From NCBI GenBank assembly GCA_035622275.1, contig DASPVQ010000006.1, positions 2,455 through 66,454 of the forward strand: a DNA stretch of 64,000 nucleotides, read 5' to 3'. Under the pieces are notes generated by a model. That model was not told the origin of the DNA. It did not search any database and saw only the letters and a list, made by a program, of their open reading frames with translations. This stretch comes from Thermoplasmata archaeon. GTDB taxonomy: Archaea; Thermoplasmatota; Thermoplasmata; Lutacidiplasmatales; UBA184. Positions 1-64,000 of the stretch are shown here, one piece after another. A program made the position numbers and the translations under genes. The stretch's first letter is position 1. Each line of letters begins with the position of its first letter.

Positions 1-2
1 CG

Positions 3-1706
3 TTCCTCGGGCGGGGCGACGTGGACTGGATCCGCTTCGCCCAGTCGACCCCGGACGCCCGAGAGGCGCACCGGCTCAAGGGGATCTTCGACGACCTGCC
101 GTCGGTCACGCAACGGGTCGTCGGGTACGTCGCGCTCCTGGGCGGCAACGTAGGGGAGGTCGTCCTCTCCCGCGTCGCCCGCCTGACCTACTCGCAGCTC
201 GCCGAGGCGCTGCTACCGGCGACAGGCGTGGGCGTCGTCAAGGTCCAGGAAGGGCGCGTCGTCATCCCCCACCTCCCGTGGATCATGCTCGCGCGGGATC
301 TGCTGCCCCCCAAGCAGCTGGCCGAGATGCACCTCGAGATCGCGAACGCTCTCGCCGCCCTCTCGCCCGAACCGTCGCTCGCCCGGCGCATCGAGGTGGC
401 GCAGCACTACCTCGCCTGGTACCCCGGCCCGATGGCGCTCCGCCACCTGCTCGAGGCCGGTGAGCTGAGCCTGCACCTGCTCGCGTACGATTCCGCGGAG
501 GAACTGTTCGCCCAGGCGATCCAGTGCCTCCCGTCCCTTCCCGCCGCCGAACGGGGCTCCAGCGAGGCCGAGCTGAGGCTGCTGCACGCGCAGGCCCTGT
601 TCTGCGCGGGCCGACCCGACGAGGCCGTCGACGAGATGCGGGAGGGGCTCACCCGGGCGCTGGGCGCGGGCGTGCCGATCGAGATCGTCGGCGAGTGGAT
701 GGAGTTCCTCGTGCTGACGATGCGGCTGGTCGGACCTCGGCCGAACCTCGTGCAGACCCTCGGCGAGATCGCGGACCGGTGCCACGACGCCCAGTGGGTC
801 GAGATCGAGATCCTGTTGCAGTCGCTCCTGGTCGAGTTCTACTGGGAGCGGGGCCAGACCGAGCGGGCCCGCGAGGAGTCCCGACGCTCCGGCGCGCTGG
901 CCCAGGCGCTCCCCGCCGGACACCTGCAGGCGACCGCGCTGCTCGCCGTCGGACTCGCCCGCATCGACGGGACGCCGGAGGAGCAGGAGGTCGCGCGCCG
1001 GTTCCTCGCCTCGGGCCGACTCCTCCTCGGGCGCGCACGGCGCTGGGAGCTCGATCACATGGCCGGCGATGTCGAGGCCCGGCTGCTCGAGGCGCAGGAG
1101 GAGTGGGCGAAGGCGCTCCAGCTGCGCGAGCAGGCGATCCCGAGCCTGCAGCGGCAGAAGCTGCACAGCGTGGAGCTGTACCACCAGCTGGCGATCGCGA
1201 GCCTGCTCCTCGACCACCGCAACGGCAAGGGCGTCGAGGCCGTCCTCGCGCGGGCGACCGCGCTCGTCGAGTCGCTCCACCTCGATCCCCCGTCGCCGTC
1301 GCTCTTCCGCCTGTGGATGCTCGAGGCCCGGGTCCGGGCCCTCAACGGCGAGACGAGCGCGGCGCGCGACCGCTGGGAGGCCATCGCGGAGTCCCCGGCG
1401 AGCGCGCTGCTCCCGCGACAGCGCGCCGAGAGCCTGCTCCGCCTGGCCCTGCTCGAGCGCTCGGTCGACCGGGCGGACGTCGCCGAGGCCCGGGAGCGCG
1501 TCCTGCGGGCGCCCGACCTCCGCTCGGCGATCCCGACGGCCTGGGTCGCCCAGCTCGGCGAGCTCGCCAGCCTCGCATCCCAGAGCGATCACGGCGGCGC
1601 GCCGCTGCCGATCGTCGCCGTGTCAGGTCGGCGACGCGACGCTCAGGGCCGGGAACGCGCTCGGCGCGAGCCCGTAGGCGATCGTCAGCGCCCCGACGAC
1701 CAGTAG
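3..1706 (+). CDS. 5'-partial large helical-repeat (TPR-like) protein, probably the C-terminal part of an ATPase/TPR protein
   Basis: Frame is open to the window edge; repeated amphipathic helices; host-like codon use; the 3' end overlaps the next gene by ~84 nt. Confidence 0.5.
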   Translation, partial: FLGRGDVDWIRFAQSTPDAREAHRLKGIFDDLPSVTQRVVGYVALLGGNVGEVVLSRVARLTYSQLAEALLPATGVGVVKVQEGRVVIPHLPWIMLARDLLPPKQLAEMHLEIANALAALSPEPSLARRIEVAQHYLAWYPGPMALRHLLEAGELSLHLLAYDSAEELFAQAIQCLPSLPAAERGSSEAELRLLHAQALFCAGRPDEAVDEMREGLTRALGAGVPIEIVGEWMEFLVLTMRLVGPRPNLVQTLGEIADRCHDAQWVEIEILLQSLLVEFYWERGQTERAREESRRSGALAQALPAGHLQATALLAVGLARIDGTPEEQEVARRFLASGRLLLGRARRWELDHMAGDVEARLLEAQEEWAKALQLREQAIPSLQRQKLHSVELYHQLAIASLLLDHRNGKGVEAVLARATALVESLHLDPPSPSLFRLWMLEARVRALNGETSAARDRWEAIAESPASALLPRQRAESLLRLALLERSVDRADVAEARERVLRAPDLRSAIPTAWVAQLGELASLASQSDHGGAPLPIVAVSGRRRDAQGRERARREPVGDRQRPDDQ

Positions 1707-2243
1707 GATCACGACCACGATCCGGTGCAGGAGCATCGGCTCGACGCGGGCCCCGAGGCGGCCCCCCAGCCAGGCGGCCCACGCGGCCACGCTCGCCAGG
1801 GCGAGCGCGCCGGCGGCGAAGACGACGAGCCAGCCGTACGTCGTCACGAACAGCACCTCGATGATCATCGTCGTGTCGCCGAGCTCGAGCAGGAGCACGG
1901 TGGCGAAGGCCGCGAGCAGCGCGGTCCGCGCGCTCGTGGCCCCCTCCGCGCCTTCCTCCGGACCGCGGTACCAGAGCCAGAGGGCGTAGCCGATCAGGAA
2001 CGTGCCGGCGCCCGCACGGACCAGGCCGACGCGGCCGGGGCCGAGCAGGGCGACCAGCGTAGCCCCCACGCTGACCGCGATCGCGGTCGACACGACGAAC
2101 GCCACGGCCGCGCCCGCCCACGACGCTACCGGCGGATGGCGGGAGGCCAGCGCGATGATCGCGAAGCTGGTCCGGTCGAACAGCTCGAAGCCGCCGGTGA
2201 CGGCGAAGACGACGAGGAACCCGCTGAGGAAGGCGAGGTCCAT
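1623..2243 (-). CDS. TMEM165/GDT1 (UPF0016) family Ca2+/Mn2+ transporter
   Basis: Two copies of the E-x-G-D-(K/R)-T-like motif (ELFDRTS, ELGDTTM); ~6 TM helices. Confidence 0.85.
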   Translation of the reverse strand: MDLAFLSGFLVVFAVTGGFELFDRTSFAIIALASRHPPVASWAGAAVAFVVSTAIAVSVGATLVALLGPGRVGLVRAGAGTFLIGYALWLWYRGPEEGAEGATSARTALLAAFATVLLLELGDTTMIIEVLFVTTYGWLVVFAAGALALASVAAWAAWLGGRLGARVEPMLLHRIVVVILLVVGALTIAYGLAPSAFPALSVASPT

Positions 2244-2255
2244 CGCCCGGCCCGG

Positions 2256-2714
2256 CTACGAGAGGTGGTGGAGGAAGTCGTCCACCCGCCGCTCGCAGAA
2301 GACGCAGGTGAGCACGATCGGGCGGCGGGTCGTCACCTCGAACTCGCTCTCGATCGGCTCCGACTGGTTCGTGATGCAGTTCAGGTTCGGGCACACGAGC
2401 ACCCCGAGGATCCGCTCGGGCAGGTCGACCGGGCGCTTCTCGCGGACCTTGAAGTCCCGGATGATCGAGATCGTCGCGGTGGGCGCGATGAGCGCGATGG
2501 CGTTGACCTTGCGGGGCGACAGCTCCATGTTCTCGACCTTGACGATGTCCTTCCAGCCGAGCTTGCCGGAGCGGACGTGCAGCGCGATGCTGACCGTCGA
2601 GTCCTTGTCGAGGCTCTGGACGCCCACGATCCGCAGCACGTCGAGCGCGAGACCGTTCGCGATGTGGTCGATGACGGTCCCGTTCTTGATCGGGGTGATC
2701 TTCAGCTCGCGCAT
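2256..2714 (-). CDS. pyrI: Aspartate carbamoyltransferase regulatory subunit
   Basis: IKNGTVIDHI N-terminus; Zn ligands CPNLNC and CVFC; adjacent to pyrB. Confidence 0.97.
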   Translation of the reverse strand: MRELKITPIKNGTVIDHIANGLALDVLRIVGVQSLDKDSTVSIALHVRSGKLGWKDIVKVENMELSPRKVNAIALIAPTATISIIRDFKVREKRPVDLPERILGVLVCPNLNCITNQSEPIESEFEVTTRRPIVLTCVFCERRVDDFLHHLS

Positions 2715-2718
2715 CGCC

Positions 2719-3663
2719 TCACCGACCGCGGCGCGCCTTCGGCGGCGCGAGGATGGCGTTGAGCAGCGCCATCCGGACCGGGACCGCGAGGAACGCCTGC
2801 CGGAAGTAGGCCGCGTGCGGGGTCGAATCGACCTCCGGCGCGATCTCGCCGGCCCGGGGCAGCGGATGGAGGACGATGAGGCGCGACTTCGCCCCGGCGA
2901 GGACGGCGTTGTCGATGCGGTAGGAGCCCGCGACCTTCTGGTACTCGCTCTCGTCCGGGAACCGCTCCTTCTGGATGCGCGTGACGTAGAGCACGTCCGC
3001 GTCGCGGATCGCTCGATGGAGCTGGTCCTCCTCGGTCAGATGGACCCCCATGTGCTCGAGCTGGTCGCGAACCTCCTCCGGGAGCCGCAGCGTCGGGGGC
3101 GACGAGAGCACGAGCTCGGCCCCGAAGAGCGCCAGCGCGTAGGCGAGCGAGTGGACGGTGCGTCCGTACTTCAGATCCCCGAGCAGGACGACCCGGAGGC
3201 CGGACAGCGTCCCGAAGGCCTCCTCCATCGTCGCGAGATCGAGCAGCGTTTGCGTGGGATGCTGGCCCGCGCCGTCCCCGGCGTTGAGGACCGGTTTGTC
3301 GGAGGCGCGGGCGGCCAGCCGGGCCGATCCCTCGTTCGGATGCCGCAGCACGATCGCGTCGGCGTAGGCCGTCAGCATCCGGACCGTGTCGTACAGGCTC
3401 TCGCCCTTGCGCACCGACGACGAGCCCGGGTCCGCGATCGTCAGGCATCGGCCGCCCAGCCGGTGTACCGCCGACTCGAACGACAGCCGCGTTCGCGTCG
3501 AGGGCTCGAAGAAGGCCATCGCGACGATCTTGTCTTCCAGCGTGCGCGCGACCTTCGTTCCCTCGGCGTAGGGGATCATGCGACGCGCGTCGGCGACCAG
3601 GGATTCGATCTCCTCGCGCGAGAGGTCGCGGATGGAGATCACGTCGCGACCGTGGAGCGACAT
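2719..3663 (-). CDS. pyrB: Aspartate carbamoyltransferase catalytic subunit
   Basis: FFEPSTRTRLSF, HPTQTLLD and HPLPR motifs; ATG at 3663 chosen as start. Confidence 0.97.
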   Translation of the reverse strand: MSLHGRDVISIRDLSREEIESLVADARRMIPYAEGTKVARTLEDKIVAMAFFEPSTRTRLSFESAVHRLGGRCLTIADPGSSSVRKGESLYDTVRMLTAYADAIVLRHPNEGSARLAARASDKPVLNAGDGAGQHPTQTLLDLATMEEAFGTLSGLRVVLLGDLKYGRTVHSLAYALALFGAELVLSSPPTLRLPEEVRDQLEHMGVHLTEEDQLHRAIRDADVLYVTRIQKERFPDESEYQKVAGSYRIDNAVLAGAKSRLIVLHPLPRAGEIAPEVDSTPHAAYFRQAFLAVPVRMALLNAILAPPKARRGR

Positions 3664-3766
3664 CCGCTGCGCCACGGAGGTCCCTTCCTTAAGTCCTTCT
3701 CGAGACGACCCGCGCCGGACCGCCCGCGCTCGTAACGGCTAAGCGAGCCGACCCGTGCTCCGCGCC

Positions 3767-4690
3767 ATGGAGGCGGCGCCCTGGTCGTGGGGCTCCCGGC
3801 TCACGTTCCTGCTGGTCGTCGTCTTCTGGGGCCTCAACTACCCGTTCGTGAACCTGGGGCTCACGGCGGCCTCGCCGCTCTGGCTCGCGTCCCTGCGGGC
3901 GGGGATCGGCGCGCTCGCGACGCTGGGCGTCGTGAGCGCCCGGCACGCGTGGGGCTCCCTGGACCGGGCCGCGCGCCGGGATGCGATCGTGCTGGGGCTT
4001 CTCAATACCGGCGCGTTCTTCGGCCTGTGGTTCTGGGCGGCCCGGGAGGTCACTCCGGGCCTGGCGGCCGTGATCATCTACACCTTCCCGCTGTGGGTAG
4101 CGCTGCTGTCGCTCCCAGTGCTCGGACGGGGGCTCCACGGATGCCAGTGGGCCTCGGTCGGAGTCGGCTTCGCCGGGGTCGCCCTGATCTCGCAGCTCGG
4201 CGAGACGGGTGGCTCAAGCGTGAGCGTGCCGGCGGCCGTCGCCCTGCTGCTCGCCGCGCTCGCTTGGGCACTCGGCACGGTCCTTTTCCAGCGCCGATTT
4301 CGACCCTCGCAGCTGATGGAAGCGAACGCCTGGCAGCTGTTGGGTGGCACGTCCGGCCTCTTGGCCGCGACTCTCGCCATCGCGCCCCGGCCCCTGCCGA
4401 CCGCGACCCCGAGCCTGGTGGCGTCGCTCCTCTGGATGGGACTGCTCGGAACGGCGGCCGCCTACCTGATCTGGTTCTCGCTGCTGGCGCGGACTCCAGC
4501 CTCGACCCTGAGCGCCTATACGTTCCTCGTGCCCGTCGTCGCGCTCGCGTTCTCAGCCGCGTTCCTGGGCGAGCGGCTGGATTACCTGCAACTGGTCGGT
4601 GTGGCGTTGGTGCTCGCGAGCATCTACGGAATCGGGCGTGCCTATGGGAACCGGTCCGAGCACGATGGCCCCCGACCTCAAGCGACGTGA
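3767..4690 (+). CDS. DMT/EamA family transporter
   Basis: ~10 TM helices in two EamA-like repeats. Confidence 0.85.
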   Translation: MEAAPWSWGSRLTFLLVVVFWGLNYPFVNLGLTAASPLWLASLRAGIGALATLGVVSARHAWGSLDRAARRDAIVLGLLNTGAFFGLWFWAAREVTPGLAAVIIYTFPLWVALLSLPVLGRGLHGCQWASVGVGFAGVALISQLGETGGSSVSVPAAVALLLAALAWALGTVLFQRRFRPSQLMEANAWQLLGGTSGLLAATLAIAPRPLPTATPSLVASLLWMGLLGTAAAYLIWFSLLARTPASTLSAYTFLVPVVALAFSAAFLGERLDYLQLVGVALVLASIYGIGRAYGNRSEHDGPRPQAT

Positions 4691-4855
4691 CCTCGAGCTG
4701 TCCTCAGCGCGTTGGCCTTCGGAGGGCGGGCCACCGGTCGGGGCGACCGTTTTTGCGGGTTGCCGGCGCCGATACGTCGAGCTGGGCCTCCCCGAGTGGG
4801 GGCGGCTGAGCCGTCGGCCGCGCCGGGACCACGTTCGCCCGGAGCCCCCGGGAGA

Positions 4856-5113
4856 TCACCGAGGAGGGTCCCGGCGGTCCTCGCGAACGCCCCGCGCGAA
4901 CCCGGACGCGTAGCACAGCGGAGCCAGCGCCGCGGTGGCCACGATGGCGCCGAGTCCCGCCTCCGCCAACGATGCGGTGGTCTCGGCCGAGCCCAGACCA
5001 TACGCGAGCAACCCCGCCCCGGCAACCAGGAGGACCGCCGCCTCGACCCGAGCGTAAGCGACTATCCGACTCTGAGCTGCGTTGAGCGCAGGCGGGCGCC
5101 AGGACGCCGACAC
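4856..5113 (-). CDS. Small 2-TM membrane protein (hypothetical)
   Basis: Two hydrophobic segments; GTG start just downstream of an A-rich GGTAAAAG box. Confidence 0.4.
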   Translation of the reverse strand: MSASWRPPALNAAQSRIVAYARVEAAVLLVAGAGLLAYGLGSAETTASLAEAGLGAIVATAALAPLCYASGFARGVREDRRDPPR

Positions 5114-5240
5114 GGGCTTTTACCCGCCTTCCCACGTAGGAACGGCACCCGCCCACCCGACGACAGTCGGCGGGAGGGTTCTCCGTTGGGTCATTGGTCG
5201 TCGGGCGTACGAGTAACGCCCCGACGGTCACCCGCCGGGG

Positions 5241-5268
5241 CGGCCAGGTCGTGGTAGTAAGCCCCATT
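5241..5268. repeat. att repeat (left), duplicated rnpB 3' fragment
   Basis: CGGCCAGGTCGTGGTAGTAAGCCCCATT, identical to 9401-9428. Confidence 0.95.
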
Positions 5269-5464
5269 AGTGCGCTCACGTCAGAGAAAGTGCCCGGAAT
5301 GAGCCAAAACCAGGCCGCGACTCGTCGCATCCATCGTCGAAGTGTGCCTTCGGACACCCCCTCCTCCACCGCCCAAAGCATAGTCCAACCCATTCGGGCC
5401 CCGGGAAACCGGGGCCGCCCATCTCTTGAGGGGGAACCACCTCGCCCGAGCGAATCGCGCTCAC

Positions 5465-6580
5465 ATGTCGAAGCGTCGCCGTCAGTCGCAACCTGGGGGT
5501 CCACCAGCAGTCGCGGCGCCATTCTCACCCCCGTCAGATTCGAAGGGGTACAGGGTGCAGATCGGCTGGAATCCTCTACCCGAGGGCGTTGAGAGTGTCA
5601 AGGTAGCGCTCAGTGCCGTGCTGACCGACTCAACCGTTGACTGGGGGAAGCGCGGGCTCGACGAAATCTACGAGGCGTGCGGGCCGGAGCCTGCCAAGGG
5701 ACTTGCCGAGGGGGCGTGCAAGGTTTTGGTGAGGTCGGTTGTGCAGCCGGTAACGTTCCGGAAAGTGGGTGAAATCGAGCACTTCCGCGACGGACCCGAT
5801 ACTCCTGTTTCAGGAAAGGAGGAGGATTTCAAGGTCAGTCCCCCGAACGGGTCCTTCATCCGCCGATTCAGCGAGCCCGATCGGGCTCTGCGAATCGACC
5901 GATTGTTCTCGACAGCTGAACGAATCCGAAACTACTTGGCATACGCTTCGGCGCTCGCGCTCCCCGTAGTCGGAATACTTGTGAGCCGAGATTTTCTGTA
6001 CCCGGTTCGAATGGAATCCTCGCCGAGTCAGTACATGCCGAACGTCGGCGTTCCTTTCTCCACGGAGCGCACGCAGGAATGGTACAAGGTCTTCGAAGAA
6101 GCGTACGCTCGAACGCAGCTGCTGCTGGACACCCTCTCCCCCTCGGAACCCTCAGGGCGTGCCGTTTCCTTGGTCGGTGAGTCGATCTGGACGGCGGACG
6201 TCGAGGAGCGGTTCTTCTACGCCTGGCGGGCCCTTGAGGTCATAGCTTCCAGCGACCTGTCCCGGGCACGAGGCGAGCTGAGCGCCGGCAACCCTAAGCC
6301 CCTCGAGCCGTATCTCGAGCGGGCATCGGCCGCGCTCTCTCAAGGGCACGAATTCCGAATCGACCCCCAGGTCAGAGTCGAGGTTAGCGTGACGTCTCGG
6401 CTATCGGCGGGCGACGCCAAAATCGTACCAAAGCTCTATGAGCTGAGAAACGCGATTGCGCACGGCGAGGTCACCCCGGCTCAGCACTTGGAGGTCTTGA
6501 ATTTGAACCTCCCGATCGTCCGGTTGGCTCGCACGATCGCTGAGACGACTCTGAAGGTACAACCGGGGTCGAGCGGGTGA
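5465..6580 (+). CDS. HEPN-domain protein, ApeA/Abi-like predicted RNase
   Basis: C-terminal FFYAWRALE helix and R-x4-H motif (LRNAIAHG); ATG at 5465 (TTG at 5426 is possible). Confidence 0.75.
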   Translation: MSKRRRQSQPGGPPAVAAPFSPPSDSKGYRVQIGWNPLPEGVESVKVALSAVLTDSTVDWGKRGLDEIYEACGPEPAKGLAEGACKVLVRSVVQPVTFRKVGEIEHFRDGPDTPVSGKEEDFKVSPPNGSFIRRFSEPDRALRIDRLFSTAERIRNYLAYASALALPVVGILVSRDFLYPVRMESSPSQYMPNVGVPFSTERTQEWYKVFEEAYARTQLLLDTLSPSEPSGRAVSLVGESIWTADVEERFFYAWRALEVIASSDLSRARGELSAGNPKPLEPYLERASAALSQGHEFRIDPQVRVEVSVTSRLSAGDAKIVPKLYELRNAIAHGEVTPAQHLEVLNLNLPIVRLARTIAETTLKVQPGSSG

Positions 6581-6844
6581 AGGCCCGGCCCGGAATGTCG
6601 GCGTTACTGAAAGAATCCAGGATTCTTGACCGGGAAGGGTCTCCCGCCGGGCGCGTCTATGCCGGTTGGCCAGCGCGCTCTCCCCTGATTGAGTCGAGTC
6701 GCGGCTACTGACGTCGCAGGAGCCTCGCTCCGAATTGGCCCGGCGAACTCCCTCGCAACCCAGCCCAGATTCGACTCGCTCCCAACGGGGGCGAGGACTT
6801 CCCGAACCAGCTCGACGGTTCTACGGCCCGAAGGGGCGCAACAC

Positions 6845-7801
6845 CTACGAAGCGATCAATCCCAACGCTTCAGCGATCTCTGGCCTCTCAGACGCCCGCT
6901 GCGAATAGGGCCCGAAAATCTCGGGATCGCCTTCGTACTGGCCCTGACTCTGTCGGTGAAAGACTTGAGCGTTCGCCAGCCGCATAACCTGCGTTGTCGG
7001 ATGCCCGTGAGTTGGCGTCCCGTAGATGCCCGAATACGATTCCTGAAGCCCCTTGAGACTCATGAGTGGCAGGCTGTTGGCCTCCAGCGCCCGCCAATAG
7101 TACGCGTTCGTCCAGCGAAGATAAGGGAGCATCATGTTCCAATGCAACACCTCGCGCATGTAGGTGCCACGTTGACGGAGGATGTCACCCATCATCCAAT
7201 GGACGGCTGCGTATTCCTCGGATCGCTGCTCGCGCGCGGCACGGAACGCCGGACCGGGGACGAGCAGCCCTTCCTCCTTCGCCGCGTATCCCAGCTCGGT
7301 CAACAGACCGAGATACGCATCGAAGTTGGAGCCTGAGCGATACCGTCGCCTCGACTTTGTGACGTCAACCCGACCATCCGCCGACAGGTCGGTCAAAATG
7401 CTCTGGAGGGGCCCCATTGCGACCTCCACCACAGAAACATGAACCAGGCGCTCGAAAAGGTCGGGTAGCAGTGCGCTCTCGGCTGAACTCGCGAGTCGCC
7501 TGTAGGCACCGCGCGCGCTCACTGAAAGCTCCCTCGAGCCTGGGCCATGGACAACCCCGCGTCGACCTCGCCGTTGCACATGGTATACGAGTCCAGTATC
7601 GAGTACGAGACGTCTCGAGATCCCGCCGGGGCGGCGGGCATCCTCAACCTCCTCTTGCGTTTCCACGAAGCAAGACCATTCGTTGGGTGAACGACGCTTG
7701 ATTCTGAGATTGCGAGCCACATTCCACCGCAGGAACGCTTGCAGCGAAACATCGGATCGAACGATCGACAGCGGGGCCGACAGGGTCGTCAAGACTTCCA
7801 C
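6845..7801 (-). CDS. Hypothetical protein, possibly with winged-helix-like segments
   Basis: 318-aa ORF in the island; its start overlaps the end of the upstream ORF (7789-7801); wHTH resemblance (YLGLLTELGY...LLVPG) judged by eye only. Confidence 0.6.
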   Translation of the reverse strand: MEVLTTLSAPLSIVRSDVSLQAFLRWNVARNLRIKRRSPNEWSCFVETQEEVEDARRPGGISRRLVLDTGLVYHVQRRGRRGVVHGPGSRELSVSARGAYRRLASSAESALLPDLFERLVHVSVVEVAMGPLQSILTDLSADGRVDVTKSRRRYRSGSNFDAYLGLLTELGYAAKEEGLLVPGPAFRAAREQRSEEYAAVHWMMGDILRQRGTYMREVLHWNMMLPYLRWTNAYYWRALEANSLPLMSLKGLQESYSGIYGTPTHGHPTTQVMRLANAQVFHRQSQGQYEGDPEIFGPYSQRASERPEIAEALGLIAS

Positions 7802-8472
7802 TCCCGATCCAGGTCGAGCTGGGTTCCCCCACCAGCGGCGCGCTCAATCCAAATGACGTATTTCCCGGTTTTGGCCTGCTCCCAGAGCGTCACAAGCCTC
7901 GGCGTGGGTATCTGAATTACACCCCTGGCAGGCGTAGATGAACCTTTCTTTGCGCGCGCTTTGAAAATTCCGCGGCCGGCAAGCTTCGACGCGAACGAAT
8001 CGAAGACCACCGATGTGATTCGATCGGACTGCATCAGTATCAGGTCGTGGTCCAGCCCGCGGTAGTTGTCCCCCTTGGTGGTTACCTGCGCCCAATACTC
8101 CGACGAGACTCCAATGATAGGATAGGAGGTATCCGGATTGCGAAGCACGGCCTGAACCAACGGCCACCGAGCTCTGTCGACGTCGCTCCGGGCCCTGATG
8201 CGGAAGGCTTGGGGGAGCTTCCGCTGGACCTTCGGTAGCCACTTCGCTGGCCCCGGCTGTACAGGTGCTGCAGCGTTGGGGAGGATCGCGGCGATCAATT
8301 CGTCGTAGGGAATTCGTAGTCCGGGAACAGCGAGGCGGTCCGAAAGTTCGTGAAGGATGTTGAAACATTGCGCAACCTCGCAGTCGGTCTCGACGTGTTG
8401 AAAGGAAAATCGACGTACAACTTGGCCCGGCGGACGGAGGCTCTTATCCTCGGAACCGATTCCGTCGGCCAC
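7789..8472 (-). CDS. Putative C39-like (papain-fold) cysteine peptidase
   Basis: Q-x4-DC motif (FQHVETDCEVAQC); downstream H-hydrophobic...D motif (DHDLILMQSD...VFDSF) matching the C39 Q/C/H/D layout. Confidence 0.55.
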   Translation of the reverse strand: MADGIGSEDKSLRPPGQVVRRFSFQHVETDCEVAQCFNILHELSDRLAVPGLRIPYDELIAAILPNAAAPVQPGPAKWLPKVQRKLPQAFRIRARSDVDRARWPLVQAVLRNPDTSYPIIGVSSEYWAQVTTKGDNYRGLDHDLILMQSDRITSVVFDSFASKLAGRGIFKARAKKGSSTPARGVIQIPTPRLVTLWEQAKTGKYVIWIERAAGGGTQLDLDREWKS

Positions 8473-8676
8473 CCCGACTTACGCTCCGGACTCTGGGAGA
8501 ACGGTCTTGTGTTTGTACCTTCGCATGGCGGCGGAGTCGGAGCGGATCCCACTTGCTCCTCGTGACCGCTGAGAGATGCTCTCTTGGCGTGGATAGGGCG
8601 CTGCTAGAAGCCGGCCGGCCGACTCGGCAGCGCTGGCAAGCCTGCGGGACTCGAGGGCGACCGTCTGACCCGCGAG

Positions 8677-9417
8677 ATGGTCGAGGCCTACGCCCACGAC
8701 ACGTCGCTCGCGCCCACGACCCGTGCGATGAACCTGGGCCTGGTCCGGTCGTTCCTGCGATGGACCGGAAACTCGCTGGCCGACAGCAAGCGCCTGTGGA
8801 AGGGACCGCGACCCGTCGCGACCCGCCGGTACTGGCTCACGAAGGAACAACTGGCCGCCGCGCTCGGAAACGCACGGGGGCGGGAACGCGTGGCGATCGC
8901 GTTGGCGGGGCTGAACGGCCTGCGCAGCGCCGAGATCCGAGAGCTGCGGGTCGAGAACTGCCGGATGGACCTGCCCGACCCGCGGCTGGTCTTCCGCGGC
9001 AAGGGCGACAAGATCCGCGACATCGCCATGAACCGGACGTTCGTCTGGCCCGAGCTGCTGCCCCCGGTGACCGGGAAGAGCGCCAAGGACCGCGTCTATC
9101 CGTTCGGCCGCACGACCCTGGACCGCGACGTGAAGGCGGCGTGCCGACGGGTCGGGCTACCCGCCCGATCGCCCCACGACCTGCGACGCAGTTTCGGTCG
9201 GATCGCCTACCAGGCAGGGGTGCCGCTGAACGTGATCCAGGGGATCTATGGCCACGCGGACCTGGCGGAGACCAGCTACTACATCGGAACCGACCAGGCC
9301 GAGCAGCGCGCCGGGATCGACCAGTTCTCGAGGGCGTTTGGGGTTCCCGGCCCGGAAACGGGTGTTTCCGGGCCGGCGGCCCGTCATTTTACTGACGTGC
9401 CGGCCAGGTCGTGGTAG
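8677..9417 (+). CDS. Tyrosine recombinase/integrase (short N-terminus)
   Basis: Catalytic set R (GLRSAEI), K (GKGDK), H-x-x-R (HDLRR), H (YGHAD), Y (TSYY); stop codon lies inside the att repeat. Confidence 0.92.
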   Translation: MVEAYAHDTSLAPTTRAMNLGLVRSFLRWTGNSLADSKRLWKGPRPVATRRYWLTKEQLAAALGNARGRERVAIALAGLNGLRSAEIRELRVENCRMDLPDPRLVFRGKGDKIRDIAMNRTFVWPELLPPVTGKSAKDRVYPFGRTTLDRDVKAACRRVGLPARSPHDLRRSFGRIAYQAGVPLNVIQGIYGHADLAETSYYIGTDQAEQRAGIDQFSRAFGVPGPETGVSGPAARHFTDVPARSW

Positions 9418-9428
9418 TAAGCCCCATT
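9401..9428. repeat. att repeat (right), within the intact rnpB 3' end
   Basis: Identical to 5241-5268. Confidence 0.95.
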
Positions 9429-9714
9429 CTGGTTCAGGCAGCATTCGACTGCGCGCTCTCCTCGACGGTCGGGGGAACGCTTCCTCCCGTCGGTCAGGGC
9501 TTGCTTCCGGGGAGACGGCCGTTTCATCACGTCCCGGCGGATCCTCCGGTGCAGCACCTTCACGGTGCCGCCGGGCTGTGTCGTGTCTGCTCCGTGGCTC
9601 GGACTCTCGCCCGTCGGGCTCCCACCCGACCCCGTGTTCCCCGAAGTGGGGACTTTCCTCAGCGGCCGGCCGTTGCCGGCGCGGACCACCGTCAGCTGCC
9701 CTCCACCTCCTGGC
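9403..9714 (-). ncRNA. rnpB: RNase P RNA (archaeal type A)
   Basis: Minus strand carries GAGGAAAGTCC (9660-9650), TGAAAC, AAGCAAG, GAATGCTGC and AACCAGAATGGGGCTTA; ends pair as P1 (GCCAGG..GTGG / CCAC..CCTGGC); ~310 nt. Confidence 0.93.
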
Positions 9715-9794
9715 GCGCCGGGCAGCGCGCGGGCTTCCAAATAGCCTCGGGTCGGGCCCGGAAGGCGGAAGAACCCGCGACGGGTCGCTCGCGC

Positions 9795-10493
9795 GTGCCG
9801 CCCGCAGCCGAGGATCGCAGCGGCGCCGACGGACCGGCGCTCGTTCCCTGCCTTCTGCTTCGCAAGGGTCGGGTCTATCGTCCCGGGCCCGACGGTCCGG
9901 TCCCGGCGATGCGGTCGAACGGATCGGCCTTCGACATCTTCGACGTGATCGACGCCCTGAGTCCTCGCTACCCTCGACTGTACCTCGCGGACCTCGACGG
10001 CCTGGCGCACAACAACCCGCAGCTCGAGTACATCCAGGAGCTTTCTCGCGACATGCCGCTGTGGGTCGACGCCGGCCCTCGTAACGCCGACGGGGCGATC
10101 GACATCATCGTCGCGGGCGCAGAGAAAGCGGTTCTCTCCAGTGCGTACCTCGAGGGCCTGCGCGAGCTCAAGCGGGCGTGGCGTCTTTCCACCGAGCTCG
10201 TGTTCGAGATCGAGACCGGTAGCGGCGTCCCGGCGGCCGACGGTGAGCGGTGGCCGGGCGCCGACCCGATCTCCCTCGCGCGAGCCGCCCGCGCGGTGGG
10301 TCCCGCCCCCATCGTCCTTTCCCCTCGCGGCGTCGATCCCGACTGGAGCCTCGTCCGCTCGATCGCGGGCGACGGGCCGACCTGGGTCGATGGGTCGTTC
10401 GAGGTTCGAGACGCCTCCCGTCTCGCCGAGGTCGGCGCGGCCGGAGGTATCTTCCACATTGACTCGATCTTCGCGGAGCTCGACGCCCGATGA
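9795..10493 (+). CDS. HisA/HisF-related TIM-barrel protein
   Basis: LVPCLLLRKGRV, LYLADLDG, LWVDAG and GAEKAVL motifs; GTG at 9795 (the longer track ORF runs antisense through rnpB). Confidence 0.75.
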   Translation: MPPAAEDRSGADGPALVPCLLLRKGRVYRPGPDGPVPAMRSNGSAFDIFDVIDALSPRYPRLYLADLDGLAHNNPQLEYIQELSRDMPLWVDAGPRNADGAIDIIVAGAEKAVLSSAYLEGLRELKRAWRLSTELVFEIETGSGVPAADGERWPGADPISLARAARAVGPAPIVLSPRGVDPDWSLVRSIAGDGPTWVDGSFEVRDASRLAEVGAAGGIFHIDSIFAELDAR

Positions 10494-10511
10494 GCCGGGC
10501 CGCTCCGTCCG

Positions 10512-10580
10512 CCGACGCGCGATGATGAGAAACAGAACCAGCTGAACCGTGAGGAGTAATGGGCGGGCTGAGCGCGTCGG
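10512..10580 (+). ncRNA. C/D-box 2'-O-methylation guide sRNA
   Basis: C box ATGATGA 10522-10528; D' CTGA 10542-10545; C' GTGAGGA 10549-10555; D CTGA 10568-10571; 13- and 12-nt guides; perfect 9-bp terminal stem CCGACGCGC/GCGCGTCGG. Confidence 0.88.
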
Positions 10581-10679
10581 CCCCCGCGCCGGAGACCGAG
10601 CGTCCGCGGCCACGCGATCGCCCGGTTCGCACGAATCGTTTTAGACTCGCAGACGGTCGGCGGGCCTCGTAGGGCGGCG

Positions 10680-12599
10680 ATGGCGGAACTGGCGACGATC
10701 ACCGTCCGGTTCCCGGACGGGTCCCACCGCGCGGTTCCGCCCGGACGCACCGCGGGCGAGCTGCTCGCAGAGTGGGAGCCCGCCCGCGCGGGCGACTTCC
10801 TGGCGGCCGTCTGGGATGGCCGGACCGTCGACCTATCGAGCCGATTGGATCGGGATGCCGCGCTCGCACCGCTCACCTTCCAGGACCGAGCCGGGCGCGA
10901 CATTCTCCAGCACTCGGCCGCTCACCTGGTCGCGAAGGCGCTCACCGAGACCATCCCGGAGGCGAAGCCCACGCACGGGCCGGCGACCGACGAGGGGTTC
11001 TTCTACGACTTCGACGTGCGGCCGCTCGTCCCCGACGATCTCGATCGCATGCGCGAGGCGATGGCCCGAGCGATCGACGCGCGCGAACCGTACGTGCGGA
11101 GGGAACTTCCTCGCCCCGAGGCCGAGCAGCTCTTCTCGAGCAACCCGTACAAGCTCGGCTACCTCGCGGAGGCCCCGGCGGACGAGCCCGTGTCCGTCTA
11201 CGAGACCGGGGCCTTCGTCGATCTCTGCCGCGGGCCCCACGTCCCGGACACCGGCTGGCTGAAGGGGGTGCACATTCTCGGCTTCTCGGGTCTCGAACGT
11301 GGCGCCACCGAATCCGCCGCGCCCCTGCAGCGAGTGCGCGGCGTGGCCTTCCCGACCCGGCACGAGCTCGAGGTCTACCTCAAGCAGCGCGCCGAGGCCG
11401 AGGCGCGCGATCACCGGGTGATCGGCGCCAAGCAGGAGCTGTTCCTCTTCCTCGACGAGATACCGGGCTTCCCGTTCTGGCTCCCGAACGGGATGGCGCT
11501 CGTCCGCGAGCTCGAACGGTACGTGACCGAGCACTTGCGGCGGGCCGGTTACGCTGAGGTCCACACTCCGCTGCTGTTCCCACAGTCGGTCTACGAGACC
11601 AGCGGGCACTGGGAGCACTACCGGGAGAACATGTTCCTGACCGAGCTCGATGGCCGGACGTTCGGCTGGAAGCCGATGAACTGCCCGGGCTCGATGCTGA
11701 TCTTCCGCTCGCGCGCCCGCAGCTACCGGGAGCTCCCGCTCCGCCTCGCCGAGTTCGCGCCGCTCCACCGCCTCGAAGCGAGCGGCACGCTCCACGGCCT
11801 GACGCGGGTGCGCGAGCTCGTCCAGGACGATGCGCACGTGTTCGTCACCGAGGAGCAGGTCGAACCGGAGCTGCGGATCCTCCTCGACTGGATCCGGGAG
11901 GCGTTCGCGACGTTCCGCCTCGAATGGTCGTGCGAGCTGTCCACGCGTCCGGCCAACTTCCTCGGCGAGGCCGCGGACTGGGATCGGGCCGAGGCGACCC
12001 TGGACAAGGTGCTCCGGGAGTCCGGGGTTCCCTACCGGGTCTCGCCGGGAGAGGGCGGGTTCTACGCGCCGAAGATCGACCTCCACGTTCGGGACTCGCT
12101 CGGCCGACCCTGGCAGACCGGCACGATCCAGCTCGACTACCAGATGCCGCGGCGCTTCCACCTCGAGTACCAGGGACCGGATGGGCAGCTCCACATGCCG
12201 GTCGTCATCCACCGGACGATCCTCGGCAGCTGGGAGCGCTTCCTCGGCGTTTTCATCGAACACTGCGCCGGGCGCTTCCCTCCGTGGCTCGCACCCGTCC
12301 AGGTCCGTGTGCTGCCGGTCACCGATCGCCATGCGGATGCGGCGCTCGGACTGGCCGAGGAGCTGCGCGCCGAGGGCCTGCGGGTCGAGGTCGCCGCGCC
12401 GGACGAGTCGATCGCGAAGCGGGTGCGCACCGCGGAGGTGGATCGGATCCCGTACGTGCTGGTCCTGGGCGACCGTGAGATCACCGAGGGCCTCGTCACG
12501 GTACGGAGCCGGGGCTCGAAGGAAACGAAGACCGTCTCGCGCGGTGAGTTCGCGGCGAGCGCCCGCGAGCGCATCCGCCGTCGGGAGTTCGACCCCTAG
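10680..12599 (+). CDS. thrS: Threonine--tRNA ligase (bacterial-type with TGS and editing domains)
   Basis: HSAAH, DLCRGPH, KPMNCPG, FYAPKID, WQTGTIQLD and VIHRTILGS motifs. Confidence 0.97.
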   Translation: MAELATITVRFPDGSHRAVPPGRTAGELLAEWEPARAGDFLAAVWDGRTVDLSSRLDRDAALAPLTFQDRAGRDILQHSAAHLVAKALTETIPEAKPTHGPATDEGFFYDFDVRPLVPDDLDRMREAMARAIDAREPYVRRELPRPEAEQLFSSNPYKLGYLAEAPADEPVSVYETGAFVDLCRGPHVPDTGWLKGVHILGFSGLERGATESAAPLQRVRGVAFPTRHELEVYLKQRAEAEARDHRVIGAKQELFLFLDEIPGFPFWLPNGMALVRELERYVTEHLRRAGYAEVHTPLLFPQSVYETSGHWEHYRENMFLTELDGRTFGWKPMNCPGSMLIFRSRARSYRELPLRLAEFAPLHRLEASGTLHGLTRVRELVQDDAHVFVTEEQVEPELRILLDWIREAFATFRLEWSCELSTRPANFLGEAADWDRAEATLDKVLRESGVPYRVSPGEGGFYAPKIDLHVRDSLGRPWQTGTIQLDYQMPRRFHLEYQGPDGQLHMPVVIHRTILGSWERFLGVFIEHCAGRFPPWLAPVQVRVLPVTDRHADAALGLAEELRAEGLRVEVAAPDESIAKRVRTAEVDRIPYVLVLGDREITEGLVTVRSRGSKETKTVSRGEFAASARERIRRREFDP

Positions 12600-12796
12600 C
12601 GCGTCTGGGAGCGGCGGCTGCGGCGCGCCTCGATGCGTGCGGACAGATAGGCGGAGTCCACGTCCGCGCTCGTGGCCGAGTGCTCCGAGCGAAGATGCTC
12701 GCGCAGCCTGGCGAGCTCCACCGAGCGACCGCAGACGGAGCAGGTCACCCGGGCACGGCGCTCGCTCGTCTCGCCCGGCGTGGGCGCGGGGATCAT
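12596..12796 (-). CDS. Small C2H2 zinc-finger protein
   Basis: CSVC-x10-H-x4-H-like motif (CSVCGRSVELARLREHLRSEH); ATG at 12796. Confidence 0.65.
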   Translation of the reverse strand: MIPAPTPGETSERRARVTCSVCGRSVELARLREHLRSEHSATSADVDSAYLSARIEARRSRRSQTR

Positions 12797-12912
12797 GGCA
12801 CGAGAAGCTGCGCCCTCTCGGAATATAATACCCGTGCCGGAGCGCGCGCGCGCGGTCCGCAATCCTTTATTAAACGCTCCGTTCAGCGGCCCTCGAATTT
12901 CGGGGTGCCGGG

Positions 12913-15033
12913 ATGGGTCTTTCCACGACGCAGCTCGAGCTCTTGGTACTGCTCGCGGCGCTCGTCGCCCTCGGCTACGCCGGTCTTCAGACCGCGCTCG
13001 TCCTGCGAGAGGACGAGGGCGACGAACGGATGCGCGAGATCGCCGCGGCGATCCGCGAGGGCGCGATCGCCTTCCTGCGGCGCGAGTACACGGTCGTCCT
13101 CGTGGTCGCGGCGGTCCTCGCCGTCGTGATCGCGCTCGCCTTCGGCGTCACCGGCGAGGGCGCGCGCCTCGCCACGGGCTTCGTCTTCGGGGTGGCGGGA
13201 AGCGCCGCCGCCGGAGCCGTCGGGATGGTCGTGAGCATCCGGGCCAACGTGCGCACCGCCGCGCACGCCCGCAAGGGAAGTCTGCCGGCGACGATGGCGT
13301 TCGCCTTCCGTGGCGGCAGCGTCACGGGACTGTCGGTGGCGGGGCTCGCGCTCCTCGAGCTCGTCGTCTTCTTCTGGGCCTTCGGGGGCAACGTCCTCGA
13401 CATGGTCGGACTCCTCTTCGGCGCCTCCCTCATGAGCCTGTTCGCGCGCGTCGGGGGCGGCATCTACACCAAGGGCGCGGACGTGGGGACCGACCTCGTC
13501 GGGAAGGTCGAGGCCGGGATCCCGGAGGACGATCCGCGCAACCCGGGGGTCATCGCGGACAATGTCGGCGACAACGTCGGCGACTGCGCCGGGATGGCCG
13601 CCGATCTGTTCGAGACGTACGTCGTGACCGCGATGGCGGCGATGCTGCTCGCCTACCTCGTGGGCGCACCCTCCGTCTATCCGCTCCTCCTCGCGCTCTT
13701 CCCGAACGCCGTGCTGTTCCCGCTCCTCGTCTGCGCCTGGGCGATCGTCGCCACGATCGTCGGGACCCTGTTCGTGCGGATGCGGGCGAGCGGCGGCACG
13801 ATCATGGGCGCGCTCTACCAGGGGCTCGGCGCGACGACCGCCCTCGGTCTCGTCGGCCTCTACCTGCTCGACTACTACTTCATGAACGGGAGCCTCGGCG
13901 TCTTCGTTGCGACCGCCGTGGGGCTCGTGGTGATGATCCTGATCGTGATCATCACGGACTACTACACGAGCGCGAGCTACCGGCCCGTCCACCAGATCGC
14001 CGAGGCCTCTCAGGCCGGGGCGGGGCCGACGGTGATCAGCGGCCTCTCCGTCGGGCTCCAGTCGGCCTGGATGCCCGGGCTCGTCGTCGTGGCCGGCACG
14101 CTGATCGCCTACCTCGCGGCGGGCTGGACGGGCAGCTCGAGCGCCCCCAACGCCTACCTCGGGCTCTACGGGATCGCGCTCGCCGCCGCCAGCATGCTCA
14201 GCGTCACGGGCATGATCATCTCGATCGATGCGTTCGGGCCGATCACCGACAACGCGGGCGGGATCGCCGAGATGGCGAACCTTCCGGCGCAGGCGCGGGC
14301 GATCACCGACCCCCTCGACGCCGTCGGGAACACGACGAAGGCGATCACCAAGGGGTACGCGATCGGCTCCGCGGTGCTCGCGGCCCTCGCGCTCTTCGCG
14401 GCGTACACGTTCGCGGCGGCCTCCAACTGGGGCCAGCCCTGGGGCGCGTTCACGTCGCTGTTGACCCTGAGCACCCCCCTCGTCGTCGCGGGGCTCGTGA
14501 TCGGCGCCGTGCTGCCGTTCTTTTTCACCTCGTTCCTGATGAACGCGGTGGGGATCGCCGCGGAGCGGATGGTCTTCGAGATCCGCCGGCAGTTCAAGGA
14601 GATCGCGGGACTCCTCGACGGCAAGGCGAAGCCGGAGTACGGCCGGTGCGTCGACATCGTCACGGTCACCGCGATCCGTCAGCTCGCGGTGCCGGCCCTG
14701 ATCGCAGTGGTCACCCCACTGGCGGTCGGCTTCCTGCTCGGTCCGGTCGCGCTCGCGGGCCTGTTGCTCGGCACGATCATCTCGGGCTTCCCGCTCGCGC
14801 TCATGATGACGACCGGGGGGGCCGCCTGGGACAACGGTAAGAAGTACATCGAGAGCGGACACTTCGGCGGCAAGCACTCGGACGCGCACAAGGCGGCGGT
14901 CGTCGGCGACACGGTGGGGGACGCGACCAAGGACACCGCGGGTCCGGCCATCAACCCGTTGATCAAGGTCGTCAACACGATCTCGATCCTGTTCATCGCG
15001 ATCATCGTCGCCCACTCCGTCATCGGGATCTAG
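12913..15033 (+). CDS. hppA: Membrane-bound H+-translocating pyrophosphatase, K+-independent type
   Basis: GGGIYTKGADVGTDLVGKVE, DNVGDNVGD, GNTTKA and DTVGD motifs; many TM helices. Confidence 0.95.
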   Translation: MGLSTTQLELLVLLAALVALGYAGLQTALVLREDEGDERMREIAAAIREGAIAFLRREYTVVLVVAAVLAVVIALAFGVTGEGARLATGFVFGVAGSAAAGAVGMVVSIRANVRTAAHARKGSLPATMAFAFRGGSVTGLSVAGLALLELVVFFWAFGGNVLDMVGLLFGASLMSLFARVGGGIYTKGADVGTDLVGKVEAGIPEDDPRNPGVIADNVGDNVGDCAGMAADLFETYVVTAMAAMLLAYLVGAPSVYPLLLALFPNAVLFPLLVCAWAIVATIVGTLFVRMRASGGTIMGALYQGLGATTALGLVGLYLLDYYFMNGSLGVFVATAVGLVVMILIVIITDYYTSASYRPVHQIAEASQAGAGPTVISGLSVGLQSAWMPGLVVVAGTLIAYLAAGWTGSSSAPNAYLGLYGIALAAASMLSVTGMIISIDAFGPITDNAGGIAEMANLPAQARAITDPLDAVGNTTKAITKGYAIGSAVLAALALFAAYTFAAASNWGQPWGAFTSLLTLSTPLVVAGLVIGAVLPFFFTSFLMNAVGIAAERMVFEIRRQFKEIAGLLDGKAKPEYGRCVDIVTVTAIRQLAVPALIAVVTPLAVGFLLGPVALAGLLLGTIISGFPLALMMTTGGAAWDNGKKYIESGHFGGKHSDAHKAAVVGDTVGDATKDTAGPAINPLIKVVNTISILFIAIIVAHSVIGI

Positions 15034-15107
15034 GCCGGCGCCGGAGGCTGGCGACTCCCGCACCGCCCGGCAGCAGGGTTTTCCGCGGACCGGTCCATTC
15101 TAGCGCC

Positions 15108-15860
15108 GTGTTCGACCTTTCGGGGCGCGTCGTCCTCGTCACCGGCGCCTCGCGGGGGATCGGTCGGGCGATCGCGCTCGAGCTCGCGCGCGCCGGCGCC
15201 GAGATCGTCGTCCACTACCGGGTGAACCGGACCGCCGCCGAGGCCGTCCGCGCCGAGATCTCCCGACTGGGCGTGGAGTCGCTCTCGGTCGCCGGTGATG
15301 TCTCCGACTGGGAAGCGGCGGGCCATCTCGTCGCCGCCGCCGGCGGATGGCGGGATCGGCTCGACGGGGTCGTCACGAGCGCCGGCGTGTTCCGGGGGGA
15401 CGCGTCGGACTCGGTCGGCGCCAAGGAGTTCGAGACCGTGGTGCGAACGGACCTCCAGGGCACGTTCCGGGTGGTACAGGCCGCGCTCCCGTACCTCCGG
15501 CGCAGCGTGCGGCCCGCGGTGGTCACGGTCTCCTCGGCGTTGGGCTCGCACGCGGGAGTCGGGGCGGTCGCCTACCAGGCGTCGAAGGCCGGCGTCGAGC
15601 AACTCACCCGAGCCCTGGCGATCGAGCTCGCGCCGCGGATCCGGGTGAACGGCGTCGCCCCCGGTTTCATCCGGACGGACATGAACCGCGCGGCGCACCG
15701 CGACGCCTCGATGCGGGCGCAGGTCGTGAAAGCGACCCCGCTCGCGCGCTGGGGCGAGCCCGAGGACGTGGCGCCGGTGGTCCGCTTCCTGCTGAGCCTG
15801 GAGGCGGACTGGGTGACGGGCGCCGTCCTCGGCGTCGACGGCGGAGTCCCGCTGCGATGA
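15108..15860 (+). CDS. SDR (FabG-like) oxidoreductase
   Basis: TGASRGIG, YQASK, VNGVAPG. Confidence 0.92.
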   Translation: MFDLSGRVVLVTGASRGIGRAIALELARAGAEIVVHYRVNRTAAEAVRAEISRLGVESLSVAGDVSDWEAAGHLVAAAGGWRDRLDGVVTSAGVFRGDASDSVGAKEFETVVRTDLQGTFRVVQAALPYLRRSVRPAVVTVSSALGSHAGVGAVAYQASKAGVEQLTRALAIELAPRIRVNGVAPGFIRTDMNRAAHRDASMRAQVVKATPLARWGEPEDVAPVVRFLLSLEADWVTGAVLGVDGGVPLR

Positions 15861-16633
15861 GCGAGCCACCGCTGCTCGCCGGCAAGGTCGCTCTCGTCAC
15901 CGGGGGCTCGCGAGGGATCGGGCGGGCGATCACGGTCGCGCTCGCCGGCGAGGGAGCCGACGTCGCGTTCTCGTACCGGCAGGACGCGCGCGCGGCGCGC
16001 GAGGTCGCGACCCTGGTCGAGCGGCTCGGTCGGCGCGCGATAGCCGTCGCGAGCGACGCGGCGGTGCCGGAGCACGCGGAGGACCTCGTCGAGCGGACGC
16101 GGTCCGAGCTTGGGCCGATCGACGTGGCCGTCGCGAACGCGGGGATCGCCTCGAGCTCCGGCTGGGAGAACGTGGCCGCCGAGCACTGGCGGGAGCTCCT
16201 CGCCACCGACCTCATCGGTCCGTACGCGCTGGTGGACGCCGTCCGGAGCCGGATGGGCCCGGACGGCGGGTCGATCGTGATGATGTCGTCGATCGCGGGC
16301 CTCACCGGGTTTCCCGGCGAGATGGTCTACGCCGCGGCCAAGGCGGGGTTGCTGTCGCTGACACGGACCCTCGCGCTCGCGCTCGCCCCGCGGATCCGGG
16401 TGAACGCCGTGGCGCCGGGCTGGGTGCGGACCGACCTCAACGCCTCGCTCCACTCCGACCCGAGGGCCAACGAGGCCATCGTCCGCCGGATCCCGCGCGG
16501 CCGATGGGGCGAGCCGGAGGACGTCGCCGCGGCCGTGGTGTTCCTCGCTTCGGCCGGCGCGCGGTTCATGACGGGCGAGACGCTGGTCGTGGACGGTGGG
16601 AATTCGATCCGGAGCTCCGCCGCGGGGCTCTGA
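15857..16633 (+). CDS. SDR (FabG-like) oxidoreductase, tandem paralogue
   Basis: ATG overlaps the upstream TGA; TGGSRGIG, NAG, YAAAK. Confidence 0.92.
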   Translation: MSEPPLLAGKVALVTGGSRGIGRAITVALAGEGADVAFSYRQDARAAREVATLVERLGRRAIAVASDAAVPEHAEDLVERTRSELGPIDVAVANAGIASSSGWENVAAEHWRELLATDLIGPYALVDAVRSRMGPDGGSIVMMSSIAGLTGFPGEMVYAAAKAGLLSLTRTLALALAPRIRVNAVAPGWVRTDLNASLHSDPRANEAIVRRIPRGRWGEPEDVAAAVVFLASAGARFMTGETLVVDGGNSIRSSAAGL

Positions 16634-16637
16634 GGCG

Positions 16638-16997
16638 CTAGGCGTAGTGGGAGAGGCTCGAGCGTTCCTTCTTCGCGGCCTCGCGCTGCTCGCCGCGCTC
16701 CTCGCGCTTGCGCTCCTTCTCGCACTCCTCTTCGGTGACCCAGAGGAACTCGAGGTCCTCGGGGTGGTCGTGCGCGACGAACGCGCCGGCCTCGAAGGCA
16801 CTCGACAGGAGCTCCTCGAGGTTGTCCGCGTCGGTGCCCTCGAGTCGACCGGCGAGCCTCCAGAACCAGTCCGGCGCCTTGCCGGCCGCCTGGAGGTACT
16901 CGGTCACGAGGTCGTAGATGGAGGAACGATCGTCGGCGAGCCGGACGTGGAGGTGGCGCTCCGGCTCGTCGGGGGACTTCGTCTCGGTGGCCGCCAT
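16638..16997 (-). CDS. Hypothetical acidic/charged protein
   Basis: Host-like codon use; ATG at 16997 follows a TATA-like box. Confidence 0.55.
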   Translation of the reverse strand: MAATETKSPDEPERHLHVRLADDRSSIYDLVTEYLQAAGKAPDWFWRLAGRLEGTDADNLEELLSSAFEAGAFVAHDHPEDLEFLWVTEEECEKERKREERGEQREAAKKERSSLSHYA

Positions 16998-17071
16998 CGG
17001 CCCGTCGAGACGGGTGGCCGCTATAACTCCTCGTCCCCGCCGCCGGGACACTCTTCAAAAGGGCGAGCGGA

Positions 17072-17506
17072 TTGGCTGCGTCGACCGTGTACGGCAGCGG
17101 CGCCTCCGCATCCCCTCCCGCGCCGGCTTCGGACGCCTCCTCGGCGCCGGGCCAGCGGTACAACTACCTCGTCGGCCGCCTGCGGAACCGTCAGATCACG
17201 ATGGAGGAGGCCACCGAGCTCTTCTCCCTCATGCAGGCGATGCTGGCCCGCGCGAACGAGACCGCGCGCCTGATGGCGACCCGCTCGGCGGCCGCGGCCG
17301 GGGTGCCGTCGCCGCCGATCCCCACGGGCGCGGCTCCACGGCTGGTCGCTGCGGGCTCGTCGTCCGACGACTTCCTGCTCATGGGACTGCTGGCGATGGG
17401 CGCCGGGGCCGGTCTGCTGGCGGCCCTGTCCAAGCGCATCGGCGACTCTTCGTCCTCGACCCCGCCGGCGAGCGCGCGCTCGAAGTCGAGCCCAGCGCCC
17501 CGGTAG
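17072..17506 (+). CDS. Hypothetical membrane-anchored protein
   Basis: One TM segment (FLLMGLLAMGAGAGLLAAL); lies upstream of mre11; start uncertain. Confidence 0.55.
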   Translation: MAASTVYGSGASASPPAPASDASSAPGQRYNYLVGRLRNRQITMEEATELFSLMQAMLARANETARLMATRSAAAAGVPSPPIPTGAAPRLVAAGSSSDDFLLMGLLAMGAGAGLLAALSKRIGDSSSSTPPASARSKSSPAPR

Positions 17507-17515
17507 GGGTCCGGG

Positions 17516-18793
17516 ATGGCGGGGGACCGGTTCGTCTTCGCGCACCTCGCGGACGCCCACGTCGGCGCATGGCCGAGGGATCCGGCCGTGCGGGCCGCCC
17601 TGCGCGCGAGCGTGCTGCGGGCGCTCGAGGTCGTCCGGGAGCGCGACGCGGCGTTCCTGCTGATCTCGGGGGACCTGTTCCACGTCCCGGTGCCCGACCC
17701 CGGCGAGGTCGCCCCGGTGGCGGCCGCGCTGCGCGAGCTGGTCGACGAGGGCCGACGCGTGTACGCGATCTACGGTTCCCACGACTACGTCGCCCACCGG
17801 ACGAGCTGGCTCGACGTGCTCGCCGAGGCCGGGGTCTTCGTCAAGGTGGCGCCCGAGGCCGTGCGCGCAGAGGGCACCCGCTGGACGCTCCCGTTCCACA
17901 TCGACGCGCCGACCGGCGCGCGCATCGCCGGCATCTCGGGGCGCTCGCACGGCCTCGACCGAGACTACTTCCGGGCCGTAGACTCCGAGGCGTTCCGGGC
18001 CGAGCCCGGCTTCAAGATCTTCCAGTTCCACGCCGCGGTCGAGGAGTACCTGCCGGCATCGCTGCGCGAGCACGTGCGCGGCATCCGACGGGACGACCTC
18101 CCCGCGGGATGCGACTACTACGCGGGCGGGCACATCCATTTCACCTATTCCGGTGCCGGTCCGGAGGGCGGGCTGCTCGTGAACCCGGGCGCGGTCTTCG
18201 GGACGAGCCGCACCGACCTCGAGCACGCGGCCGGGGGACGGACCCACCAGGGCGTCGCGATCGTCACGGTCGACCGGGGGGAGCCGTCCGTCGAGTTCGT
18301 CGACACGGCCCCCCGCGACGCGATCCGCCTGGTCGAGGTCGACGTGAGCGGACGCACGGCGGCCGAGGCTCACGCGGCGGTCGCCGACCGGATCCGGGCG
18401 GCCGACGATCGACCCGGCGCCCTGGTCTTCACCAAGCTGACGGGCACGCTGGCGGACGGCACGATCGCGGGGCTCGGCCTCGGGCAGGTCGCCCGCGCCG
18501 AGGCGAAGTCGGCCGCGAGCGTGGTGTGGGACCTGAGCGAGCTCGAGGTGCCCCGGCCCGACGGCGACCGCCCGGCGGGCGAGACCGAGGTCGAATCATC
18601 GGAGATCGACCGGCTGATCGCCGAGTCTCCCGCCGACTGGTGGGAGGCGGGCGAGCCGGCGCGGGCGATCCGGGAGCTCGTGCGCGAGCTCGGGATCTCG
18701 AAGTCCGACGGGGAATCGCGGATCGATTACGAGAGCGCTCGGCTCGCCGGCGCGCGGCGCCTGCTCGGGCTGCCCGGCGAACCCGCTGCCTAG
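17516..18793 (+). CDS. mre11: DNA double-strand break repair nuclease Mre11
   Basis: Phosphoesterase motifs DAH, GDLFH, GSHD, FH and GHIH; adjacent to rad50. Confidence 0.9.
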   Translation: MAGDRFVFAHLADAHVGAWPRDPAVRAALRASVLRALEVVRERDAAFLLISGDLFHVPVPDPGEVAPVAAALRELVDEGRRVYAIYGSHDYVAHRTSWLDVLAEAGVFVKVAPEAVRAEGTRWTLPFHIDAPTGARIAGISGRSHGLDRDYFRAVDSEAFRAEPGFKIFQFHAAVEEYLPASLREHVRGIRRDDLPAGCDYYAGGHIHFTYSGAGPEGGLLVNPGAVFGTSRTDLEHAAGGRTHQGVAIVTVDRGEPSVEFVDTAPRDAIRLVEVDVSGRTAAEAHAAVADRIRAADDRPGALVFTKLTGTLADGTIAGLGLGQVARAEAKSAASVVWDLSELEVPRPDGDRPAGETEVESSEIDRLIAESPADWWEAGEPARAIRELVRELGISKSDGESRIDYESARLAGARRLLGLPGEPAA

Positions 18794-18802
18794 GGGTCCG
18801 AC

Positions 18803-21388
18803 GTGCGGCTGCGCCACCTTTCGGTCCGCAACCTGCGCAGCTACGTGTCGGGGGCGGTCGACTTCGCCGACGGTACGACGCTGATCTCGGGGGACGTCGG
18901 TTCCGGGAAGACGAGCCTGCTCTACGCGATCGAGATGGCGCTCTTCGGCACCAGCGAGGTCGACGCGGCCTTCCTCGTCCGGCACGGGGCCGCGCACGCC
19001 GAGGTCGCGGTCGCCTTCGAGGATGCCGAGCACCGCTACGCGATCTCGCGGCGGTTCCGCCGCGTCCGCCGCAAGGGCAAGGAGACGTTCGAGCCCGAGG
19101 CGATCTCGTTCTCGGTCGACGGGTCGAAGACCGAGTACTCCGCGACCGAGCTGCGCCAGCGCGTGATCGAGCTGCTCGGCTTCCCGGACAATCCGAACCC
19201 GCAGGCGCACTCGGACCTGTGGCGCTGGGCGGTTTACGTGCCCCAGGAACGCATGCGCGACATCCTGGCCGCCAAGCCGCAAGAGCGTCTCGAGACCGTG
19301 CGCAAGGCGCTCGGGGTCGAACGCTACCGCATCGCGGCCGAGAACGCCCAACTCGTCGCCGCCGACCTGCGCCGAACGGCGACGCATCGAGGCGCGGAGG
19401 CCGACCGCCTGCGCCACCACGACGACGACTTCGCGACGTGGCGAGAGGAAGCGGACCGGCGCCGGATCGAGAGGGCGAGCCTCGATGGCTCCATCGAGCG
19501 GCGGGCCGAGGAGTCCGCCAACGCCCGGGATCACCTCCGCGAGGCCGAGGATCGGCTGCGGGGGATCGAAGCGGACCGCCGGGAGCTCTCGAGCCTGGAT
19601 CGGGAGGACGCCGCCGATCGCGCCGACGAGGACGAGCGCACCCGGCTGCGGGGGAGCCGATCCGCGGAGATCGAGCGACTCGCTCGAGAGATCGAGACGG
19701 CGCGGGCGGCCGCCGCGGACCTCGAGGCCCGGCGCCGCGATGCGCGCGATCGGGAGGAAGCGATCCGGCGGTCGCGCGAGGAGCTCGATCGCGCGGCACC
19801 GGAGCTCGCCACGCTGATCGAGGCGCGCTCCCATCTGAGCGCGTCCCGCCAGACCCGGGACGAGCGACGGGCGGCGCTCGACGCGGCGACCCACCGTCGT
19901 GCCGCGGCGATCGCCGAGGTCGAGCGACGGGTCGGCGCCGGTCCGACGCACGAGCCACCGGCGCCGACCCCGGATTCCCTCGAGCGGCTCGATCTCCGGC
20001 TGGCGGAGGCGCGGACTCGGGAGGGGGCGAGCCTGGCGGCCGAAACGCGCGCCGAGTCGACGCTCCGGGAGTTCGAGGAGCTCCTGAGCGCGGGGGTCTG
20101 CCCCCGATGCGGTCAGGCCGTGCGCGCGAGCGACTTCGAGTCCCATCGGACGGAGGCGGCCGGCACGGCGACGGCGGCCCGTTCGGCGCACGCGCTCGCC
20201 GCGCGCGAGCGCGAGTCGGTCGAGGACGCGCGTCGCGCCCGCGAGCGCTACGAGCGCGCGCTCGAGCACTGGCACGAGGTCGAACGCGGCCGAGCCGAGG
20301 CTCGACGCGCGCTCGCGCGGGAGGAGGAGGCTGCCACCTCGGCGGGGTCGGATCTCGAGCGCGCCGAGGCGACGGTCCGCGCGGCGACCGAGCGCCTGGC
20401 CGCGAGCGAGCCGGTGGAGCCCCGCGTGGCGGAGCTGCGGGGTCGGATCGAGACCCTCGAGAAGGATCGGGCGAACGCGGCGCGAGAGGTCGAGCGCGCG
20501 GAGCACGCGCTCGATCGGCTGCGCACGGACAGCGCCGCGGTCGAAGCGCTGACCGCGGAGAGGGCCCAGATCGACCGGGAGTCCGTCGCCGCCCAGCAGC
20601 GCCGCGAGGCCCGGCAGGGGCGGATCGAGGCGCTGCGGAAGGCCTTGCAGGGGGAGGAGGGACACCGGGACGCGGCCCGGGCGGCCGAGACCCGTTGCCG
20701 GGAGGCCGATGCGGCGCTCGAGGAGGACCGGCGGGCCCTCGTCCGGGTCGACGGACGCCTCGACGAGGCGGTCCGGCGGCTGGCCGAGGCCGAGCGCGGC
20801 CGGAGCGAGCGTTCTCGGCGGGTCGCGGAGGCGCTGTCGCTCGAGGCGAGAGCCGCGTGGCTCGCCGGCCCGCTGCGCCAGGCGTTGCTCGTGATGGAGC
20901 GGCGGCTCCTGGCGCACGCGCAGGCCCTGCTGGAACGCAGCCTGACCCGCTACTTCGCCGCCCTCATCGACGACCCGGCGCTGGTGGCGCGGACCGACCC
21001 GGCCTTCGCGCCCGAGGTCGCCATCGACGGCGCCTGGACCCCCGCCGAGGCGCTCAGCGGAGGGGAGCGTACGAGCCTCGCGCTCGCCTTCCGGCTCGCG
21101 CTCGCGGAGGTCGTGCGGTCGCTCGGGCACCTGAACCTCGACACGATCCTCCTGGACGAGCCGACGGACGGCTTCTCGCCGGAGCAGGTGATCCGGATGG
21201 GGGAGCTGCTCGACGCGCTCGCGCTCCCGCAGGTGGTCCTGGTCTCGCACGAGGACGAGCTCGCGGGGATCGCGGACCGCGTCATCCGGATCGAGAAGGT
21301 CAACGGCCGCTCGCGCGTGCGCAGCGGTCCCTCCCGCCAGAACGACGATCCGCCGGACGACGAGCGCGAGCCCGACGGACCGGCGTGA
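18803..21388 (+). CDS. rad50: Rad50 SMC-like ATPase
   Basis: Walker A GDVGSGKTS, zinc hook CPRCG, long coiled coil, LSGGE signature, LLDEPT, H-loop VSH. Confidence 0.93.
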   Translation: MRLRHLSVRNLRSYVSGAVDFADGTTLISGDVGSGKTSLLYAIEMALFGTSEVDAAFLVRHGAAHAEVAVAFEDAEHRYAISRRFRRVRRKGKETFEPEAISFSVDGSKTEYSATELRQRVIELLGFPDNPNPQAHSDLWRWAVYVPQERMRDILAAKPQERLETVRKALGVERYRIAAENAQLVAADLRRTATHRGAEADRLRHHDDDFATWREEADRRRIERASLDGSIERRAEESANARDHLREAEDRLRGIEADRRELSSLDREDAADRADEDERTRLRGSRSAEIERLAREIETARAAAADLEARRRDARDREEAIRRSREELDRAAPELATLIEARSHLSASRQTRDERRAALDAATHRRAAAIAEVERRVGAGPTHEPPAPTPDSLERLDLRLAEARTREGASLAAETRAESTLREFEELLSAGVCPRCGQAVRASDFESHRTEAAGTATAARSAHALAARERESVEDARRARERYERALEHWHEVERGRAEARRALAREEEAATSAGSDLERAEATVRAATERLAASEPVEPRVAELRGRIETLEKDRANAAREVERAEHALDRLRTDSAAVEALTAERAQIDRESVAAQQRREARQGRIEALRKALQGEEGHRDAARAAETRCREADAALEEDRRALVRVDGRLDEAVRRLAEAERGRSERSRRVAEALSLEARAAWLAGPLRQALLVMERRLLAHAQALLERSLTRYFAALIDDPALVARTDPAFAPEVAIDGAWTPAEALSGGERTSLALAFRLALAEVVRSLGHLNLDTILLDEPTDGFSPEQVIRMGELLDALALPQVVLVSHEDELAGIADRVIRIEKVNGRSRVRSGPSRQNDDPPDDEREPDGPA

Positions 21389-21401
21389 GCCGGTCGGGGC
21401 G

Positions 21402-22508
21402 CTACGGCAAGAGCTCCCCGAACGCTCCCACGTCCCAGGGCGCGAGCGAGGCGACCTCGAGGTTCTCCGACAGGTGCTCGGTCGTCTTCTGCCCGACGAG
21501 GGGGGCGAGCGTTCCGGGCACCGATCGGGCGAACTGGAGCGCGGTCTGCGCCGAGGAGAGTCCCTGGCGCTTGGGGCCGGCCCGCGCGAGCTGTCCCTGG
21601 AAGAGCGGGACGCTGGTGAAGCAGGCGAGGCCGAGGCGGCGGGCCGCGGCGAACAGCGAGAGTCGCTCGCTGCCGACCGGCTGGTTGCGCAGGGCCGCGG
21701 CCTCCGGCATGGCGAGGTTGAACGGGAACTGGACGAAGCGGAACCCGTGGCCCTTCCCTCCCATCTTCTCGGCGATCGCGACGGCCCGGGCGAGCGAGAA
21801 GTAGCGGGGGTCGGTGCGGGCCGCCCGCAGACAGTCCCACGTCGCGAGGCCGTAGGCCCCCAGACGTCCCTTCGCCCGCTGCTCCTCGTAGAAGCCGAAC
21901 GCCCCTTCGAGCCGGCGCTCGAACTCCTCGCGGCCGACGACGGGGATCTGGGCGTCCGGCCCGTTGTGCAGGTAGAGCAGGTCGACCGTCGAGAGCCCGA
22001 GGTTCCGGCGACTGCGCTCGAGCTGGTCCGCCAGGAAGCGCGCGCCCATCGCATGACAGTCGTCAACGATCTCCGCCGGGCGCACGACGCGGCGGTCGAG
22101 CAGCTCCTTGCGGACCCACTCGTCCGGTCCGATCCTCGACTCGCCGTCCGGTGCGAAGTACCCGCTCTTGGTCGCCACGAAGATCTCCGAGCGGTCCACC
22201 TCCCCCGCCTCGATCAGGTGGGCGAGCGCGCGGCCGATGCTGCGCTCGGCGCGCTGGTACCGGTAGTTGATCGCCGTGTCGATCACGTTCACCCGGCGCG
22301 ACGTGAGGCAGATCGCGACCGCCTGCTCGACGGCGAGATCGGTCGACGCATCGGGTGGGCCAATGTACGTGCCGAGCCCGATCGAGCTCAGCGTCAGATC
22401 CCCGGGCGCCGTGCGGAAATGCTCGGGCGGGAGGTGGCGATCGCCGACCGCGCGGTCCCGGAACCGCGCGGTCCCCTCCGGCGTCGCGCTCCCGTCGATG
22501 AGCGCCAC
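21402..22508 (-). CDS. Aldo/keto reductase
   Basis: IGLGTY, IDTAINY, ATKSG and DLLYLH motifs. Confidence 0.9.
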   Translation of the reverse strand: MALIDGSATPEGTARFRDRAVGDRHLPPEHFRTAPGDLTLSSIGLGTYIGPPDASTDLAVEQAVAICLTSRRVNVIDTAINYRYQRAERSIGRALAHLIEAGEVDRSEIFVATKSGYFAPDGESRIGPDEWVRKELLDRRVVRPAEIVDDCHAMGARFLADQLERSRRNLGLSTVDLLYLHNGPDAQIPVVGREEFERRLEGAFGFYEEQRAKGRLGAYGLATWDCLRAARTDPRYFSLARAVAIAEKMGGKGHGFRFVQFPFNLAMPEAAALRNQPVGSERLSLFAAARRLGLACFTSVPLFQGQLARAGPKRQGLSSAQTALQFARSVPGTLAPLVGQKTTEHLSENLEVASLAPWDVGAFGELLP

Positions 22509-22615
22509 GGACCCTAGGGGGGCAGCGCCCTCAAAAGCCCGGCTCCGACGCCCCGGGCCCCGGCGCCCTGCGCCACCATGAAGAGGGGCCTTGGGTTGCG
22601 GACGGGACCCTCGCG

Positions 22616-22735
22616 ATGCCGCGCCGCAAGTACGGGCGCATGCAGAAGCCGATCCCGCCCGTGCCCCCGGAGAAATGCCGGCTCTGCCGCCTTCACCGAC
22701 CGTGCCCGGTCCATGGCCGCACGGCGCGCGGCTAG
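22616..22735 (+). CDS. Candidate 39-aa Cys/His microprotein
   Basis: MPRRKYGRMQKPIPPVPPEKCRLCRLHRPCPVHGRTARG; C-x2-C-x5-C-x2-H; fills an otherwise empty gap. Confidence 0.45.
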   Translation: MPRRKYGRMQKPIPPVPPEKCRLCRLHRPCPVHGRTARG

Positions 22736-24186
22736 CCCGCGGGCTTCGTCGACCGACGACCGGACGCGCGCTCGCCCGTCAGTAGGGGGGTCGCGACCTT
22801 CTCGTGGAACCGATCGGCCACGTGCCCGATCCGTTCCACCACCCGCGGGGAGATACGCCCGCGGGCGCGCCCGAGCGCGCTCTCGAGCCCGAAGCGGGCC
22901 TGCTCCCACCGGTAGAGCGTCTCGGGATACGCCGCCTCGTAGAGAAGGGTCCGGCCGCCGCTACCGCGGGTCGGGCGGCGTCGACCGGTCAGCCGGTCGC
23001 GAACCGCGTCGTGGAAGCGCGTGCCCGGTACCGGCACGGCGATAGAGACCGAGTACTCCTCGGGGCTGAACCGGCGGAACAGACGGAGCGTCGCCTCGAT
23101 GTCCTCGAGCGTCTCGCCGGGGTAGCCGAGCATCAGGAACCAGAACTGGCGGATCCCCTCCCGCCGCAGCGCTTCCGCCGTGCGCTCGACCTGGGCGAGC
23201 CGGGTGCCGCGGTTCATCAGGTCCAGCATCTTCTGGCTGCCGGACTCGACGCCGACGTAGACGCGCGCGAGGCCCGCGGCCCGCATCCGGTGCAGGAGAT
23301 CCGGCTTGAGCAGGTCGACCCGCGCGAGGCACTCCCAGGCCAGGTGGAGTCGCTCCTCCTCGAGCAGGTGCAGGAGCCGGTCGATCCACGGCCTCGAGAT
23401 GCCGAAGACGTCGTCGCAGAAGCGGACATAGTCCACGCGATAGCGCTCTTGGAGCGCGCGCAGCTCCGCGACGACCCGCTCGGGCGATTGCTGCCGGAAC
23501 GTCCGGCCAAAGGTCGGCTTGGAGCACCAGGAGCAGTCGAACGGACAGCCCCGCGAGGTCAGGACCGCCGCGCGGCGCTCGCCGCTCGAGCGCTGCCACC
23601 GACCCAGATACGCCTCCATGTCGACCAGGTCCCAGGCGGGCAGTGGCAGCGCATCGAGGTCGGGGAGGAACGGGCGGGCGGGTCCGCGCACCAGCCGGCC
23701 CTCGCGCCGCACCGCGAGCCCGGCGATCCCGGACGGATCCTCGCCGGACGCGACCCGGCGCGCGAGGTCCACGAGAACGCCTTCGCCCTCGCCGGGAGCG
23801 ACCGCGTCGAAGCCGGCCGCGAGGTAGTCGGCCGGGCGCGTGGCGGCATCCGGGCCGCCGGCGACCGCGAACGCACCTTCGCGTCGTGCCATCTGGGCGA
23901 TCTCGATCGCCCGGTCACGAGTGAGGGTCTTGGTGTGGACGCCCACCACGTCCGGCCGGAACGAGCGCAGGCGCGCCACGACCGCACGCGCATCTCGCTC
24001 GAAGGTGAGGTCGACCATGGCGACCTCGAGGCCATGGTCGCGCAGGTAGGCACCCAGGGTGAGCAGACCGAGCGACGGGTACAGCTCGACGAACTTGCGC
24101 TCCATCGGATCGTCGCGCGCGACGTACGGGTCCACGAGCAGCACCCGGGGGGCGCGTGCGAGCGTCGCCGCGGACGCGTCAGTCAT
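22732..24186 (-). CDS. B12-binding radical SAM protein
   Basis: N-terminal cobalamin-binding-like domain (YPSLGLL...GGPDA); CxxxCxxC (CPFDCSWC); GVESGS. Confidence 0.9.
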   Translation of the reverse strand: MTDASAATLARAPRVLLVDPYVARDDPMERKFVELYPSLGLLTLGAYLRDHGLEVAMVDLTFERDARAVVARLRSFRPDVVGVHTKTLTRDRAIEIAQMARREGAFAVAGGPDAATRPADYLAAGFDAVAPGEGEGVLVDLARRVASGEDPSGIAGLAVRREGRLVRGPARPFLPDLDALPLPAWDLVDMEAYLGRWQRSSGERRAAVLTSRGCPFDCSWCSKPTFGRTFRQQSPERVVAELRALQERYRVDYVRFCDDVFGISRPWIDRLLHLLEEERLHLAWECLARVDLLKPDLLHRMRAAGLARVYVGVESGSQKMLDLMNRGTRLAQVERTAEALRREGIRQFWFLMLGYPGETLEDIEATLRLFRRFSPEEYSVSIAVPVPGTRFHDAVRDRLTGRRRPTRGSGGRTLLYEAAYPETLYRWEQARFGLESALGRARGRISPRVVERIGHVADRFHEKVATPLLTGERASGRRSTKPAG

Positions 24187-24379
24187 CGAGCCTCCGCCGC
24201 CGCACGATCGTGCGGCCTCCCGAGATCGCGCCGACCGGGCAGTAGGGAACGCACCAGCCGCAGTCGGTGCAGTTCGAGAGCACCTCGAGTCGCGTCGCGG
24301 TCAGCCGCATCGCGTCCGGTGGGCAGACCCCCGTGCACAGGCCACAGAGGACGCAGATGTCGGGATCGATCTCGACCAA
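24179..24379 (-). CDS. 2x[4Fe-4S] ferredoxin
   Basis: Two CxxCxxCxxxCP motifs. Confidence 0.92.
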   Translation of the reverse strand: MVEIDPDICVLCGLCTGVCPPDAMRLTATRLEVLSNCTDCGWCVPYCPVGAISGGRTIVRRRRLDD

Positions 24380-24464
24380 GCTGGCGAACGGCCGGCGTAG
24401 CGGCCGCCCTCGGCCGATTCATCGCGCCGGCCTATTAAAAACGCCCCCGGACGCCCGCACCGGC

Positions 24465-24872
24465 TCACGGGGCGCCGGCCGGGGGGCCCGCCCGGGCCAG
24501 CTCGGGGTGGAGGGCCCTCCCCAACGCGACGAATCCGGTCAGCGCGCACTTCACTCGGACCGGCGAGAGCGGGATGCCGAGACTACGCAGGACGTCGTCG
24601 CGGGTCAGGTGCCCCGCTTCCTCCAGCGAGAGGCCACCCACGCGCTCGGTGAGCATCGACGCGCTCGCCATGCTGATCGCGCAGCCGTCGCCCTGGAAGC
24701 GGACCTCCTGGATCCTTTCCGAGCCCGGCGCGAGCTTCAGCCGCATCGTGATATGGTCCCCGCAGAGCGGGTTCGACTCGTCCCCCACCCGGTCCGCTCC
24801 CTCGAGCGGTCCGTAGTTCTTCGGCGAGCGATAGTGCTGGAGGATCACCTCCTGGTACATGTCGTAGGCCAT
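24465..24872 (-). CDS. sufU: SufU/IscU-like Fe-S assembly protein
   Basis: YQEVILQHY, NPLCGD, GCAIS and RVKCA motifs. Confidence 0.9.
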   Translation of the reverse strand: MAYDMYQEVILQHYRSPKNYGPLEGADRVGDESNPLCGDHITMRLKLAPGSERIQEVRFQGDGCAISMASASMLTERVGGLSLEEAGHLTRDDVLRSLGIPLSPVRVKCALTGFVALGRALHPELARAGPPAGAP

Positions 24873-24998
24873 CGCTGCCCCGGATGCGTCGAGGCGGCGC
24901 ACGGTATAAATCGGCGCGCACCCCGGCGCCAGTGGGGCGCCGGAGCCCTTCCGCCGGGCGGCCGGTACGCCGGATCGGCGTGCTCGGCAGAGTACACC

Positions 24999-25025
24999 TT
25001 ATAACCACACCCGAGTGTGTAAATT
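24999..25025 (+). promoter_or_regulatory. sufD promoter: TATA box plus GTGTGTAAAT motif
   Basis: TTATAA-10 nt-GTGTGTAAATT, 2 nt before ATG 25028; includes a CACAC-N4-GTGTG inverted repeat. Confidence 0.6.
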
Positions 25026-25027
25026 GA

Positions 25028-26422
25028 ATGGCCGCCGGAGCACCGCGCTACGAGGCCTGGCTGTCGGCGGACGAGGTCCGGGGCCTCTCGGATGCGCTCG
25101 GGGACCCGCCGGAGTTCCGCGCCACACGCCTCGAGGCGTACGAGCGATTCCTGCGCCTGCCGCTGGAGCCGAACCCGCTCTACCGGGGATACGGGTACTT
25201 CACGAACGTGGACCTCACCGGCATCGATCCGCTCGCCTCCGCCCCGCCGGTCCCGCTGCCGCACGCCCTGCCCGGCTCCGTCCGGATCGTGCACGACGCG
25301 AGCGGCACGCGCGTCCAGGTGCCGGGAGAGCTACTCGACGCCGGCGTGCGCGTCGTGTCGCTCACGGAGGCGTGGGCCGGCGCCGACGGGGCGGCACGGG
25401 CGCTCCAGCGCGGCGGGGAGGAGCCCACCGACCGGCTGAGCGCGCTCGCGACGGCGCTCGTCAACCGCGGCTACGCCCTCGAGGTCCCCGAGGGACGGAC
25501 CGAGCCGGTCCGCGTCCAGGACCTCACCGTCCTCTCCGCGGGGCGGCAGGCGCTGTCGGTTCGGCGCGCGATCCACGCCGGCGCGGGGACGCAGCTGCTG
25601 GTCAGCGAGGAGGTCTTCGCCATGCCCGGCGCGGTCGAGCATCAGCGGCTCTACGCGTCGACGACGCACGTCGATCAGGGGGCGCGCTCCAAGGCCGTCT
25701 ACCTGGGCGTGCACGCGCCCGATCTCGCGACCGTGTCGATCTACCGTCGCTCGGCGACGACCGGGCCCGAGAGCCGGCTCGCCTGGATCTGGACCGGTCT
25801 CGGCGGCTTTCGCACCAAGAGCCGCAACGAGACGTCGCTGACCGGGCGGGCGTCCGTCGTCGACGACCTCCAGTTGTTCTTCGGCGCGCAGCAGCAGGCG
25901 TTCGACAGCTCCGTGAACCTCACCCACGTGGCGACCGACACGCACGGCCAATCGATTACGCGCGGGGTCTTCCGCGACGAGGCACGAGGGATGAGCCGGG
26001 GCCTCGTGCGGATCGAGCACGAGGCCCGCAAGACGGTGAGCTTCATCTCCGAGCACGCGATGCTGCTGTCGAAGGGCGCGCGCTCCGACACGATCCCGAT
26101 CCTCGAGATCCTCTGCCGGGACGTCAAGGCCACGCACTCGACCTCGGTCGCACCGGTCGATCCCGAGCGGGTCTTCTATCTCGAGTCGCGGGGCCTGACC
26201 GAGGCCGAGTCGATCCGGGCCATCGGGGAGGGCTACCTCTCCTACGTCCTCGAGCGCGCGCCCGTGGCGGGACTGCGAGACCTGATGTATCCGGCGCTCG
26301 CCGCCCGCTGGGACGGCCGCCCGATCTCCTGGGGGCCCGAGGCGTTCCCGGCGCTCCCCGCGCTCGATGTCCGCGGGACCGAGGCCACGCCCGAGTGGCG
26401 GTTCGACACCAAGCTGCGCTGA
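25028..26422 (+). CDS. sufD: SufD-like (SufBD family) protein
   Basis: Beta-helix SufBD C-terminus (PILEILCRDVKATHSTSV, FYLESRGL); lies in the SUF cluster on the opposite strand to sufB. Confidence 0.85.
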   Translation: MAAGAPRYEAWLSADEVRGLSDALGDPPEFRATRLEAYERFLRLPLEPNPLYRGYGYFTNVDLTGIDPLASAPPVPLPHALPGSVRIVHDASGTRVQVPGELLDAGVRVVSLTEAWAGADGAARALQRGGEEPTDRLSALATALVNRGYALEVPEGRTEPVRVQDLTVLSAGRQALSVRRAIHAGAGTQLLVSEEVFAMPGAVEHQRLYASTTHVDQGARSKAVYLGVHAPDLATVSIYRRSATTGPESRLAWIWTGLGGFRTKSRNETSLTGRASVVDDLQLFFGAQQQAFDSSVNLTHVATDTHGQSITRGVFRDEARGMSRGLVRIEHEARKTVSFISEHAMLLSKGARSDTIPILEILCRDVKATHSTSVAPVDPERVFYLESRGLTEAESIRAIGEGYLSYVLERAPVAGLRDLMYPALAARWDGRPISWGPEAFPALPALDVRGTEATPEWRFDTKLR

Positions 26423-26461
26423 GGCGTCGACCGAGCGCGAACGCGCTTCGGATGGGCGCGG

Positions 26462-28942
26462 CTACCCGACCGCGCCGGTCATCTCGAGCTGGATCAGCCG
26501 GTTGAGCTCCAGCGCGTAGTCGACCGGGAGCTCCTTCGCGAACTCGGCCAGGAAGCCCATCAGGATCAGGTGGATCGCGTCGGACTCGTTGAGCCCCCGG
26601 CTCATCAGGTAGAAGATCTGCTCCTCCCCGATCTTCCCGACGACGGCCTCGTGGGTGATGGTCGCGTCCTCCTCGTGGATCTCGTTGTACGGGTAGGTGT
26701 CGGAGCGGCCCAGCTCGTCGGGCAGGAGGGCGTCGCACCGCACCGCCGCCTTGACGCCGGTCGCGCCCGGGGCGACGTGGAGGAGGCCGCGGTAGCTCGT
26801 CTGGCCGCCGCGGATCGCGATCGACTTCGCGATGATCTTGCTCGAGGTGTCGGGGGCGGAGTGGACCGCCTTGGCGCCCGAGTCGATGATCTGGCCCTCG
26901 CTCGCGAAGGCGACCGACAGGATGTCGGCGCGCGCGCCGCGGCCGCGCAGGTAGACCGACGGGTACTTCATCGTCACCTTCGAGCCCATGTTGCCGTCGA
27001 CCCACTCGACCAGCGAGCTCTCGTAACCGACCGCCCGCTTCGTGACCAGGTTGTAGACGTTCTTCGACCAGTTCTGGATCGTCGTGTACCGTAGCTTCGC
27101 GTACGGCTCGGCGACCACCTCAACGACCGCCGCGTGCAGCGAGTCGGTGGAGTAGACGGGCGCCGTGCAGTTGTGTACCGAGAATCCCTTGACGAGGTAG
27201 GTGTTGTTCGAGCCCACCACGTGGAAGTTGTGGACGTTCCCGCGGTACGGGGTCCGCCGGATCTTCCGGATCGGGACGAGGAACGCGTTCCCGGCGCGCC
27301 GCACGGCGTGCGCCCGCTTTCCGACCTGGTGGTAGACGATGTACGTCTTCCGGTGGTGGACCTTGCGGCCGCTCTTCATCGTCTCGTCGAACGGCTCGCG
27401 AACGTTGATCGTCGCGAATACCCCCTGGCGCGCCTGCAGCTCCTGAACTTGGAACGCGACCTGCCGGGAGATCGTCATGACACGGTGCACGGTCCCGCTC
27501 CGCTGGTAGACGTTACCGTCGCCGTTGTAGTACTTCTCGAGGAGAATGCGCTGCTTCGCCGGCGGCAGCTCCATCACGGCCTTGCTGAGACGCTTCTCAC
27601 CGGCGTTCTTGCCGGCGTGCTCGACGCAGAAGCTGTAGAGCTCCCGAGAGTAGACGCCCACGGTCGCGGCGTGCTTCTTCGGTTCGGGATAGCTCCACGC
27701 CTGCTCGCCCGTGAGCTCCCGGATCGCTGCGGAGACCTCCGCGACGTACTCCCGCTCGTCGCGGTGGAAGGTGAACGTGACCGCGTCGCACCCGTTGATC
27801 TGCTGAGCGCACCCTTCGGCGAGGTAGTAGCCGAGCAGTGACAAGGCCGCGGGGCTGAACCGGGGGTCGTCGTGCTCGGTCCGGTTGATCGGGTAGTGGA
27901 CGAAGTCGCCCGGAACGAGCTTGCCGGCCGGCACGAACTCGGGCTGAGCCGCCTCCAGACGCCGCGGGTCGACGTCCGAGAGCGCCCGGTTCGTCCGCCG
28001 GCAGACGCTGACCTTGCGCCGGGGGACGCAGAGAACCGGATGCTCCGGGGTCAACTGGAACGCGTTCCCGACCGAGACCGGAGTGACGCCGATCAGCTCG
28101 CCATCGAACGGTCGGACCATCGTCTTCTCGACCGTGGTCTCTGCGCCGTCGCTGTTGAGAACCGGCTGCCCCGCGGAGATCTGCTCGATCGGCGTGAGCT
28201 CGTCGCCGACAAGGACCTCCTCGCCGACCGGAAGGCAGCCCTCAAGGTAATGCACTTTCGAGCCTTTGTCACCGATGATCAGTGTCCGTTCAAACTGACC
28301 CACGTTCTTAGCGTTAATCCGGAAGTACGCCTGGAGCGGGATCTTGCAGTCGACGTTCGGCGGGATGTAGACGAAGCTTCCGCCGGACCATACCGCGCTA
28401 TTGAGGGCGGCGAACTTGTTGTCGTTGTACGGGACGATCCGACCGAAGTACTTCCGGACGAGGTCCGGATGCTCGCGGACGGCCGAGTCCGTGTCGCAGA
28501 AGATGATGCCCTGCGCCGCGAGGTCCTCGCGGAGCTTGTGGTACATCGTGCCGCTGTCGTACTGCGCGCCGACGCCGCCGAAGTACTCGCGTTCGGCCTT
28601 CGGGATCCCGAGCTTTTCGAACGTGTTCTTGATGTCGGCGGGAAGGTCGTCCCAGCTGCGCTTGGTCTCGCCCTCGAGCAGCGGATTCGCGTAGTACGTG
28701 TACGCGTCGAAGTCGATGTCGCTGAGGTCGGGCCCCCAGTCGGGCATCGGTCGCTCGACGAAGTGGGCGTACGCCCGGAGGCGGTACTCCCGCATCCAGT
28801 CGGGTTCCTTCTTGAAATCGGAGATCTGCTCTACGACCTCGCGAGACAACCCCTTCGCGATCCGAAGGCGGTACGTCTCGGGATTCTTGAAATCGTAACG
28901 CGTGTAGTCGAGCGGCGTGATCTCCTGCGCCGTTTGCGCCAT
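26462..28942 (-). CDS. sufB: Fe-S cluster assembly protein SufB, intein-containing
   Basis: FAALNSAVWSGGSF, GQFERTL, YLEG|...|CTAP and YLMSRGL motifs; ATG at 28942. Confidence 0.96.
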   Translation of the reverse strand: MAQTAQEITPLDYTRYDFKNPETYRLRIAKGLSREVVEQISDFKKEPDWMREYRLRAYAHFVERPMPDWGPDLSDIDFDAYTYYANPLLEGETKRSWDDLPADIKNTFEKLGIPKAEREYFGGVGAQYDSGTMYHKLREDLAAQGIIFCDTDSAVREHPDLVRKYFGRIVPYNDNKFAALNSAVWSGGSFVYIPPNVDCKIPLQAYFRINAKNVGQFERTLIIGDKGSKVHYLEGCLPVGEEVLVGDELTPIEQISAGQPVLNSDGAETTVEKTMVRPFDGELIGVTPVSVGNAFQLTPEHPVLCVPRRKVSVCRRTNRALSDVDPRRLEAAQPEFVPAGKLVPGDFVHYPINRTEHDDPRFSPAALSLLGYYLAEGCAQQINGCDAVTFTFHRDEREYVAEVSAAIRELTGEQAWSYPEPKKHAATVGVYSRELYSFCVEHAGKNAGEKRLSKAVMELPPAKQRILLEKYYNGDGNVYQRSGTVHRVMTISRQVAFQVQELQARQGVFATINVREPFDETMKSGRKVHHRKTYIVYHQVGKRAHAVRRAGNAFLVPIRKIRRTPYRGNVHNFHVVGSNNTYLVKGFSVHNCTAPVYSTDSLHAAVVEVVAEPYAKLRYTTIQNWSKNVYNLVTKRAVGYESSLVEWVDGNMGSKVTMKYPSVYLRGRGARADILSVAFASEGQIIDSGAKAVHSAPDTSSKIIAKSIAIRGGQTSYRGLLHVAPGATGVKAAVRCDALLPDELGRSDTYPYNEIHEEDATITHEAVVGKIGEEQIFYLMSRGLNESDAIHLILMGFLAEFAKELPVDYALELNRLIQLEMTGAVG
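27170..28237 (-). mobile_element. Intein (356 aa) with LAGLIDADG homing endonuclease
   Basis: Starts CLPVG and ends VHN followed by +1 Cys; block B TPEHP; endonuclease blocks LLGYYLAEG and YYNGDG. Confidence 0.95.
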
Positions 28943-28955
28943 GAGCCCCTCGGGC

Positions 28956-28981
28956 AATTCGAGCACCCCGGCGTATTTAAA
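28956..28981 (-). promoter_or_regulatory. sufB promoter: TATA box plus degenerate motif
   Basis: TTTAA-10 nt-GTGCTCGAATT, same spacing as the sufD and sufR boxes. Confidence 0.45.
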
Positions 28982-29101
28982 TGAGAGGTCGCGACGGCGG
29001 CGACAGGGCGGTTCTCCTCGAAGACCGGTGACGGCCGGTGACGATTTTCGGCACGGACGCTACACCCACCGTCGGAGCGCGTGGGGCTCGCTCGACCGCC
29101 A

Positions 29102-30328
29102 CTAGGCGAAGACTCCCGCCACCCGGACCAGGCCGTCGACGAGGCGGTCGATCTCGGTCTCGGTGTTGTACAGGTAGGGGCTCGCACGCGTGAGGGCGGG
29201 AACGTTCAGGCGCTCCATCAGCGGCTGGCAGCAGTGGTGCCCCGCGCGGACCTCGATGCCTTCGCCGTCGAGCAGCTGGGCCACGTCGTGGGGATGGGCG
29301 CCCCGCATCGAGAACGACAGGACGCCCTGGCGCTCCTCGGACGCCTCGGGACCGTAGACGCGGACCCGGTCCCCGAGACGCGACTCGAGCCCGGCGACCG
29401 CGCGCTCGAAGAGCCGACGCTCGTGGGCCGCGAGGTCCTGCCAGCCGGCCGCCTCGAGATAGTCGAGCGCCGCGGCGAGGCCGATCGCCCCGGCGACGTT
29501 CGGGGTGCCGGCTTCGAAGCGGCCCGGCGGCTCGCGGTAGCCGACCCTGTCCTGGTGCACCTCGCTGATCATCTCCCCGCCCCCGGCGGTCGGCGGCATC
29601 CGCGCGAGCAGTTCCCGGCGTCCCCAGAGCACGCCGATGCCCATCGGTCCGAGGACCTTGTGGCCGGAGAAGGCCAGCAGGTCCGCCCCGAGCGCGCCGA
29701 CGTCCAGGGCTCGGTGCGGGGCCGACTGCGCCGCGTCGACCACAACGACGGCGCCCACCGCATGCGCCCGGTCGGCGATCTCCCGGACCGGGTTCACGGT
29801 GCCGAGGACGTTCGAGGCGTGCGTGACCGCCACGACCTTCGTGCGACGGTCCAGCAGCCGGTCGAGCTGGTCGAGCCGGAGCCGGCCGGCGTCGTCCACG
29901 TCCACGAACTCCAGGTCGATGCCCTTCTGTTCGCGCAGCAGGTGCCACGGCACGATGTTGGAGTGGTGCTCCATCACGGTGGTCACGACCCGATCGCCCC
30001 GCTGCAGCACGAGCCGCCCGAGGCTCGCCGCAGCGACGTTCAGCGCCTCCGTGGTGCCTCGTACGAACACGACCTCGTCGGCGTCCTTCGCGCGGAGGAA
30101 CCGTCGGACGCGGTCCCGCGCGGCCTCGTAGGCGTCGGTCGCCTCGACGCTCAGGGCGTAGACCCCGCGGTGCACGTTCGAGTTGTGCTCCGCGTAGAAG
30201 CGGTCCTCGGCGTCCAGCACACACTGCGGCTTCTGGGAGGTCGCCGCCGAGTCGAGGTAGACGAGGGGCCGGCCGTTGACCGTCCTCCGCAGGATCGGGA
30301 AGTCCGCCCGGATCCGATCGACGTCCAT
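29102..30328 (-). CDS. sufS: Cysteine desulfurase (group II)
   Basis: YLDSAATSQKP, FSGHK and RAGHHC motifs. Confidence 0.96.
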   Translation of the reverse strand: MDVDRIRADFPILRRTVNGRPLVYLDSAATSQKPQCVLDAEDRFYAEHNSNVHRGVYALSVEATDAYEAARDRVRRFLRAKDADEVVFVRGTTEALNVAAASLGRLVLQRGDRVVTTVMEHHSNIVPWHLLREQKGIDLEFVDVDDAGRLRLDQLDRLLDRRTKVVAVTHASNVLGTVNPVREIADRAHAVGAVVVVDAAQSAPHRALDVGALGADLLAFSGHKVLGPMGIGVLWGRRELLARMPPTAGGGEMISEVHQDRVGYREPPGRFEAGTPNVAGAIGLAAALDYLEAAGWQDLAAHERRLFERAVAGLESRLGDRVRVYGPEASEERQGVLSFSMRGAHPHDVAQLLDGEGIEVRAGHHCCQPLMERLNVPALTRASPYLYNTETEIDRLVDGLVRVAGVFA

Positions 30329-30359
30329 GACCGTAGGAGCCCAGGAACGCTCGCGACGG

Positions 30360-31136
30360 CTACGCGGCGCCGACGAGGCCGACCTTCACCCAGTCGTACC
30401 CCTTCGCCTCGAGCTCCTGCGCGAGCTTCTGGCCGCCGGAGAGGGCGATGACGCCATCGACCATCACGTGCACGCTGTCGGGATGGAGGAACTGCAGAAT
30501 CCGCTGGTAGTGGGTGATCACGAGGATACCGGCGTCCGGCCGGCGCAACTTCGCGACGGTCTCCCCCACCGCGCGCACGGCGTCGATGTCGAGTCCGGAG
30601 TCCGGCTCGTCGAGGACCGCGAAGCGCGGATCCAGCGTCGCCATCTGCAGCACCTCGACGCGCTTCTTCTCGCCCCCCGAGAACCCCTCGTTGAGGGAGC
30701 GCTTCAGCAGGGCCGGATCCATCCCGAGGTAGTCGAGGTGGGTCTTGAGGTCCGCATCGTACTGGGACATCGTGCTCGACGCGTCGGCGTGCCGCATCGA
30801 GTAGGTCGTCCAGAGGAACTTCGACAACGATAGCCCGGAGACCTCCTGCGGGTACTGGAACCCAAGAAAGAGCCCCGCCTTGGAACGCTGGTCGACGGGC
30901 AACGCGAGGAGGTCCTTGCCATCGAGCCGGGCGGTCCCCTGCGTCACTTTGTACTTGGGGTGTCCCATGAGGGCGTAGGCGAGCGTGCTTTTGCCCGAGC
31001 CGTTCGGGCCCATCAGGGCCGACAGCTCGCCCGAGCGGAGGCTCAGCGTGACACCCTTGAGAATCTCCTTGCCGGCGACCTCGGCGTGAAGGTTTTCTAC
31101 GACCAGCGTGTGATGGGGGCCCACGGGTTCCGTCAT
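30360..31136 (-). CDS. sufC: SUF ABC ATPase
   Basis: GPNGSGKST, FSGGEKKR, LDEPDSGLDID. Confidence 0.96.
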   Translation of the reverse strand: MTEPVGPHHTLVVENLHAEVAGKEILKGVTLSLRSGELSALMGPNGSGKSTLAYALMGHPKYKVTQGTARLDGKDLLALPVDQRSKAGLFLGFQYPQEVSGLSLSKFLWTTYSMRHADASSTMSQYDADLKTHLDYLGMDPALLKRSLNEGFSGGEKKRVEVLQMATLDPRFAVLDEPDSGLDIDAVRAVGETVAKLRRPDAGILVITHYQRILQFLHPDSVHVMVDGVIALSGGQKLAQELEAKGYDWVKVGLVGAA

Positions 31137-31163
31137 GCTCCGAGGGAGAACGAGCCGATACCG

Positions 31164-31191
31164 TTATTTAAGCATGGCGCGGTGTGTAAAT
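31164..31191 (+). promoter_or_regulatory. sufC/sufR divergent promoter with GTGTGTAAAT motif
   Basis: TTATTTAA-10 nt-GTGTGTAAAT, the same 10-mer and spacing as upstream of sufD. Confidence 0.6.
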
Positions 31192-31235
31192 CCCGAACCC
31201 CGTCGGGACGCCCGCCGGCGTTCGGATCGGATCCG

Positions 31236-31883
31236 ATGAGCGCCTCCGCGAGCGGCACGCTAGAAGGGACGCGGGGCCGGATCCTGGAGGAGCTCGCCTC
31301 CGCCCCCCGGACCGCGCGCGACCTCGCCAAGAAGCTCGGGATCCAGGAGAGCGCCGCCCGAGGGCATCTCGAGCGGATGGAGGACAAGGGGCTCGTGGTC
31401 CCCTCCTTCCGGCGGGAGGGGGTCGGTCGCCCTCGCAAGCGCTACCTGCTCACCGACCAGGGCCAGGACCTGTTCCCGAAGAAGTACGACCTGATCCTCG
31501 ACAGCGTGGTCGACGAGCTGCTCGCCCGCGAGGGCGAAGGGTTCGTGAGCGCCCTCTTCGCGGAGGCGGCTCGCCGGATGGCCGGCCAGATCGCCAAGGA
31601 GATTCCGAAGGGCGGTTCGACCGAGGAGAAGGCGCGCCATCTGGTCGCGGCCCTCAACCACCTCGGCTTCCGCTCCTCGACCGAGCGCAGCGCGGACGGC
31701 CACCTGAGGATCGTGCGCGCCAACTGCATCTTCCGCCACAGCGCGCTCACGCATCCCTACCTCCTCTGCGACGTGTTCGACAAGAACCTCACCGAGGCGC
31801 TCCTCGGCGAGGTCGGGGTCGACCTCGAGGACTCGATCGGTCGCGGGGGGATGCGCTGTACGCATCTGATCCAGCTCCGCTGA
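31236..31883 (+). CDS. SufR-like Fe-S-sensing HTH transcriptional regulator
   Basis: N-terminal wHTH (GRPRKRYLLT), C-terminal Cys triad (NCIF, LCD, RC); divergent from sufC. Confidence 0.8.
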   Translation: MSASASGTLEGTRGRILEELASAPRTARDLAKKLGIQESAARGHLERMEDKGLVVPSFRREGVGRPRKRYLLTDQGQDLFPKKYDLILDSVVDELLAREGEGFVSALFAEAARRMAGQIAKEIPKGGSTEEKARHLVAALNHLGFRSSTERSADGHLRIVRANCIFRHSALTHPYLLCDVFDKNLTEALLGEVGVDLEDSIGRGGMRCTHLIQLR

Positions 31884-32815
31884 GCGGATCGGCGTCCGCG
31901 CTGCGACCCCGAGGACCGGACCCCGACGACCCCCTCCTCGGCGCGGTCGGCGGCACGCCGCTCGTTCCGCTCGCGCGACTGCCCGAGCCGTGTCTCGGCC
32001 AGTTCGAGCTGTGGGGGAAGGCCGAGTTCCTCAACCCGAGCGGCTCGGTCAAAGATCGCGCGGCGCTCGAGATCGTCCGGTCGGGTCTCTCGAGCGGCAC
32101 CCTGGCGGAGGGCCGGACCCTGATCGATGCGTCGAGCGGGAACACGGCCGTCGCCTATGCGATGCTCGGTGCGCGGCTCGGCTTTGCGGTCGAGCTGTGC
32201 CTCCCGCGCACCGTGAGCCCGGAGCGGCTCGAACGGATCTCCCGCTACGGCGCGACCGTGGTCTTCACCGACCCCGCCGAGGGGACCGATGGCGCGCAGC
32301 GGGAGGCGAAGCGTCGCGCCGCGGCCGCGCCGGATCGCTACTTCTACCCCGACCAGTACAACCATCCGGCGAACCCGCTCGCGCACTACCGCGGCACGGG
32401 GCCCGAGATCTGGGAGCAGAGCCGCGGGCGCCTGACGCATTTCGTGGCCGGCGTCGGGACGGGGGGAACGGTGTCGGGCGCGGGACGATTCCTCAAGGAG
32501 AAGCGGGCGGACCTGAGGGTGATCGGAGTGGAGCCGTCGGGCCCGCTGCACGGCCTGGAAGGACTCAAGCACCTTCCGACCGCGCTACGACCGTCGACGT
32601 ACGATGCGCGCGTGGTCGACGAGACCGTCCGCATCGAGACGGAGGCGGCCCAGCGGATGCAGCGGCGGCTCGCGACCGAGGAGGGACTCGCGGTCGGGGT
32701 GTCGTCCGGCGCCGCGGTCCTCGCCGCGCTCGATGTCGGCGCCCGGGCGCCGGGTGCGGTGATCGTGACGGTGCTGCCGGACGCCGGGCACCTCGCCGGA
32801 GGCGCGACCGCGTGA
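31880..32815 (+). CDS. PLP-dependent cysteine synthase (CysM/CysK family); start codon non-canonical or uncertain
   Basis: In-frame GGTPLV, KAEFLNPSGSVKDR, SSGNT, DQYNHPAN and GVGTGGT; no ATG/GTG/TTG upstream of the PLP lysine; CTG at 31880 or 31901. Confidence 0.85.
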   Translation: MSGSASALRPRGPDPDDPLLGAVGGTPLVPLARLPEPCLGQFELWGKAEFLNPSGSVKDRAALEIVRSGLSSGTLAEGRTLIDASSGNTAVAYAMLGARLGFAVELCLPRTVSPERLERISRYGATVVFTDPAEGTDGAQREAKRRAAAAPDRYFYPDQYNHPANPLAHYRGTGPEIWEQSRGRLTHFVAGVGTGGTVSGAGRFLKEKRADLRVIGVEPSGPLHGLEGLKHLPTALRPSTYDARVVDETVRIETEAAQRMQRRLATEEGLAVGVSSGAAVLAALDVGARAPGAVIVTVLPDAGHLAGGATA

Positions 32816-33267
32816 GGGCGATCGAGCTGCCCTCGCCGCTGGTCGAGGCGATGGGCCGCCATGCCCGTGCGAGCTACCCGGAGGAGTGCTGCGGCTTCCT
32901 GATCGGCGCGCTCGATCCCCCCGAGCCGACCGGGCGGCGCCGCCTCTTGGAGGTCGAGCCGGCCGCCAACGAGTTCGACGGCGAGCGAAGTCGGCGCTTC
33001 ATGATCCGGCCACGGGACCTCCTCGAGGCCGAGCGCCGGCGCGAGGGTACGGACCGGATGGTCGCCGGCTTCTACCACTCCCACCCGGACCACCCGGCCC
33101 GCCCGTCGGCGTTCGACCAGGAGCACGCGCTCCCGTGGTACACGTACATCGTCCTCTCGGTCACCGCGCAGGAGGTGCCGACCCTGGGCGCGTTCGAGCT
33201 CGACGAGGCCACCCGCATCTTCCACGAAGTGCCGGTCGTCCCGCCCGCGGCACTGGACCGCGGGTAA
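32812..33267 (+). CDS. JAB/MPN+ (Mec-like) metalloprotease
   Basis: YPEECCG and YHSHP-x-H-x4-PS-x2-D motifs; GTG overlaps the upstream TGA. Confidence 0.92.
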   Translation: MRAIELPSPLVEAMGRHARASYPEECCGFLIGALDPPEPTGRRRLLEVEPAANEFDGERSRRFMIRPRDLLEAERRREGTDRMVAGFYHSHPDHPARPSAFDQEHALPWYTYIVLSVTAQEVPTLGAFELDEATRIFHEVPVVPPAALDRG

Positions 33268-33304
33268 CGCAGAGCCTATGAGGAGTGTCGGTCCGGTAGG
33301 GTCG

Positions 33305-34792
33305 ATGGGGCGCGTCACCGTCCGCCTGCCCACGCCGCTGCGCGCGTTCGCGGGCGGCCACGCCGAGGTCGCCTCGGAGGGAGCGACGGTCGGCGCGGTC
33401 GTGCAGGGGGTCGCGAACGCCTACCCCGGGCTGCGGCCCCACCTGTTCACGGCGGACGGCGCCCTGCGCAACTTCGTCAGCGTCTACCTCAACGACGAGG
33501 ACGTCCGCTACCTCGAGCGGGACGCGACGCCGGTGAAGGACCGGGACGTCGTGTCGATCGTCCCGGCGATCGCGGGCGGGGCACCGAGCTCGGTCCAGCG
33601 CGCGCCCGCGCCGAACCCGCTCGCGGTGCTCCCGAACGCGCCGGCCGACACGTTCGGCCGGGACGAGCTGCGCCGCTACAGCCGTCACCTCCTCCTGCCC
33701 GAGGTCGGCGTCGAGGGGCAGAAGGCGCTGCGGCGGGCCAAGGTGCTGCTCGTCGGCGCGGGCGGCCTCGGCTCGCCCACCGCGCTCTACCTCACGGCGG
33801 CCGGCGTCGGCGAGATCGGGCTCGTCGATTTCGACGAGGTCGATCTCTCGAACCTGCAGCGCCAGGTCCTCTACACGACCAACGACCTCGGGCGGCCCAA
33901 GACCCAGGCCGCCCGCGAGCGCCTCGAGGCGCTCAACCCGGGCACCCGGATCGTGCCGGTCGCCGCACGCCTCACCGCGGAGAACGCGCTCGACGTCCTT
34001 GCGCCGTACGACGTGATCGTCGACGGGACCGACAACTTCCCGACCCGCTACCTCGTCAACGACGCCTGCGTCCTGCTCGGTAAGCCGAACGTCTACGGCT
34101 CGATCTACCGCTTCGAGGGCCAGGCGAGCGTGTTCGATGCGCGGACCGGTCCCTGCTACCGGTGCCTCTACGCCGAGCCCCCGCCCGCCGACCTCGTGCC
34201 CTCGTGCGCGGAGGGCGGCGTCCTCGGCGTCCTGCCCGGGCTGATCGGCCTGATCCAGGCGACCGAGACGGTGAAGCTGATCCTGGGCGCCGGCGAGCCG
34301 CTCGTGGGCCGACTGCTGCTCTACGACGCGCTCGCGATGCGCTTCCGCGAGCTCACGCTCCGCAAGAACCCGGCGTGCGTGATCTGCTCCCCGAACGCGA
34401 CCCAGCACGGGCTGATCGATTACCCCGCCTTCTGCGGTGTCCCCGCCCCGGGCGCCACGAGCGAATCGGCGGGCCTGCCCGAGATCTCGCCGGAGGAGCT
34501 GCGCGACGAGCTCGCCGGCCCGAGCCCGCCGATGCTGCTCGACGTGCGCGAGCCGAACGAGTGGGAGATCGTCCATCTCCCGCAGGCCCACCTGATCCCG
34601 CGCGCGCAACTGCCCGACCGGCTCAACGAGATCACCAGCGCCCAGCGGGTCGTCGTCTACTGCCGGACGGGCGGCCGTTCCGCCCAGGCGACCCGCCTGC
34701 TGCTCGACCTCGGATTCACGAACGTGCGCAACCTCTCCGGCGGCATCACCGCCTGGGCGCAGCGGATCGACCCGTCGCTGCCGACGTACTAG
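33305..34792 (+). CDS. Fusion: ThiS/MoaD-like Ubl + MoeB/ThiF E1-like adenylyltransferase + rhodanese
   Basis: Ubl ends IVPAIAGG (33580); RYSRH, GAGGLG, DGTDN, CYRC and SCAEGG; rhodanese LLDVRE and YCRTGGRS. Confidence 0.93.
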   Translation: MGRVTVRLPTPLRAFAGGHAEVASEGATVGAVVQGVANAYPGLRPHLFTADGALRNFVSVYLNDEDVRYLERDATPVKDRDVVSIVPAIAGGAPSSVQRAPAPNPLAVLPNAPADTFGRDELRRYSRHLLLPEVGVEGQKALRRAKVLLVGAGGLGSPTALYLTAAGVGEIGLVDFDEVDLSNLQRQVLYTTNDLGRPKTQAARERLEALNPGTRIVPVAARLTAENALDVLAPYDVIVDGTDNFPTRYLVNDACVLLGKPNVYGSIYRFEGQASVFDARTGPCYRCLYAEPPPADLVPSCAEGGVLGVLPGLIGLIQATETVKLILGAGEPLVGRLLLYDALAMRFRELTLRKNPACVICSPNATQHGLIDYPAFCGVPAPGATSESAGLPEISPEELRDELAGPSPPMLLDVREPNEWEIVHLPQAHLIPRAQLPDRLNEITSAQRVVVYCRTGGRSAQATRLLLDLGFTNVRNLSGGITAWAQRIDPSLPTY

Positions 34793-35298
34793 GCGCGGGC
34801 CGCGGCGGCCGGCGCGCCGTCATCCACCTCGAGCGGCCCGGCGTACGAGCGCACTCGCCGGGAGAGCTCGCGCGCAAACGCGGCCGGGTCCCGGGGCGAC
34901 ACGAACAGCGGGATCTCTCCCGCCGTCACCAGGACCCCGGCGGAGTCGGTGTGGATGGCGTCGAACGCGCCGACGCGCGGACTCCACATCCGGCCCCGCC
35001 AGCCCCATCCCCCGAAGAAGCCGACCGGCGAGAGGTCCCGGAAGCTCAGGATCTCGATGCGGCGCACGTCCCGCAGCGCGACGTTCCGGGAGCCGAACAG
35101 GCGCAGGGCCGACATCGCGGCCCGATCGATGCGGTAGGTCGTGGAGAGGTACCGGGCGAGCAGCACGAGGGTCAGCACGATCACGGCCTCGATCAGCCAC
35201 GGATACATGACGACCGGAGAGCGGACGCCGAGGAAGTACAGGATCAGCACGACGAACGCGTAGACACCGATCGTGGCAGCCGAGAGGTGGCCGTGCAT
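34789..35298 (-). CDS. Membrane protein with bacterial PH-like domain
   Basis: Two TM helices, then a FFGGWGWRG...VSPRDPAAF pattern. Confidence 0.6.
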   Translation of the reverse strand: MHGHLSAATIGVYAFVVLILYFLGVRSPVVMYPWLIEAVIVLTLVLLARYLSTTYRIDRAAMSALRLFGSRNVALRDVRRIEILSFRDLSPVGFFGGWGWRGRMWSPRVGAFDAIHTDSAGVLVTAGEIPLFVSPRDPAAFARELSRRVRSYAGPLEVDDGAPAAAARA

Positions 35299-35338
35299 CC
35301 GGAACGGCCGGCCGGGGACGGCCGCGCCCGCGCCCGGC

Positions 35339-37117
35339 TCAGGCGGCGGCTTCGTAGTAGTACTCTCCCCGCGCCCGCTGCTCGCGGTCGAGGGCCGAGC
35401 CCTCGCGGTTGATGCGGGGCCGCAGCGTCTCCGCGTCCCGTCGGAACGTCACGCCGACCTCCGCGAGCAGCCGGTTCATCCCCTCGCGCATGGCGAACGG
35501 TCCATCCCCGCGCCCGGCGCGCCCGTCCGGCGCGTCCGGGCGGAAGACCATCAGCTCGTCGCAGGCGAGGTCCAGGAAGTAGACGTCGTGGTCGACGACC
35601 AGAGCGCTGACCGCCTGCCGCTCGACCTGGCGTCGGACGAGCCGGGCCATCGCCATCCGCTCGTCCGCGTCGAGGTACGCCGACGGCTCGTCGAGCAGGT
35701 AGAGCGTCGCGGTGCGCGCGAGCGCGAGCGCGACGGCGGCCCGCTGCAGCTCCCCGCCCGACAGATCCGGGAGCGCCACGTCCAGGATCTCGTCGAGGTG
35801 CAGCCCCGGCACGAGCTCGCGCTCGAACAGCTTCCCGTCGAACGTCGGATCCGCCGCGAGCGCGACCTGGCGCTCGCGCAGGCTCGCCGGTTGCGTCGCC
35901 TTCAGGTACTGGGGTTTGTAGCTCACGGTGACGTTCGCCGGCGGCGCCCCGCGCGTCGGCGGCTCGACGCCCGCGAGCATCCGCACGAACGTCGTCTTGC
36001 CGGTCGCGTTCGGTCCGACGATCCCGACGGTCTGGCCGGTGCCGAGGGTGCCGGCGCCGACGCTGAGGCGGAAGCCCGGGAACTCCTTCTCGAGCTCGGG
36101 GAACGCGACGAGGGCGTTCGCTCGGGCCGCCGGCTTCGGAGGATGCGCGACGAAGCGGACGGGATCGGTGCGGAAGCGCACGTTCTCGTCCTTGAGGTAG
36201 CCGGTGAGGTACGTGTTGATCGCCGACCGCATCGGGATCGGGTGGCTCACGACGCCGAACGCGGCCGGGGTGCCGTAGATCAGGTGCGCCGCGTCGGCGA
36301 GGTAGTCGAGCAGCGCGAGATCGTGCTCGACGACGATGACGCCCTTGGACTCGCCGAGCCGCCGCAGCAGGCGCGCCACGACAAGTCGGTGCACGATGTC
36401 GAGGTAGCTCGACGGCTCGTCGATCAGGTAGAGGTCGGCGTCGGTCGCCAGGGTCCGGCCGATCGCCGCGAGCTGGAGCTCGCCGCCGGAGAGCTCGGCG
36501 AGAGGGCGGTCCGCTCGGGCCCCCAGGCCGACCGCGTCCAGCGCCGCGCGTCCGCCGGCGCCGCCGGCCTCGACGTACTCCCGGACGCTGGACGGCTGCT
36601 CGGCGATCGCATCGACGTACTGCGGCTTGACGACCGCCTTCAGTTCCCCCCGGGCCACGCGCTCGAAGTGCGCGAACAGCGCCGTGCCGCGGTAGTGCGA
36701 GAGCACCTTCGCCCAGTCCGGTGCCTCCGCGTAGTCGCCGAGATTCGGGACCAGTCCTCCCGCGAGCAGCCGCAGGGCCGTGGACTTACCGGTCCCGTTG
36801 GGTCCCAGGAGTCCGGTGATCCCCTGCGACGGCGGGATCGGCAGCCGGTACATGCGGAAGCCGTTGTAGCCGAACCGGTGGACGATCTCGCTCGGGTCGG
36901 CCTCGGGCGTGTTCAGGATCTTGATCGCGTCGAACGGGCACTTGTGCACGCAGATGCCGCAGCCGATGCACAGGGTCTCGGAGATGATCGGCCTGCCGTT
37001 CGGCCCCTCGACGATGCACTCCTGGCCCATGCGCACCGGCGGGCAGTAGGCCTGGCACTCCCACTGGCACTCCTTGGGATGGCAGCGATCGTCGAGCAGG
37101 ATCGCGATCCGGGCCAC
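35339..37117 (-). CDS. rli1: Ribosome recycling ATPase ABCE1/Rli1
   Basis: N-terminal Fe-S Cys motifs; two ABC domains (GPNGTGKST and GPNATGKTT, LSGGELQ twice). Confidence 0.95.
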   Translation of the reverse strand: MARIAILLDDRCHPKECQWECQAYCPPVRMGQECIVEGPNGRPIISETLCIGCGICVHKCPFDAIKILNTPEADPSEIVHRFGYNGFRMYRLPIPPSQGITGLLGPNGTGKSTALRLLAGGLVPNLGDYAEAPDWAKVLSHYRGTALFAHFERVARGELKAVVKPQYVDAIAEQPSSVREYVEAGGAGGRAALDAVGLGARADRPLAELSGGELQLAAIGRTLATDADLYLIDEPSSYLDIVHRLVVARLLRRLGESKGVIVVEHDLALLDYLADAAHLIYGTPAAFGVVSHPIPMRSAINTYLTGYLKDENVRFRTDPVRFVAHPPKPAARANALVAFPELEKEFPGFRLSVGAGTLGTGQTVGIVGPNATGKTTFVRMLAGVEPPTRGAPPANVTVSYKPQYLKATQPASLRERQVALAADPTFDGKLFERELVPGLHLDEILDVALPDLSGGELQRAAVALALARTATLYLLDEPSAYLDADERMAMARLVRRQVERQAVSALVVDHDVYFLDLACDELMVFRPDAPDGRAGRGDGPFAMREGMNRLLAEVGVTFRRDAETLRPRINREGSALDREQRARGEYYYEAAA

Positions 37118-37119
37118 GA

Positions 37120-37824
37120 CTAGGCCTCTCGCGCGTCGGAGGTCACGCGTCCGTCGCGCATGGTGAGGTGGCGCTGCGCCCGCCCGGCGACCTCGGGATT
37201 ATGGGTCACGAGGACGAGCGTCGCCTCCCGGCTCCGCCGCACTCGCTCGAGCAGGTCGAGCACCGCGGTCGCGTTCGCGCTATCGAGCTCGCCGGTCGGC
37301 TCGTCCGCCAATAGCAACCCGGGCCGGTTCGCGAGCGCCCGCGCCACCGCGACGCGCTGCTCCTCGCCGCCCGAGAGCTGGTGGGGGAACGCGTGGGCCC
37401 GTCCGTCGAGCCCCACCTCGCCGAGCAGCTCGCCGGCACGGCGGCGGCGCTCGGCGCGCGGCACGCCCAGCGCCCGGATCGGCAGTTCGACGTTCTCGAG
37501 GGCGGTCAACGTCGGGAGCAGGTAGAAGCGCTGAAAGATGAATCCGACACCTTCGAGCCGCAGGCGGGCGCGTTCCCGGTCCGGGCGCGTCCCGACCGCT
37601 CGACCGTCCCAGCGGATCTCACCGCTTGTGGGGGCATCGAGCAGGCCGAGCAGGTTGAGGAGCGTCGTCTTCCCACAGCCGCTCGGCCCCTCGACCGAGA
37701 CGAACTCACCGGGGGCGAGCTCGAGGTCGATCCCCTGCACGGCACGCACCTCCTCCGGCCGGCCGCGCCGGTAGGTCCGATCGACGGCGGCGAGCTCGAT
37801 CCGCGGCGGCCGGCGGGCGCTCAC
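37120..37824 (-). CDS. ABC transporter ATP-binding protein (LolD/MacB-like)
   Basis: GPSGCGKT, LSGGEEQR, LADEPTG; GTG at 37824 overlaps the upstream stop. Confidence 0.92.
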   Translation of the reverse strand: MSARRPPRIELAAVDRTYRRGRPEEVRAVQGIDLELAPGEFVSVEGPSGCGKTTLLNLLGLLDAPTSGEIRWDGRAVGTRPDRERARLRLEGVGFIFQRFYLLPTLTALENVELPIRALGVPRAERRRRAGELLGEVGLDGRAHAFPHQLSGGEEQRVAVARALANRPGLLLADEPTGELDSANATAVLDLLERVRRSREATLVLVTHNPEVAGRAQRHLTMRDGRVTSDAREA

Positions 37825-39068
37825 CGCAGCGCCTCCGCGATGTCGACGCGCAGCGCGGCCCGAACGGCCACGACGCTCGCGAGCAGCGAGAGGCCGACGA
37901 TCCCGGCCACCACGAGCGCGAGCGTCGTGGGAACGAAGATGGCCAGGCGCGCCGCCTGCTGGACCGCGGCGCTGCCCCACGCGGCGAGCGCCTTCACGAT
38001 CAGGAACCCGCCGAGCACGCCGGCGAGCCCCCCGCTGACGGCGAGCGCGAGCCCGTCGATCGCGATGCCGCCGGCGATGGCGCCCGCCGGTATCCCGAGC
38101 GCCCGGCGGATCCCGATCGAGCGTCGGTCCGACTCGACGCGGCGGACGAGCACGAGCGCGAGGAACAGCAGGCCGATCGTGAGGGCGATCGACGACAGGG
38201 CGAGGTAGAAACCGGTCAGAACGCCGCTGGCCGCCTGGAGCTGCTGAGCCTCCTGGTCGAGCGACGAGACGCCGTAGAACGGCACCATCGCCTGGATCTC
38301 CGCCCGCACGCCCTCCAGCGCGGACGGGTTGGTCGCGACCGCGCCCGAGACGCTGACTTCGATCGTGTCGGCCGCGTCGATCAGGGCGCCGGTCGCGTTG
38401 CGGCCGAGTCCGCTCATCACCTGGAGGTCGGAGAGCGGGAGCAGGACCGCGAAGGCGCCGGTCGGGCCGAGCGCGGTCGGGGGCACGCCGAACGTGCCGG
38501 TGACGTTGTAGGCGACGCCGAGGCTGCGGTTGGCGGCCGGGCTCAGGAGGAGCGTCGAGCCGACCGAGATGTGGTTCGCGTCCGCGAGCGGGCTCGAGAC
38601 CAGCACGTCGTTGCTCGCTGGCCCGTCGTAGGCCCCCCCGGCGAAATGGGCCGCGTCGGTGGGATCGCCGAGCGGCAGCGGGTGCGGGAACAGCCCCGCC
38701 TCGGCCGGACCGAGCGTCGCGAGGAACGCTCCCGGCAGGACGCCCTCGGCCAGGACCGGCGTCGGGCCCGTACCCGCGCCGAACGCGTCGATCGCCACGC
38801 TCAGCACCGGCGACGCGGCGGTTACCGACGATAGTCCGTCGAGCCGGGCCGCGACCGCGTGCGCGTCGCCGATGCCGTGCTCGCCGGCCGCGCTGACGAC
38901 GATCTGGTAGCCGGCGTTCTCGAGCTGGGCGAGCTCGTGCGAGGAGACGCCGCCGCCAACGCTCAAGAGGACCACGGGGAGCGCGACCGCCGTGGCGATC
39001 GCCGCGATCGCGAGCGCCTGCTGCAGCCGAGCGTGGCGCAGGGAGCCGCGGGGCCGGGCATCGGTCAT
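37821..39068 (-). CDS. ABC transporter permease (FtsX/MacB-like)
   Basis: TM, large extracellular domain, three TMs; SIGIRRALG motif. Confidence 0.85.
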   Translation of the reverse strand: MTDARPRGSLRHARLQQALAIAAIATAVALPVVLLSVGGGVSSHELAQLENAGYQIVVSAAGEHGIGDAHAVAARLDGLSSVTAASPVLSVAIDAFGAGTGPTPVLAEGVLPGAFLATLGPAEAGLFPHPLPLGDPTDAAHFAGGAYDGPASNDVLVSSPLADANHISVGSTLLLSPAANRSLGVAYNVTGTFGVPPTALGPTGAFAVLLPLSDLQVMSGLGRNATGALIDAADTIEVSVSGAVATNPSALEGVRAEIQAMVPFYGVSSLDQEAQQLQAASGVLTGFYLALSSIALTIGLLFLALVLVRRVESDRRSIGIRRALGIPAGAIAGGIAIDGLALAVSGGLAGVLGGFLIVKALAAWGSAAVQQAARLAIFVPTTLALVVAGIVGLSLLASVVAVRAALRVDIAEALR

Positions 39069-40363
39069 GGGGCGCGCAGCTCCTCGGCGACCGGCAGCCC
39101 CATCGCCCGAGCGGCCGGCAGGAACGCCGCGACGAGGCCGATCGCGAGCACGAGCCCGATCCCCGTCAGGATGACAGTCGGATCGAACGCCACGAACGAG
39201 AAGCCCACGGGAAGGCCGGGGATCAGGCCCAGGAGGAACCGGTTGAGCTCCGCGGCCCCGAGCACCGCGAGCGGCAGGCCGACCGCGAAGCCGAGGACCG
39301 CGAGCAACAGGCTCTCCTCGGCGACGAGCGCCCCGACGCGGGCCCGGCGGTACCCGACGGCCCGCAGGAGCGCGAACTCACGGCTGCGGTCATCCACGGA
39401 CATCTGGAGCACCGTGGTCGCGAACAGGGCCGCGACGACGATCCCGATGACCCCGATCAGGACGCCGAAGGTGCGGTAGAGGTTGACCACGGACTGGACC
39501 GCCCCGAGCACGTCCGACAGCGTGAACACGGTGAGCGAGGGGAAGGCGACCTCCAGCCGCGTCTGGTCGCTCGCGGCGGTGGTGGGGTCGTTGAGATGGA
39601 TCAGCACGAGCGAGGCGTAGTCGGTCCCCGGCGTGCCGCCGCCGACGATCGCCTGGAGCTCCGAGAGGTAGAGGAACGCGAGCAGGGCCGAGGGGATCAG
39701 CCAGAACGGACCCGAGATCCCGACGACCCGGAACGGCGTCGCGCCGGCGTACCAGCCCGGAAGCGCGGAACCGTTCGGCGGGCTGGTGGTGCCCGCCCAG
39801 ACCAGGCCCCCGACGCCCACGCCGAGCACCGACGCGAGGCCCTGGTCGAGGACGATCTCGTGGGTGAACGGTCCGAGGTACGTGCCGTTCGCGTAGTGCG
39901 GATCGCCCGGATAGCGCAGGCCCGTGCCGTTGTAGAGCGTCGGCGTCTCGATGCCGGTGTTCTCCGAGGGGATCCACCCGACCGACCCGGCGCCCGTGGG
40001 GCTCCAGCCCGACGGCACGTCGCTGCGGTTGGCGGCGGCGAACAGTGACGCGTTCCCGAAGACGAGCTCGCTCACGAGCCAGGGGCTCGCGACCGCGACG
40101 TTCGGGTCGGCCGCCGGGATCTCTAGCGAGAGGTTGTGGGCGTGGAGGACCGGCGGCACGCTGCCGGTGGTGATCGTCGTGTTCGCGCTCGCCGCGATCA
40201 GGTCGACCCCGCTCGCGGTCGCGAGCTCGGTCGCGCTCGTCTGCACGCCGGCGGAGATCGCGAGCAGGAGGACGACCAGACCGACCGCGAGGCCGATGCC
40301 GAGCGAGGTCAGTGCGGCGCGCCCCGGTCGGCGCCGAAGGGCGCCGAGGGCGTAGCGCACCAC
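39065..40363 (-). CDS. ABC transporter permease (FtsX/MacB-like)
   Basis: Same topology; REFALLRAVG motif. Confidence 0.85.
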   Translation of the reverse strand: MVRYALGALRRRPGRAALTSLGIGLAVGLVVLLLAISAGVQTSATELATASGVDLIAASANTTITTGSVPPVLHAHNLSLEIPAADPNVAVASPWLVSELVFGNASLFAAANRSDVPSGWSPTGAGSVGWIPSENTGIETPTLYNGTGLRYPGDPHYANGTYLGPFTHEIVLDQGLASVLGVGVGGLVWAGTTSPPNGSALPGWYAGATPFRVVGISGPFWLIPSALLAFLYLSELQAIVGGGTPGTDYASLVLIHLNDPTTAASDQTRLEVAFPSLTVFTLSDVLGAVQSVVNLYRTFGVLIGVIGIVVAALFATTVLQMSVDDRSREFALLRAVGYRRARVGALVAEESLLLAVLGFAVGLPLAVLGAAELNRFLLGLIPGLPVGFSFVAFDPTVILTGIGLVLAIGLVAAFLPAARAMGLPVAEELRAP

Positions 40364-40384
40364 CGCCGGCCTCCCGCCCGCGGG

Positions 40385-41293
40385 CTATGCCGCCGCGGCC
40401 CGGCGCAGCTCGCCGAGCGAGACGGTGTGGGCGGCGTCGACGTTGTACTTGTGGATCGACTCCTCGCTGACCGTCGACGCTCGGACGACGACTCGGTCGG
40501 AGAGCGTCGGGAAGCGGGCCGGCAGGCTCGCCAGCAGGTCGCGCAGCACGTCCTCCACGAACTTGGGATGCCGGTGGGCGTCGAGGACCACCTGCGCTTC
40601 GTCCCCGCGTTTCAGGATCGCGTAGGTCGGGCTCGACTGGGCGGCCTCGATCGCGTCGATCAGGTCGTCCACTTCGACCTCCTCCCCCTCGCTGAGCTCG
40701 AAGACGAGGCGCGTGCGGTTGCGCTGGTTGTGCGAGATCATCGGAAGGTCGCGGAACTGGGGGTCGGCGAGCAGCGGATACTGCGCGGTGAGCCGCTCCC
40801 GGCAGGTCTCCATCGCGCACGGACAGGCCGTCATGCCGACCGCCTCGGCCCCCACCGCCCGGCGCACGAGCACCGCCTGGGTCCCGTTGCGCTCCGCGCT
40901 CGCCTCCGCGATCAGGCGGAAGTCCTCGAAGCTGCGCTTCGTCTCGGCAATCCCGCGCCGCACGAAGTACTCCGCCGAGGCTTCCACCTCGGCGCGGGTC
41001 GCGTACGGATGGCGGACGAGGAGCTCGCAGGCGATCGCGGAGCACGCCGATTCCAGGCTCGCCACGGGCTTGAGCGCCGTCTGGTCGATGACCTCGGCGA
41101 GCACCTCGGCGTTGCGCGAGAGGTCGGAGCCCTTGCGCTCCGACGGGAGGTCGACCGCCACGCGGAAGGTGGCGGCGAGTGTATGGACCCGCTCGGAGCG
41201 CTGCACGGCAAGCGGCTTGCGGACCCCCGTCACCCCGACCGAGCGGAGCGTCAGCCGCCCGCGGGCCGGCGCCATCGCGTGGACGTCCGTCAT
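40385..41293 (-). CDS. GTP cyclohydrolase FolE2/MptA family
   Basis: VGVTGVRKP, MTACPCA, HNQR, PKFVED and ESIH motifs. Confidence 0.9.
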   Translation of the reverse strand: MTDVHAMAPARGRLTLRSVGVTGVRKPLAVQRSERVHTLAATFRVAVDLPSERKGSDLSRNAEVLAEVIDQTALKPVASLESACSAIACELLVRHPYATRAEVEASAEYFVRRGIAETKRSFEDFRLIAEASAERNGTQAVLVRRAVGAEAVGMTACPCAMETCRERLTAQYPLLADPQFRDLPMISHNQRNRTRLVFELSEGEEVEVDDLIDAIEAAQSSPTYAILKRGDEAQVVLDAHRHPKFVEDVLRDLLASLPARFPTLSDRVVVRASTVSEESIHKYNVDAAHTVSLGELRRAAAA

Positions 41294-41396
41294 CGGCCGA
41301 GCTACCCGGGGGCCTCCTTAAACAGTTGCGAGCGCGAGCGGTGGCCGGGCGACCGCGTCCGTCCACCTTATAGGCAGTCCACCGGTCGTTCTCCCG

Positions 41397-41747
41397 ATGA
41401 CCGAGCCGGCGCCGACCCCCGCCGCCGCCCCTCCCGCGGGCCCGTACGCGGAGCGCGAGCGGCTGATCACGGAGAACCTCAAGCAGATCTACGACCCCGA
41501 GATCCCGATGAACATCGTCGACCTCGGTCTCGTCTACGGCTTCGAGTGGAGCGGCGACGACGTGACGCTCAAGATGACGCTCACCGCGCCGGGCTGTCCC
41601 GTGGCGGGGATCCTCGCCGAGGAGATCAAGACGGCGATCGAGAAGGTCCCGAACGTTCACTCGGCGAAGGTCGACATGATCTGGGACCCGCCGTGGAGCC
41701 CGGAGCGGATGAGCGAGTTCGCGAAGCGCCAGTTCGGCTACGCCTAG
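41397..41747 (+). CDS. DUF59/SufT (PaaD-like) Fe-S maturation protein
   Basis: DPEIPMNIVDLGLVY, MTLTAPGCP, WDPPWS. Confidence 0.92.
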   Translation: MTEPAPTPAAAPPAGPYAERERLITENLKQIYDPEIPMNIVDLGLVYGFEWSGDDVTLKMTLTAPGCPVAGILAEEIKTAIEKVPNVHSAKVDMIWDPPWSPERMSEFAKRQFGYA

Positions 41748-41762
41748 AGGCGGTCGGCCGGG

Positions 41763-42335
41763 ATGCCCGCCGCGACGCCCGCGGCCCGGGTCGTGGTGCG
41801 CGAGCTCCGCTGGGCGGACTTCGACCCGATCCGCGAGATGTACTGGACGCTCTACGAGGAGCGGCCCGCGAACCCCGATCTCGGCATCACGCTCTTCCCG
41901 GAGCGCCCGGCCTACGCGGACGAGGTGGACTGGTTCTCGCGCCTGTACCGCGCGGTGCTGCGCGGCGACACGGTCGCGCGGGTCGCCGAGATCGACGGGA
42001 CCGTGGTCGGCCACTGCGACGTGGTGCCGGTCGGCCCGGGGACGCGGAGCTCCGAGGTCGGTCACGTCGGATCGCTCGGTATCGTCGTCCACCGCGACCA
42101 TCGGGGCCGGGGCGCCGGCGAGGCGCTGATGCGCGCGACGATCGCGGCCTGTCGGGGCCATTTCGATCTCGTCCGGCTCAGCGTGCTCGCGACGAATCCG
42201 CGGGCGCGGCGATTGTACGAGCGCCACGGATTCGTCCCCTACGGTCGCCTGCCCGGGGGCCTCAAGCGGAACGGCCGGTACACGGACGAGGACCTGATGG
42301 TCCTCGATCTGCGGGATCGGACCGAGAACCGTTAA
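41763..42335 (+). CDS. GNAT family N-acetyltransferase
   Basis: HRGRGAG acetyl-CoA motif; NPRARRLYERHGF. Confidence 0.88.
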   Translation: MPAATPAARVVVRELRWADFDPIREMYWTLYEERPANPDLGITLFPERPAYADEVDWFSRLYRAVLRGDTVARVAEIDGTVVGHCDVVPVGPGTRSSEVGHVGSLGIVVHRDHRGRGAGEALMRATIAACRGHFDLVRLSVLATNPRARRLYERHGFVPYGRLPGGLKRNGRYTDEDLMVLDLRDRTENR

Positions 42336-42359
42336 GGCGCCCCGGCCCTCGGCGGGCCG

Positions 42360-43028
42360 ATGGCCTCCGACCGGACCTGGCGCGACGAGCTCGAGGAGGA
42401 GCGCCGGATGAAGGACGAGTTCATGGCCCGCCACCCCGAGTCGCCCTTCGTCGCCGGTCGCGTGCCCTTCCACGAGCTCCGCTACTTCTCGCCCGATCCG
42501 GCCTTCCGAGTCCGGGCCACGCTGCGCCGCCGCTCGGTCCCGGAGGAGGCGTACCTGCGGACGAACCGGGACGGGCAGGCCGTGATGCGCTACCTCGGCG
42601 ACCTATCGTTCTCGGTCGAGGGCCGGACCGTCGGTCTCGCGGTGTATCACGCCGGGGAGGGGGTCGGCACCTCGGTCTTCGTCCCGTTCCGGGACCGGAC
42701 GAGCGGGCGGGAATCCTACGGGCCCGGCCGCTACCTCACCTTCGAGCTGAACGAGCGGGACGTCTACGATCTCGACTTCAACCGCGCGTTCAACCCGTAC
42801 TGCGCGTACACCGACGAGTACGAGTGCGGCTTTCCGCCGGCGCAGAACGACCTGCCCGTCGCGATCCGGGCCGGCGAGAAGGTCTGGGCCGCAGACCGCA
42901 ACCCGGCGACCCCGTCGTCCGTCGTGCTGGAGCGCCAGCGTCGGGCCGCGGGCGGGGCCCCCGTTCGGCGGCGCGCCCGGCGTCCGCGTCCCGCTACAGG
43001 TGCGGGAACGCCGCGAAGATCCCGTTGA
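42360..43028 (+). CDS. DUF1684 family protein
   Basis: FRDRTSGRESYGPGRYL, LDFNRAFNPYCAY. Confidence 0.85.
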   Translation: MASDRTWRDELEEERRMKDEFMARHPESPFVAGRVPFHELRYFSPDPAFRVRATLRRRSVPEEAYLRTNRDGQAVMRYLGDLSFSVEGRTVGLAVYHAGEGVGTSVFVPFRDRTSGRESYGPGRYLTFELNERDVYDLDFNRAFNPYCAYTDEYECGFPPAQNDLPVAIRAGEKVWAADRNPATPSSVVLERQRRAAGGAPVRRRARRPRPATGAGTPRRSR

Positions 43029-43629
43029 TCACGAACTGCACGCCGACGGCGGCGAGCACGAGCCCGAGGACGCGGGTGAGCGCCATGATGCCGACGCGGC
43101 CGAACGAGCCCAGGATGCGGGGGCCATAGCGCAGGATGAAGAACGTCGCCACGGTCGTGATCGCGATCGCCACGAAGGTGGCGACGATCGCGACCGGGTT
43201 GTTCGACGCGTTCCCTTCGAAGATCATCACGGTGGAGATCGCTCCCGGGCCGGCGAGCAGCGGGATGCCGAGCGGGACCACGGACAGCTCGTCGCGGCGG
43301 GCGATCGCCTCCGCCCGGTCCTCCGCCGTCAGGCGGACGCGGGCCACCTCGCCGCGCAGCATGTCGTACGCCACGAAGAACAGCAGCAGGCCGCCGGCGA
43401 TCTCGAACGCCGCCAGCGTGAAGCCGAAGATCGCGAAGAGGAAGCGGCCGAAGAGCGCGAACACGCTCAGCACGACCCCCAGGACGAGGACCGAGCGGTG
43501 GAGGATGACATCGCGGTCTTCCGCGCTGAAGCCGCTCGTCAGCGCGACGTAGAACGGCAGCGTGCCGATCGGGTCGACGATCGCGAACAGCGTGCCGATG
43601 ATAGCGAGGTAGAGGTAGAGATCGCTCAC
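42994..43629 (-). CDS. MarC family membrane protein
   Basis: VDPIG and PLGIPLLAGPGAI motifs; 6 TM helices. Confidence 0.9.
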   Translation of the reverse strand: MSDLYLYLAIIGTLFAIVDPIGTLPFYVALTSGFSAEDRDVILHRSVLVLGVVLSVFALFGRFLFAIFGFTLAAFEIAGGLLLFFVAYDMLRGEVARVRLTAEDRAEAIARRDELSVVPLGIPLLAGPGAISTVMIFEGNASNNPVAIVATFVAIAITTVATFFILRYGPRILGSFGRVGIMALTRVLGLVLAAVGVQFVINGIFAAFPHL

Positions 43630-43693
43630 GGCGTTCGGGCCCGGGCAGGGCGGGACGCCGCCGGCGCTTCAAGGCTTCGGCCCGCCGCGACCG

Positions 43694-44512
43694 CTATCGG
43701 ACGGCCGCGAGGACGCGATCCTGCCACCGGGACCAAATGACCTCGACCTCGCGGAAGCCGGCCGCCCGGAGCCGACGGACGTGTCCGGCGAGATCGGGGG
43801 TCGGCGTCGCGGAATGGGCGTGCGGGAACCGCTGGCGGCGCAGCGCGATCTCGCGCGCGAATCGTGGGTCACGCTCGACCGCGAGCCACCAGGCTTCCCA
43901 GGATTCCCCCGCCCGACGCGGGCTCCCGCGACGCTCACCTCGCGCGGACTCGTGGGCCGTCCGACGCAGCGTCGTGTGCTCGGGAGCGAAGGCGATCCCG
44001 TCGGCGTCGAGGAAGAGGCCCGAGGGTCGGAGCCGGCGGTGCAGCTCGGCGTAGAGGTGGGTCAACTGCGGCCCGGTGAGCCAGTGGAGCGCGGTCGAGC
44101 TGACGGCCGCATCGTACCGTCGAGCGGGAAGGCCCTTCGCCCAGTCGCGGCGGCGCAGGTCGGCCTCCACCCATCGGAGGCGGCCTCCTCGGTCGCCGAG
44201 CCCGATCCGGCCGATCCGCAGGATCACCGGGTCGAAGTCCACCGCGATGCCGCGGGCCCGGGGGAACCGGGCGAGGATCCGCTCCGACAGCGAGCCGGTC
44301 CCCGCGCCGAGGTCCAGGAATCGGAACCTCGGTCCGGCCCCGGCGCGGAGCGCCTCGAGCATCACGGCGAAGCGCTCCTCGCGGCGCGGCAGCAACCGGG
44401 ACTGCTGCCGGTCCCACCGGCGTCGCCAGCTCCGCGCTCCGGCGGCCGTCAAGAGTGCGGAGGCGACCGCCGCGTTCGTCGCGGGCCCATCGCGTGCGCC
44501 GGTCGGAGCCAT
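43694..44512 (-). CDS. Class I SAM-dependent methyltransferase
   Basis: LDLGAGTG, EADL, STALHWL. Confidence 0.88.
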   Translation of the reverse strand: MAPTGARDGPATNAAVASALLTAAGARSWRRRWDRQQSRLLPRREERFAVMLEALRAGAGPRFRFLDLGAGTGSLSERILARFPRARGIAVDFDPVILRIGRIGLGDRGGRLRWVEADLRRRDWAKGLPARRYDAAVSSTALHWLTGPQLTHLYAELHRRLRPSGLFLDADGIAFAPEHTTLRRTAHESARGERRGSPRRAGESWEAWWLAVERDPRFAREIALRRQRFPHAHSATPTPDLAGHVRRLRAAGFREVEVIWSRWQDRVLAAVR

Positions 44513-44523
44513 CCCGCGCCCCC

Positions 44524-44970
44524 CTACTCCGCGCGGCCCCGAGGCCCGGCTCGCGCGTGGCGGCGCGGGGCCGGTCGATGCCGCCCCGGCATCGCTGTGC
44601 GGGACGGGCGCGCGGGGCGCGCCGCCGACACGCTCCGGGACAGCGCCGCGGGCCGGGCGGAGGTCGCCCGGACCTCGCGGCCCCGAAGATGCAGGACGAG
44701 CGGCTCGCGCTGGGGGTTCGCGAGGAGGAGCTCGTAGCGACCCGGCGTCTCGGGGTCGAAGAAGATCCGCGCGCGGCCCGAGAGGCGCACCCGCTGGGCG
44801 AACGGGCCCCCGGGCGGTCCCAGCAGCAGCACGAAGGAGCGGCCCGGCATCGGCTGTTCGAGCTCCACGTCGATCTCGCAGGCCGGCGCGTCGAGACCGA
44901 GGTCGATGCGCACGGTCGAGGCCGGCTCGAGCACCAGGTAGCGCGGCAGGTCCCGGAGCGCGGTGGCCAC
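44524..44970 (-). CDS. Hypothetical protein (beta-rich domain plus basic tail)
   Basis: GTG at 44970 after a T-rich box; protein-like composition. Confidence 0.5.
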   Translation of the reverse strand: MATALRDLPRYLVLEPASTVRIDLGLDAPACEIDVELEQPMPGRSFVLLLGPPGGPFAQRVRLSGRARIFFDPETPGRYELLLANPQREPLVLHLRGREVRATSARPAALSRSVSAARPARPSRTAMPGRHRPAPRRHARAGPRGRAE

Positions 44971-45057
44971 GTCGCGCGAACCCCGCCCGTCCACAAAAGC
45001 TGTCGCGCCGAGCGGCGCCCGCGGCGCCGTTAAATCGGCCCGGCCGTTCGGTCGGCG

Positions 45058-45495
45058 ATGGCAGCGAAGCGAACCGCCGAGGCAGTCTGGGAGCACGACC
45101 TTCTGCACGGAAGCGGCCGGGTCAAGGGCACGAGCGGAGCGCTGCCCGAGATGCCGATCAGCTGGTCGGCGCGGACCGAGGCGCCCGGCGGCAAGACGAG
45201 TCCGGAGGAGCTGCTCGCGGCCGCGCACGCCGCGTGCTACTCGATGGCCCTGTCGGCGGGTCTCAGTCGTATGCAGAAGCCGCCCGAGCGCATCCTCGCG
45301 AGCGCCACCGCGACCTTCGACAAGGTGGGGGACGCCTGGAAGGTGACCACGATGGAGCTCCTCGTCGTCGGGAAGGTCCCCGGCATCTCCGCGGCGGAGT
45401 TCGAGGCCGCTGCGAAGGCCGCGGCCGACGGCTGCCCGATCTCGGGCGCCCTCAAGGGCAACGTGGCGATCTCGGTCACCGCGAAGCTCGGTTGA
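45058..45495 (+). CDS. OsmC/Ohr family peroxiredoxin
   Basis: PEELLAAAHAACY and GCPIS motifs. Confidence 0.92.
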   Translation: MAAKRTAEAVWEHDLLHGSGRVKGTSGALPEMPISWSARTEAPGGKTSPEELLAAAHAACYSMALSAGLSRMQKPPERILASATATFDKVGDAWKVTTMELLVVGKVPGISAAEFEAAAKAAADGCPISGALKGNVAISVTAKLG

Positions 45496-46189
45496 GACCG
45501 GCGGGCGCGAGGTCCGCGAACACGAACCCGTCCCGGGCGACGACGGGTCCGGGTTCCACGGCGATCGGCGCCGTGAACATCGGTCCGGCCACGACGCAGG
45601 TGTGGAACTCTCCCCGCTCGCCGCACGGATCGACGGTGGGGGGAAGGTCCGCCAGCAGCTGGCGATCGAAGCGACGCCCCGCGAACGACGGTGGGAGCTG
45701 GCGCGGGTCGAGCGCGACGAGGCGGGCATCGAGTCCCGCGTCGATCATCTCCCGCGCGAGCCGGTCGGTCGGGCGCCCCCAGAGGGGGAACACGGGGTCG
45801 ATCCCCGTACCCCGGAGGCGTTGCTCGCGGTAGGCCCGCACGTCCTCGAGGAACAGGTCGCCGAAGACCATCCGGCTCACCCCTTCGCGGCGCAGCCGCG
45901 CGAGCGCCCCCGCCATCGCCCGCTCGTAGACGTCGTTCGGGCACGGCGACGGGATCGGCACGGTCAGGAGCGGGAGGCCCACCGCGCTGGCCTGGAGCGT
46001 GAGGAGCTCCTCCCGGACCCCGTGCATCGACACGCGAGCGAACGTTTCCGTCACCGTCGTCAGCAGACCGGCGATCTCCAGGTCGCCGGCGCGTCGAGCC
46101 TCCCACAGGGCGAAGGCGGAATCCTTGCCGCTGCTCCACGACACGTAGGCCTTGGGGAGCCGCCGGCCCCCCGCGGACCCGGCGGTCAC
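45476..46189 (-). CDS. PP-loop ATPase, diphthamide synthase (Dph6)/MJ0570-like
   Basis: WSSGKDS, FGDLFL, PLW and DPCGERGEFHT motifs. Confidence 0.88.
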   Translation of the reverse strand: MTAGSAGGRRLPKAYVSWSSGKDSAFALWEARRAGDLEIAGLLTTVTETFARVSMHGVREELLTLQASAVGLPLLTVPIPSPCPNDVYERAMAGALARLRREGVSRMVFGDLFLEDVRAYREQRLRGTGIDPVFPLWGRPTDRLAREMIDAGLDARLVALDPRQLPPSFAGRRFDRQLLADLPPTVDPCGERGEFHTCVVAGPMFTAPIAVEPGPVVARDGFVFADLAPAGLNRASR

Positions 46190-47844
46190 CTCCCCCCGAA
46201 CTCCGAGAGATCCCGCTGGACCCGGCGCGGCCCCCGTCGCTCCCGGCTCGTGGGGGTCTCCCGAGGTCCCTCGACCTCGGAGGGGGCGAGGACGCGCGCG
46301 ACGACCGGGGCCGATGGATCCGCACGGGCGAGATACGCCACCTCCTCGGGTGTGAGCGCGAGCTCGTGGGCGAGCGCCCGGGCTACCGAGAGCGCGCGGG
46401 CACTGGCGCGGCGGTCGGAGGCGACGGCGAACAGCTCGTCGAGCAGCGGGAGCACGGACTCCCGGGCCTTCGCCCGCGAGAGGTGCAGGTGTCGACCGGC
46501 CTTGCGGGCCACCGCGTCGCGCACGCCGCGGGTGGCACGCGAGCGGCCCATCTCACCGAGGAACCCGGGAAAGTAGGCGCGTCGCTCCGACGGGGCGGGC
46601 GCTTCACGGACGGCGAGCCCGACCCCGCCCGTCAGCACCTCCGACGCGTAGCTCCAGAGCCCCCAGATGCGCCAGCGCCGGGCCCGGGCGAGCAGGTGCT
46701 CGGCCGCCGCGAGCCGGTCGAGCGCCGCGGCCCGGTGCTGCGGATCCGGCGCGAAATGCGGAACGTTCTCCTCGATCCAGGGCAGCAGATCGTCCGGCGG
46801 CGCGTCGAGCCGGTCCCGGATCTCGATCGACCGGTAGAAGCGAGCCGAGGTGAGGACCTCCTCGGTCACCGCGGCGAAGTCGGACGCGAGGTCCCGTCCG
46901 GCCAGCACCTCGAGCTGCCGCGGGCCCGCGGGGAGCGGAGCGATCGCGTCGAGGTCGTTCACCGCGGCCCGCAGGTCGCCTCGGCTGCGCTGCACGATCG
47001 ACTCGAGCGCGCCCGGCGCTAGCTCGATCCGCTCGCGTCGCGCGATCGCCGACAGGGCGCCGCCGAGCTCGCGATCGCGCAGGGGGTAGAAGCGGATGCG
47101 GGCAACGCTCGTGCGGAAGACCGCCGAGTAGCGGGTCAGGACGCGCTCGTCGTTGACGATCATCACGATCGGCTGCCGCGTCGAACGGACGAGTCGGGCC
47201 ATCGCGGCCATGCCGCCCCGGTCCGACTCGTCGCGCGGTCGCGCGGCTCCCCGCCAGTCCTCCAGGTCCCGGCGGGCCGCCGACCGTCGTGCCCAGGCGT
47301 GGTTCCCCGGAGTGCGGGGCACCGCGTCCCACGATTCGAAGGGCAACGGCTTCTCCTTCGGCACCAACCCCCAGGCCGCGTTCAGCGCCTCGATCCCCCC
47401 GTACCGTCCCCGCAGGAACTCGCGGAGCGGGAGCGGCGTGGGGGCGGGGCGGGGCGACTCGGTCGCCCGTCCGCTCAGCGAGTCGGCCTCGTCCAGGACG
47501 ATCAGCGTGCGGGAGGGGCCATCGCCCGTCGTTCGGTCGAGCAGCGGGTGCGTGATCGACGCCCGACCGGCGACGCGCTCGATCGCGGCCTCGTTGCGGG
47601 CATCGGAGGCGTTCATCTCGACGACGGGCCAACCGAGCTCCGCGGCGAGCGCGAGGGCCGCGCTCGTCTTCCCGACGCCGGGAGGTCCGAACAGCAGGGC
47701 CGCGCGGTGTCCCGCCGGTAGGCCGGATCGCCAGCGATCGGCCCACGCGCGGAGCTCCGCGACCGCGCGTGGATTCCCGACCACGTCAGTGAGCCGGGTC
47801 GGCCGGGTCCTCTCGGACAGCGGCAGCCGTGAGGCGAGGGCCAT
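46186..47844 (-). CDS. rfcL: Replication factor C large subunit with an internal insertion
   Basis: ERTRP, GPPGVGKT, EMNASDAR, LDEAD, DRGG, GDLRAAVNDL; ATG at 47844. Confidence 0.9.
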   Translation of the reverse strand: MALASRLPLSERTRPTRLTDVVGNPRAVAELRAWADRWRSGLPAGHRAALLFGPPGVGKTSAALALAAELGWPVVEMNASDARNEAAIERVAGRASITHPLLDRTTGDGPSRTLIVLDEADSLSGRATESPRPAPTPLPLREFLRGRYGGIEALNAAWGLVPKEKPLPFESWDAVPRTPGNHAWARRSAARRDLEDWRGAARPRDESDRGGMAAMARLVRSTRQPIVMIVNDERVLTRYSAVFRTSVARIRFYPLRDRELGGALSAIARRERIELAPGALESIVQRSRGDLRAAVNDLDAIAPLPAGPRQLEVLAGRDLASDFAAVTEEVLTSARFYRSIEIRDRLDAPPDDLLPWIEENVPHFAPDPQHRAAALDRLAAAEHLLARARRWRIWGLWSYASEVLTGGVGLAVREAPAPSERRAYFPGFLGEMGRSRATRGVRDAVARKAGRHLHLSRAKARESVLPLLDELFAVASDRRASARALSVARALAHELALTPEEVAYLARADPSAPVVARVLAPSEVEGPRETPTSRERRGPRRVQRDLSEFGGR

Positions 47845-47948
47845 CACGGCGGCAATCCCTTCCGGGCTTAAGCGGCGCCGCCGTCGGGGTCCGGAGGGCC
47901 CCAAAGGCTGAGTACGTGGCCCCCCTCCTTCCGCTCGCGGAGGTCGCC

Positions 47949-48962
47949 GTGAACGCGCGAGCGACCATAGAGGGACGGCCGCTCCCCGGCACGACACGCT
48001 GGGCGTCCGGTATCGGGCTTTCCTTGGCCTTGCCGACCGGCCCCGCACCCGGCGCGGAACGTCAGCTCGCGACGCTGGCGCGACACGCCCGGTCCCGGGG
48101 GGTGACGGTCTTCGAGATCGGAGAGGGCAGCGTCGGAGCGCGGGTCGAGCGGACCCTCGCCGCGGCGTTCCCAGCGCCGGATCCGGAGCTCCTGCTCATC
48201 GGGCGACGTACGGGCCCGACGGGGGAGAGCCCACCGGTCCCGCGCGGCGGTGGGACCGGCGCGAGCCCGAGCGAATCGCTGCGACGCTCGATCGAAGAGA
48301 GCGGGCGTCGCCTGGCCCCGCACCGACTTGGACTCGTGATCTGGGAGCCGACCGGCGAAGGGACGGGCTCGCCCGCCGCCATTGCCGGCGAGCTGGAGGA
48401 CCTCCGCCGGTCGGGCGATATCCTCGGGGCGGTCCGGTGCGTCGCGCCGGCGGCCGATGGGGAGGTCGTGCTGGATCCGCCGGACGGACCGGCGCTCTTC
48501 GCCGGCGCGTTGTCCCCCCTGGACCACCGCCTGGTCGGTCCCCTCGCCGGACGCAGCGCCCGGGCGCCGACCGGTTTCTTCGCGCTCGATCCGATGGCGG
48601 CCGGTCGGCTGGACGGTCGCCGTCTCATCGCCGCCGCCAGCGAGCGTCGGCCGGAGGCCGGACCGGTGAGCGTCCGGGACCTCCACCGGGAATTCGACCC
48701 GGTCCTGCGGCTCGGCTTCCTGACCCAGGGCGGCCGCCGTACCCTGGCGCAGGCGGCCATCGGCTTCGCCCTTCACTGGCCCTGGGTCACCTCGGTCCTC
48801 GTTCCCCTGCCGTCGCCCGAACGGCTCGAGGAGGTCCTTTCGGCCGGGTCCGTTCCCCCCATCACCGACGCGGACGCGGACCGGATCCTCGGGGCCGCGC
48901 CCGACGGCGACCCTCGGCGGGACCCGGGCTCAAATAGCCCCGCTCGCTCGAAGCCCGGATGA
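47949..48962 (+). CDS. Divergent aldo/keto reductase-like protein
   Basis: C-terminal TLAQAAIGFAL...VTSVLVP...ERLEE resembles AKRs; N-terminal catalytic motifs not recognisable. Confidence 0.55.
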   Translation: MNARATIEGRPLPGTTRWASGIGLSLALPTGPAPGAERQLATLARHARSRGVTVFEIGEGSVGARVERTLAAAFPAPDPELLLIGRRTGPTGESPPVPRGGGTGASPSESLRRSIEESGRRLAPHRLGLVIWEPTGEGTGSPAAIAGELEDLRRSGDILGAVRCVAPAADGEVVLDPPDGPALFAGALSPLDHRLVGPLAGRSARAPTGFFALDPMAAGRLDGRRLIAAASERRPEAGPVSVRDLHREFDPVLRLGFLTQGGRRTLAQAAIGFALHWPWVTSVLVPLPSPERLEEVLSAGSVPPITDADADRILGAAPDGDPRRDPGSNSPARSKPG

Positions 48963-49420
48963 TCGCCGAGGGCGAGATCGCGCCGTCCTTCCAGGGCACG
49001 ACGCAGCACGGCCAGCCGATCGACCTCGAGAGCTACCGCGGCCGTCCCGTGGTCGTCTACTTCTACCCGAAGGCGAACACCTCGGGCTGCACGATCGAAG
49101 CGCGGGGCTTCGCCACCCACTACCCCGAGCTCCGGGCCGCGGGGATCGACGTGATCGGGGTGAGCGTCGATAGCGTCGACCGCCAGCGCGGCTTCGCCGA
49201 GCGGTGCGGCGTCCCCTTTCCCCTGATCGCGGACCACGACCGGGCGATCTCCCGCCGCTACGGCGTGCTCGGGGTCTTCGGGATGGCCAAGCGCGTGACC
49301 TTCTTCATCGGCGCCGACGGCCGTGTCGAGGAGGTCGTCGCCGGCATGATGCCGGGCCCGCACGTCGAGCGGGCGGTGGCGCGGGCCCGGTCGGCCCGAT
49401 CCGCGGGTCCGCCGACCTAG
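48959..49420 (+). CDS. bcp: Peroxiredoxin Bcp/PrxQ
   Basis: YFYPKANTSGCTIEA, GVSVD, RVTFFI. Confidence 0.9.
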   Translation: MIAEGEIAPSFQGTTQHGQPIDLESYRGRPVVVYFYPKANTSGCTIEARGFATHYPELRAAGIDVIGVSVDSVDRQRGFAERCGVPFPLIADHDRAISRRYGVLGVFGMAKRVTFFIGADGRVEEVVAGMMPGPHVERAVARARSARSAGPPT

Positions 49421-49614
49421 TCGAGGTCGAAGTACAGCTTCACGGTCGCGTGGTACTCCGCGACCTTCTGGTCCTTGATCAGGCCCTCGAGCTCGGTGAC
49501 CCGGAACCACCGCAGGTTGCGCACGGTCTTGGCGGCCGTCGTCACCGCGTTCTGCGCGGCATGCGCGAATCCGTCGTTCGAGATCCCCACCACTTCCGTC
49601 ACTTTCTGGACCAT
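49417..49614 (-). CDS. Dodecin (flavin-binding)
   Basis: MVQKVTEVVGIS...NLRWFRV...YHATVKLYF; 65 aa. Confidence 0.9.
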   Translation of the reverse strand: MVQKVTEVVGISNDGFAHAAQNAVTTAAKTVRNLRWFRVTELEGLIKDQKVAEYHATVKLYFDLD

Positions 49615-49713
49615 GGGCCCACCGGCCGCGGGGACGCGCCCCCCCGCTATAGCGCCAGCGCCCGCCGCACAAGCGTCTAATCGGCCGCGGGGTTCGCGGG
49701 CCCCGAGGTCCCC

Positions 49714-50937
49714 GTGAAGATCCGCCGCGTCGAGCCGATCGAGGTCGCCGCCCCCGCCGACGAGCTCTCCTCGCCCTGGAGCTCGACCGTAATCCTCGTC
49801 AAGGTCACCACGGCGAACGGCGCGGTGGGCTGGGGCGAGGCCCCGACCACCCTGATGACCCATCCGGTCGCGGCCAGCGTCGCGGAGGTGGCCCGTTTCT
49901 ACGAGGACCGCGAGCTCTCCGAGCAGGCGGCCTGCCTGCGCGAGTTCGAGCGCTACTCGTTCTACCGCTCCCGCTCGATGGAGGCGACGAGCGCGCTCAG
50001 CGCCGTCGACATCGCCTGCCATGACCTGATCGGCCGGGAGCTGGGAACGCCGATCGCCACGCTGCTCGGCGGCGCCATCCGCGACCGGGTGCGCGCCTAC
50101 TCCAACGGGTGGTACTCCGACTGCATCGAGCCGTCGGAGTTCGCGGCGAAGGCGCGGGCGATGGTCGCCGCCGGCTTCCGGGCGTTGAAGTTCGACCCGT
50201 TCGGCCCGGAGTACCGGACGCTCTCGCCCGAGGGGCTCGCGGCCGCGATCGCCCGGGTGCGGGCCGTCCGGGAGGCGGTGGGGCCGCTCGTCGATCTCCT
50301 GATCGAGTACCACGGGCGCTTCCTTCCCGAGGCCGCGATCCGCGCGGGCCGGGCGCTCGACGAGCTTGCCCCGCGCTTCGCGGAGGAGCCGGTGCTGCCC
50401 GAGCTGTGCGACTCCCTGCGCGAGTTCCGCCGCAAGGTGCGCACCCCGGTCGCCCTCGGCGAGCGCCTGCTCACGCCCGCCGACTTCGAGAGCTTCCTCT
50501 CCCGAGGCCTCGTCGACATCCTGCAGCCGGACATCACGAACTCGGGCGGGTTCACCTACGGACGGGAGATCGCGGGCCTCGCGGCCGCGCGCGGCGCGCC
50601 GGTCGCCTACCACAACGCCTTCGGGCCCGTCCAGACGGCGGCGACGCTCCAGATCGACGCGGTCCTGCGGACCTTCTTCCTCCAGGAGAGCTTCGAAGCG
50701 AGCTGGCCGGACTGGAAGCGCTCGCTCGTCCGGGGCTACGCCATCGAGGGCGGCGAGTTCCGCATCCCCACCGGCCCCGGGCTCGGCATCACCGTCGACG
50801 AGAAGGCGGTCGAGCGATTCCGCTCCGAGGCGATCGAGCCGATCGGCCCCGAACCGCCGTGGGTGATCGCGGGAACCTGGGTCCGTCGCGCGTCACCGGG
50901 CTCGGCACCGGCCCCGGCCCGCCGCGCGCGCCGGTGA
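49714..50937 (+). CDS. Mandelate racemase/MLE-family enzyme (sugar-acid dehydratase-like)
   Basis: KFDPF, EYHGR, EEP, GER, QPD and YHN motifs. Confidence 0.88.
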   Translation: MKIRRVEPIEVAAPADELSSPWSSTVILVKVTTANGAVGWGEAPTTLMTHPVAASVAEVARFYEDRELSEQAACLREFERYSFYRSRSMEATSALSAVDIACHDLIGRELGTPIATLLGGAIRDRVRAYSNGWYSDCIEPSEFAAKARAMVAAGFRALKFDPFGPEYRTLSPEGLAAAIARVRAVREAVGPLVDLLIEYHGRFLPEAAIRAGRALDELAPRFAEEPVLPELCDSLREFRRKVRTPVALGERLLTPADFESFLSRGLVDILQPDITNSGGFTYGREIAGLAAARGAPVAYHNAFGPVQTAATLQIDAVLRTFFLQESFEASWPDWKRSLVRGYAIEGGEFRIPTGPGLGITVDEKAVERFRSEAIEPIGPEPPWVIAGTWVRRASPGSAPAPARRARR

Positions 50938-50950
50938 GCGGGCCGCCCCG

Positions 50951-51433
50951 CTAGCCCGGTCCCACCGCGTTGATCGTCACGTAGAGCACGAGGTTCGAGC
51001 CCGGCGTGGACGGGGCGATCAGGAACAGCTGGAGGCCGGCGTCGTCCTGGCCGGCGGTGACGGTCGCGGGCAGCGTCGGGATCGTCTTCGCGAGCGTGAA
51101 CGGCGTCAGCGACTGCGCCGAGTAGAGGGTGTGGCTCTGCGTGTCGAAGTTCTGTAGGATCACCCAGATCGAGAAGTTCTGGCCGGGGCTCAGCGAGATC
51201 GGGTAGCCGTTCGCCCCGCCCGTGATGTTGAAGACGCTCGGGCCGAACCAGGGCTGGCCGGACGCCGTCGTGCCCTGGACGATCTGCACCTGGGTCCGGG
51301 CGATCGTCACCGTGGGCGGGGCCTTCCCCGGAAGGGTGAGGACCCCGAAGGCGATGAGCGCGAGCAGCACGATCAGGACCGCCGCGCCGATCGCGATCAG
51401 GATCGTCCAGAAGTGACGACGCAACCGCTTCAC
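50951..51433 (-). CDS. Membrane-anchored beta-rich extracellular protein
   Basis: Basic N-terminus, one TM helix, Ig-like beta composition. Confidence 0.6.
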   Translation of the reverse strand: MKRLRRHFWTILIAIGAAVLIVLLALIAFGVLTLPGKAPPTVTIARTQVQIVQGTTASGQPWFGPSVFNITGGANGYPISLSPGQNFSIWVILQNFDTQSHTLYSAQSLTPFTLAKTIPTLPATVTAGQDDAGLQLFLIAPSTPGSNLVLYVTINAVGPG

Positions 51434-51469
51434 GGCGACCTCCCCCGCTCGCCCGAGCCCGCCGCGGCC

Positions 51470-52222
51470 CTAGTGGGGCGGGGCGAGCGAGTAGACGGGG
51501 ATGGACGCGAGCAGCGTCGAGGGACTGCCCGTGTACTGCAGGTAGATCGTGCAGGCGCCCGGGTCCGTGAAGCACCAGGGCGGGGCGCCGTGGTAGTCGT
51601 CGGAGTCCAGGCACTGCGTCACGCCCATCTTGCAGTCGTCGTAGTCGAGCGGGTAGCCGCCGTTGTGGATGTAGAGCAGGTAGGTGTCGCCGGCGGCCAG
51701 CGTGGTGTTGTCCCCCGTGATCGGGATGAACATCCCGAGCCGGTTGTAGGCGGTCCCGAACGCGCCGCCGCCGTAGCCGCCCGCGTGGAAGCTCGCGCAC
51801 CAGCCCAGCTCGGGCGCGCCCGCGGGGGGATCCGAGGTGAGGCCCGGGAACCAGGTCATCTGCGCGAGCGTGCCGGTCACGAGCGTGGTGATGTTGCCAC
51901 CGCTGCTCGCGTTGTCGCAGATGAAGGTGAGCGTGATCTGCGAGAGCAGGATCACGTTGGGCGAGTAGGTCGAGACGATGATCTGGCTCGTGTTCATCAG
52001 CGAGTAGCCGCCGTGCGGAGGCGTGTCGGTCGGGTCGCCCCAGACCGGGTTCGACCCGCCCGTGCGCAGCACGAAGTTCACCGCGGGGTACGCCGGCGGG
52101 GTCGTGATGCGGAACGTCCAGAGCACGACGCCGGCCGTGAGCGTCATCGCGACGAGCAGGATCGTGGCGATGATCGCGGCGACCCCCCGGGGTCCGGCGC
52201 GCCGCCACCGACGACGGTACAT
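51470..52222 (-). CDS. Archaeal type IV pilin-like protein
   Basis: Class III signal peptide RG|VAAIIATILLVAMTLTAGVVLW. Confidence 0.82.
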   Translation of the reverse strand: MYRRRWRRAGPRGVAAIIATILLVAMTLTAGVVLWTFRITTPPAYPAVNFVLRTGGSNPVWGDPTDTPPHGGYSLMNTSQIIVSTYSPNVILLSQITLTFICDNASSGGNITTLVTGTLAQMTWFPGLTSDPPAGAPELGWCASFHAGGYGGGAFGTAYNRLGMFIPITGDNTTLAAGDTYLLYIHNGGYPLDYDDCKMGVTQCLDSDDYHGAPPWCFTDPGACTIYLQYTGSPSTLLASIPVYSLAPPH

Positions 52223-52300
52223 TCACGCATTTATCCGCATCGGGAGTTATCAACCTTGTGGGCCCGCCGGCGCGGGCCGACGCTCCTGAGATCCCTCGAC

Positions 52301-52373
52301 AGCCGCCAGAGAGGATCGAACTCCCGACCTGCTGATTACAAATCAGCCGCTCTCCCAACTGAGCTATGGCGGC
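52301..52373 (-). tRNA. tRNA-Thr(UGU)
   Basis: Cloverleaf with GCCGCCA/TGGCGGC acceptor stem, anticodon loop TTTGTAA and TTCGATC T-loop; no encoded CCA, no intron. Confidence 0.97.
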
Positions 52374-52458
52374 ACCGTCGGACGGCGCCGGAGGTCCCGG
52401 CGCGGGACTTATAGGGTTCGGTCCGCGCGCGCGATGCACCGGGGGCCGGCGGCCCGGC

Positions 52459-54420
52459 CTAGGCGCGCACCGGCGGCGCGGTGTCCGGCCCGGCCCCGGC
52501 TGTGCGCGCGGTGGCCGGAGCCCGGGCCGTGGGGGGCGCGCTCGCGACCATCGGGAGCGGGACGCCCCGGTCGATCGGCCGGTCCGAGCTCGGACCCCGG
52601 CGCCCGACCCACCAGCGCCGCAGCCAGAAGCGAACGTCCTGGTGGTACATGTTGCCGTAAGGGCACGCCCCGACGCAGTCGCCGACGCCGCAGCACTTCG
52701 TGCTCCGGTACTCGCCGTCCCGCCGGAAGTACAGCGGCATGTCGACCAGGCCGACCGGGCAGGCCTTGGCGCAGTCGAACGTCGTGCACTGCTGGCAGAC
52801 CTTCTTGTCCTTGACCTTGAGCCGGAACAGGCCGATCCGGGCGAACGGCAGCGTGAGGGCGCCCCAGTGGCAGAAGCCCGTGGTCGCGCAGTTGTACGTG
52901 CCGATGAACGGCGTCGTGACGAACATCGCGAACCAGACGCCGCCGAAGTAGAGCTCGACCGGGAGCGGCAGGGCCGCGGTGTCGAACTCTCCGTTGGCCA
53001 CCTGGACGGCCGGCAGGAGCTTCAAGAAGGCGAGCACGGAGATCGCGAAGAGCGAGGCGAGGGCGACTCCGGAGGCGACCACGTAGCCGGTCGACAGCCG
53101 GCTGCCGAGGAAGTACTGGCCGACCTTCGAGCTCTGGTTGAACCCGCGCATCTCGCTCATCGCGGTTCCCTGGTACATCAGCGCCGCCCCGCACATCACC
53201 GAGCAGACCGCCTTGCGGCCGAAGAGCACGGTCAGGACGCCGACCGAGACGTACATCAGGATCACCGCGAGGAAGAGGCCGGACTCGAACGGCCCGCCGG
53301 TCCTCAGCCCGAACCCCCAGCCGATCACGGGCAGCGAGGCGAGCCAGGAGGCGCTCAGCAGCGGCGTGGACGAGGCGAGGCTCGGGATGTAGATCGCGGC
53401 CAGCGCGTACGCCGCGATCGTCAGACCCAGCCGGTACTTCTGCGAGCGCTCGTGGGCCTCCCGGATCTTCAGGACGACGAGCGGGCCCATCGTGAAGCCG
53501 AGCAGGACCAGGAACCAGGCGGAGGCGAGGATCGCGCTCCCGAACCAGAGGCCGTTGTACGCCGCGATCCCGACCTGGTGGAGGGCCGAGCCCGTGTACG
53601 CAACGAACGGGATGTACTGCAGGAACGTCCGGCCGGCGATCTCGAGGTCGAGGAGCGCACCCAGGAAGAACTCGCCGAGGAACGCGAAGAGCAGGAACTC
53701 GAAGATCGCGGTGGGCCGGAGGAGCCAGGGAACGCGTTCGCCCGCCGGGGGCCGGGCGGCCTCCAGGACCGTCACGATCGCCACCGCGAGCTGCAGGAGG
53801 AGGCTGGCGCCGAGGACGTACGGCGAGCCCTCGAACTGCCAGAGGAACCAGCCGGCGGCGCTCACGAGCGCGGCGAAGGGCCAGCGCACGATCCCCCCGA
53901 GGACCGACGCCTCGAGCTGCTTGTGCCGGTAGAGGAACTGCAGCGCGACCACGAGCGACGCGACGATCACCGTGGCGCCCAGCAGCGCCGAGACGAGCCC
54001 CCATTCGGGCCGATCGACCAGTGTGGGCGTGGCGGCGACGACCCCGGCCTGGGCGGCGAGCAGGAACCGGAGCCCGGGCGCGAGGGCCGACGCCGAGAGA
54101 ACGGCGAGCAGCAGGATCTCGAGCGCCAGCGTCGCGACGAACAGCGGCGCGAAGAACAGCGCGTCGAGCGCCGTCCCGGAGATCGCCAGCAAGAGCGCGA
54201 GGGCGGCGTCGCCCGCGACGATCACCCCAACGGGCCCCCATGGGAGCGTGGTCGACCCGCTCCGCCGCCCGGCGAAGAGCCAGCCGGCGCTCAGCGCGAG
54301 GCTGAGGACCGCGGCCACGAGCGCGCCCGGCCACCCTCCGGCCACCCGGGCGACGAGGAGCGGCGCCGCCGCGGCGACGACGATGGCAAGAACCGCGGGG
54401 GAGGGAAGCCTAGAACTCAC
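52459..54420 (-). CDS. Polytopic membrane protein with C-terminal 4Fe-4S binding domain (NapH/NosR-like)
   Basis: Many TM helices; CSVMC, CATTGFC, CQQCTTFDCAKACP and CCGVGDCVGACP. Confidence 0.75.
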   Translation of the reverse strand: MSSRLPSPAVLAIVVAAAAPLLVARVAGGWPGALVAAVLSLALSAGWLFAGRRSGSTTLPWGPVGVIVAGDAALALLLAISGTALDALFFAPLFVATLALEILLLAVLSASALAPGLRFLLAAQAGVVAATPTLVDRPEWGLVSALLGATVIVASLVVALQFLYRHKQLEASVLGGIVRWPFAALVSAAGWFLWQFEGSPYVLGASLLLQLAVAIVTVLEAARPPAGERVPWLLRPTAIFEFLLFAFLGEFFLGALLDLEIAGRTFLQYIPFVAYTGSALHQVGIAAYNGLWFGSAILASAWFLVLLGFTMGPLVVLKIREAHERSQKYRLGLTIAAYALAAIYIPSLASSTPLLSASWLASLPVIGWGFGLRTGGPFESGLFLAVILMYVSVGVLTVLFGRKAVCSVMCGAALMYQGTAMSEMRGFNQSSKVGQYFLGSRLSTGYVVASGVALASLFAISVLAFLKLLPAVQVANGEFDTAALPLPVELYFGGVWFAMFVTTPFIGTYNCATTGFCHWGALTLPFARIGLFRLKVKDKKVCQQCTTFDCAKACPVGLVDMPLYFRRDGEYRSTKCCGVGDCVGACPYGNMYHQDVRFWLRRWWVGRRGPSSDRPIDRGVPLPMVASAPPTARAPATARTAGAGPDTAPPVRA

Positions 54421-55705
54421 CGGTCTCGCCTCCGCTCTCGCCACCCTCGCCGTTCTCGTTGTCGAGGTGGACGATCGTCGTGCCGTAGTAGGTCTCGTTG
54501 TTGAGCTCGTTGAGCGCGGCCGAGGAGTACGCGAGGGGCAGGGGCGACAGCGTCGCGTCCCCCGTCAGCCAGTAGACGTAGGTCAGCAGCCAGGTCGCCG
54601 TCGAGAGGCTCACCGCGCCGGAGTAGGCGGTGCCGAGGTCCCGGAAGAGCCCGGCGTAGGTCAGCAGCGAGATCGGGTAGCTGCCCACCGCCGACGCCCC
54701 GACCAGCGAGAGGTTCGACCAGGCACCGGTCAGGACGGCGGTGGCGCTCGCGAACGACTCGGCGGCCGCCCAGGTGCTCACCGCGTTCGGGCCCACGAAC
54801 CCCCCCGCCGCGTCCTCGATCTGCGCGACGCCGAGGCCGGCCGGGCTCGGGCCCACGAGGTCGAGGTAGCCGATCGCCCCGGGGCTCTGGGAGACCGCGG
54901 TCGCCATCGCCGCGTCCGTCGGCTCGGGGGTCCCGATCGGCCAGGCGACCGAGAGCCCCGCGCCGACGGAGCCGTTCCAGCTGGGACTGGAGCCGGCGAG
55001 GAACTCGGTGAGCACGTCGTTCGCGGCCGTCGCACCCCCGTCGTGGAACACCTCGATCGGTGGGGTGCCCGAGAGGTCGAGCGTCGGGTTCAGGGCGGCG
55101 ATCGCCGGGTCCGACCAGGACGTGATCGAGCCGGAGAAGATGCCGGAGAGGACGGGTCCCGAGAGGTTGAGCGCGCCGCCGATCCCAGGCAGATCGTAGA
55201 CGATCCCGACCGCGGACAGCGCGATGGGCACGAACGCGAGGCTCGACGGCGGTTCGCCCGAGGACGGGGCCCCGGGCGCGAGGTACTGGGCGGCGAAGAC
55301 GATGGCCGGATCGGACAGGAGCGGCGAGAAGCCGGCGGAGCCCGAGTCCGTCAGATTAAGATGCACGCAGCCCCCGACCGCGTCGGACAGCTGGCCGCCG
55401 GCCGCGTCGAGCCAGGCCAGCAAGGACGCGTCGAGTTCCGAGGAGAGCGCCCCGGAGAGCAGCACCGGCGAGCCGGAGCAGGTCTGCGTCTGGAAGCCCC
55501 CGCCGCCCGACGGTTCCACCCGCAGGTTGATCCAGCCCGTGACCTCGCCGACGCCCGCGGCGATCACGATGAGCGCGACGACGACCGCGAGCGCCCCCCA
55601 CGGGTCGGTAAGATGGCGGCGCGGCAGGACGATCCCGGCCGCGTGAGCGTCGCGCTCGAAACCGGCCTCGAGGTCGTCGGGGTCCTTCGCCTCCCTTTCC
55701 ACCAT
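54410..55705 (-). CDS. Membrane-anchored PstS-like substrate-binding protein
   Basis: TM anchor; PIALSAVGIVYDL, GIFSGSITSWSDPAIAALNP, PGAIGYL and YPISLLTY motifs. Confidence 0.8.
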   Translation of the reverse strand: MVEREAKDPDDLEAGFERDAHAAGIVLPRRHLTDPWGALAVVVALIVIAAGVGEVTGWINLRVEPSGGGGFQTQTCSGSPVLLSGALSSELDASLLAWLDAAGGQLSDAVGGCVHLNLTDSGSAGFSPLLSDPAIVFAAQYLAPGAPSSGEPPSSLAFVPIALSAVGIVYDLPGIGGALNLSGPVLSGIFSGSITSWSDPAIAALNPTLDLSGTPPIEVFHDGGATAANDVLTEFLAGSSPSWNGSVGAGLSVAWPIGTPEPTDAAMATAVSQSPGAIGYLDLVGPSPAGLGVAQIEDAAGGFVGPNAVSTWAAAESFASATAVLTGAWSNLSLVGASAVGSYPISLLTYAGLFRDLGTAYSGAVSLSTATWLLTYVYWLTGDATLSPLPLAYSSAALNELNNETYYGTTIVHLDNENGEGGESGGETGEF

Positions 55706-55872
55706 GATCGCGCGACGAACCTCGGGAGAACTCCCACCGATAGTACGCCGAATCGAGAGATATAGAATCTTCCGGGCCCCTGGGGCCCCCCGCGGGCGGT
55801 CGGACCCCCGGCCTCCCGTGCTCCGCAGAGGGGTCCGGCAAGGCTTGAATCCCCGACGAGGGTCGGTGGCGC

Positions 55873-57543
55873 GTGACCCGCACGCTCGAGTCCGGCCGTG
55901 TGGTCCGGGCGCCCCGAGGCGCCGAGCGAAGCTGCCGGGGGTGGGCCCAGGAGGCGGCCCTCCGCCTGCTGCAGAACAACCTCGATCCCGAGGTCGCCCA
56001 CGACCCGCGGCGGCTGATCGTCTACGGTGGCCGCGGCAAGGCCGCGCGGGATTGGGAGTCGTTCGATCGGATCGTGGCGGCGCTCCGGGCGCTCGGCAAC
56101 GAGGAGACGCTGCTGGTCCAGTCCGGTAAGCCGGTCGGGGTGTTTCCCACCCACGCGGACGCCCCGCGGGTCCTGATCGCGAACGCCCTGATCGTGCCGC
56201 GGTGGGCGACGGACGAGGTGTTCTGGGACCTCGAGGCACGCGGGCTGACCATGTACGGCCAGATGACCGCGGGCAGCTGGATCTACATCGGGACCCAGGG
56301 CATCCTGCAGGGCACCTACGAGACCCTCGCCTCGCTCGCCCGCCTCGAGTTCGGAGCCGGGGATCTCGCCGGCCGCTGGATGCTCTCCTCCGGACTCGGG
56401 GAGATGGGCGGGGCTCAGCCGTTGGCCGTAACGATGCTCGGGGGGGTCGCGCTGATCGTCGATGTCGATCCGCAGGCGCTCGCCCGCCAGCTCGAGCACC
56501 GCTACCTCGACGTCGCGGCGTCCGATCTCGACGACGCGCTGGGACGGGTGCAGGAGGCGGTCGCGGCACGGCGACCGCTGTCGATCGGCCTGGCGGCCAA
56601 CGCGGCCGACGTCTATCCCGAGATCGTCCGACGCGGGGAGCGGCCCGACATCGTGAGCGACCAGACGGCCGCCCACGATCTCACGGTCGGCTACCTGCCG
56701 CAGGGGCTGAGCGTCGAGGAGGCGGCGACCGTGCGCCGCTTCGATCCGAAGGGATACCTGGCGAAGGTCCGCGCCTCCCTGGCCACCGAGGCCGAGGCGG
56801 TCCTCGAGCTGCAACGGCGAGGAGCGCGGGTCTTCGACTACGGCAACAACTTCCGCGCGCAGGCGAAGGAGGCCGGGGTCGCGCGCGCCTTCGACATCCC
56901 GGGCTACGTGCCGAAGTACATCCGGCCCCTCTTCGCCATCGGGAGCGGCCCGTTCCGCTGGCTGGCCCTCAGCGGGGAGCCGGAGGACATCCGGGCCATC
57001 GATGCGATGATCCTGCGCGAGTTCGCCGATCGGGACGCGCTGTGCCGGTGGATCCGGCTCGCGGGCGAGCGCGTCCGCTTCCAAGGGCTGCCGGCCCGCA
57101 TCTGCTACATGGGCTACGGCGACCGGGAGCGCTTCGGCCACCTGGTCAACGCGCTCGTGCAGGACGGGAAGCTCGCCGCCCCCATCGCCATCGGGCGCGA
57201 CCACCACGACACGGGCAGCGTCGCGAGCCCGTACCGGGAGACCGAGGGCATGCGCGACGGATCGGACGCGATCGCAGACTGGCCGATCCTCAACGCCCTG
57301 CTCAACGTCGCGAGCGGGGCGAGCTGGGTGTCCGTCCACCACGGCGGCGGCGTGGGGATCGGCAACTCGATCCACGCCGGCCTCGTGATCGTCGCGGACG
57401 GCACTGCGGACGCCGACCGTCGGATCGGACGCGTGCTGCACAACGACCCCGGCCTCGGCGTCGCGCGCCACGCCGACGCCGGCTACCCGGAGTCGCTCGC
57501 GATCGCCGCCGACGCCCGGTTCCGGCTGCCCGAGCCCCCCTGA
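55873..57543 (+). CDS. hutU: Urocanate hydratase
   Basis: [39 protein letters not shown]. Confidence 0.97.
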
Positions 57544-57700
57544 GCCCTCGGCGGGGCGGCCCTGCGACGCCGTAGCACACCGTCCAGCGAACGACCGCGG
57601 TCGCGACACCCGCGTTTAAGTGGGGGTGGCCCGCCTGACTACCCCGACGGAGCCACCTCCGTCCGAAAGCAAACGAAGCGAGGAACGAGGAAGGAAGAAA

Positions 57701-59128
57701 ATGTCAGCGATGAGCGGAACGAAAGGATGGCTCGTCCTGACGGGCGTCGCGGCGCTGCTGTGCCTGGCAGTCGTCCCGGCGTTCGCGGGCACGGCCAGCG
57801 CCTCCCCCGCCCCCGCCTCGACGGTCGATCCGTCGAATCAGTGGGCGTACGGCGGCGTCGGATATTCGAACAACACGGTGATCGTCGGCGATCAGGTGCT
57901 CACCTGGAACGCGTCGTTCGGCTGGACCGTCATCTTCACGGTGACGCCCACGCTGCCGAACACGACCCTGGTCGAGGAACAGCGCACGGTCGGGGTCGAC
58001 CTGACCGCGAAGTACTCGAGCCCGAGCGAGACCGCGACGTACAGCTTCCACGCGGACGAGTCGGACCTCGCGTTCGCGAACCTGACGAACGCCTCGACGG
58101 TCTATGAGAACGGGGTGCCGGTCCCGGCCCTCGGGATCATCAACGACTCGACGGCGATCACGGGCGCGATCGCGGAGCAGCTCAGCCTGACCGACAAGTC
58201 CGGAACGAAGTCCGCGAGCCTGGACGTCAACGCGAAGGCGAACGTCCTCGCCTCGTTCACGCCGGCGCTCGGCCTGATCCCCCTGAACCTCTCCGGAGCG
58301 ACCGAGTGGAACTCGACCGCCTGGATCAACCCGTCCGGCACCTGGAACATCACCTGGGCCTGGGCGAACAACGGGTTCGGCGGCGTGACCGGCTCGGGGT
58401 CGGGCGGCGCCAACGGCACCTCGGGCGTGGCGGGTCAGGTCAACCTGACCGGCTACGATGTCACCAAGACCTACGGCGTGCCGGTCTTCCCCGACCACAA
58501 GACGCGCCACGCGATCCTGCTGGTGATCGAGGGACCGCTCGGCAACTACGACGCGTTCGTGCTGACGCCGCGCCTCTTTGACCTGTTCGGAGGCTCGGCG
58601 CACGGCTACGACTCGGACGCGCTCGGGACGGCGTCGATCTCCTCGGAGACGCTCTACGTGAGCCAGGGCTCCTTCGGGCCCACGCCCACGGCGGGCGCGA
58701 CGACCTTCGGCGCGACCACGTCGGCGGTCAGCAGCCTGCAGATCTCCGGTGTGAGCCAGGCGTCGCCGGCGGCGAGCTCGTCCGCGGACCCCGGCGCGAC
58801 CGTGGTCGGCGGGCCGATGAGCGTCAGCGCGGCGCAGGCCGAGTCGAACTGCCTCACCAACGGCTGCGGCGCGGGACCAGCGGGCACGAGCCTCGGACTG
58901 CTCGTCCTGGGCGTCGGGATCGCGGTCGTGGCGACCGTCGGAACCGTGACCGTGGTCGAGTGGCGATCCTACGCGCGGCGCCGGGCCCAGAAGGGCCTGG
59001 TCGGTGGCTATGCGGAAGCCTGGCCGAACGGCGTTCCCCCTGCCGGCGGCCCCGCGGCCGCGTCGCCGCCATCGGGCCAGGCCCCCGCGAGCCCGAGTGG
59101 GCCGGAGCTGCCCCCCCGACAGTTCTGA
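57701..59128 (+). CDS. Secreted, C-terminally anchored surface (glyco)protein
   Basis: Signal peptide, Ser/Thr/Asn-rich body with many N-x-S/T sequons, C-terminal TM and Pro-rich tail. Confidence 0.7.
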   Translation: MSAMSGTKGWLVLTGVAALLCLAVVPAFAGTASASPAPASTVDPSNQWAYGGVGYSNNTVIVGDQVLTWNASFGWTVIFTVTPTLPNTTLVEEQRTVGVDLTAKYSSPSETATYSFHADESDLAFANLTNASTVYENGVPVPALGIINDSTAITGAIAEQLSLTDKSGTKSASLDVNAKANVLASFTPALGLIPLNLSGATEWNSTAWINPSGTWNITWAWANNGFGGVTGSGSGGANGTSGVAGQVNLTGYDVTKTYGVPVFPDHKTRHAILLVIEGPLGNYDAFVLTPRLFDLFGGSAHGYDSDALGTASISSETLYVSQGSFGPTPTAGATTFGATTSAVSSLQISGVSQASPAASSSADPGATVVGGPMSVSAAQAESNCLTNGCGAGPAGTSLGLLVLGVGIAVVATVGTVTVVEWRSYARRRAQKGLVGGYAEAWPNGVPPAGGPAAASPPSGQAPASPSGPELPPRQF

Positions 59129-59140
59129 GCGCCCCGCGCC

Positions 59141-59189
59141 CGGTGGGTCCCTTCGGGGACCCACCGTAACCCCTTCGCTACCCTTTTTT
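59141..59189 (+). terminator. Hairpin plus T-tract terminator
   Basis: Perfect 11-bp stem CGGTGGGTCCC/GGGACCCACCG with a TTCG loop, followed by TTTTTT at 59184-59189. Confidence 0.7.
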
Positions 59190-59656
59190 CACGCGGAACG
59201 AGGGCGGGCCGCGAGGCGTCGCTGCGCCGCCTCGACGACCGTCCGGTCGAGGTCATAGGCCAATCGGGTCCGCGCTTCCGCGAGCGGCAGCCAGTCCGCT
59301 CGGTCGAACGTGGCCTCCAGGTGGACGGTCCGCTCGTCCGTCCGCCCGAGGAAGTAGATCACGGTCTTGTGGACGTTGCGCGAGCGCGGCGGCTGGTAGA
59401 AGCGATAGTTGACCTCGCACAGCTCCCGTTCCAGCACGACGTGGGAGAGCCCGGTCTCCTCCCGCACCTCCCGTAGGGCCGCGGTCCCGAGCGACTCGCC
59501 CGGGTCAACATGGCCCTTGGGGAAACACCAGCGGTCCTCGTCCGCCTGGTGCAGGACGAGCGCGGTGGCCCCGTCCTCGGGCACCACCACCGCCCCGGCG
59601 GCGATCTCCGGGACGATCGGGGCGTCCGGCCGGTACGGCTCGCTGCGGGCCCGCAC
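59189..59656 (-). CDS. NUDIX hydrolase
   Basis: Nudix box PKGHVDPGESLGTAALREVREETG; start approximate. Confidence 0.9.
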   Translation of the reverse strand: MRARSEPYRPDAPIVPEIAAGAVVVPEDGATALVLHQADEDRWCFPKGHVDPGESLGTAALREVREETGLSHVVLERELCEVNYRFYQPPRSRNVHKTVIYFLGRTDERTVHLEATFDRADWLPLAEARTRLAYDLDRTVVEAAQRRLAARPRSA

Positions 59657-59741
59657 GCGGCGGCCAAGGAAGGGGCGGCTAAGAAGGCTCGCGGCGGGCG
59701 CGCGCTGCAGCCTTAAGACGCGCGACGCCTCGGCGGGCGGG

Positions 59742-61328
59742 ATGCTGGCGCCCGGCGAGGAGTACCACGACCTCGCCACGCTCGTGCGCGAGAAAGCCCG
59801 CAAGAACGGCGAGAGGATCGCGTTGCGCTTCCGCGAGCGGGCGCTCAGCTACCGCACGCTGGACCAGGAGTCGGACCGCATCGCATCGGGGCTCGCCGAC
59901 GCCGGCCTTCGCCCGGGCGAGCGCGTGGCCGCGCTCCTGTTCAACACGCCAGAGTTCCCGCTCCTCTGGTTCGCCCTGGCCAAGCGGCGGCTCGTGCTCG
60001 TGCCGCTCAACACGGGCCTCAAGGGGGAGATCCTGCGCTACGAGCTCGCCGATTGCGCGCCGTCCGGCCTCGTGATCGACCGTCGGCTGTGGGACACCTA
60101 CGCCCCGCTCCGTGCCGGTCTCGGCCTCCCGAGAGAGTGGGTCGTCGATCGGGACGGCGGAGCGCTGCCCCCCGGCGCCGTGAACTTCGCGGCGCTGCCC
60201 AGCGAGCGCGCGGCGCCGCCGCTCGATGCCCCGGGGGCCGCCGAGCCGGTCGCGGTGCTGTACACGAGCGGAACCACCGGGCCGCCGAAGGGAGCAGTGA
60301 TCCCGCACGAGAAACCGATCGCGACCGCGCGGGAGATCGGCTTGCGCAGCCGGCTGACCGCCGACAGCGTGCTGTTCACCGCGCTGCCGCTCTTCCACTG
60401 CAACGCGCAGGAGATGACGGCCCTCACGGCGCTGCTGAACGACCTGACCGCCGCGTTCGACGAGCGCTTCTCGGCGAGCCTCTTCTGGGAGACCGCGGCC
60501 CGCTTCGGCGCGACGCACGTCTCGCTGCTGATCTCGATGATCAACGTCCTCTACAAGCAGCCCGGTAAGGAGACCGACCGGACCCATGCGGTACGGACCG
60601 CCCTCACGGCCGGCACGACCCGCGCGATCTGGCCGGAGTTCGAGCGACGCTTCGGGCTCACGATCGTCGAACTGTACGGGATGACCGAGTGCGGCTGCAC
60701 GACCCTGATGAACCCGCCCGGAGCGATCCGGGTCGGCTCGGTCGGAACACCTCTCGGATTCATCGAGGCGGACGTGGTCGACGACGACGACCGCCCGGTG
60801 GCGGACGGGGTGCGGGGCGAGCTCGTGGTGCGGCCGCGCGCACCGTTCACGATGTTCTCTGGCTACCTCGGGAAGCCGGAGAAGACGGTCGAGGCGTGGC
60901 GGAACCTGTGGTTCCACACCGGCGACTACGTCACGCGCGACGCCGACGGCTACTACTACTTCGTGGACCGCAAGAAGGACGTCATCCGTCGGCGCGGCGA
61001 GAACCTGGCGCCCTACGACGTCGAGAGCGTGCTCAACCGTCACCCGGCCGTCTTCGAGACGGTGGTGGTCGGGGTCCCGTCCCCCCTCGGCGAGGAGGAC
61101 GTCAAGGCGTTCGTCCAGCTCCGGCCCGGGGCGAGCGCCTCGCCCCGCGAGCTGTTCGAGTACTGTGTCGTCCACCTGCCGTACTTCATGGTCCCGAAGT
61201 ACCTCGAGTTCATCGACGAGATCCCGAAGACCGCGAACCAGAAGGCGCAGCGGTTCGTCCTCCGGGACCGCTCGACGGGAACCCAGTACGACCGCGAGGA
61301 GCTCGGTGTCGTCGCCCGGCCCCGCTGA
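59742..61328 (+). CDS. Acyl-CoA synthetase (CaiC-like AMP-binding enzyme)
   Basis: YTSGTTGPPKG, YGMTE, FHTGD, DRKKDVIRRRGEN. Confidence 0.93.
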   Translation: MLAPGEEYHDLATLVREKARKNGERIALRFRERALSYRTLDQESDRIASGLADAGLRPGERVAALLFNTPEFPLLWFALAKRRLVLVPLNTGLKGEILRYELADCAPSGLVIDRRLWDTYAPLRAGLGLPREWVVDRDGGALPPGAVNFAALPSERAAPPLDAPGAAEPVAVLYTSGTTGPPKGAVIPHEKPIATAREIGLRSRLTADSVLFTALPLFHCNAQEMTALTALLNDLTAAFDERFSASLFWETAARFGATHVSLLISMINVLYKQPGKETDRTHAVRTALTAGTTRAIWPEFERRFGLTIVELYGMTECGCTTLMNPPGAIRVGSVGTPLGFIEADVVDDDDRPVADGVRGELVVRPRAPFTMFSGYLGKPEKTVEAWRNLWFHTGDYVTRDADGYYYFVDRKKDVIRRRGENLAPYDVESVLNRHPAVFETVVVGVPSPLGEEDVKAFVQLRPGASASPRELFEYCVVHLPYFMVPKYLEFIDEIPKTANQKAQRFVLRDRSTGTQYDREELGVVARPR

Positions 61329-61356
61329 GCCGACCGCACCTCGCCGCCGGCCGCTC

Positions 61357-61731
61357 GTGCTCCTGGACGCGAACGCACTGTTCCTCCCGGGGACGGTCGG
61401 CTTCCCGCTCGATGCCGAGATTGAGCGCCTGGTACCGGGAGCGCACGTCGCCGTCGCCGAATCAGTGCGGCGGGAGCTCGAGCGGCTCGTCGCCACGGGC
61501 GAGCCTCGGGCCGCCCTCGCGCGGACGCTCGCTACGCGCTACGACGCGATAGCGGAGTCGTCCGAGGGCGACGAGGGCGTCGTGGCGTGCGCGGCGCGGG
61601 AGCGGGCGGTCGTCGTGACCGCGGACCGGGCCCTCCGGGCGCGCCTGCTCGCGCTCGGGCTCGACGTGCTCAGCCCGCGGGACCGCCACCGCCTGGAGCG
61701 CACGCGCGGCCGCGCCCGAGACAACGGTTAA
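61357..61731 (+). CDS. PIN-domain nuclease (archaeal Fcf1/Utp24-like)
   Basis: VLLDANAL, E in RELE, GDEGVV and VVTADRAL motifs. Confidence 0.82.
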   Translation: MLLDANALFLPGTVGFPLDAEIERLVPGAHVAVAESVRRELERLVATGEPRAALARTLATRYDAIAESSEGDEGVVACAARERAVVVTADRALRARLLALGLDVLSPRDRHRLERTRGRARDNG

Positions 61732-61759
61732 GACTCGTCCCCGGCTCCGAACGGATCGG

Positions 61760-62809
61760 ATGCGCGACGACGACCGGATGCTGGACCTTCCCGAGGAGTT
61801 CGGGAGCGGCATCGTCGGGGTGTGCGACATCTGCGGCACGCGCCAGGCGGTCATCATCCTGCAGAAGGAGCGCTACAAGCTCTGCGTCCTCGACTTCCTC
61901 AACAAGACCTGGCTCCAGTCCGAGAAGAAGCCCGGCGCTCCGGCGCCGCTCTACCGGAGCGACCGGATCTGGTTCGAGACCCGGACGGTCCCGGAGGGCA
62001 AGGCGCCGGCGATCGTCCTCACGCCGACCAAGATCGTCAAGCACCCGGTCGTCCTGATCACGCCGGACGTCTTCGGCATCACCACCACGCTGCTCGACGC
62101 GGCGATCCGCTTCGCACGCGAGGGCTGCGAGGTGATGATCCCCGATCTCGGGAAGACCGGGGGCATCGGCCCCGCCCACCACCTCGCCCTGCGCACCGGC
62201 CGGCAGTTCCGCGGCGGGGTCTCGCCGCGCTCGAAGCGGGTCCTCACGCTGGTGAACCTGTACGCGGACGCGCTCTCCGCGCTGCGGGCGCGCGAGATGG
62301 TCGATGCGACGAAGTCCGCGGTCTTCGGAGTCTCCTACGGAGGGAGCCTGGCGCTCGCGGTAGCGGCCGAGGACACCCGCCTCGCCGCGGTCGTGCTCGC
62401 CTACCCACAGCCGGTCTCGCCCGCGGGTCTTCCCAAGCTCGTGACCGCACCGATCCTCTACGTCGGCGGCACCGACGATCGCAGCGCCGCCCGCGCGCGG
62501 GCGCAGCTCGCAGCCGCGCGCGGGACGCGCGGGGTGTCGATCGAGCTCGACGACGTGGCGGGGGCCCGCCACGGCTTCCTCGCGCGGGACCTGGGGGCCT
62601 ACGACCTGGCGCGGGCCGAGGCCGCCTGGGCGCGGATCCTCGGGTTCGTCAAGCAGCAGCTGCTTCCCCCGCCCCCGAAGCCGCCCGTCCCCCCGACGGT
62701 CAGCGCGGCCGCCGTGCTGCCCCGGCCCCCGGCGCCGTCGGCAGCCGCGCCGGCGCCCCCGGCGTCGGCGACCTCTGCCCCCCCCACGACCGCGCCGCGT
62801 TCGATCTGA
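61760..62809 (+). CDS. Dienelactone-hydrolase-like alpha/beta hydrolase with N-terminal Cys-motif domain
   Basis: GVSYGG nucleophile elbow, GTDD, HGF; N-terminal CDICG...C; Pro/Ala-rich tail. Confidence 0.75.
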   Translation: MRDDDRMLDLPEEFGSGIVGVCDICGTRQAVIILQKERYKLCVLDFLNKTWLQSEKKPGAPAPLYRSDRIWFETRTVPEGKAPAIVLTPTKIVKHPVVLITPDVFGITTTLLDAAIRFAREGCEVMIPDLGKTGGIGPAHHLALRTGRQFRGGVSPRSKRVLTLVNLYADALSALRAREMVDATKSAVFGVSYGGSLALAVAAEDTRLAAVVLAYPQPVSPAGLPKLVTAPILYVGGTDDRSAARARAQLAAARGTRGVSIELDDVAGARHGFLARDLGAYDLARAEAAWARILGFVKQQLLPPPPKPPVPPTVSAAAVLPRPPAPSAAAPAPPASATSAPPTTAPRSI

Positions 62810-62825
62810 GCGGGCGGTGCGGTCC

Positions 62826-63218
62826 TCAGCCCGGGACGTTCGAGGCGGTCTCGACGAGCTCCTTGGCCGCCCGCGTGAAGCGCATCAGCTTGGCGAGGTT
62901 GCCGCGCACCCGGAACGTGCCATCGAGGATCGCCTTCACGGGGTCGATCTCGTGGCGCATCAGGCGCGCCCAGTTCTCCGGGGAACCCTCGTAGACGAAC
63001 TCGGCCGCGACGCTCCGGGCGTCGGCGTGGTAGTGGGCGGCGCGGCAGGTGCCGCTGGCAAGATCGAGGAGGACCCCGGGCGCCGGGGCGTTGGGATCCT
63101 CCGGCTGCACGCGCAGCAGGATGTCGCCCGCCCAGGCTCGAGCCGCCTCGGCGTACGCTGCATTCGCATTGATCGCCCGCTGGAAAGCGCTCGCCCACTC
63201 CGCGGACGGGAAGGTCAT
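62826..63218 (-). CDS. SCP2 sterol-carrier-like protein
   Basis: FPSAEW N-terminus; IDPVKAILDGTFRVRGNL motif. Confidence 0.8.
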   Translation of the reverse strand: MTFPSAEWASAFQRAINANAAYAEAARAWAGDILLRVQPEDPNAPAPGVLLDLASGTCRAAHYHADARSVAAEFVYEGSPENWARLMRHEIDPVKAILDGTFRVRGNLAKLMRFTRAAKELVETASNVPG

Positions 63219-63255
63219 GGCGGCGGAGCGGCGGCGGCCGATTTAGGGCTTCGGG

Positions 63256-63999
63256 TCAGCTGTCCGTGTACTCGTAGAAGCCGCGGCCGGTCTTCCGGCC
63301 GAGATGCCCGGCGGCGACGAGCTGCCGCAGGAGGACCGACGGCTTGTACTTGGGGTCGCCGAACTCGCGATAGAGCGTCTCCGCCACCTCGAGCGACACG
63401 TCCAGCCCGACGAGGTCGGCGAGCTCGAACGGGCCCATCGGCATCCCCGCGCCCGCCTTCATCGCCGCGTCGATGTCGCGCGACGAGGCGAGGCCCTCCG
63501 CCAGCGCCGCGCTCGCCTCAGCGAGGACCGGCGCCAGGACCCGGTTCACGACGAACGCGGGCGACTCCTTGACCCGGATCGGGACGAGCGGGTAGCGGTG
63601 GTTCTTCAGCCCGCCGAGGAACTCGATCGCGTCGGTCACGACGTCCTCGCGCGTGTCGATGCCGCCGGCGACCTCGACGAGCGGCAGGGTGTACGGCGGG
63701 TTGAAGAAGTGCATCGCGAGGGTCTGCCGGACATGGCCGAGGCTCCGGGCGAGCTCGGTGACGGACAGCGAGGAGGTGTTGGTCGCCAGCACCGCGTAGT
63801 CCGGGATCTTCGCGTCGAGGGCCTCGAGCACCGGACGCTTGACCTCCGTTCGCTCGAAGACCGCCTCGATCACGAGGTCGACGTCTCCGAAGGCATCGTA
63901 GTCGGTGACGCCGTGGACGCGGCCGACGACCTGGTCGGCCCGCTCGCGAGAGAACTTCGGGGCGAGCTGCTGGGCGATCCGAGCGCGCTGGGTGTCGGA
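63256..63999 (-). CDS. 3-hydroxyacyl-CoA dehydrogenase (5' partial)
   Basis: VIEAVFE, ATNTSSL, MHFFNP, GFVVNR-like, MGPFELAD; frame is open to the window edge. Confidence 0.93.
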   Translation of the reverse strand, partial: SDTQRARIAQQLAPKFSRERADQVVGRVHGVTDYDAFGDVDLVIEAVFERTEVKRPVLEALDAKIPDYAVLATNTSSLSVTELARSLGHVRQTLAMHFFNPPYTLPLVEVAGGIDTREDVVTDAIEFLGGLKNHRYPLVPIRVKESPAFVVNRVLAPVLAEASAALAEGLASSRDIDAAMKAGAGMPMGPFELADLVGLDVSLEVAETLYREFGDPKYKPSVLLRQLVAAGHLGRKTGRGFYEYTDS

Positions 64000-64000
64000 G

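Follow-up and report, generated by a model that had tools for sequence, protein, structure and literature searches.

The 64,000-nucleotide stretch of DNA analysed here, referred to below as the window, very probably contains a site-specific integrative element of 4,160 bp lodged in the 3' end of rnpB, the gene for RNase P RNA, in a Lutacidiplasmatales-like Thermoplasmata archaeon from peat. A 28-nt repeat, CGGCCAGGTCGTGGTAGTAAGCCCCATT, is present without mismatch at 5241-5268 and at 9401-9428, and its two copies enclose 4,160 bp of lower-GC DNA. By a rough estimate of our own, the chance expectation for an exact 28-mer to recur within about 7 kb is about 1e-9. The repeat consists of the 3'-terminal 23 nt of rnpB (9406-9428) and 5 nt past the 3' end of the gene, and the 23 nt comprise GGGGCUUAC, from the CR-V / P4 3' strand region, together with the 3' strand of P1. 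An initial annotation, made from the sequence alone, had claimed that the repeats match the end of rnpB and cover the 3' strands of P4 and P1, and both claims hold; it had placed rnpB at 9403-9714, where the match to the RNase P RNA model is indeed full length but both ends of the gene were off by 3 nt. GC content is about 71% in the flanks and about 60% over 5300-8500, so that the cargo lies some 11 points lower. Features of the element and its site are collected in Table 1.

Table 1. Features of the element and of its integration site in the window. X1 is the peat metagenome run described in the text.
Feature	Coordinates	Strand	Remarks
Native (host) rnpB 3' trailer with small hairpin	5205..5240	-	Contiguous with core and rnpB in relatives
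attL core: displaced 23-nt 3' end of rnpB and 5 further nt	5241..5268		Exact repeat of 9401-9428; unitig break in X1
Conserved element end, read as attP arm	5269..5404		Kept beside distal cores of other elements
Cargo ORF1	5465..6580	+	Invariant R-N-A-x-A-H-G motif (HEPN-like Rx4H)
Cargo ORF2, 318 aa	6845..7801	-	Family of ~310-aa proteins, 85 representatives
Cargo ORF3, 227 aa	7789..8472	-	Three homologues only, 55-57% identity
Tyrosine integrase (Xer-like), 5'-truncated	8677..9417	+	PF00589, 1.3e-17; phrog_216, 1.6e-24
Integrase 3' tail, read as second att arm	9335..9400		Two strong hairpins; new sequence downstream of rnpB
attR core: element-donated 3' end of functional rnpB	9401..9428		Exact repeat; junction depth 21 in X1
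rnpB (RNase P RNA), complete	9406..9711	-	RF00373, 169.8 bits, E 1.4e-48, model positions 1-288

The integrase gene and its overlap with rnpB

The match of the integrase to PF00589 scores 64.6 bits against a cut-off of 27.1, which identifies a tyrosine recombinase catalytic domain. In the integrase alignment (A3), residues R141, K167, H225, R228 and H251 are invariant and Y260 is nearly so; the corresponding motifs of the window protein are LRSAEIR, GKGDK, HDLRR, GHAD and SYY. The best curated model for this protein is that for archaeal XerA (NF040815), against whose equivalog cut-off of 220 the window protein scores only 55.7 bits and the full-length protein P0008 72.2 bits, so that neither qualifies. 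Homologues run to 288-354 aa, and their conserved N-terminus is missing from the window copy, which has no N-terminal core-binding (SAM-like) domain. Its first codon corresponds to residue 58-59 in the 304-aa homologues, a loss of about 57 N-terminal codons; homology to full-length relatives begins at about 8653, the DNA upstream is unrelated, and an in-frame TAG stands at 8605-8607. Because of this loss, the window copy is, judging by its sequence, probably non-autonomous and would depend on a full-length relative acting in trans. The integrases of four relatives (L001, L004, L010 and L011) are full length.

The integrase gene and rnpB are convergent and overlap by 12 nt, the TAG stop at 9415-9417 lying inside both the repeat and rnpB. 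The earlier description of a tyrosine integrase abutting an intact rnpB is thus sound as to protein family, adjacency and completeness of the RNA gene, but the integrase itself is truncated at its 5' end. Among archaeal integrases, the SSV type is partitioning, with attP inside the integrase ORF and the gene split by integration between the provirus ends, while the pNOB8 type is non-partitioning. Here, unlike in the SSV arrangement, the ORF shares with the core no more than its final 17 nt, stop codon included (9401-9417); these 17 nt read alike in attP and attR, and tblastn finds no integrase fragment at the attL side. The integrase gene is left unsplit by integration.

The DNA at 9335-9400 is nearly identical in the window, L010 and L011, and the remainder of the integrase gene is about 80% identical. 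Folded in the rnpB sense, this region reaches -43.6 kcal/mol (z -5.1), and a similar module lies 3' of rnpB in L009 with no integrase adjacent. At the other end of the element, the conserved arm reads, in rnpB-sense orientation, GGCTCATTCCGGGCACTTTCTCTGACGTGAGCGCACTAA and then the core. These conserved arms have a putative role as integrase-binding sites, and strand exchange would take place within the core.

The rnpB gene of the window is a chimera, made of a host 5' part, an element-donated P4/P1 3' strand and an element hairpin trailer; owing to the insertion, the native trailer now lies 4.16 kb away. In P1, the host 5' strand pairs with the element-donated 3' strand as well as the two strands do in relatives whose site is unoccupied, and P1 covariation is preserved at occupied loci.

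Cargo genes

ORF1 is open from a TTG at 5426, and the ATG at 5465 agrees with the MxKRR start of its homologues, of which there are 18, all unnamed or hypothetical by annotation. It has no match in Pfam, PHROG, PADLOC or NCBIfam, and its AlphaFold model (pLDDT 89.5) finds no PDB fold match (best E 0.45). For ORF2, likewise, there is no match in Pfam, PHROG, PADLOC or NCBIfam; two of 32 aligned family members show one isolated weak Pfam match each. A PDB sequence-profile search with ORF2 returned nothing better than E 0.05, and a fold search with its model (pLDDT 93.5) returned local winged-helix-like matches only, with E values of at least 0.01 and none significant. No support was found for ORF2 as a C39-like peptidase. 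ORF3 matches nothing in the same four collections. Since ORF2 and ORF3 overlap by 13 nt, they probably form a single operon. A JGI contig of 4,362 nt bears identical copies of ORF1 and ORF3.

We infer that the three-gene cargo is probably a defence or addiction module. A provirus was considered and rejected, as the cargo has no PHROG matches and the core pattern is absent from IMG/VR, where relatives of the integrase show at most 43% identity, most of them 28-34%. The GC content of the integrase gene is host-like and that of the cargo lower, with a sharp change near 8500-8600.

Empty and occupied sites in one peat metagenome

The single public run that contains the element, X1, is a source-like peat metagenome represented by k=31 unitigs, and its junction evidence consists of 31-32-nt words with their depths. 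Unitigs stop exactly at the core. Depth is 45.7x in the left flank, 8.6x in the element and 58.3x in rnpB. Two 31-mers (depths 50 and 55) match the left side at 5239/5240-5268 and equally the right side at 9401-9429/9430; their sequences are GG, core, C and G, core, CT, respectively, which is the empty junction of left flank, single core and rnpB. The occupied attL junction (31-mer 5239-5269) has a depth of 9. The attR junction (32-mer 9399-9430) has a depth of 21; several variants have it in common, among them one seen as a 374-nt unitig (4.3x) whose integrase end differs. The empty attB exists in the same population as the occupied site. The k-mer for the attP junction of a circle, which would have aligned to 9399-9428 over 30 nt, was not found in X1. 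Of the two forms that the initial annotation had named as checks, the empty attB is therefore seen, both in these 31-mers and in the assembled genomes described below, but the excised circle was not detected.

Relatives at the same site

In at least five related metagenome-assembled genomes the native trailer directly adjoins rnpB, which is the empty arrangement. Trailer, core and rnpB are contiguous in L024, L022, L029, L113 and L083, at 88-93% identity, and the order at the empty site of L083 is PyrB-EamA-trailer-core-rnpB-HisA-like. The same type of trailer, GGCCGCCCCGGCG..CGCCGGGG.GT, is found 3' of the distal cores in L009, L005, L003 and L092. The conserved arm recurs beside the distal cores in L040, L004/L051 and L025, whose elements are different in other respects, and blastn aligns window positions 5217-5416 at about 76-79% identity in L040, L087 and L094. 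Convergent integrase and rnpB genes overlapping by 11-12 nt recur in L001/L002, L004, L010, L011, L012, L114, L105, L038 and L070. Complete elements with different cargo and with rnpB-tail repeats at their ends are found in L004 (5.2 kb), L009 (4.25 kb) and L055+L081 (7.4 kb).

In the integrase tree, a 99/97 branch parts 21 rnpB-core-associated integrases from 79 others. The 21 come from Lutacidiplasmatales-like Thermoplasmata, and all members with a readable flank adjoin the rnpB 3' core in one of two orientations; in elements of type B the integrase is at the far end. The 79 others include a neighbouring clade of integrases that adjoin tRNA-Thr. The proposal that this integrase is specialised for rnpB is supported by the clade, and homologous integrases beside rnpB 3' ends, for which a search of archaeal genomes had been proposed, do occur in many other Thermoplasmata assemblies and form one clade.

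Of 61 species-level genomes surveyed, about 39% have at this site an integrase, the remnant of one or a further copy of the rnpB tail. Only an integrase tail of 25-60 aa is left beside rnpB in 11 of the 61, and five (L025, L040, L090, L093 and L099) have islets that lack an integrase and lie between copies of the rnpB tail. A duplication lacking both integrase and cargo had been regarded as speaking against an element; it does occur in these five relatives, but because integrase remnants lie alongside and the conserved arm is shared, these cases read as decay. An older integrase remnant lies past the distal core in L004/L051 and in L093, and such remnants point to serial insertions.

The cargo of a related element in L006 includes a ThsB-type TIR protein and an MmeI-like restriction-modification enzyme, and that in L004 a MazE-like gene. 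In view of this defence-type cargo and of the HEPN-like motif in the window, the rnpB site may be a defence-island hot spot in soil Thermoplasmata.

Origin of the element and alternative explanations

In the mechanism that we favour, a tyrosine recombinase would insert the element by site-specific recombination at the single RNase P RNA gene. The attP of the element, presumably carried on a circular intermediate, would bear a 28-nt core with the same sequence as the terminal 23 nt of rnpB and the 5 nt that follow. Because of this identity, recombination between attP and the chromosomal site would keep rnpB whole, while the original 3' fragment of the gene, with its native trailer, would be shifted to the far end of the element. 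Full-length integrase relatives in the same sample could act in trans. The arguments for and against are evenly balanced for a version in which the window shows a fixed, decaying remnant: one insertion in a sub-lineage, an integrase that has since lost its N-terminal DNA-binding domain, and a polymorphism that reflects two co-existing strains instead of ongoing integration and excision. Such a remnant is compatible with the proposed origin and differs only on present-day mobility. It would fit the 5' truncation of the integrase, where a stop lies in frame at 8605 and homology ceases upstream of 8653, the missing circle junction in X1, and the frequency of in-place decay among relatives (tail only in 11/61, integrase-less islets in 5/61). 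However, the two cores are still identical across 28 nt, and a 2.1x unitig of X1 that links 8655 to intact N-domain sequence reveals full-length integrase variants in the same sample, from which the function could be supplied.

The internal continuity of the element in the window bears on a further alternative, which we consider rather unlikely, that the assembly is a partial chimera of cargo (5269-8260) and integrase 3' part (8600-9417) from different variants at the same site. The cargo unitig (8.6x) stops at 8260; depth is 2.2x over 8247-8397 and 3.9x over 8600-9206, and no X1 unitig covers 8398-8599. Because of this gap in depth, the join between cargo and integrase is a minor variant or an assembly join. 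The sharing of the attR junction among several variants and the sharp GC change near 8500-8600 also favour a chimera, but dropouts are expected for a variant at 2-4x when unitigs discard rare k-mers, and the attL junction (9x) agrees with the cargo (8.6x). Even a chimera would have, at both ends, junctions of rnpB-targeting elements, and the main conclusion would be unchanged. It is quite improbable that the locus is an integron-like platform, in which a resident integrase beside rnpB captures integrase-less cassettes at the rnpB end, as might be read from the five integrase-less islets, the serial insertions seen in L004/L051 and L093, and the difference in GC between integrase and cargo. The empty site, in the population and in relatives alike, has no integrase, and the native trailer there abuts the core; the integrase therefore belongs to the inserted unit and is not resident, as an integron would have it. 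The far-end integrase of type B elements likewise argues against such a platform. A duplication by chance or replication slippage beside an unrelated integrase has nothing in its favour beyond general possibility and can be practically dismissed, since the ends of the exact repeat coincide with the GC shift, the unitig breaks and the empty-site junction, and the same architecture recurs in many independent assemblies. We therefore retain site-specific integration at rnpB as the best explanation.

Significance and comparison with known systems

No published report of rnpB as an att site was found in the literature searched, whose coverage takes in a minority of subscription journals; within that scope, this agrees with the initial annotation, which did not recognise rnpB as a described archaeal target. 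Tools that map islands and prophages seek tRNA and tmRNA sites and treat the rest as protein-coding or intergenic, and the TIGER/Islander resource has only these target classes (PMC12424338), so islands in rnpB would end up in the intergenic class. Regular use of rnpB as a target would mean that archaeal islands of one kind are being mis-filed or missed, and would add a universal, single-copy, highly conserved site to the target list of integrases used in genome engineering. The donated segment is no passive tail, as it supplies an essential ribozyme with strands of its catalytic core (P4) and of its closing helix (P1); the sequences of element and host must consequently stay compatible, and what sets the target choice of an integrase and the host range of an element thereby becomes a directly testable question. 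We raise, tentatively and with considerable doubt, a broader proposal: the rnpB 3' end would be a regular, overlooked class of att site with dedicated integrase clades, and in this lineage the sole RNase P ribozyme would become a host/element chimera to which the element supplies the P4/P1 3' strand and, in place of the native trailer, a two-hairpin module of its own. Given that donation, the core would have to co-vary with the 5' strand of P1 in the host, a constraint that would serve as a host-range lock; the element might also control 3'-end formation or termination of rnpB, giving it a hold on an essential gene.

The rnpB case is a variant of tRNA/tmRNA-type integration. The Islander class (Williams 2002, as cited in PMC12540744; PMC4383910) comprises genomic islands and proviruses integrated at the 3' termini of genes for tRNA and tmRNA. 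The element resembles this class in its own tyrosine integrase, in an attP that duplicates the 3' portion of a gene for a structured RNA, in tandem and decayed copies at one site, and in the neighbouring clade of the same integrase family at tRNA-Thr. As in tDNA-type integration, a fragment displaced from the target RNA gene marks the far end of the element, sequence brought by the element restores the target, and comparators with an uninterrupted site exist. It differs in that the target is not a tRNA or tmRNA gene but that of the RNase P ribozyme (RF00373), the sole tRNA in the window lying at 52301-52373, and in that the donated P4 and P1 3' strands must pair with host 5' sequence about 290 nt away.

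Phage phiEf11 integrates in ffs, the gene for 4.5S / SRP RNA, described in 2025 as a novel non-coding-RNA att site; the non-coding-RNA targets listed there are tRNA/tmRNA and csRNA only, with RNase P RNA absent (PMC12540744). Like our element, phiEf11 uses as attB a single-copy essential structured-RNA gene outside the tRNA/tmRNA group, and its core, about 27 nt long, lies near the integrase gene, but its host is bacterial, it is a tailed phage and its RNA target is different.

Elements of the pNOB8 type are likened to ours by architecture, not by sequence family. Our element targets rnpB, and its core takes in the final five codons of the integrase gene together with the stop codon; in both types, the integrase gene is whole after integration and short direct repeats derived from an RNA gene bound the element.

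Structure of the insertion site

An exact 28-nt direct repeat, CGGCCAGGTCGTGGTAGTAAGCCCCATT, bounds the 4,160-bp element (see table). The initial annotation had taken the gene at its right-hand copy to encode RNase P RNA, and the Rfam archaeal RNase P model bears this out with a full-length match of 169.8 bits (gathering score 84). Given the extent of that match, the repeat consists of the 3'-terminal 23 nt of rnpB and 5 nt past its end. Those 23 terminal nucleotides include both the P1 3' strand and GGGGCUUAC, part of the conserved CR-V/P4 3' strand of RNase P RNA. The locus has ordinary host neighbours: to its left lie genes for aspartate carbamoyltransferase and an EamA transporter, to its right those for threonyl-tRNA synthetase and a HisA/HisF-like protein. 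At about 71%, the GC content of the two flanks and the integrase gene exceeds that of 5300-8500 (about 60%). Only one tRNA gene was detected in the window (67.8 bits), and it is unrelated to the rnpB-docked element. Two related loci (L010 2939-2995 and L011 2628-2684) show near-threshold C/D-box sRNA matches (snoPyro_CD, 42 bits against a gathering score of 45) between the HisA-like gene and the threonyl-tRNA synthetase gene, equivalent to about 10500-10680 in the window.

Features of the rnpB-docked element, in window coordinates
Feature	Positions	Strand	Remark
Native rnpB trailer	5205-5240		Separated from rnpB by the insertion
attL core	5241-5268		Displaced copy
Conserved arm	5269-5404		Putative attP arm
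ORF1	5465-6580	+	Cargo
ORF2	6845-7801	-	Cargo
ORF3	7789-8472	-	Cargo
In-frame TAG	8605-8607		Upstream of integrase ORF
Integrase ORF	8677-9417	+	246 aa
Hairpin tail of integrase gene	9335-9400		Putative attP arm
attR core	9401-9428		3' end of functional rnpB plus 5 nt
rnpB	9406-9711	-	RNase P RNA gene
Integrase TAG stop	9415-9417		Within repeat and rnpB
tRNA gene	52301-52373	-	Unrelated to element

Empty sites in relatives and in a peat metagenome

The empty chromosomal site (attB), which the initial annotation proposed as a check, was found in both related assemblies and an environmental population. In L024, L022, L029, and L113, the equivalent of window 5209-5240 adjoins the core and rnpB directly; L024 is a MAG with perfect identity across 78 nt in the rnpB 3' part. 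L083 shows the complete empty-site synteny, PyrB-EamA-trailer-core-rnpB-HisA-like. This configuration in relatives identifies the native rnpB trailer of the window and sets the insertion at 4,160 bp.

One public run, a 2018 peat metagenome (X1) represented by k=31 unitigs, contains 90-100% of the words of this region and may derive from the very sample behind the window's assembly. Depth there is 45.7x over the left flank (4500-5268), 8.6x over the element (5240-8260), 58.3x over rnpB (9401-9715), and 39.7x over the right flank, and unitig ends coincide exactly with the 28-nt core. Two 31-nt unitigs, at depths 50 and 55, can be placed at either end of the element. Their left-hand placements are 5239-5268 with one further nucleotide and 5240-5268 with two; their right-hand placements are 9401-9429 preceded by two nucleotides and 9401-9430 preceded by one. 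Because the same two 31-mers fit both sides, they represent GG+core+C and G+core+CT, the junction of left flank, single core, and rnpB. The occupied attL 31-mer (5239-5269) has depth 9 against these depths, so the element is present in about 15% of genomes with this flank and absent from about 85%. The 32-mer at the attR junction, at depth 21, is common to other element variants, such as one in a 374-nt unitig (4.3x) with a different integrase end. Among the X1 unitigs we saw no attP-type k-mer (GC+core+A), which would mark the excised circle (9400-core-5269). A separate unitig of depth 6.8 joins 9715, just past the rnpB 5' end, to 10373 inside the HisA-like gene, skipping 657 nt; it may come from a strain variant or a related organism.

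The integrase and its family

The gene abutting rnpB encodes a tyrosine recombinase (PF00589, 1.3e-17; phrog_216 "integrase", 1.6e-24). Since its stop codon lies inside rnpB, the two genes are convergent with a 12-nt overlap. The top NCBIfam match, archaeal XerA, scores 55.7 against a cut-off of 220; judged by its sequence, the family is Xer-like but not XerA. The copy in the window is missing its first ~57 codons: every homologue starts MPTGQRWW...VRLGF..., while here an in-frame TAG lies upstream and the DNA before about 8653 is unrelated to the homologues. Either this copy is a truncated variant, and a rare one, or the assembly has joined different variants. In X1, the 8.6x cargo unitig stops at 8260, and the continuation found in the window has 2.2x; there is no coverage over 8398-8599 and 3.9x over 8600-9206, and a 2.1x unitig joins 8655 to intact integrase N-domain sequence. 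Whichever of the two holds, the attL and attR junctions are unaffected.

Some 25 homologues were found, typically 290-330 aa long and 39-87% identical to this integrase, one of them labelled "Thermoplasmata archaeon". Among the closer ones, every contig with sequence past the gene (L001/L002, L004, L010, L011, L012, L114, L105, L038, and L070) has the integrase convergent with rnpB, overlapping by 11-12 nt, an arrangement we designate type A. Type B elements (L009, L003, L005, L006/L007, and L092) have the integrase gene at the end away from rnpB and in the same reading direction as rnpB; 44-58 nt after it come a core in rnpB sense and then a native-type trailer. Three complete elements carry unrelated cargo and have rnpB-tail repeats at both bounds: L004 (5.2 kb, with a resolvase and a 92-nt repeat of 84% identity containing an exact 29-nt core), L055+L081 (7.4 kb, whose integrase, more distant and of the 273-aa type, lies 60 nt away from rnpB), and L009 (4.25 kb, exact 27-nt repeat).

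When 100 members of the family were placed in a maximum-likelihood tree, 21 integrases were set apart from the remaining 79 by a branch supported at 99/97. The 21 comprise 16 of type A together with L005, L009, L003, L006, and L115; L003 and L006 are of type B, and the L115 contig stops at the integrase gene. All clade members with readable flanks therefore adjoin an rnpB core, and the phylogeny agrees with the earlier proposal of an integrase specialized for this gene. Outside the branch are a tRNA-Thr-adjacent clade (98/89 support), a clade located about 1 kb away on the rnpB 5' side, and many members that have no neighbouring RNA gene. One further locus, L008, has a 228-aa integrase, 42% identical, between repeats 1.4 kb apart (9275-9307 and 10688-10720) that correspond to the 5' part of a tRNA-Thr gene, a mini-element holding little beyond the integrase. 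In the 5'-side clade, which is Xer-like (100/100; L019, L027, L038, L061, L072, L104, and L160), the integrase gene lies about 0.9-1.0 kb upstream on the rnpB 5' side, past the HisA-like gene, as in L160 (integrase 3830-4906, rnpB 5937-6242); the clade may represent a resident Xer or another family of elements targeting that side.

Use of the site across species

A search for the rnpB-tail pattern GGCCAGGTNNNNGTAGTAAGCCCC found 100 stretches in species-representative genomes and no matches in IMG/VR. Among the 80 matches listed, 78 were labelled Thermoplasmata, Thermoplasmatales, or Candidatus Lutacidiplasmatales/Lutacidiplasma silvani, the two exceptions being a Methanobacteriota archaeon and a "bacterium". 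Sixty-one blocks included rnpB and at least 1.2 kb downstream. In eight of these a family integrase abuts rnpB, eleven have a 25-60-aa integrase tail alone overlapping the rnpB end, five have an extra rnpB-tail copy 1.0-2.75 kb downstream without an integrase, and 37 have nothing. By this tally, about 39% of species bear a footprint at the site. Another 16 blocks have cores without a readable rnpB 3' end, being partly distal att sites and partly rnpB genes cut at a block or contig end.

Two loci depart from the usual pattern. In L090, the last 189 nt of rnpB are duplicated at 92% identity 1.1 kb downstream of the intact gene (1476-1781 and 2742-2930), unlike the 23-28-nt cores of other loci. 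In L093 (cores 718-741 and 3491-3514), the order is reversed, with a native-type trailer after rnpB and an integrase-tail remnant at the distal core, 2.75 kb off, which suggests that a later, different element, integrase-less or of another type, inserted and pushed an older one outward.

Architecture of the att region

Elements that otherwise differ share a conserved arm beside the distal core, reading in rnpB sense GGCTCATTCCGGGCACTTTCTCTGACGTGAGCGCACTAA and then core; it recurs in L040, L004/L051, L025, L087, and L094. At the other end, the 3' tail of the integrase gene is near-invariant as DNA when the window is compared with L010 and L011, against about 80% identity over the remainder of the gene. 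The folded tail forms two strong hairpins (-43.6 kcal/mol, z -5.1), and L009 has a similar hairpin module after rnpB with no integrase gene there. Because the module is conserved and also occurs apart from the integrase, its conservation seems to reflect a constraint on the DNA or RNA and not on the protein. The two regions are putative attP arms. Integration would put the hairpin arm in place of the native trailer downstream of rnpB, where it could serve as a candidate terminator for the convergent integrase and rnpB genes.

The four variable positions of the core all fall in P1. In occupied loci, the element-donated strand and the host 5' strand read TGG/CCA (window), CAG/CTG (L001), and CGG/CCG (L004), and 7-8 of 8 P1 pairs form, as in unoccupied genomes, so that the two strands covary.

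Cargo

ORF1-ORF3 had no matches in Pfam, PHROGs, PADLOC, or NCBIfam, and no replication, capsid, or conjugation genes were found in the element. A 4,362-nt JGI contig encodes identical copies of ORF1 and ORF3. The family of ORF1 consists of hypothetical proteins that share an invariant R-N-A-x-A-H-G motif, possibly a HEPN-like Rx4H; the confident AlphaFold model of ORF1 (pLDDT 89.5) has no significant fold match in PDB. The ORF2 family has 85 representatives, and the ORF2 model, likewise confident (pLDDT 93.5), shows only local, winged-helix-like similarity to PDB entries, none significant; nothing supported reading ORF2 as a C39-like peptidase. Related rnpB-docked elements encode a ThsB-type TIR protein, an MmeI-like N6-methyltransferase/restriction enzyme, and uracil-DNA glycosylase (L006, type B, 1768-6531), a MazE-like gene (L004), and DUF3644, peptidase M78, an AAA_18/adenylosuccinate-synthetase-like protein, and DUF7002 (L003, type B, 901-5913). 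This gene content suggests defence-type cargo.

Comparison with known integration sites

A full-text literature search turned up no publication that describes rnpB as an att site. A 2025 paper on ffs as a novel noncoding RNA att site gives only tRNA/tmRNA and csRNA genes as precedents (PMC12540744), and the target classes of the TIGER/Islander resource include none for RNA genes of other kinds (PMC12424338). At the present locus, rnpB integration is well documented: the same population contains the empty site, the integrases form a dedicated clade, and attP occurs in two orientations. The mechanism is the one known from tRNA/tmRNA-targeting islands (PMC4383910); the element differs from them in its target.

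Follow-up and report, generated by a model that had tools for sequence, protein, structure and literature searches.

A putative CysO-type cysteine synthesis operon in a peat-soil archaeon, with the sulfur carrier fused to its own E1 and rhodanese

Our analysis argues for a protein-bound route to cysteine in a peat-soil archaeon. Four genes on the plus strand, encoding a SufR-like regulator, a CysM-family enzyme, a JAB protease, and a ThiS-ThiF-rhodanese fusion (Table 1; positions are those of the window, i.e., the whole 64,000-nucleotide stretch of DNA analyzed), would together make cysteine on a protein-bound thiocarboxylate, as a variant of the CysO/CysM/Mec+/MoeZ pathway in which the carrier is fused to its own E1-rhodanese and released by the JAB protease. 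Judging from sequence comparison, we put the probability of this reading at about 65%. In our model, the SufR-like regulator would control a single promoter for all four genes. The JAB protease would cut the 495-residue precursor directly after Gly92, giving a free 92-residue carrier with a Gly-Gly end and a MoeZ-type E1-rhodanese. The E1 would adenylate the new C terminus of the carrier, the persulfide on the rhodanese cysteine would convert it to the thiocarboxylate, and the CysM-like enzyme would condense the thiocarboxylate with an activated serine, probably O-phosphoserine. After an S-to-N acyl shift, the same JAB protease would hydrolyze the carrier-cysteine amide, yielding cysteine and the regenerated carrier. 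Every step of this scheme is drawn from homology and comparative inference.

Table 1. Features of the locus and its context (positions in the window)
Feature	Position	Strand	Basis or remark
SufR-like winged-helix regulator, 215 aa	31236-31883	+	Pfam HTH_5/HTH_20
CysM-family PLP-dependent cysteine synthase	31856-32815	+	PALP E = 4.7e-67; start from relatives
JAMM/MPN+ (Prok-JAB) metalloprotease, 151 aa	32812-33267	+	PF14464 E = 2.6e-21
ThiS-ThiF-rhodanese fusion, 495 aa	33305-34792	+	Pfam, three domains in one chain
CysO-like ubiquitin-fold sulfur-carrier domain, residues 1-92	33305-33580	+	PF02597 ThiS E = 1.1e-13
Internal Gly-Gly codons GGC GGG; predicted JAB cut directly 3'	33575-33580	+	Coordinates verified; cut inferred
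Pro/Ser/Ala-rich linker, about 24 residues, carrier to E1	33581-33652	+	Hypervariable, low pLDDT
MoeZ/MoeB-type E1 adenylyltransferase domain	33653-34486	+	PF00899 E = 8.9e-84
C-terminal rhodanese domain, active-site Cys453 (CRTGGRS)	34487-34792	+	PF00581 E = 4e-21
Promoter region: TATA-like TTATTTAA then GTGTGTAAAT, candidate operator	31163-31191	+	Repeat count, relatives
Divergent suf genes (context), whole block	26462-31136	-	ORFs and Pfam matches
sufC	30360-31136	-	
sufS	29102-30328	-	
sufB, intein-containing	26462-28966	-	

The preliminary description of this DNA had placed the Gly-Gly of a ubiquitin-like carrier inside a longer open reading frame, with a JAB gene directly upstream and a cysteine synthase gene before that, and this layout is borne out. 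In the CysM open reading frame, the first ATG, GTG, or TTG is at 32162, and a CTG at 31856 stands at the spot where the CysM genes of two relatives start with ATG (genome G281) or GTG (genome G025); this CTG, 28 nt inside the regulator gene, is the probable start codon. The JAB gene starts with GTG at 32812, overlapping the stop codon of the CysM gene. In the fusion, the Pfam matches cover residues 6 to 92 (ThiS), 125 to 358 (ThiF), and 395 to 486 (Rhodanese). A fused frame could in principle result from an assembly error or frameshift, or be a decaying pseudogene that arose from two neighboring genes; in split relatives, the overlap between the corresponding genes is a few bases long, and one indel would be enough to fuse them, and one homologue (P0124) is frameshifted. 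However, a peat metagenome yielded a Logan contig of 2592 nt, made by an independent assembler, which spans 31460 to 34051 at a depth of 47 with 0 differences, confirming the CysM sequence as well as the junction, and contigs from a second peat sample are identical over the carrier/E1 junction. Furthermore, more than 150 archaeal and bacterial clusters have the same architecture with an open frame and every catalytic residue conserved. The exact matches in two metagenomes, the conservation among homologues, and the bacterial fused forms thus refute this explanation, which retains a negligible probability.

The carrier domain ends with ...IVPAIAGG, in which the Gly-Gly corresponds to residues 91 and 92 of 495 (counted from the ATG at 33305), internal to the chain and hence, as translated, lacking a free carboxylate end. 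Its best solved relative is CysO of Mycobacterium tuberculosis (3dwg_C, E = 2.7e-16), which aligns end to end up to its own C-terminal Gly-Gly. The three-domain architecture was found in at least 150 clusters at 60 to 100% identity. Among 150 homologues, the Gly-Gly is invariant in 149, the exception being the frameshifted entry mentioned above; it is also conserved in the bacterial fused forms. Indeed, the whole junction PA[IV]AGG is invariant across the clusters with this architecture and is then followed by the linker, which varies freely in length and sequence. The predicted structure shows the same border: the carrier domain has a pLDDT of 70 to 92, residues 89 to 112 fall below 50 and are predicted to be disordered.

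In all, 87 related loci were surveyed. The carrier Gly-Gly is blocked by the E1 in 62 of these and by a tail of 1 to 14 amino acids in another 20. Of the 79 blocked loci that were evaluable, 75 have a JAB gene at a distance of no more than 3 kb, versus none of the 4 loci whose carrier ends exactly with Gly-Gly (Fisher p = 3.8e-5, a value that ignores phylogeny and is confounded with CysM, which is also absent from these 4 loci). For the fused loci only, the figure is 57 of 61 evaluable; among the 4 fused loci without a JAB gene within 3 kb, the 2 from Thermoplasmatota (G029 and G066) have one elsewhere and the other 2 are bacterial. A Prok-JAB match of at least 55 bits was present in all 17 fused and all 8 split Thermoplasmatota genomes tested, but not in MoeZ-only genomes. 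In Pseudomonas sp., the JAB domain is even part of the same chain (JAB-Ubl-E1-Rhd, followed by a PALP gene), as it is in Teredinibacter (JAB-Ubl-Rhd-E1). The free carrier of split relatives terminates exactly at the fusion point, with ...SVAGG and a stop codon, and its gene overlaps the E1 start codon. At least nine changes between the fused and the split state are seen on the E1 tree. Taken together, JAB adjacency at blocked loci, the repeated interchange of fused and split forms, the invariant Gly-Gly next to a hypervariable linker, and the predicted disorder of this linker support release of the carrier by the JAB protease, as had been suggested from the window itself. The presence of a JAB gene alone is no proof of a processing role, since Mec+ adjoins CysO in M. 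tuberculosis although CysO ends with Gly-Gly.

The partner proteins carry the features expected from such a pathway. The JAB protease, whose best solved relative is the Mov34/MPN/PAD-1 protein 2kcq, has an intact catalytic E...HxHx7SxxD signature as well as the EECCGF and HSHPDHPARPSAFD motifs (from translation and alignment to 2kcq). In the E1 part, GxGGLG, NLQRQ, two CxxC pairs, and Cys301 are invariant in the alignment, as are C453, G456, R458, and S459 of the rhodanese; against NCBIfam, the E1 part scores 479 bits with NF005902 (MoeZ; equivalog cutoff, 647) and 491 bits with NF005646. The gene order CysM-JAB-fusion recurs in several families of Thermoplasmatota and in many phyla of bacteria. 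Hence, the reading as a CysO/CysM/Mec/MoeZ pathway, which the preliminary description had proposed, agrees with every comparative test that was run: CysO is the nearest carrier, the E1 is of the MoeZ/MoeB type with a rhodanese, the JAB motif is intact, and the gene order is kept. The CysM-like enzyme scores below the trusted cutoff of every NCBIfam equivalog (296.7 bits with TIGR01138 cysM; cutoff, 394.2), and its best solved relatives are enterobacterial CysM proteins, whereas CysM of M. tuberculosis scores 171 bits. As for the activated serine, no match to a serine acetyltransferase (CysE) was found in the 97%-complete genome, and therefore, O-phosphoserine is the probable substrate. Since its scores lie below the cutoffs and enterobacterial CysM is a closer match than the M. 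tuberculosis protein, dependence on the carrier and use of O-phosphoserine are both candidate properties of the enzyme. The genome contains two more CysK/CysM-family paralogues.

The fusion is the sole ThiF-family (E1) gene in the genome and, therefore, cannot be for cysteine synthesis alone. Two free carriers ending with Gly-Gly are encoded elsewhere, a MoaD adjoining MoaE and a second one ending with SIAGG, and presumably the released E1 serves these as well. From here, different roles for the fused carrier are imaginable. The N-terminal Ubl might never be cut and instead stay on the E1 permanently for docking or regulation, as in Campylobacter; the two free carriers would then be the substrates, and the JAB protease would be a hydrolase of the Mec or desampylase type only. 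Uncleaved Ubl-ThiF fusions beside a solo ThiS have indeed been described by Iyer et al. in 2006 (PMC1779556). However, the fused domain is ThiS/CysO-like and differs from the distinct Campylobacter-type Ubl, the operon lacks a solo ThiS, and a JAB gene is adjacent, so that the fusion is not of the Campylobacter type. Furthermore, it is difficult to see why the Gly-Gly should be invariant in front of a freely varying linker unless a free C terminus is needed, and in near relatives this domain is a separate protein whose last residues are that very Gly-Gly. We consider a permanently uncut Ubl quite improbable.

Alternatively, the genes may form a general module for sulfur mobilization or SAMP-like conjugation (Moco, tRNA thiolation, sampylation), with the carrier as modifier, the JAB protease as deconjugase, and a CysM-like enzyme that uses free sulfide. 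This is unlikely as the principal role, but it would account for a sole E1 that must serve MoaD and other carriers, and it has subthreshold NCBIfam matches to SAMP1, the SAMP-activating E1 (UbaA), and the desampylase on its side. Likewise, the 2024 catalogue discussed below took the fusion, in its passages on this family, for a MoaD-MoeBR of Moco synthesis (PMC11237513), and the CysM-like enzyme resembles the sulfide- or thiosulfate-using CysM. Against it stand the linkage of a CysM-family gene to the fusion in 50 of 62 fused loci, in archaea and bacteria alike, which matches the biochemically established mycobacterial pathway, as well as the separate MoaD-MoaE pair and a second JAB paralogue elsewhere in the genome that is free for general deconjugation. 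In any case, a general module is compatible with the cysteine pathway and does not exclude it. A more speculative, and improbable, extension of the cysteine reading is that the uncut fusion is a zymogen, in which the only E1 of the genome is occupied or blocked by its tethered carrier and the JAB cut is the master switch. JAB made from the same transcript under the presumed Fe-S-sensing, SufR-like regulator would then license cysteine synthesis, Moco synthesis, tRNA thiolation, and any SAMP-like conjugation together, and the ratio of carrier to E1 would be fixed at 1:1.

The operon had also been described as SufR led. Indeed, the leader gene is present and its product aligns with positions 5 to 208 of the 208 positions of the NCBIfam SufR profile (TIGR02702), but its score of 48 bits lies below the cutoff of 178.8, and therefore, it is not a TIGR02702 equivalog; moreover, as a leader of the cysteine operon the regulator is confined to the family of the host, and elsewhere it remains with the suf genes. 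Like the SufR proteins of cyanobacteria and actinobacteria, it has a winged-helix N terminus and a C-terminal domain with three cysteines (C-x13-C-x29-C, kept in 9 of 10 homologues), and its gene is divergent from sufC-sufS-sufB, a layout shared by G025 and G281. The gene adjoins suf genes in the window, in these two genomes, and in G176 and G018. A common motif marks two suf-region promoters of the window (25015 and 31182; 0.11 copies expected by chance), and the TATA box and motif are kept in the equivalent intergenic region of G025 and G281, making GTGTGTAAAT a candidate operator for the regulator. In contrast to SufR, the regulator belongs to an archaeal host, and its gene, in this family alone, points the same way as the cysteine operon and overlaps it. 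This arrangement hints at coregulation of cysteine supply, Fe-S assembly, and the sole E1 in the host.

If release by the JAB protease is true, the locus is a compact natural case of a Ubl that is made fused to its own E1 and matured by a JAMM protease, in parallel to eukaryotic ubiquitin, which is made as fusion precursors. In most of the operon family, the Gly-Gly is blocked by fusion or by a tail; the survey thus suggests that carriers are normally processed, with the free-ended CysO of M. tuberculosis as the exception. The model lends itself to experiment, since the genes are small and only four in number and bacterial versions are numerous, among them a record from a named isolate (Moritella sp. 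PE36). The known chemistry is left unchanged by it.

The type of operon was defined by Iyer, Burroughs, and Aravind in 2006 (types 4c and 4d), who also predicted that JAB would cut at the terminal glycine (PMC1779556), and Ubl-E1-TBP fusions were noted by Makarova and Koonin in 2010 (PMC2948915). A MoaD-MoeBR family (MoaD, MoeB, and rhodanese) with the same three-domain architecture was catalogued in uncultured Euryarchaeota in 2024 in mSystems; identity to Acidobacteria exceeded 55%, and an origin in bacteria (Acidobacteria) was suggested (PMC11237513). Our survey and tree agree with that origin, for which the preliminary description had called for a check. The fused operon is thus neither specific to archaea nor new; soil bacteria commonly have it, and its range extends over many bacterial phyla. 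What differs is the interpretation: the passages of the catalogue on this family treat it as a Moco protein and leave the CysO identity, the CysM-JAB context, the invariant junction, and JAB release unmentioned (PMC11237513), whereas we reread it as a protein of CysO-type cysteine synthesis. Specific to the locus described here are the fusion as the only E1 of the genome and the SufR-like leader found only in the family of the host.

With the CysO/CysM/Mec+/MoeZ(R) system of M. tuberculosis, the locus shares the same four activities clustered in one operon. It differs in its archaeal host, in its SufR-like leader gene, in a CysM-like enzyme that is subequivalog and not specifically nearest to M. 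tuberculosis CysM, and in the carrier, which is fused N-terminally to the E1 with an internal Gly-Gly, so that an extra proteolytic step is needed. Such steps are known from other carriers, e.g., QbsE is trimmed by QbsD and HcyS-Ala by HcyD. The JAMM protease DR0402 of Deinococcus radiodurans cleaves a natural MoaD-MoaE fusion, exposing the C-terminal Gly, and HvJAMM1 of Haloferax volcanii cleaves linear SAMP1 fusions such as SAMP1-MoaE (PMC8832034); MoaX of M. tuberculosis is active only after a cut between Gly82 and Ser83 (PMC4326299). As in the JAMM-processed fusions and tailed carriers, the archaeal locus combines a carrier of the ThiS/MoaD fold, a Gly-Gly blocked downstream, and a JAMM gene, and the cut directly after Gly-Gly that is needed for activity in the known systems is predicted here by analogy. 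In those systems, the Gly-Gly is blocked by MoaE or by a tail of one or two residues, whereas here it is blocked by the activating E1 itself.

The four genes between 31236 and 34792 lie head to tail on the plus strand, in a window of about 72% GC, and encode a winged-helix regulator, a CysM-family enzyme, a JAB protease and a fusion protein in which a ubiquitin-like carrier (residues 1 to 92) precedes an E1 and a rhodanese part (see table). Pfam domains in all three genes behind the regulator bear out the set of CysM, JAB and Ubl-E1-rhodanese named in the preliminary description, and the codons of the carrier's Gly-Gly were located where it had placed them, internal to the fusion gene. The CysM gene has no canonical start codon 5' of 32162, and a start at that position would cost the protein about 100 conserved residues. 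The apparent start is a CTG lying 28 nt within the regulator gene, at a position homologous to the ATG start in G281 and the GTG start in G025, two genomes of the window's genus. The CTG (31856-31858) is confirmed by a metagenome contig and could mean a rare start codon, translation coupled to the upstream gene or lowered expression. With the limits of the CysM and JAB genes thus corrected, the four genes are packed like a translationally coupled operon. On the other side of the fusion gene, the position of a predicted membrane protein between fusion and ABCE1 is kept in G025, G281 and G176 (a further Thermoplasmatota genome). The N-terminal part of the intein-interrupted SufB, encoded in the divergent suf genes, shows 81 to 85% identity in G025 and G281.

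Features of the cysteine operon and its surroundings
Feature	Position	Strand	Basis
GTGTGTAAAT, copy at the sufD promoter	25015-25024		exact 10-mer
sufB, interrupted by an intein	26462-28966	-	834-aa ORF; CLPVGEEV...VHNC between canonical SufB blocks
sufC, sufS and intein-containing sufB	5' of the operon	divergent from the operon	ORFs and Pfam
GTGTGTAAAT, copy in the sufC/regulator intergenic region	31182-31191		exact 10-mer
Winged-helix regulator, 215 aa	31236-31883	+	end-to-end alignment with NCBIfam SufR, 48 bits (cut-off 178.8)
CysM-family PLP enzyme	from CTG 31856	+	PALP, E = 4.7e-67; cysM, 296.7 bits (below 394.2)
Prok-JAB protease	from GTG 32812, overlapping the CysM stop codon	+	EECCGF and HSHPDHPARPSAFD motifs intact
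Fusion protein, 495 aa	33305-34792	+	Pfam ThiS (6-92), ThiF (125-358), Rhodanese (395-486)
Internal Gly-Gly of the carrier	33575-33580	+	codons
Predicted membrane protein, 169 aa	34789-35298	-	convergent with the fusion gene; no Pfam or NCBIfam match

The fusion is genuine and maintained by selection. A peat-metagenome contig built by a different assembler covers 31460-34051 without differences at a depth of 47, and in a second peat sample identical low-depth contigs cover 33109-33380 and 33476-33691, spanning the junction. An assembly artefact or a frameshift is ruled out by this identity of the junction and by a frame that is open in hundreds of homologues. The window sequence is present in peat metagenomes, and its close homologues come from MAGs labelled Thermoplasmata archaeon. 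The three Pfam domains are common to at least 150 clusters at 60 to 100% identity. In the homologue alignment, "IVPA[IV]AGG" is invariant in all but one frameshifted entry, the Pro/Ser/Ala-rich segment of 10 to 35 residues after the Gly-Gly has no conserved position, and conservation returns at "ELRRYSRHLLLPEVG"; the ATP-binding motif, both CxxC pairs, Cys301 and the rhodanese Cys453 are also invariant. AlphaFold2 gave confident folds for the carrier (residues 1-88), the E1 part and the rhodanese part, with a pTM of 0.58 and a pLDDT below 50 across residues 89-112, which hold the AGG tail and the linker.

The best solved relative of the carrier domain is CysO of Mycobacterium tuberculosis (3dwg_C, E = 2.7e-16), aligned up to the terminal Gly-Gly, followed by the ThiS/MoaD-family chain 4n6e_B, a carrier used for thiosugar synthesis. 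The E1 part scores 491 and 479 bits with bacterial MoeB/MoeZ models, compared to 317 bits with the archaeal SAMP-activating E1 model, and the closest solved relative of the JAB protein is 2kcq, of the Mov34/MPN/PAD-1 family. Among solved structures, the CysM-like protein is nearest to enterobacterial CysM (216 bits), with that of M. tuberculosis at 171 bits, scores by which its type is not assignable. Since no serine acetyltransferase was detectable in the 97%-complete host genome, O-phosphoserine is favoured as the probable serine donor.

How does the carrier become available? We consider it most likely, with a probability of roughly 0.65 to 0.7, that the JAB protease would release the carrier from the fusion and that the established Mec-type release of cysteine would follow; the reasons are the genomic association of JAB with blocked carriers, the chemistry of adenylation, precedents among natural fusions and an earlier prediction. 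We went through 87 loci with adjoining carrier and E1 genes and looked for JAB within 3 kb. Where the Gly-Gly is blocked by a fused E1 (62 loci), JAB was found in 57 of 61 evaluable cases, and where it is blocked by a tail of 1 to 14 amino acids (20 loci), in all 18; the five loci with a free Gly-Gly-stop had none in the four that could be evaluated. The difference between blocked and free loci has a Fisher's exact p of 3.8e-5, uncorrected for phylogeny, and the free loci are also without CysM. Eight fused loci have JAB with no CysM detected within 3 kb. Furthermore, a strong JAB match was present in every Thermoplasmatota genome tested that has the fused or split form, and genomes with MoeZ only gave at most 25.5 bits. 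Adenylation chemically needs a free carboxylate. Natural MoaD-MoaE fusions gain activity only once a JAMM protease has cut after the Gly-Gly, as described for DR0402 and HvJAMM1 (PMC8832034) and for MoaX (PMC4326299), and a processing role of JAB was predicted by Iyer et al. 2006 (PMC1779556).

The 97%-complete host genome has no ThiF-family E1 besides that of the fusion, and encodes two separate free carriers ending in Gly-Gly, one a MoaD beside MoaE, the other with SIAGG at its end. From this gene content, it is predicted that the E1 moiety must serve other carriers in trans, in the manner of mycobacterial MoeZR (PMC3227635). A second JAB paralogue of 178 aa and two further CysK/CysM-family paralogues lie elsewhere in the genome. 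The E1, the free carriers and the JAB paralogue map to contigs C6, C7 (near 89.2 kb), C27 (near 43.6 kb) and C20 (near 134 kb).

In the operon described as SufR-led, the regulator stands first and aligns over the full length of SufR, but it scores below the cut-off of the model, and the gene order is lineage-restricted. The regulator precedes CysM only in the window's genus and in two close Thermoplasmata MAGs (L052 and L053), which rules out a SufR-led operon as a general feature, and its contexts differ among the other families. It adjoins sufB in G018 and sufC-sufS in G176, and in both genomes the cysteine operon is on a different contig; the two contigs of G176 are so short that they could be neighbours in the genome. 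Its three C-terminal cysteines (C-x13-C-x29-C) are kept in 9 of 10 homologues from five families. The sufC/regulator intergenic region contains a TATA-like box and GTGTGTAAAT in the arrangement TTATTTAA-N10-GTGTGTAAAT; the exact 10-mer occurs twice in the window (0.11 expected), both times downstream of a TATA-like box, and box and 10-mer are conserved in two same-genus genomes. GTGTGTAAAT is a candidate for the operator of the SufR-like protein. Because of the conserved cysteines, the motif shared with a suf promoter and the suf linkage in G018 and G176, the leader is best read as a putative suf regulator whose gene, in this lineage alone, came to head the cysteine operon. There, cysteine supply could plausibly be tied to Fe-S status, as a local trait.

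Of 301 Thermoplasmatota genomes surveyed, all six from the window's family carry a full-length fused match, as do members of eight more families; for other families of the window's class, only distant ThiF genes were seen. The arrangement of sufB-sufS-sufC divergent from regulator-CysM-JAB-fusion is repeated in G025, G281, L052 and L053, and the remaining families have CysM-JAB-fusion, JAB-fusion or a permuted order, with the regulator absent. In the family f15, carrier and E1 are separate genes, the carrier gene overlaps the E1 start codon, and the free carrier ends in ...SVAGG-stop (once ...GGC-stop) right at the fusion point. Some split bacterial carriers have short tails such as GGC, GGV and GGARDRV, and Cys-rich tails follow the Gly-Gly in the split Acidobacteriota/Terriglobia loci L077, L088, L101 and L114 (GGLNLRCICR, GGCARRCICR, GGRPLRCACS and GGSAFACGAGRDLCCN); JAB adjoins all evaluable tailed loci. 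A scan of GTDB species genomes revealed the in-frame fused CysM-JAB-fusion operon in at least 10 bacterial phyla, with hosts in Gemmatimonadota, Acidobacteriota, Chloroflexota, Bacteroidota, Verrucomicrobiota, Elusimicrobiota, Eisenbacteria, Kryptoniota and Armatimonadota, as well as in Moritella sp. PE36 (record title without MAG mark) and a Nitrososphaerales MAG; the fused proteins are 51 to 59% identical to that of the window. The module is often rearranged: some close relatives (L096, Thermoplasmata archaeon YP1.bin82, 69% identity) have a MoeZ-type E1 with the carrier neither fused nor adjacent, and G143 (locus L034) has carrier and JAB on the strand opposite CysM-E1. In a gut Firmicutes cluster, the JAB gene overlaps the Ubl-E1-Rhd gene, with no CysM nearby. 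One-chain proteins occur as JAB-Ubl-E1-Rhd in Pseudomonas sp. (P0184; L051, 5001-6860), with a PALP gene and a gene for a hexapeptide-repeat protein, a possible acetyltransferase, behind it, and as JAB-Ubl-Rhd-E1 in Teredinibacter waterburyi (P0170); both would be variants of this system that process themselves.

A quick maximum-likelihood search with the E1-rhodanese part gave an unrooted tree in which most archaeal sequences form one clade nested among bacterial sequences (SH-aLRT 90, moderate), f15 forms a second, and the fused/split state changes at least nine times. The preliminary description had asked after a bacterial origin, and the nesting agrees with it, but the tree is unrooted and its backbone weakly supported; the topology would fit one to three transfers from bacteria to archaea. 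An archaeal invention is ruled out by the nesting and by the fused operon in at least 10 bacterial phyla.

The CysO-type cysteine pathway is biochemically established in M. tuberculosis. The same gene set, ThiS/MoaD with E1-rhodanese, JAB and cysteine synthase, was described as type 4c by Iyer et al. 2006 (PMC1779556), and archaeal and bacterial Ubl-E1 fusions were pointed out in 2010 (PMC2948915). A 2024 catalogue of archaeal fusions lists "moaD fusions with moeBR", mainly from unclassified Euryarchaeota and Poseidoniales, and suggests Acidobacteria as the donor from >55% identity (PMC11237513). No experimental study of a CysO/MoeZ-type fusion was found in the literature searched. In that literature, the following appear undescribed: the CysO-type reading of the fusion, its near-constant CysM-JAB context, the invariant fusion junction, the blocked Gly-Gly in most members of the operon family, and the fusion as the sole E1 of this archaeon. 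The comparative evidence supports an interpretation in which the fusion would serve a CysO pathway with release by JAB.
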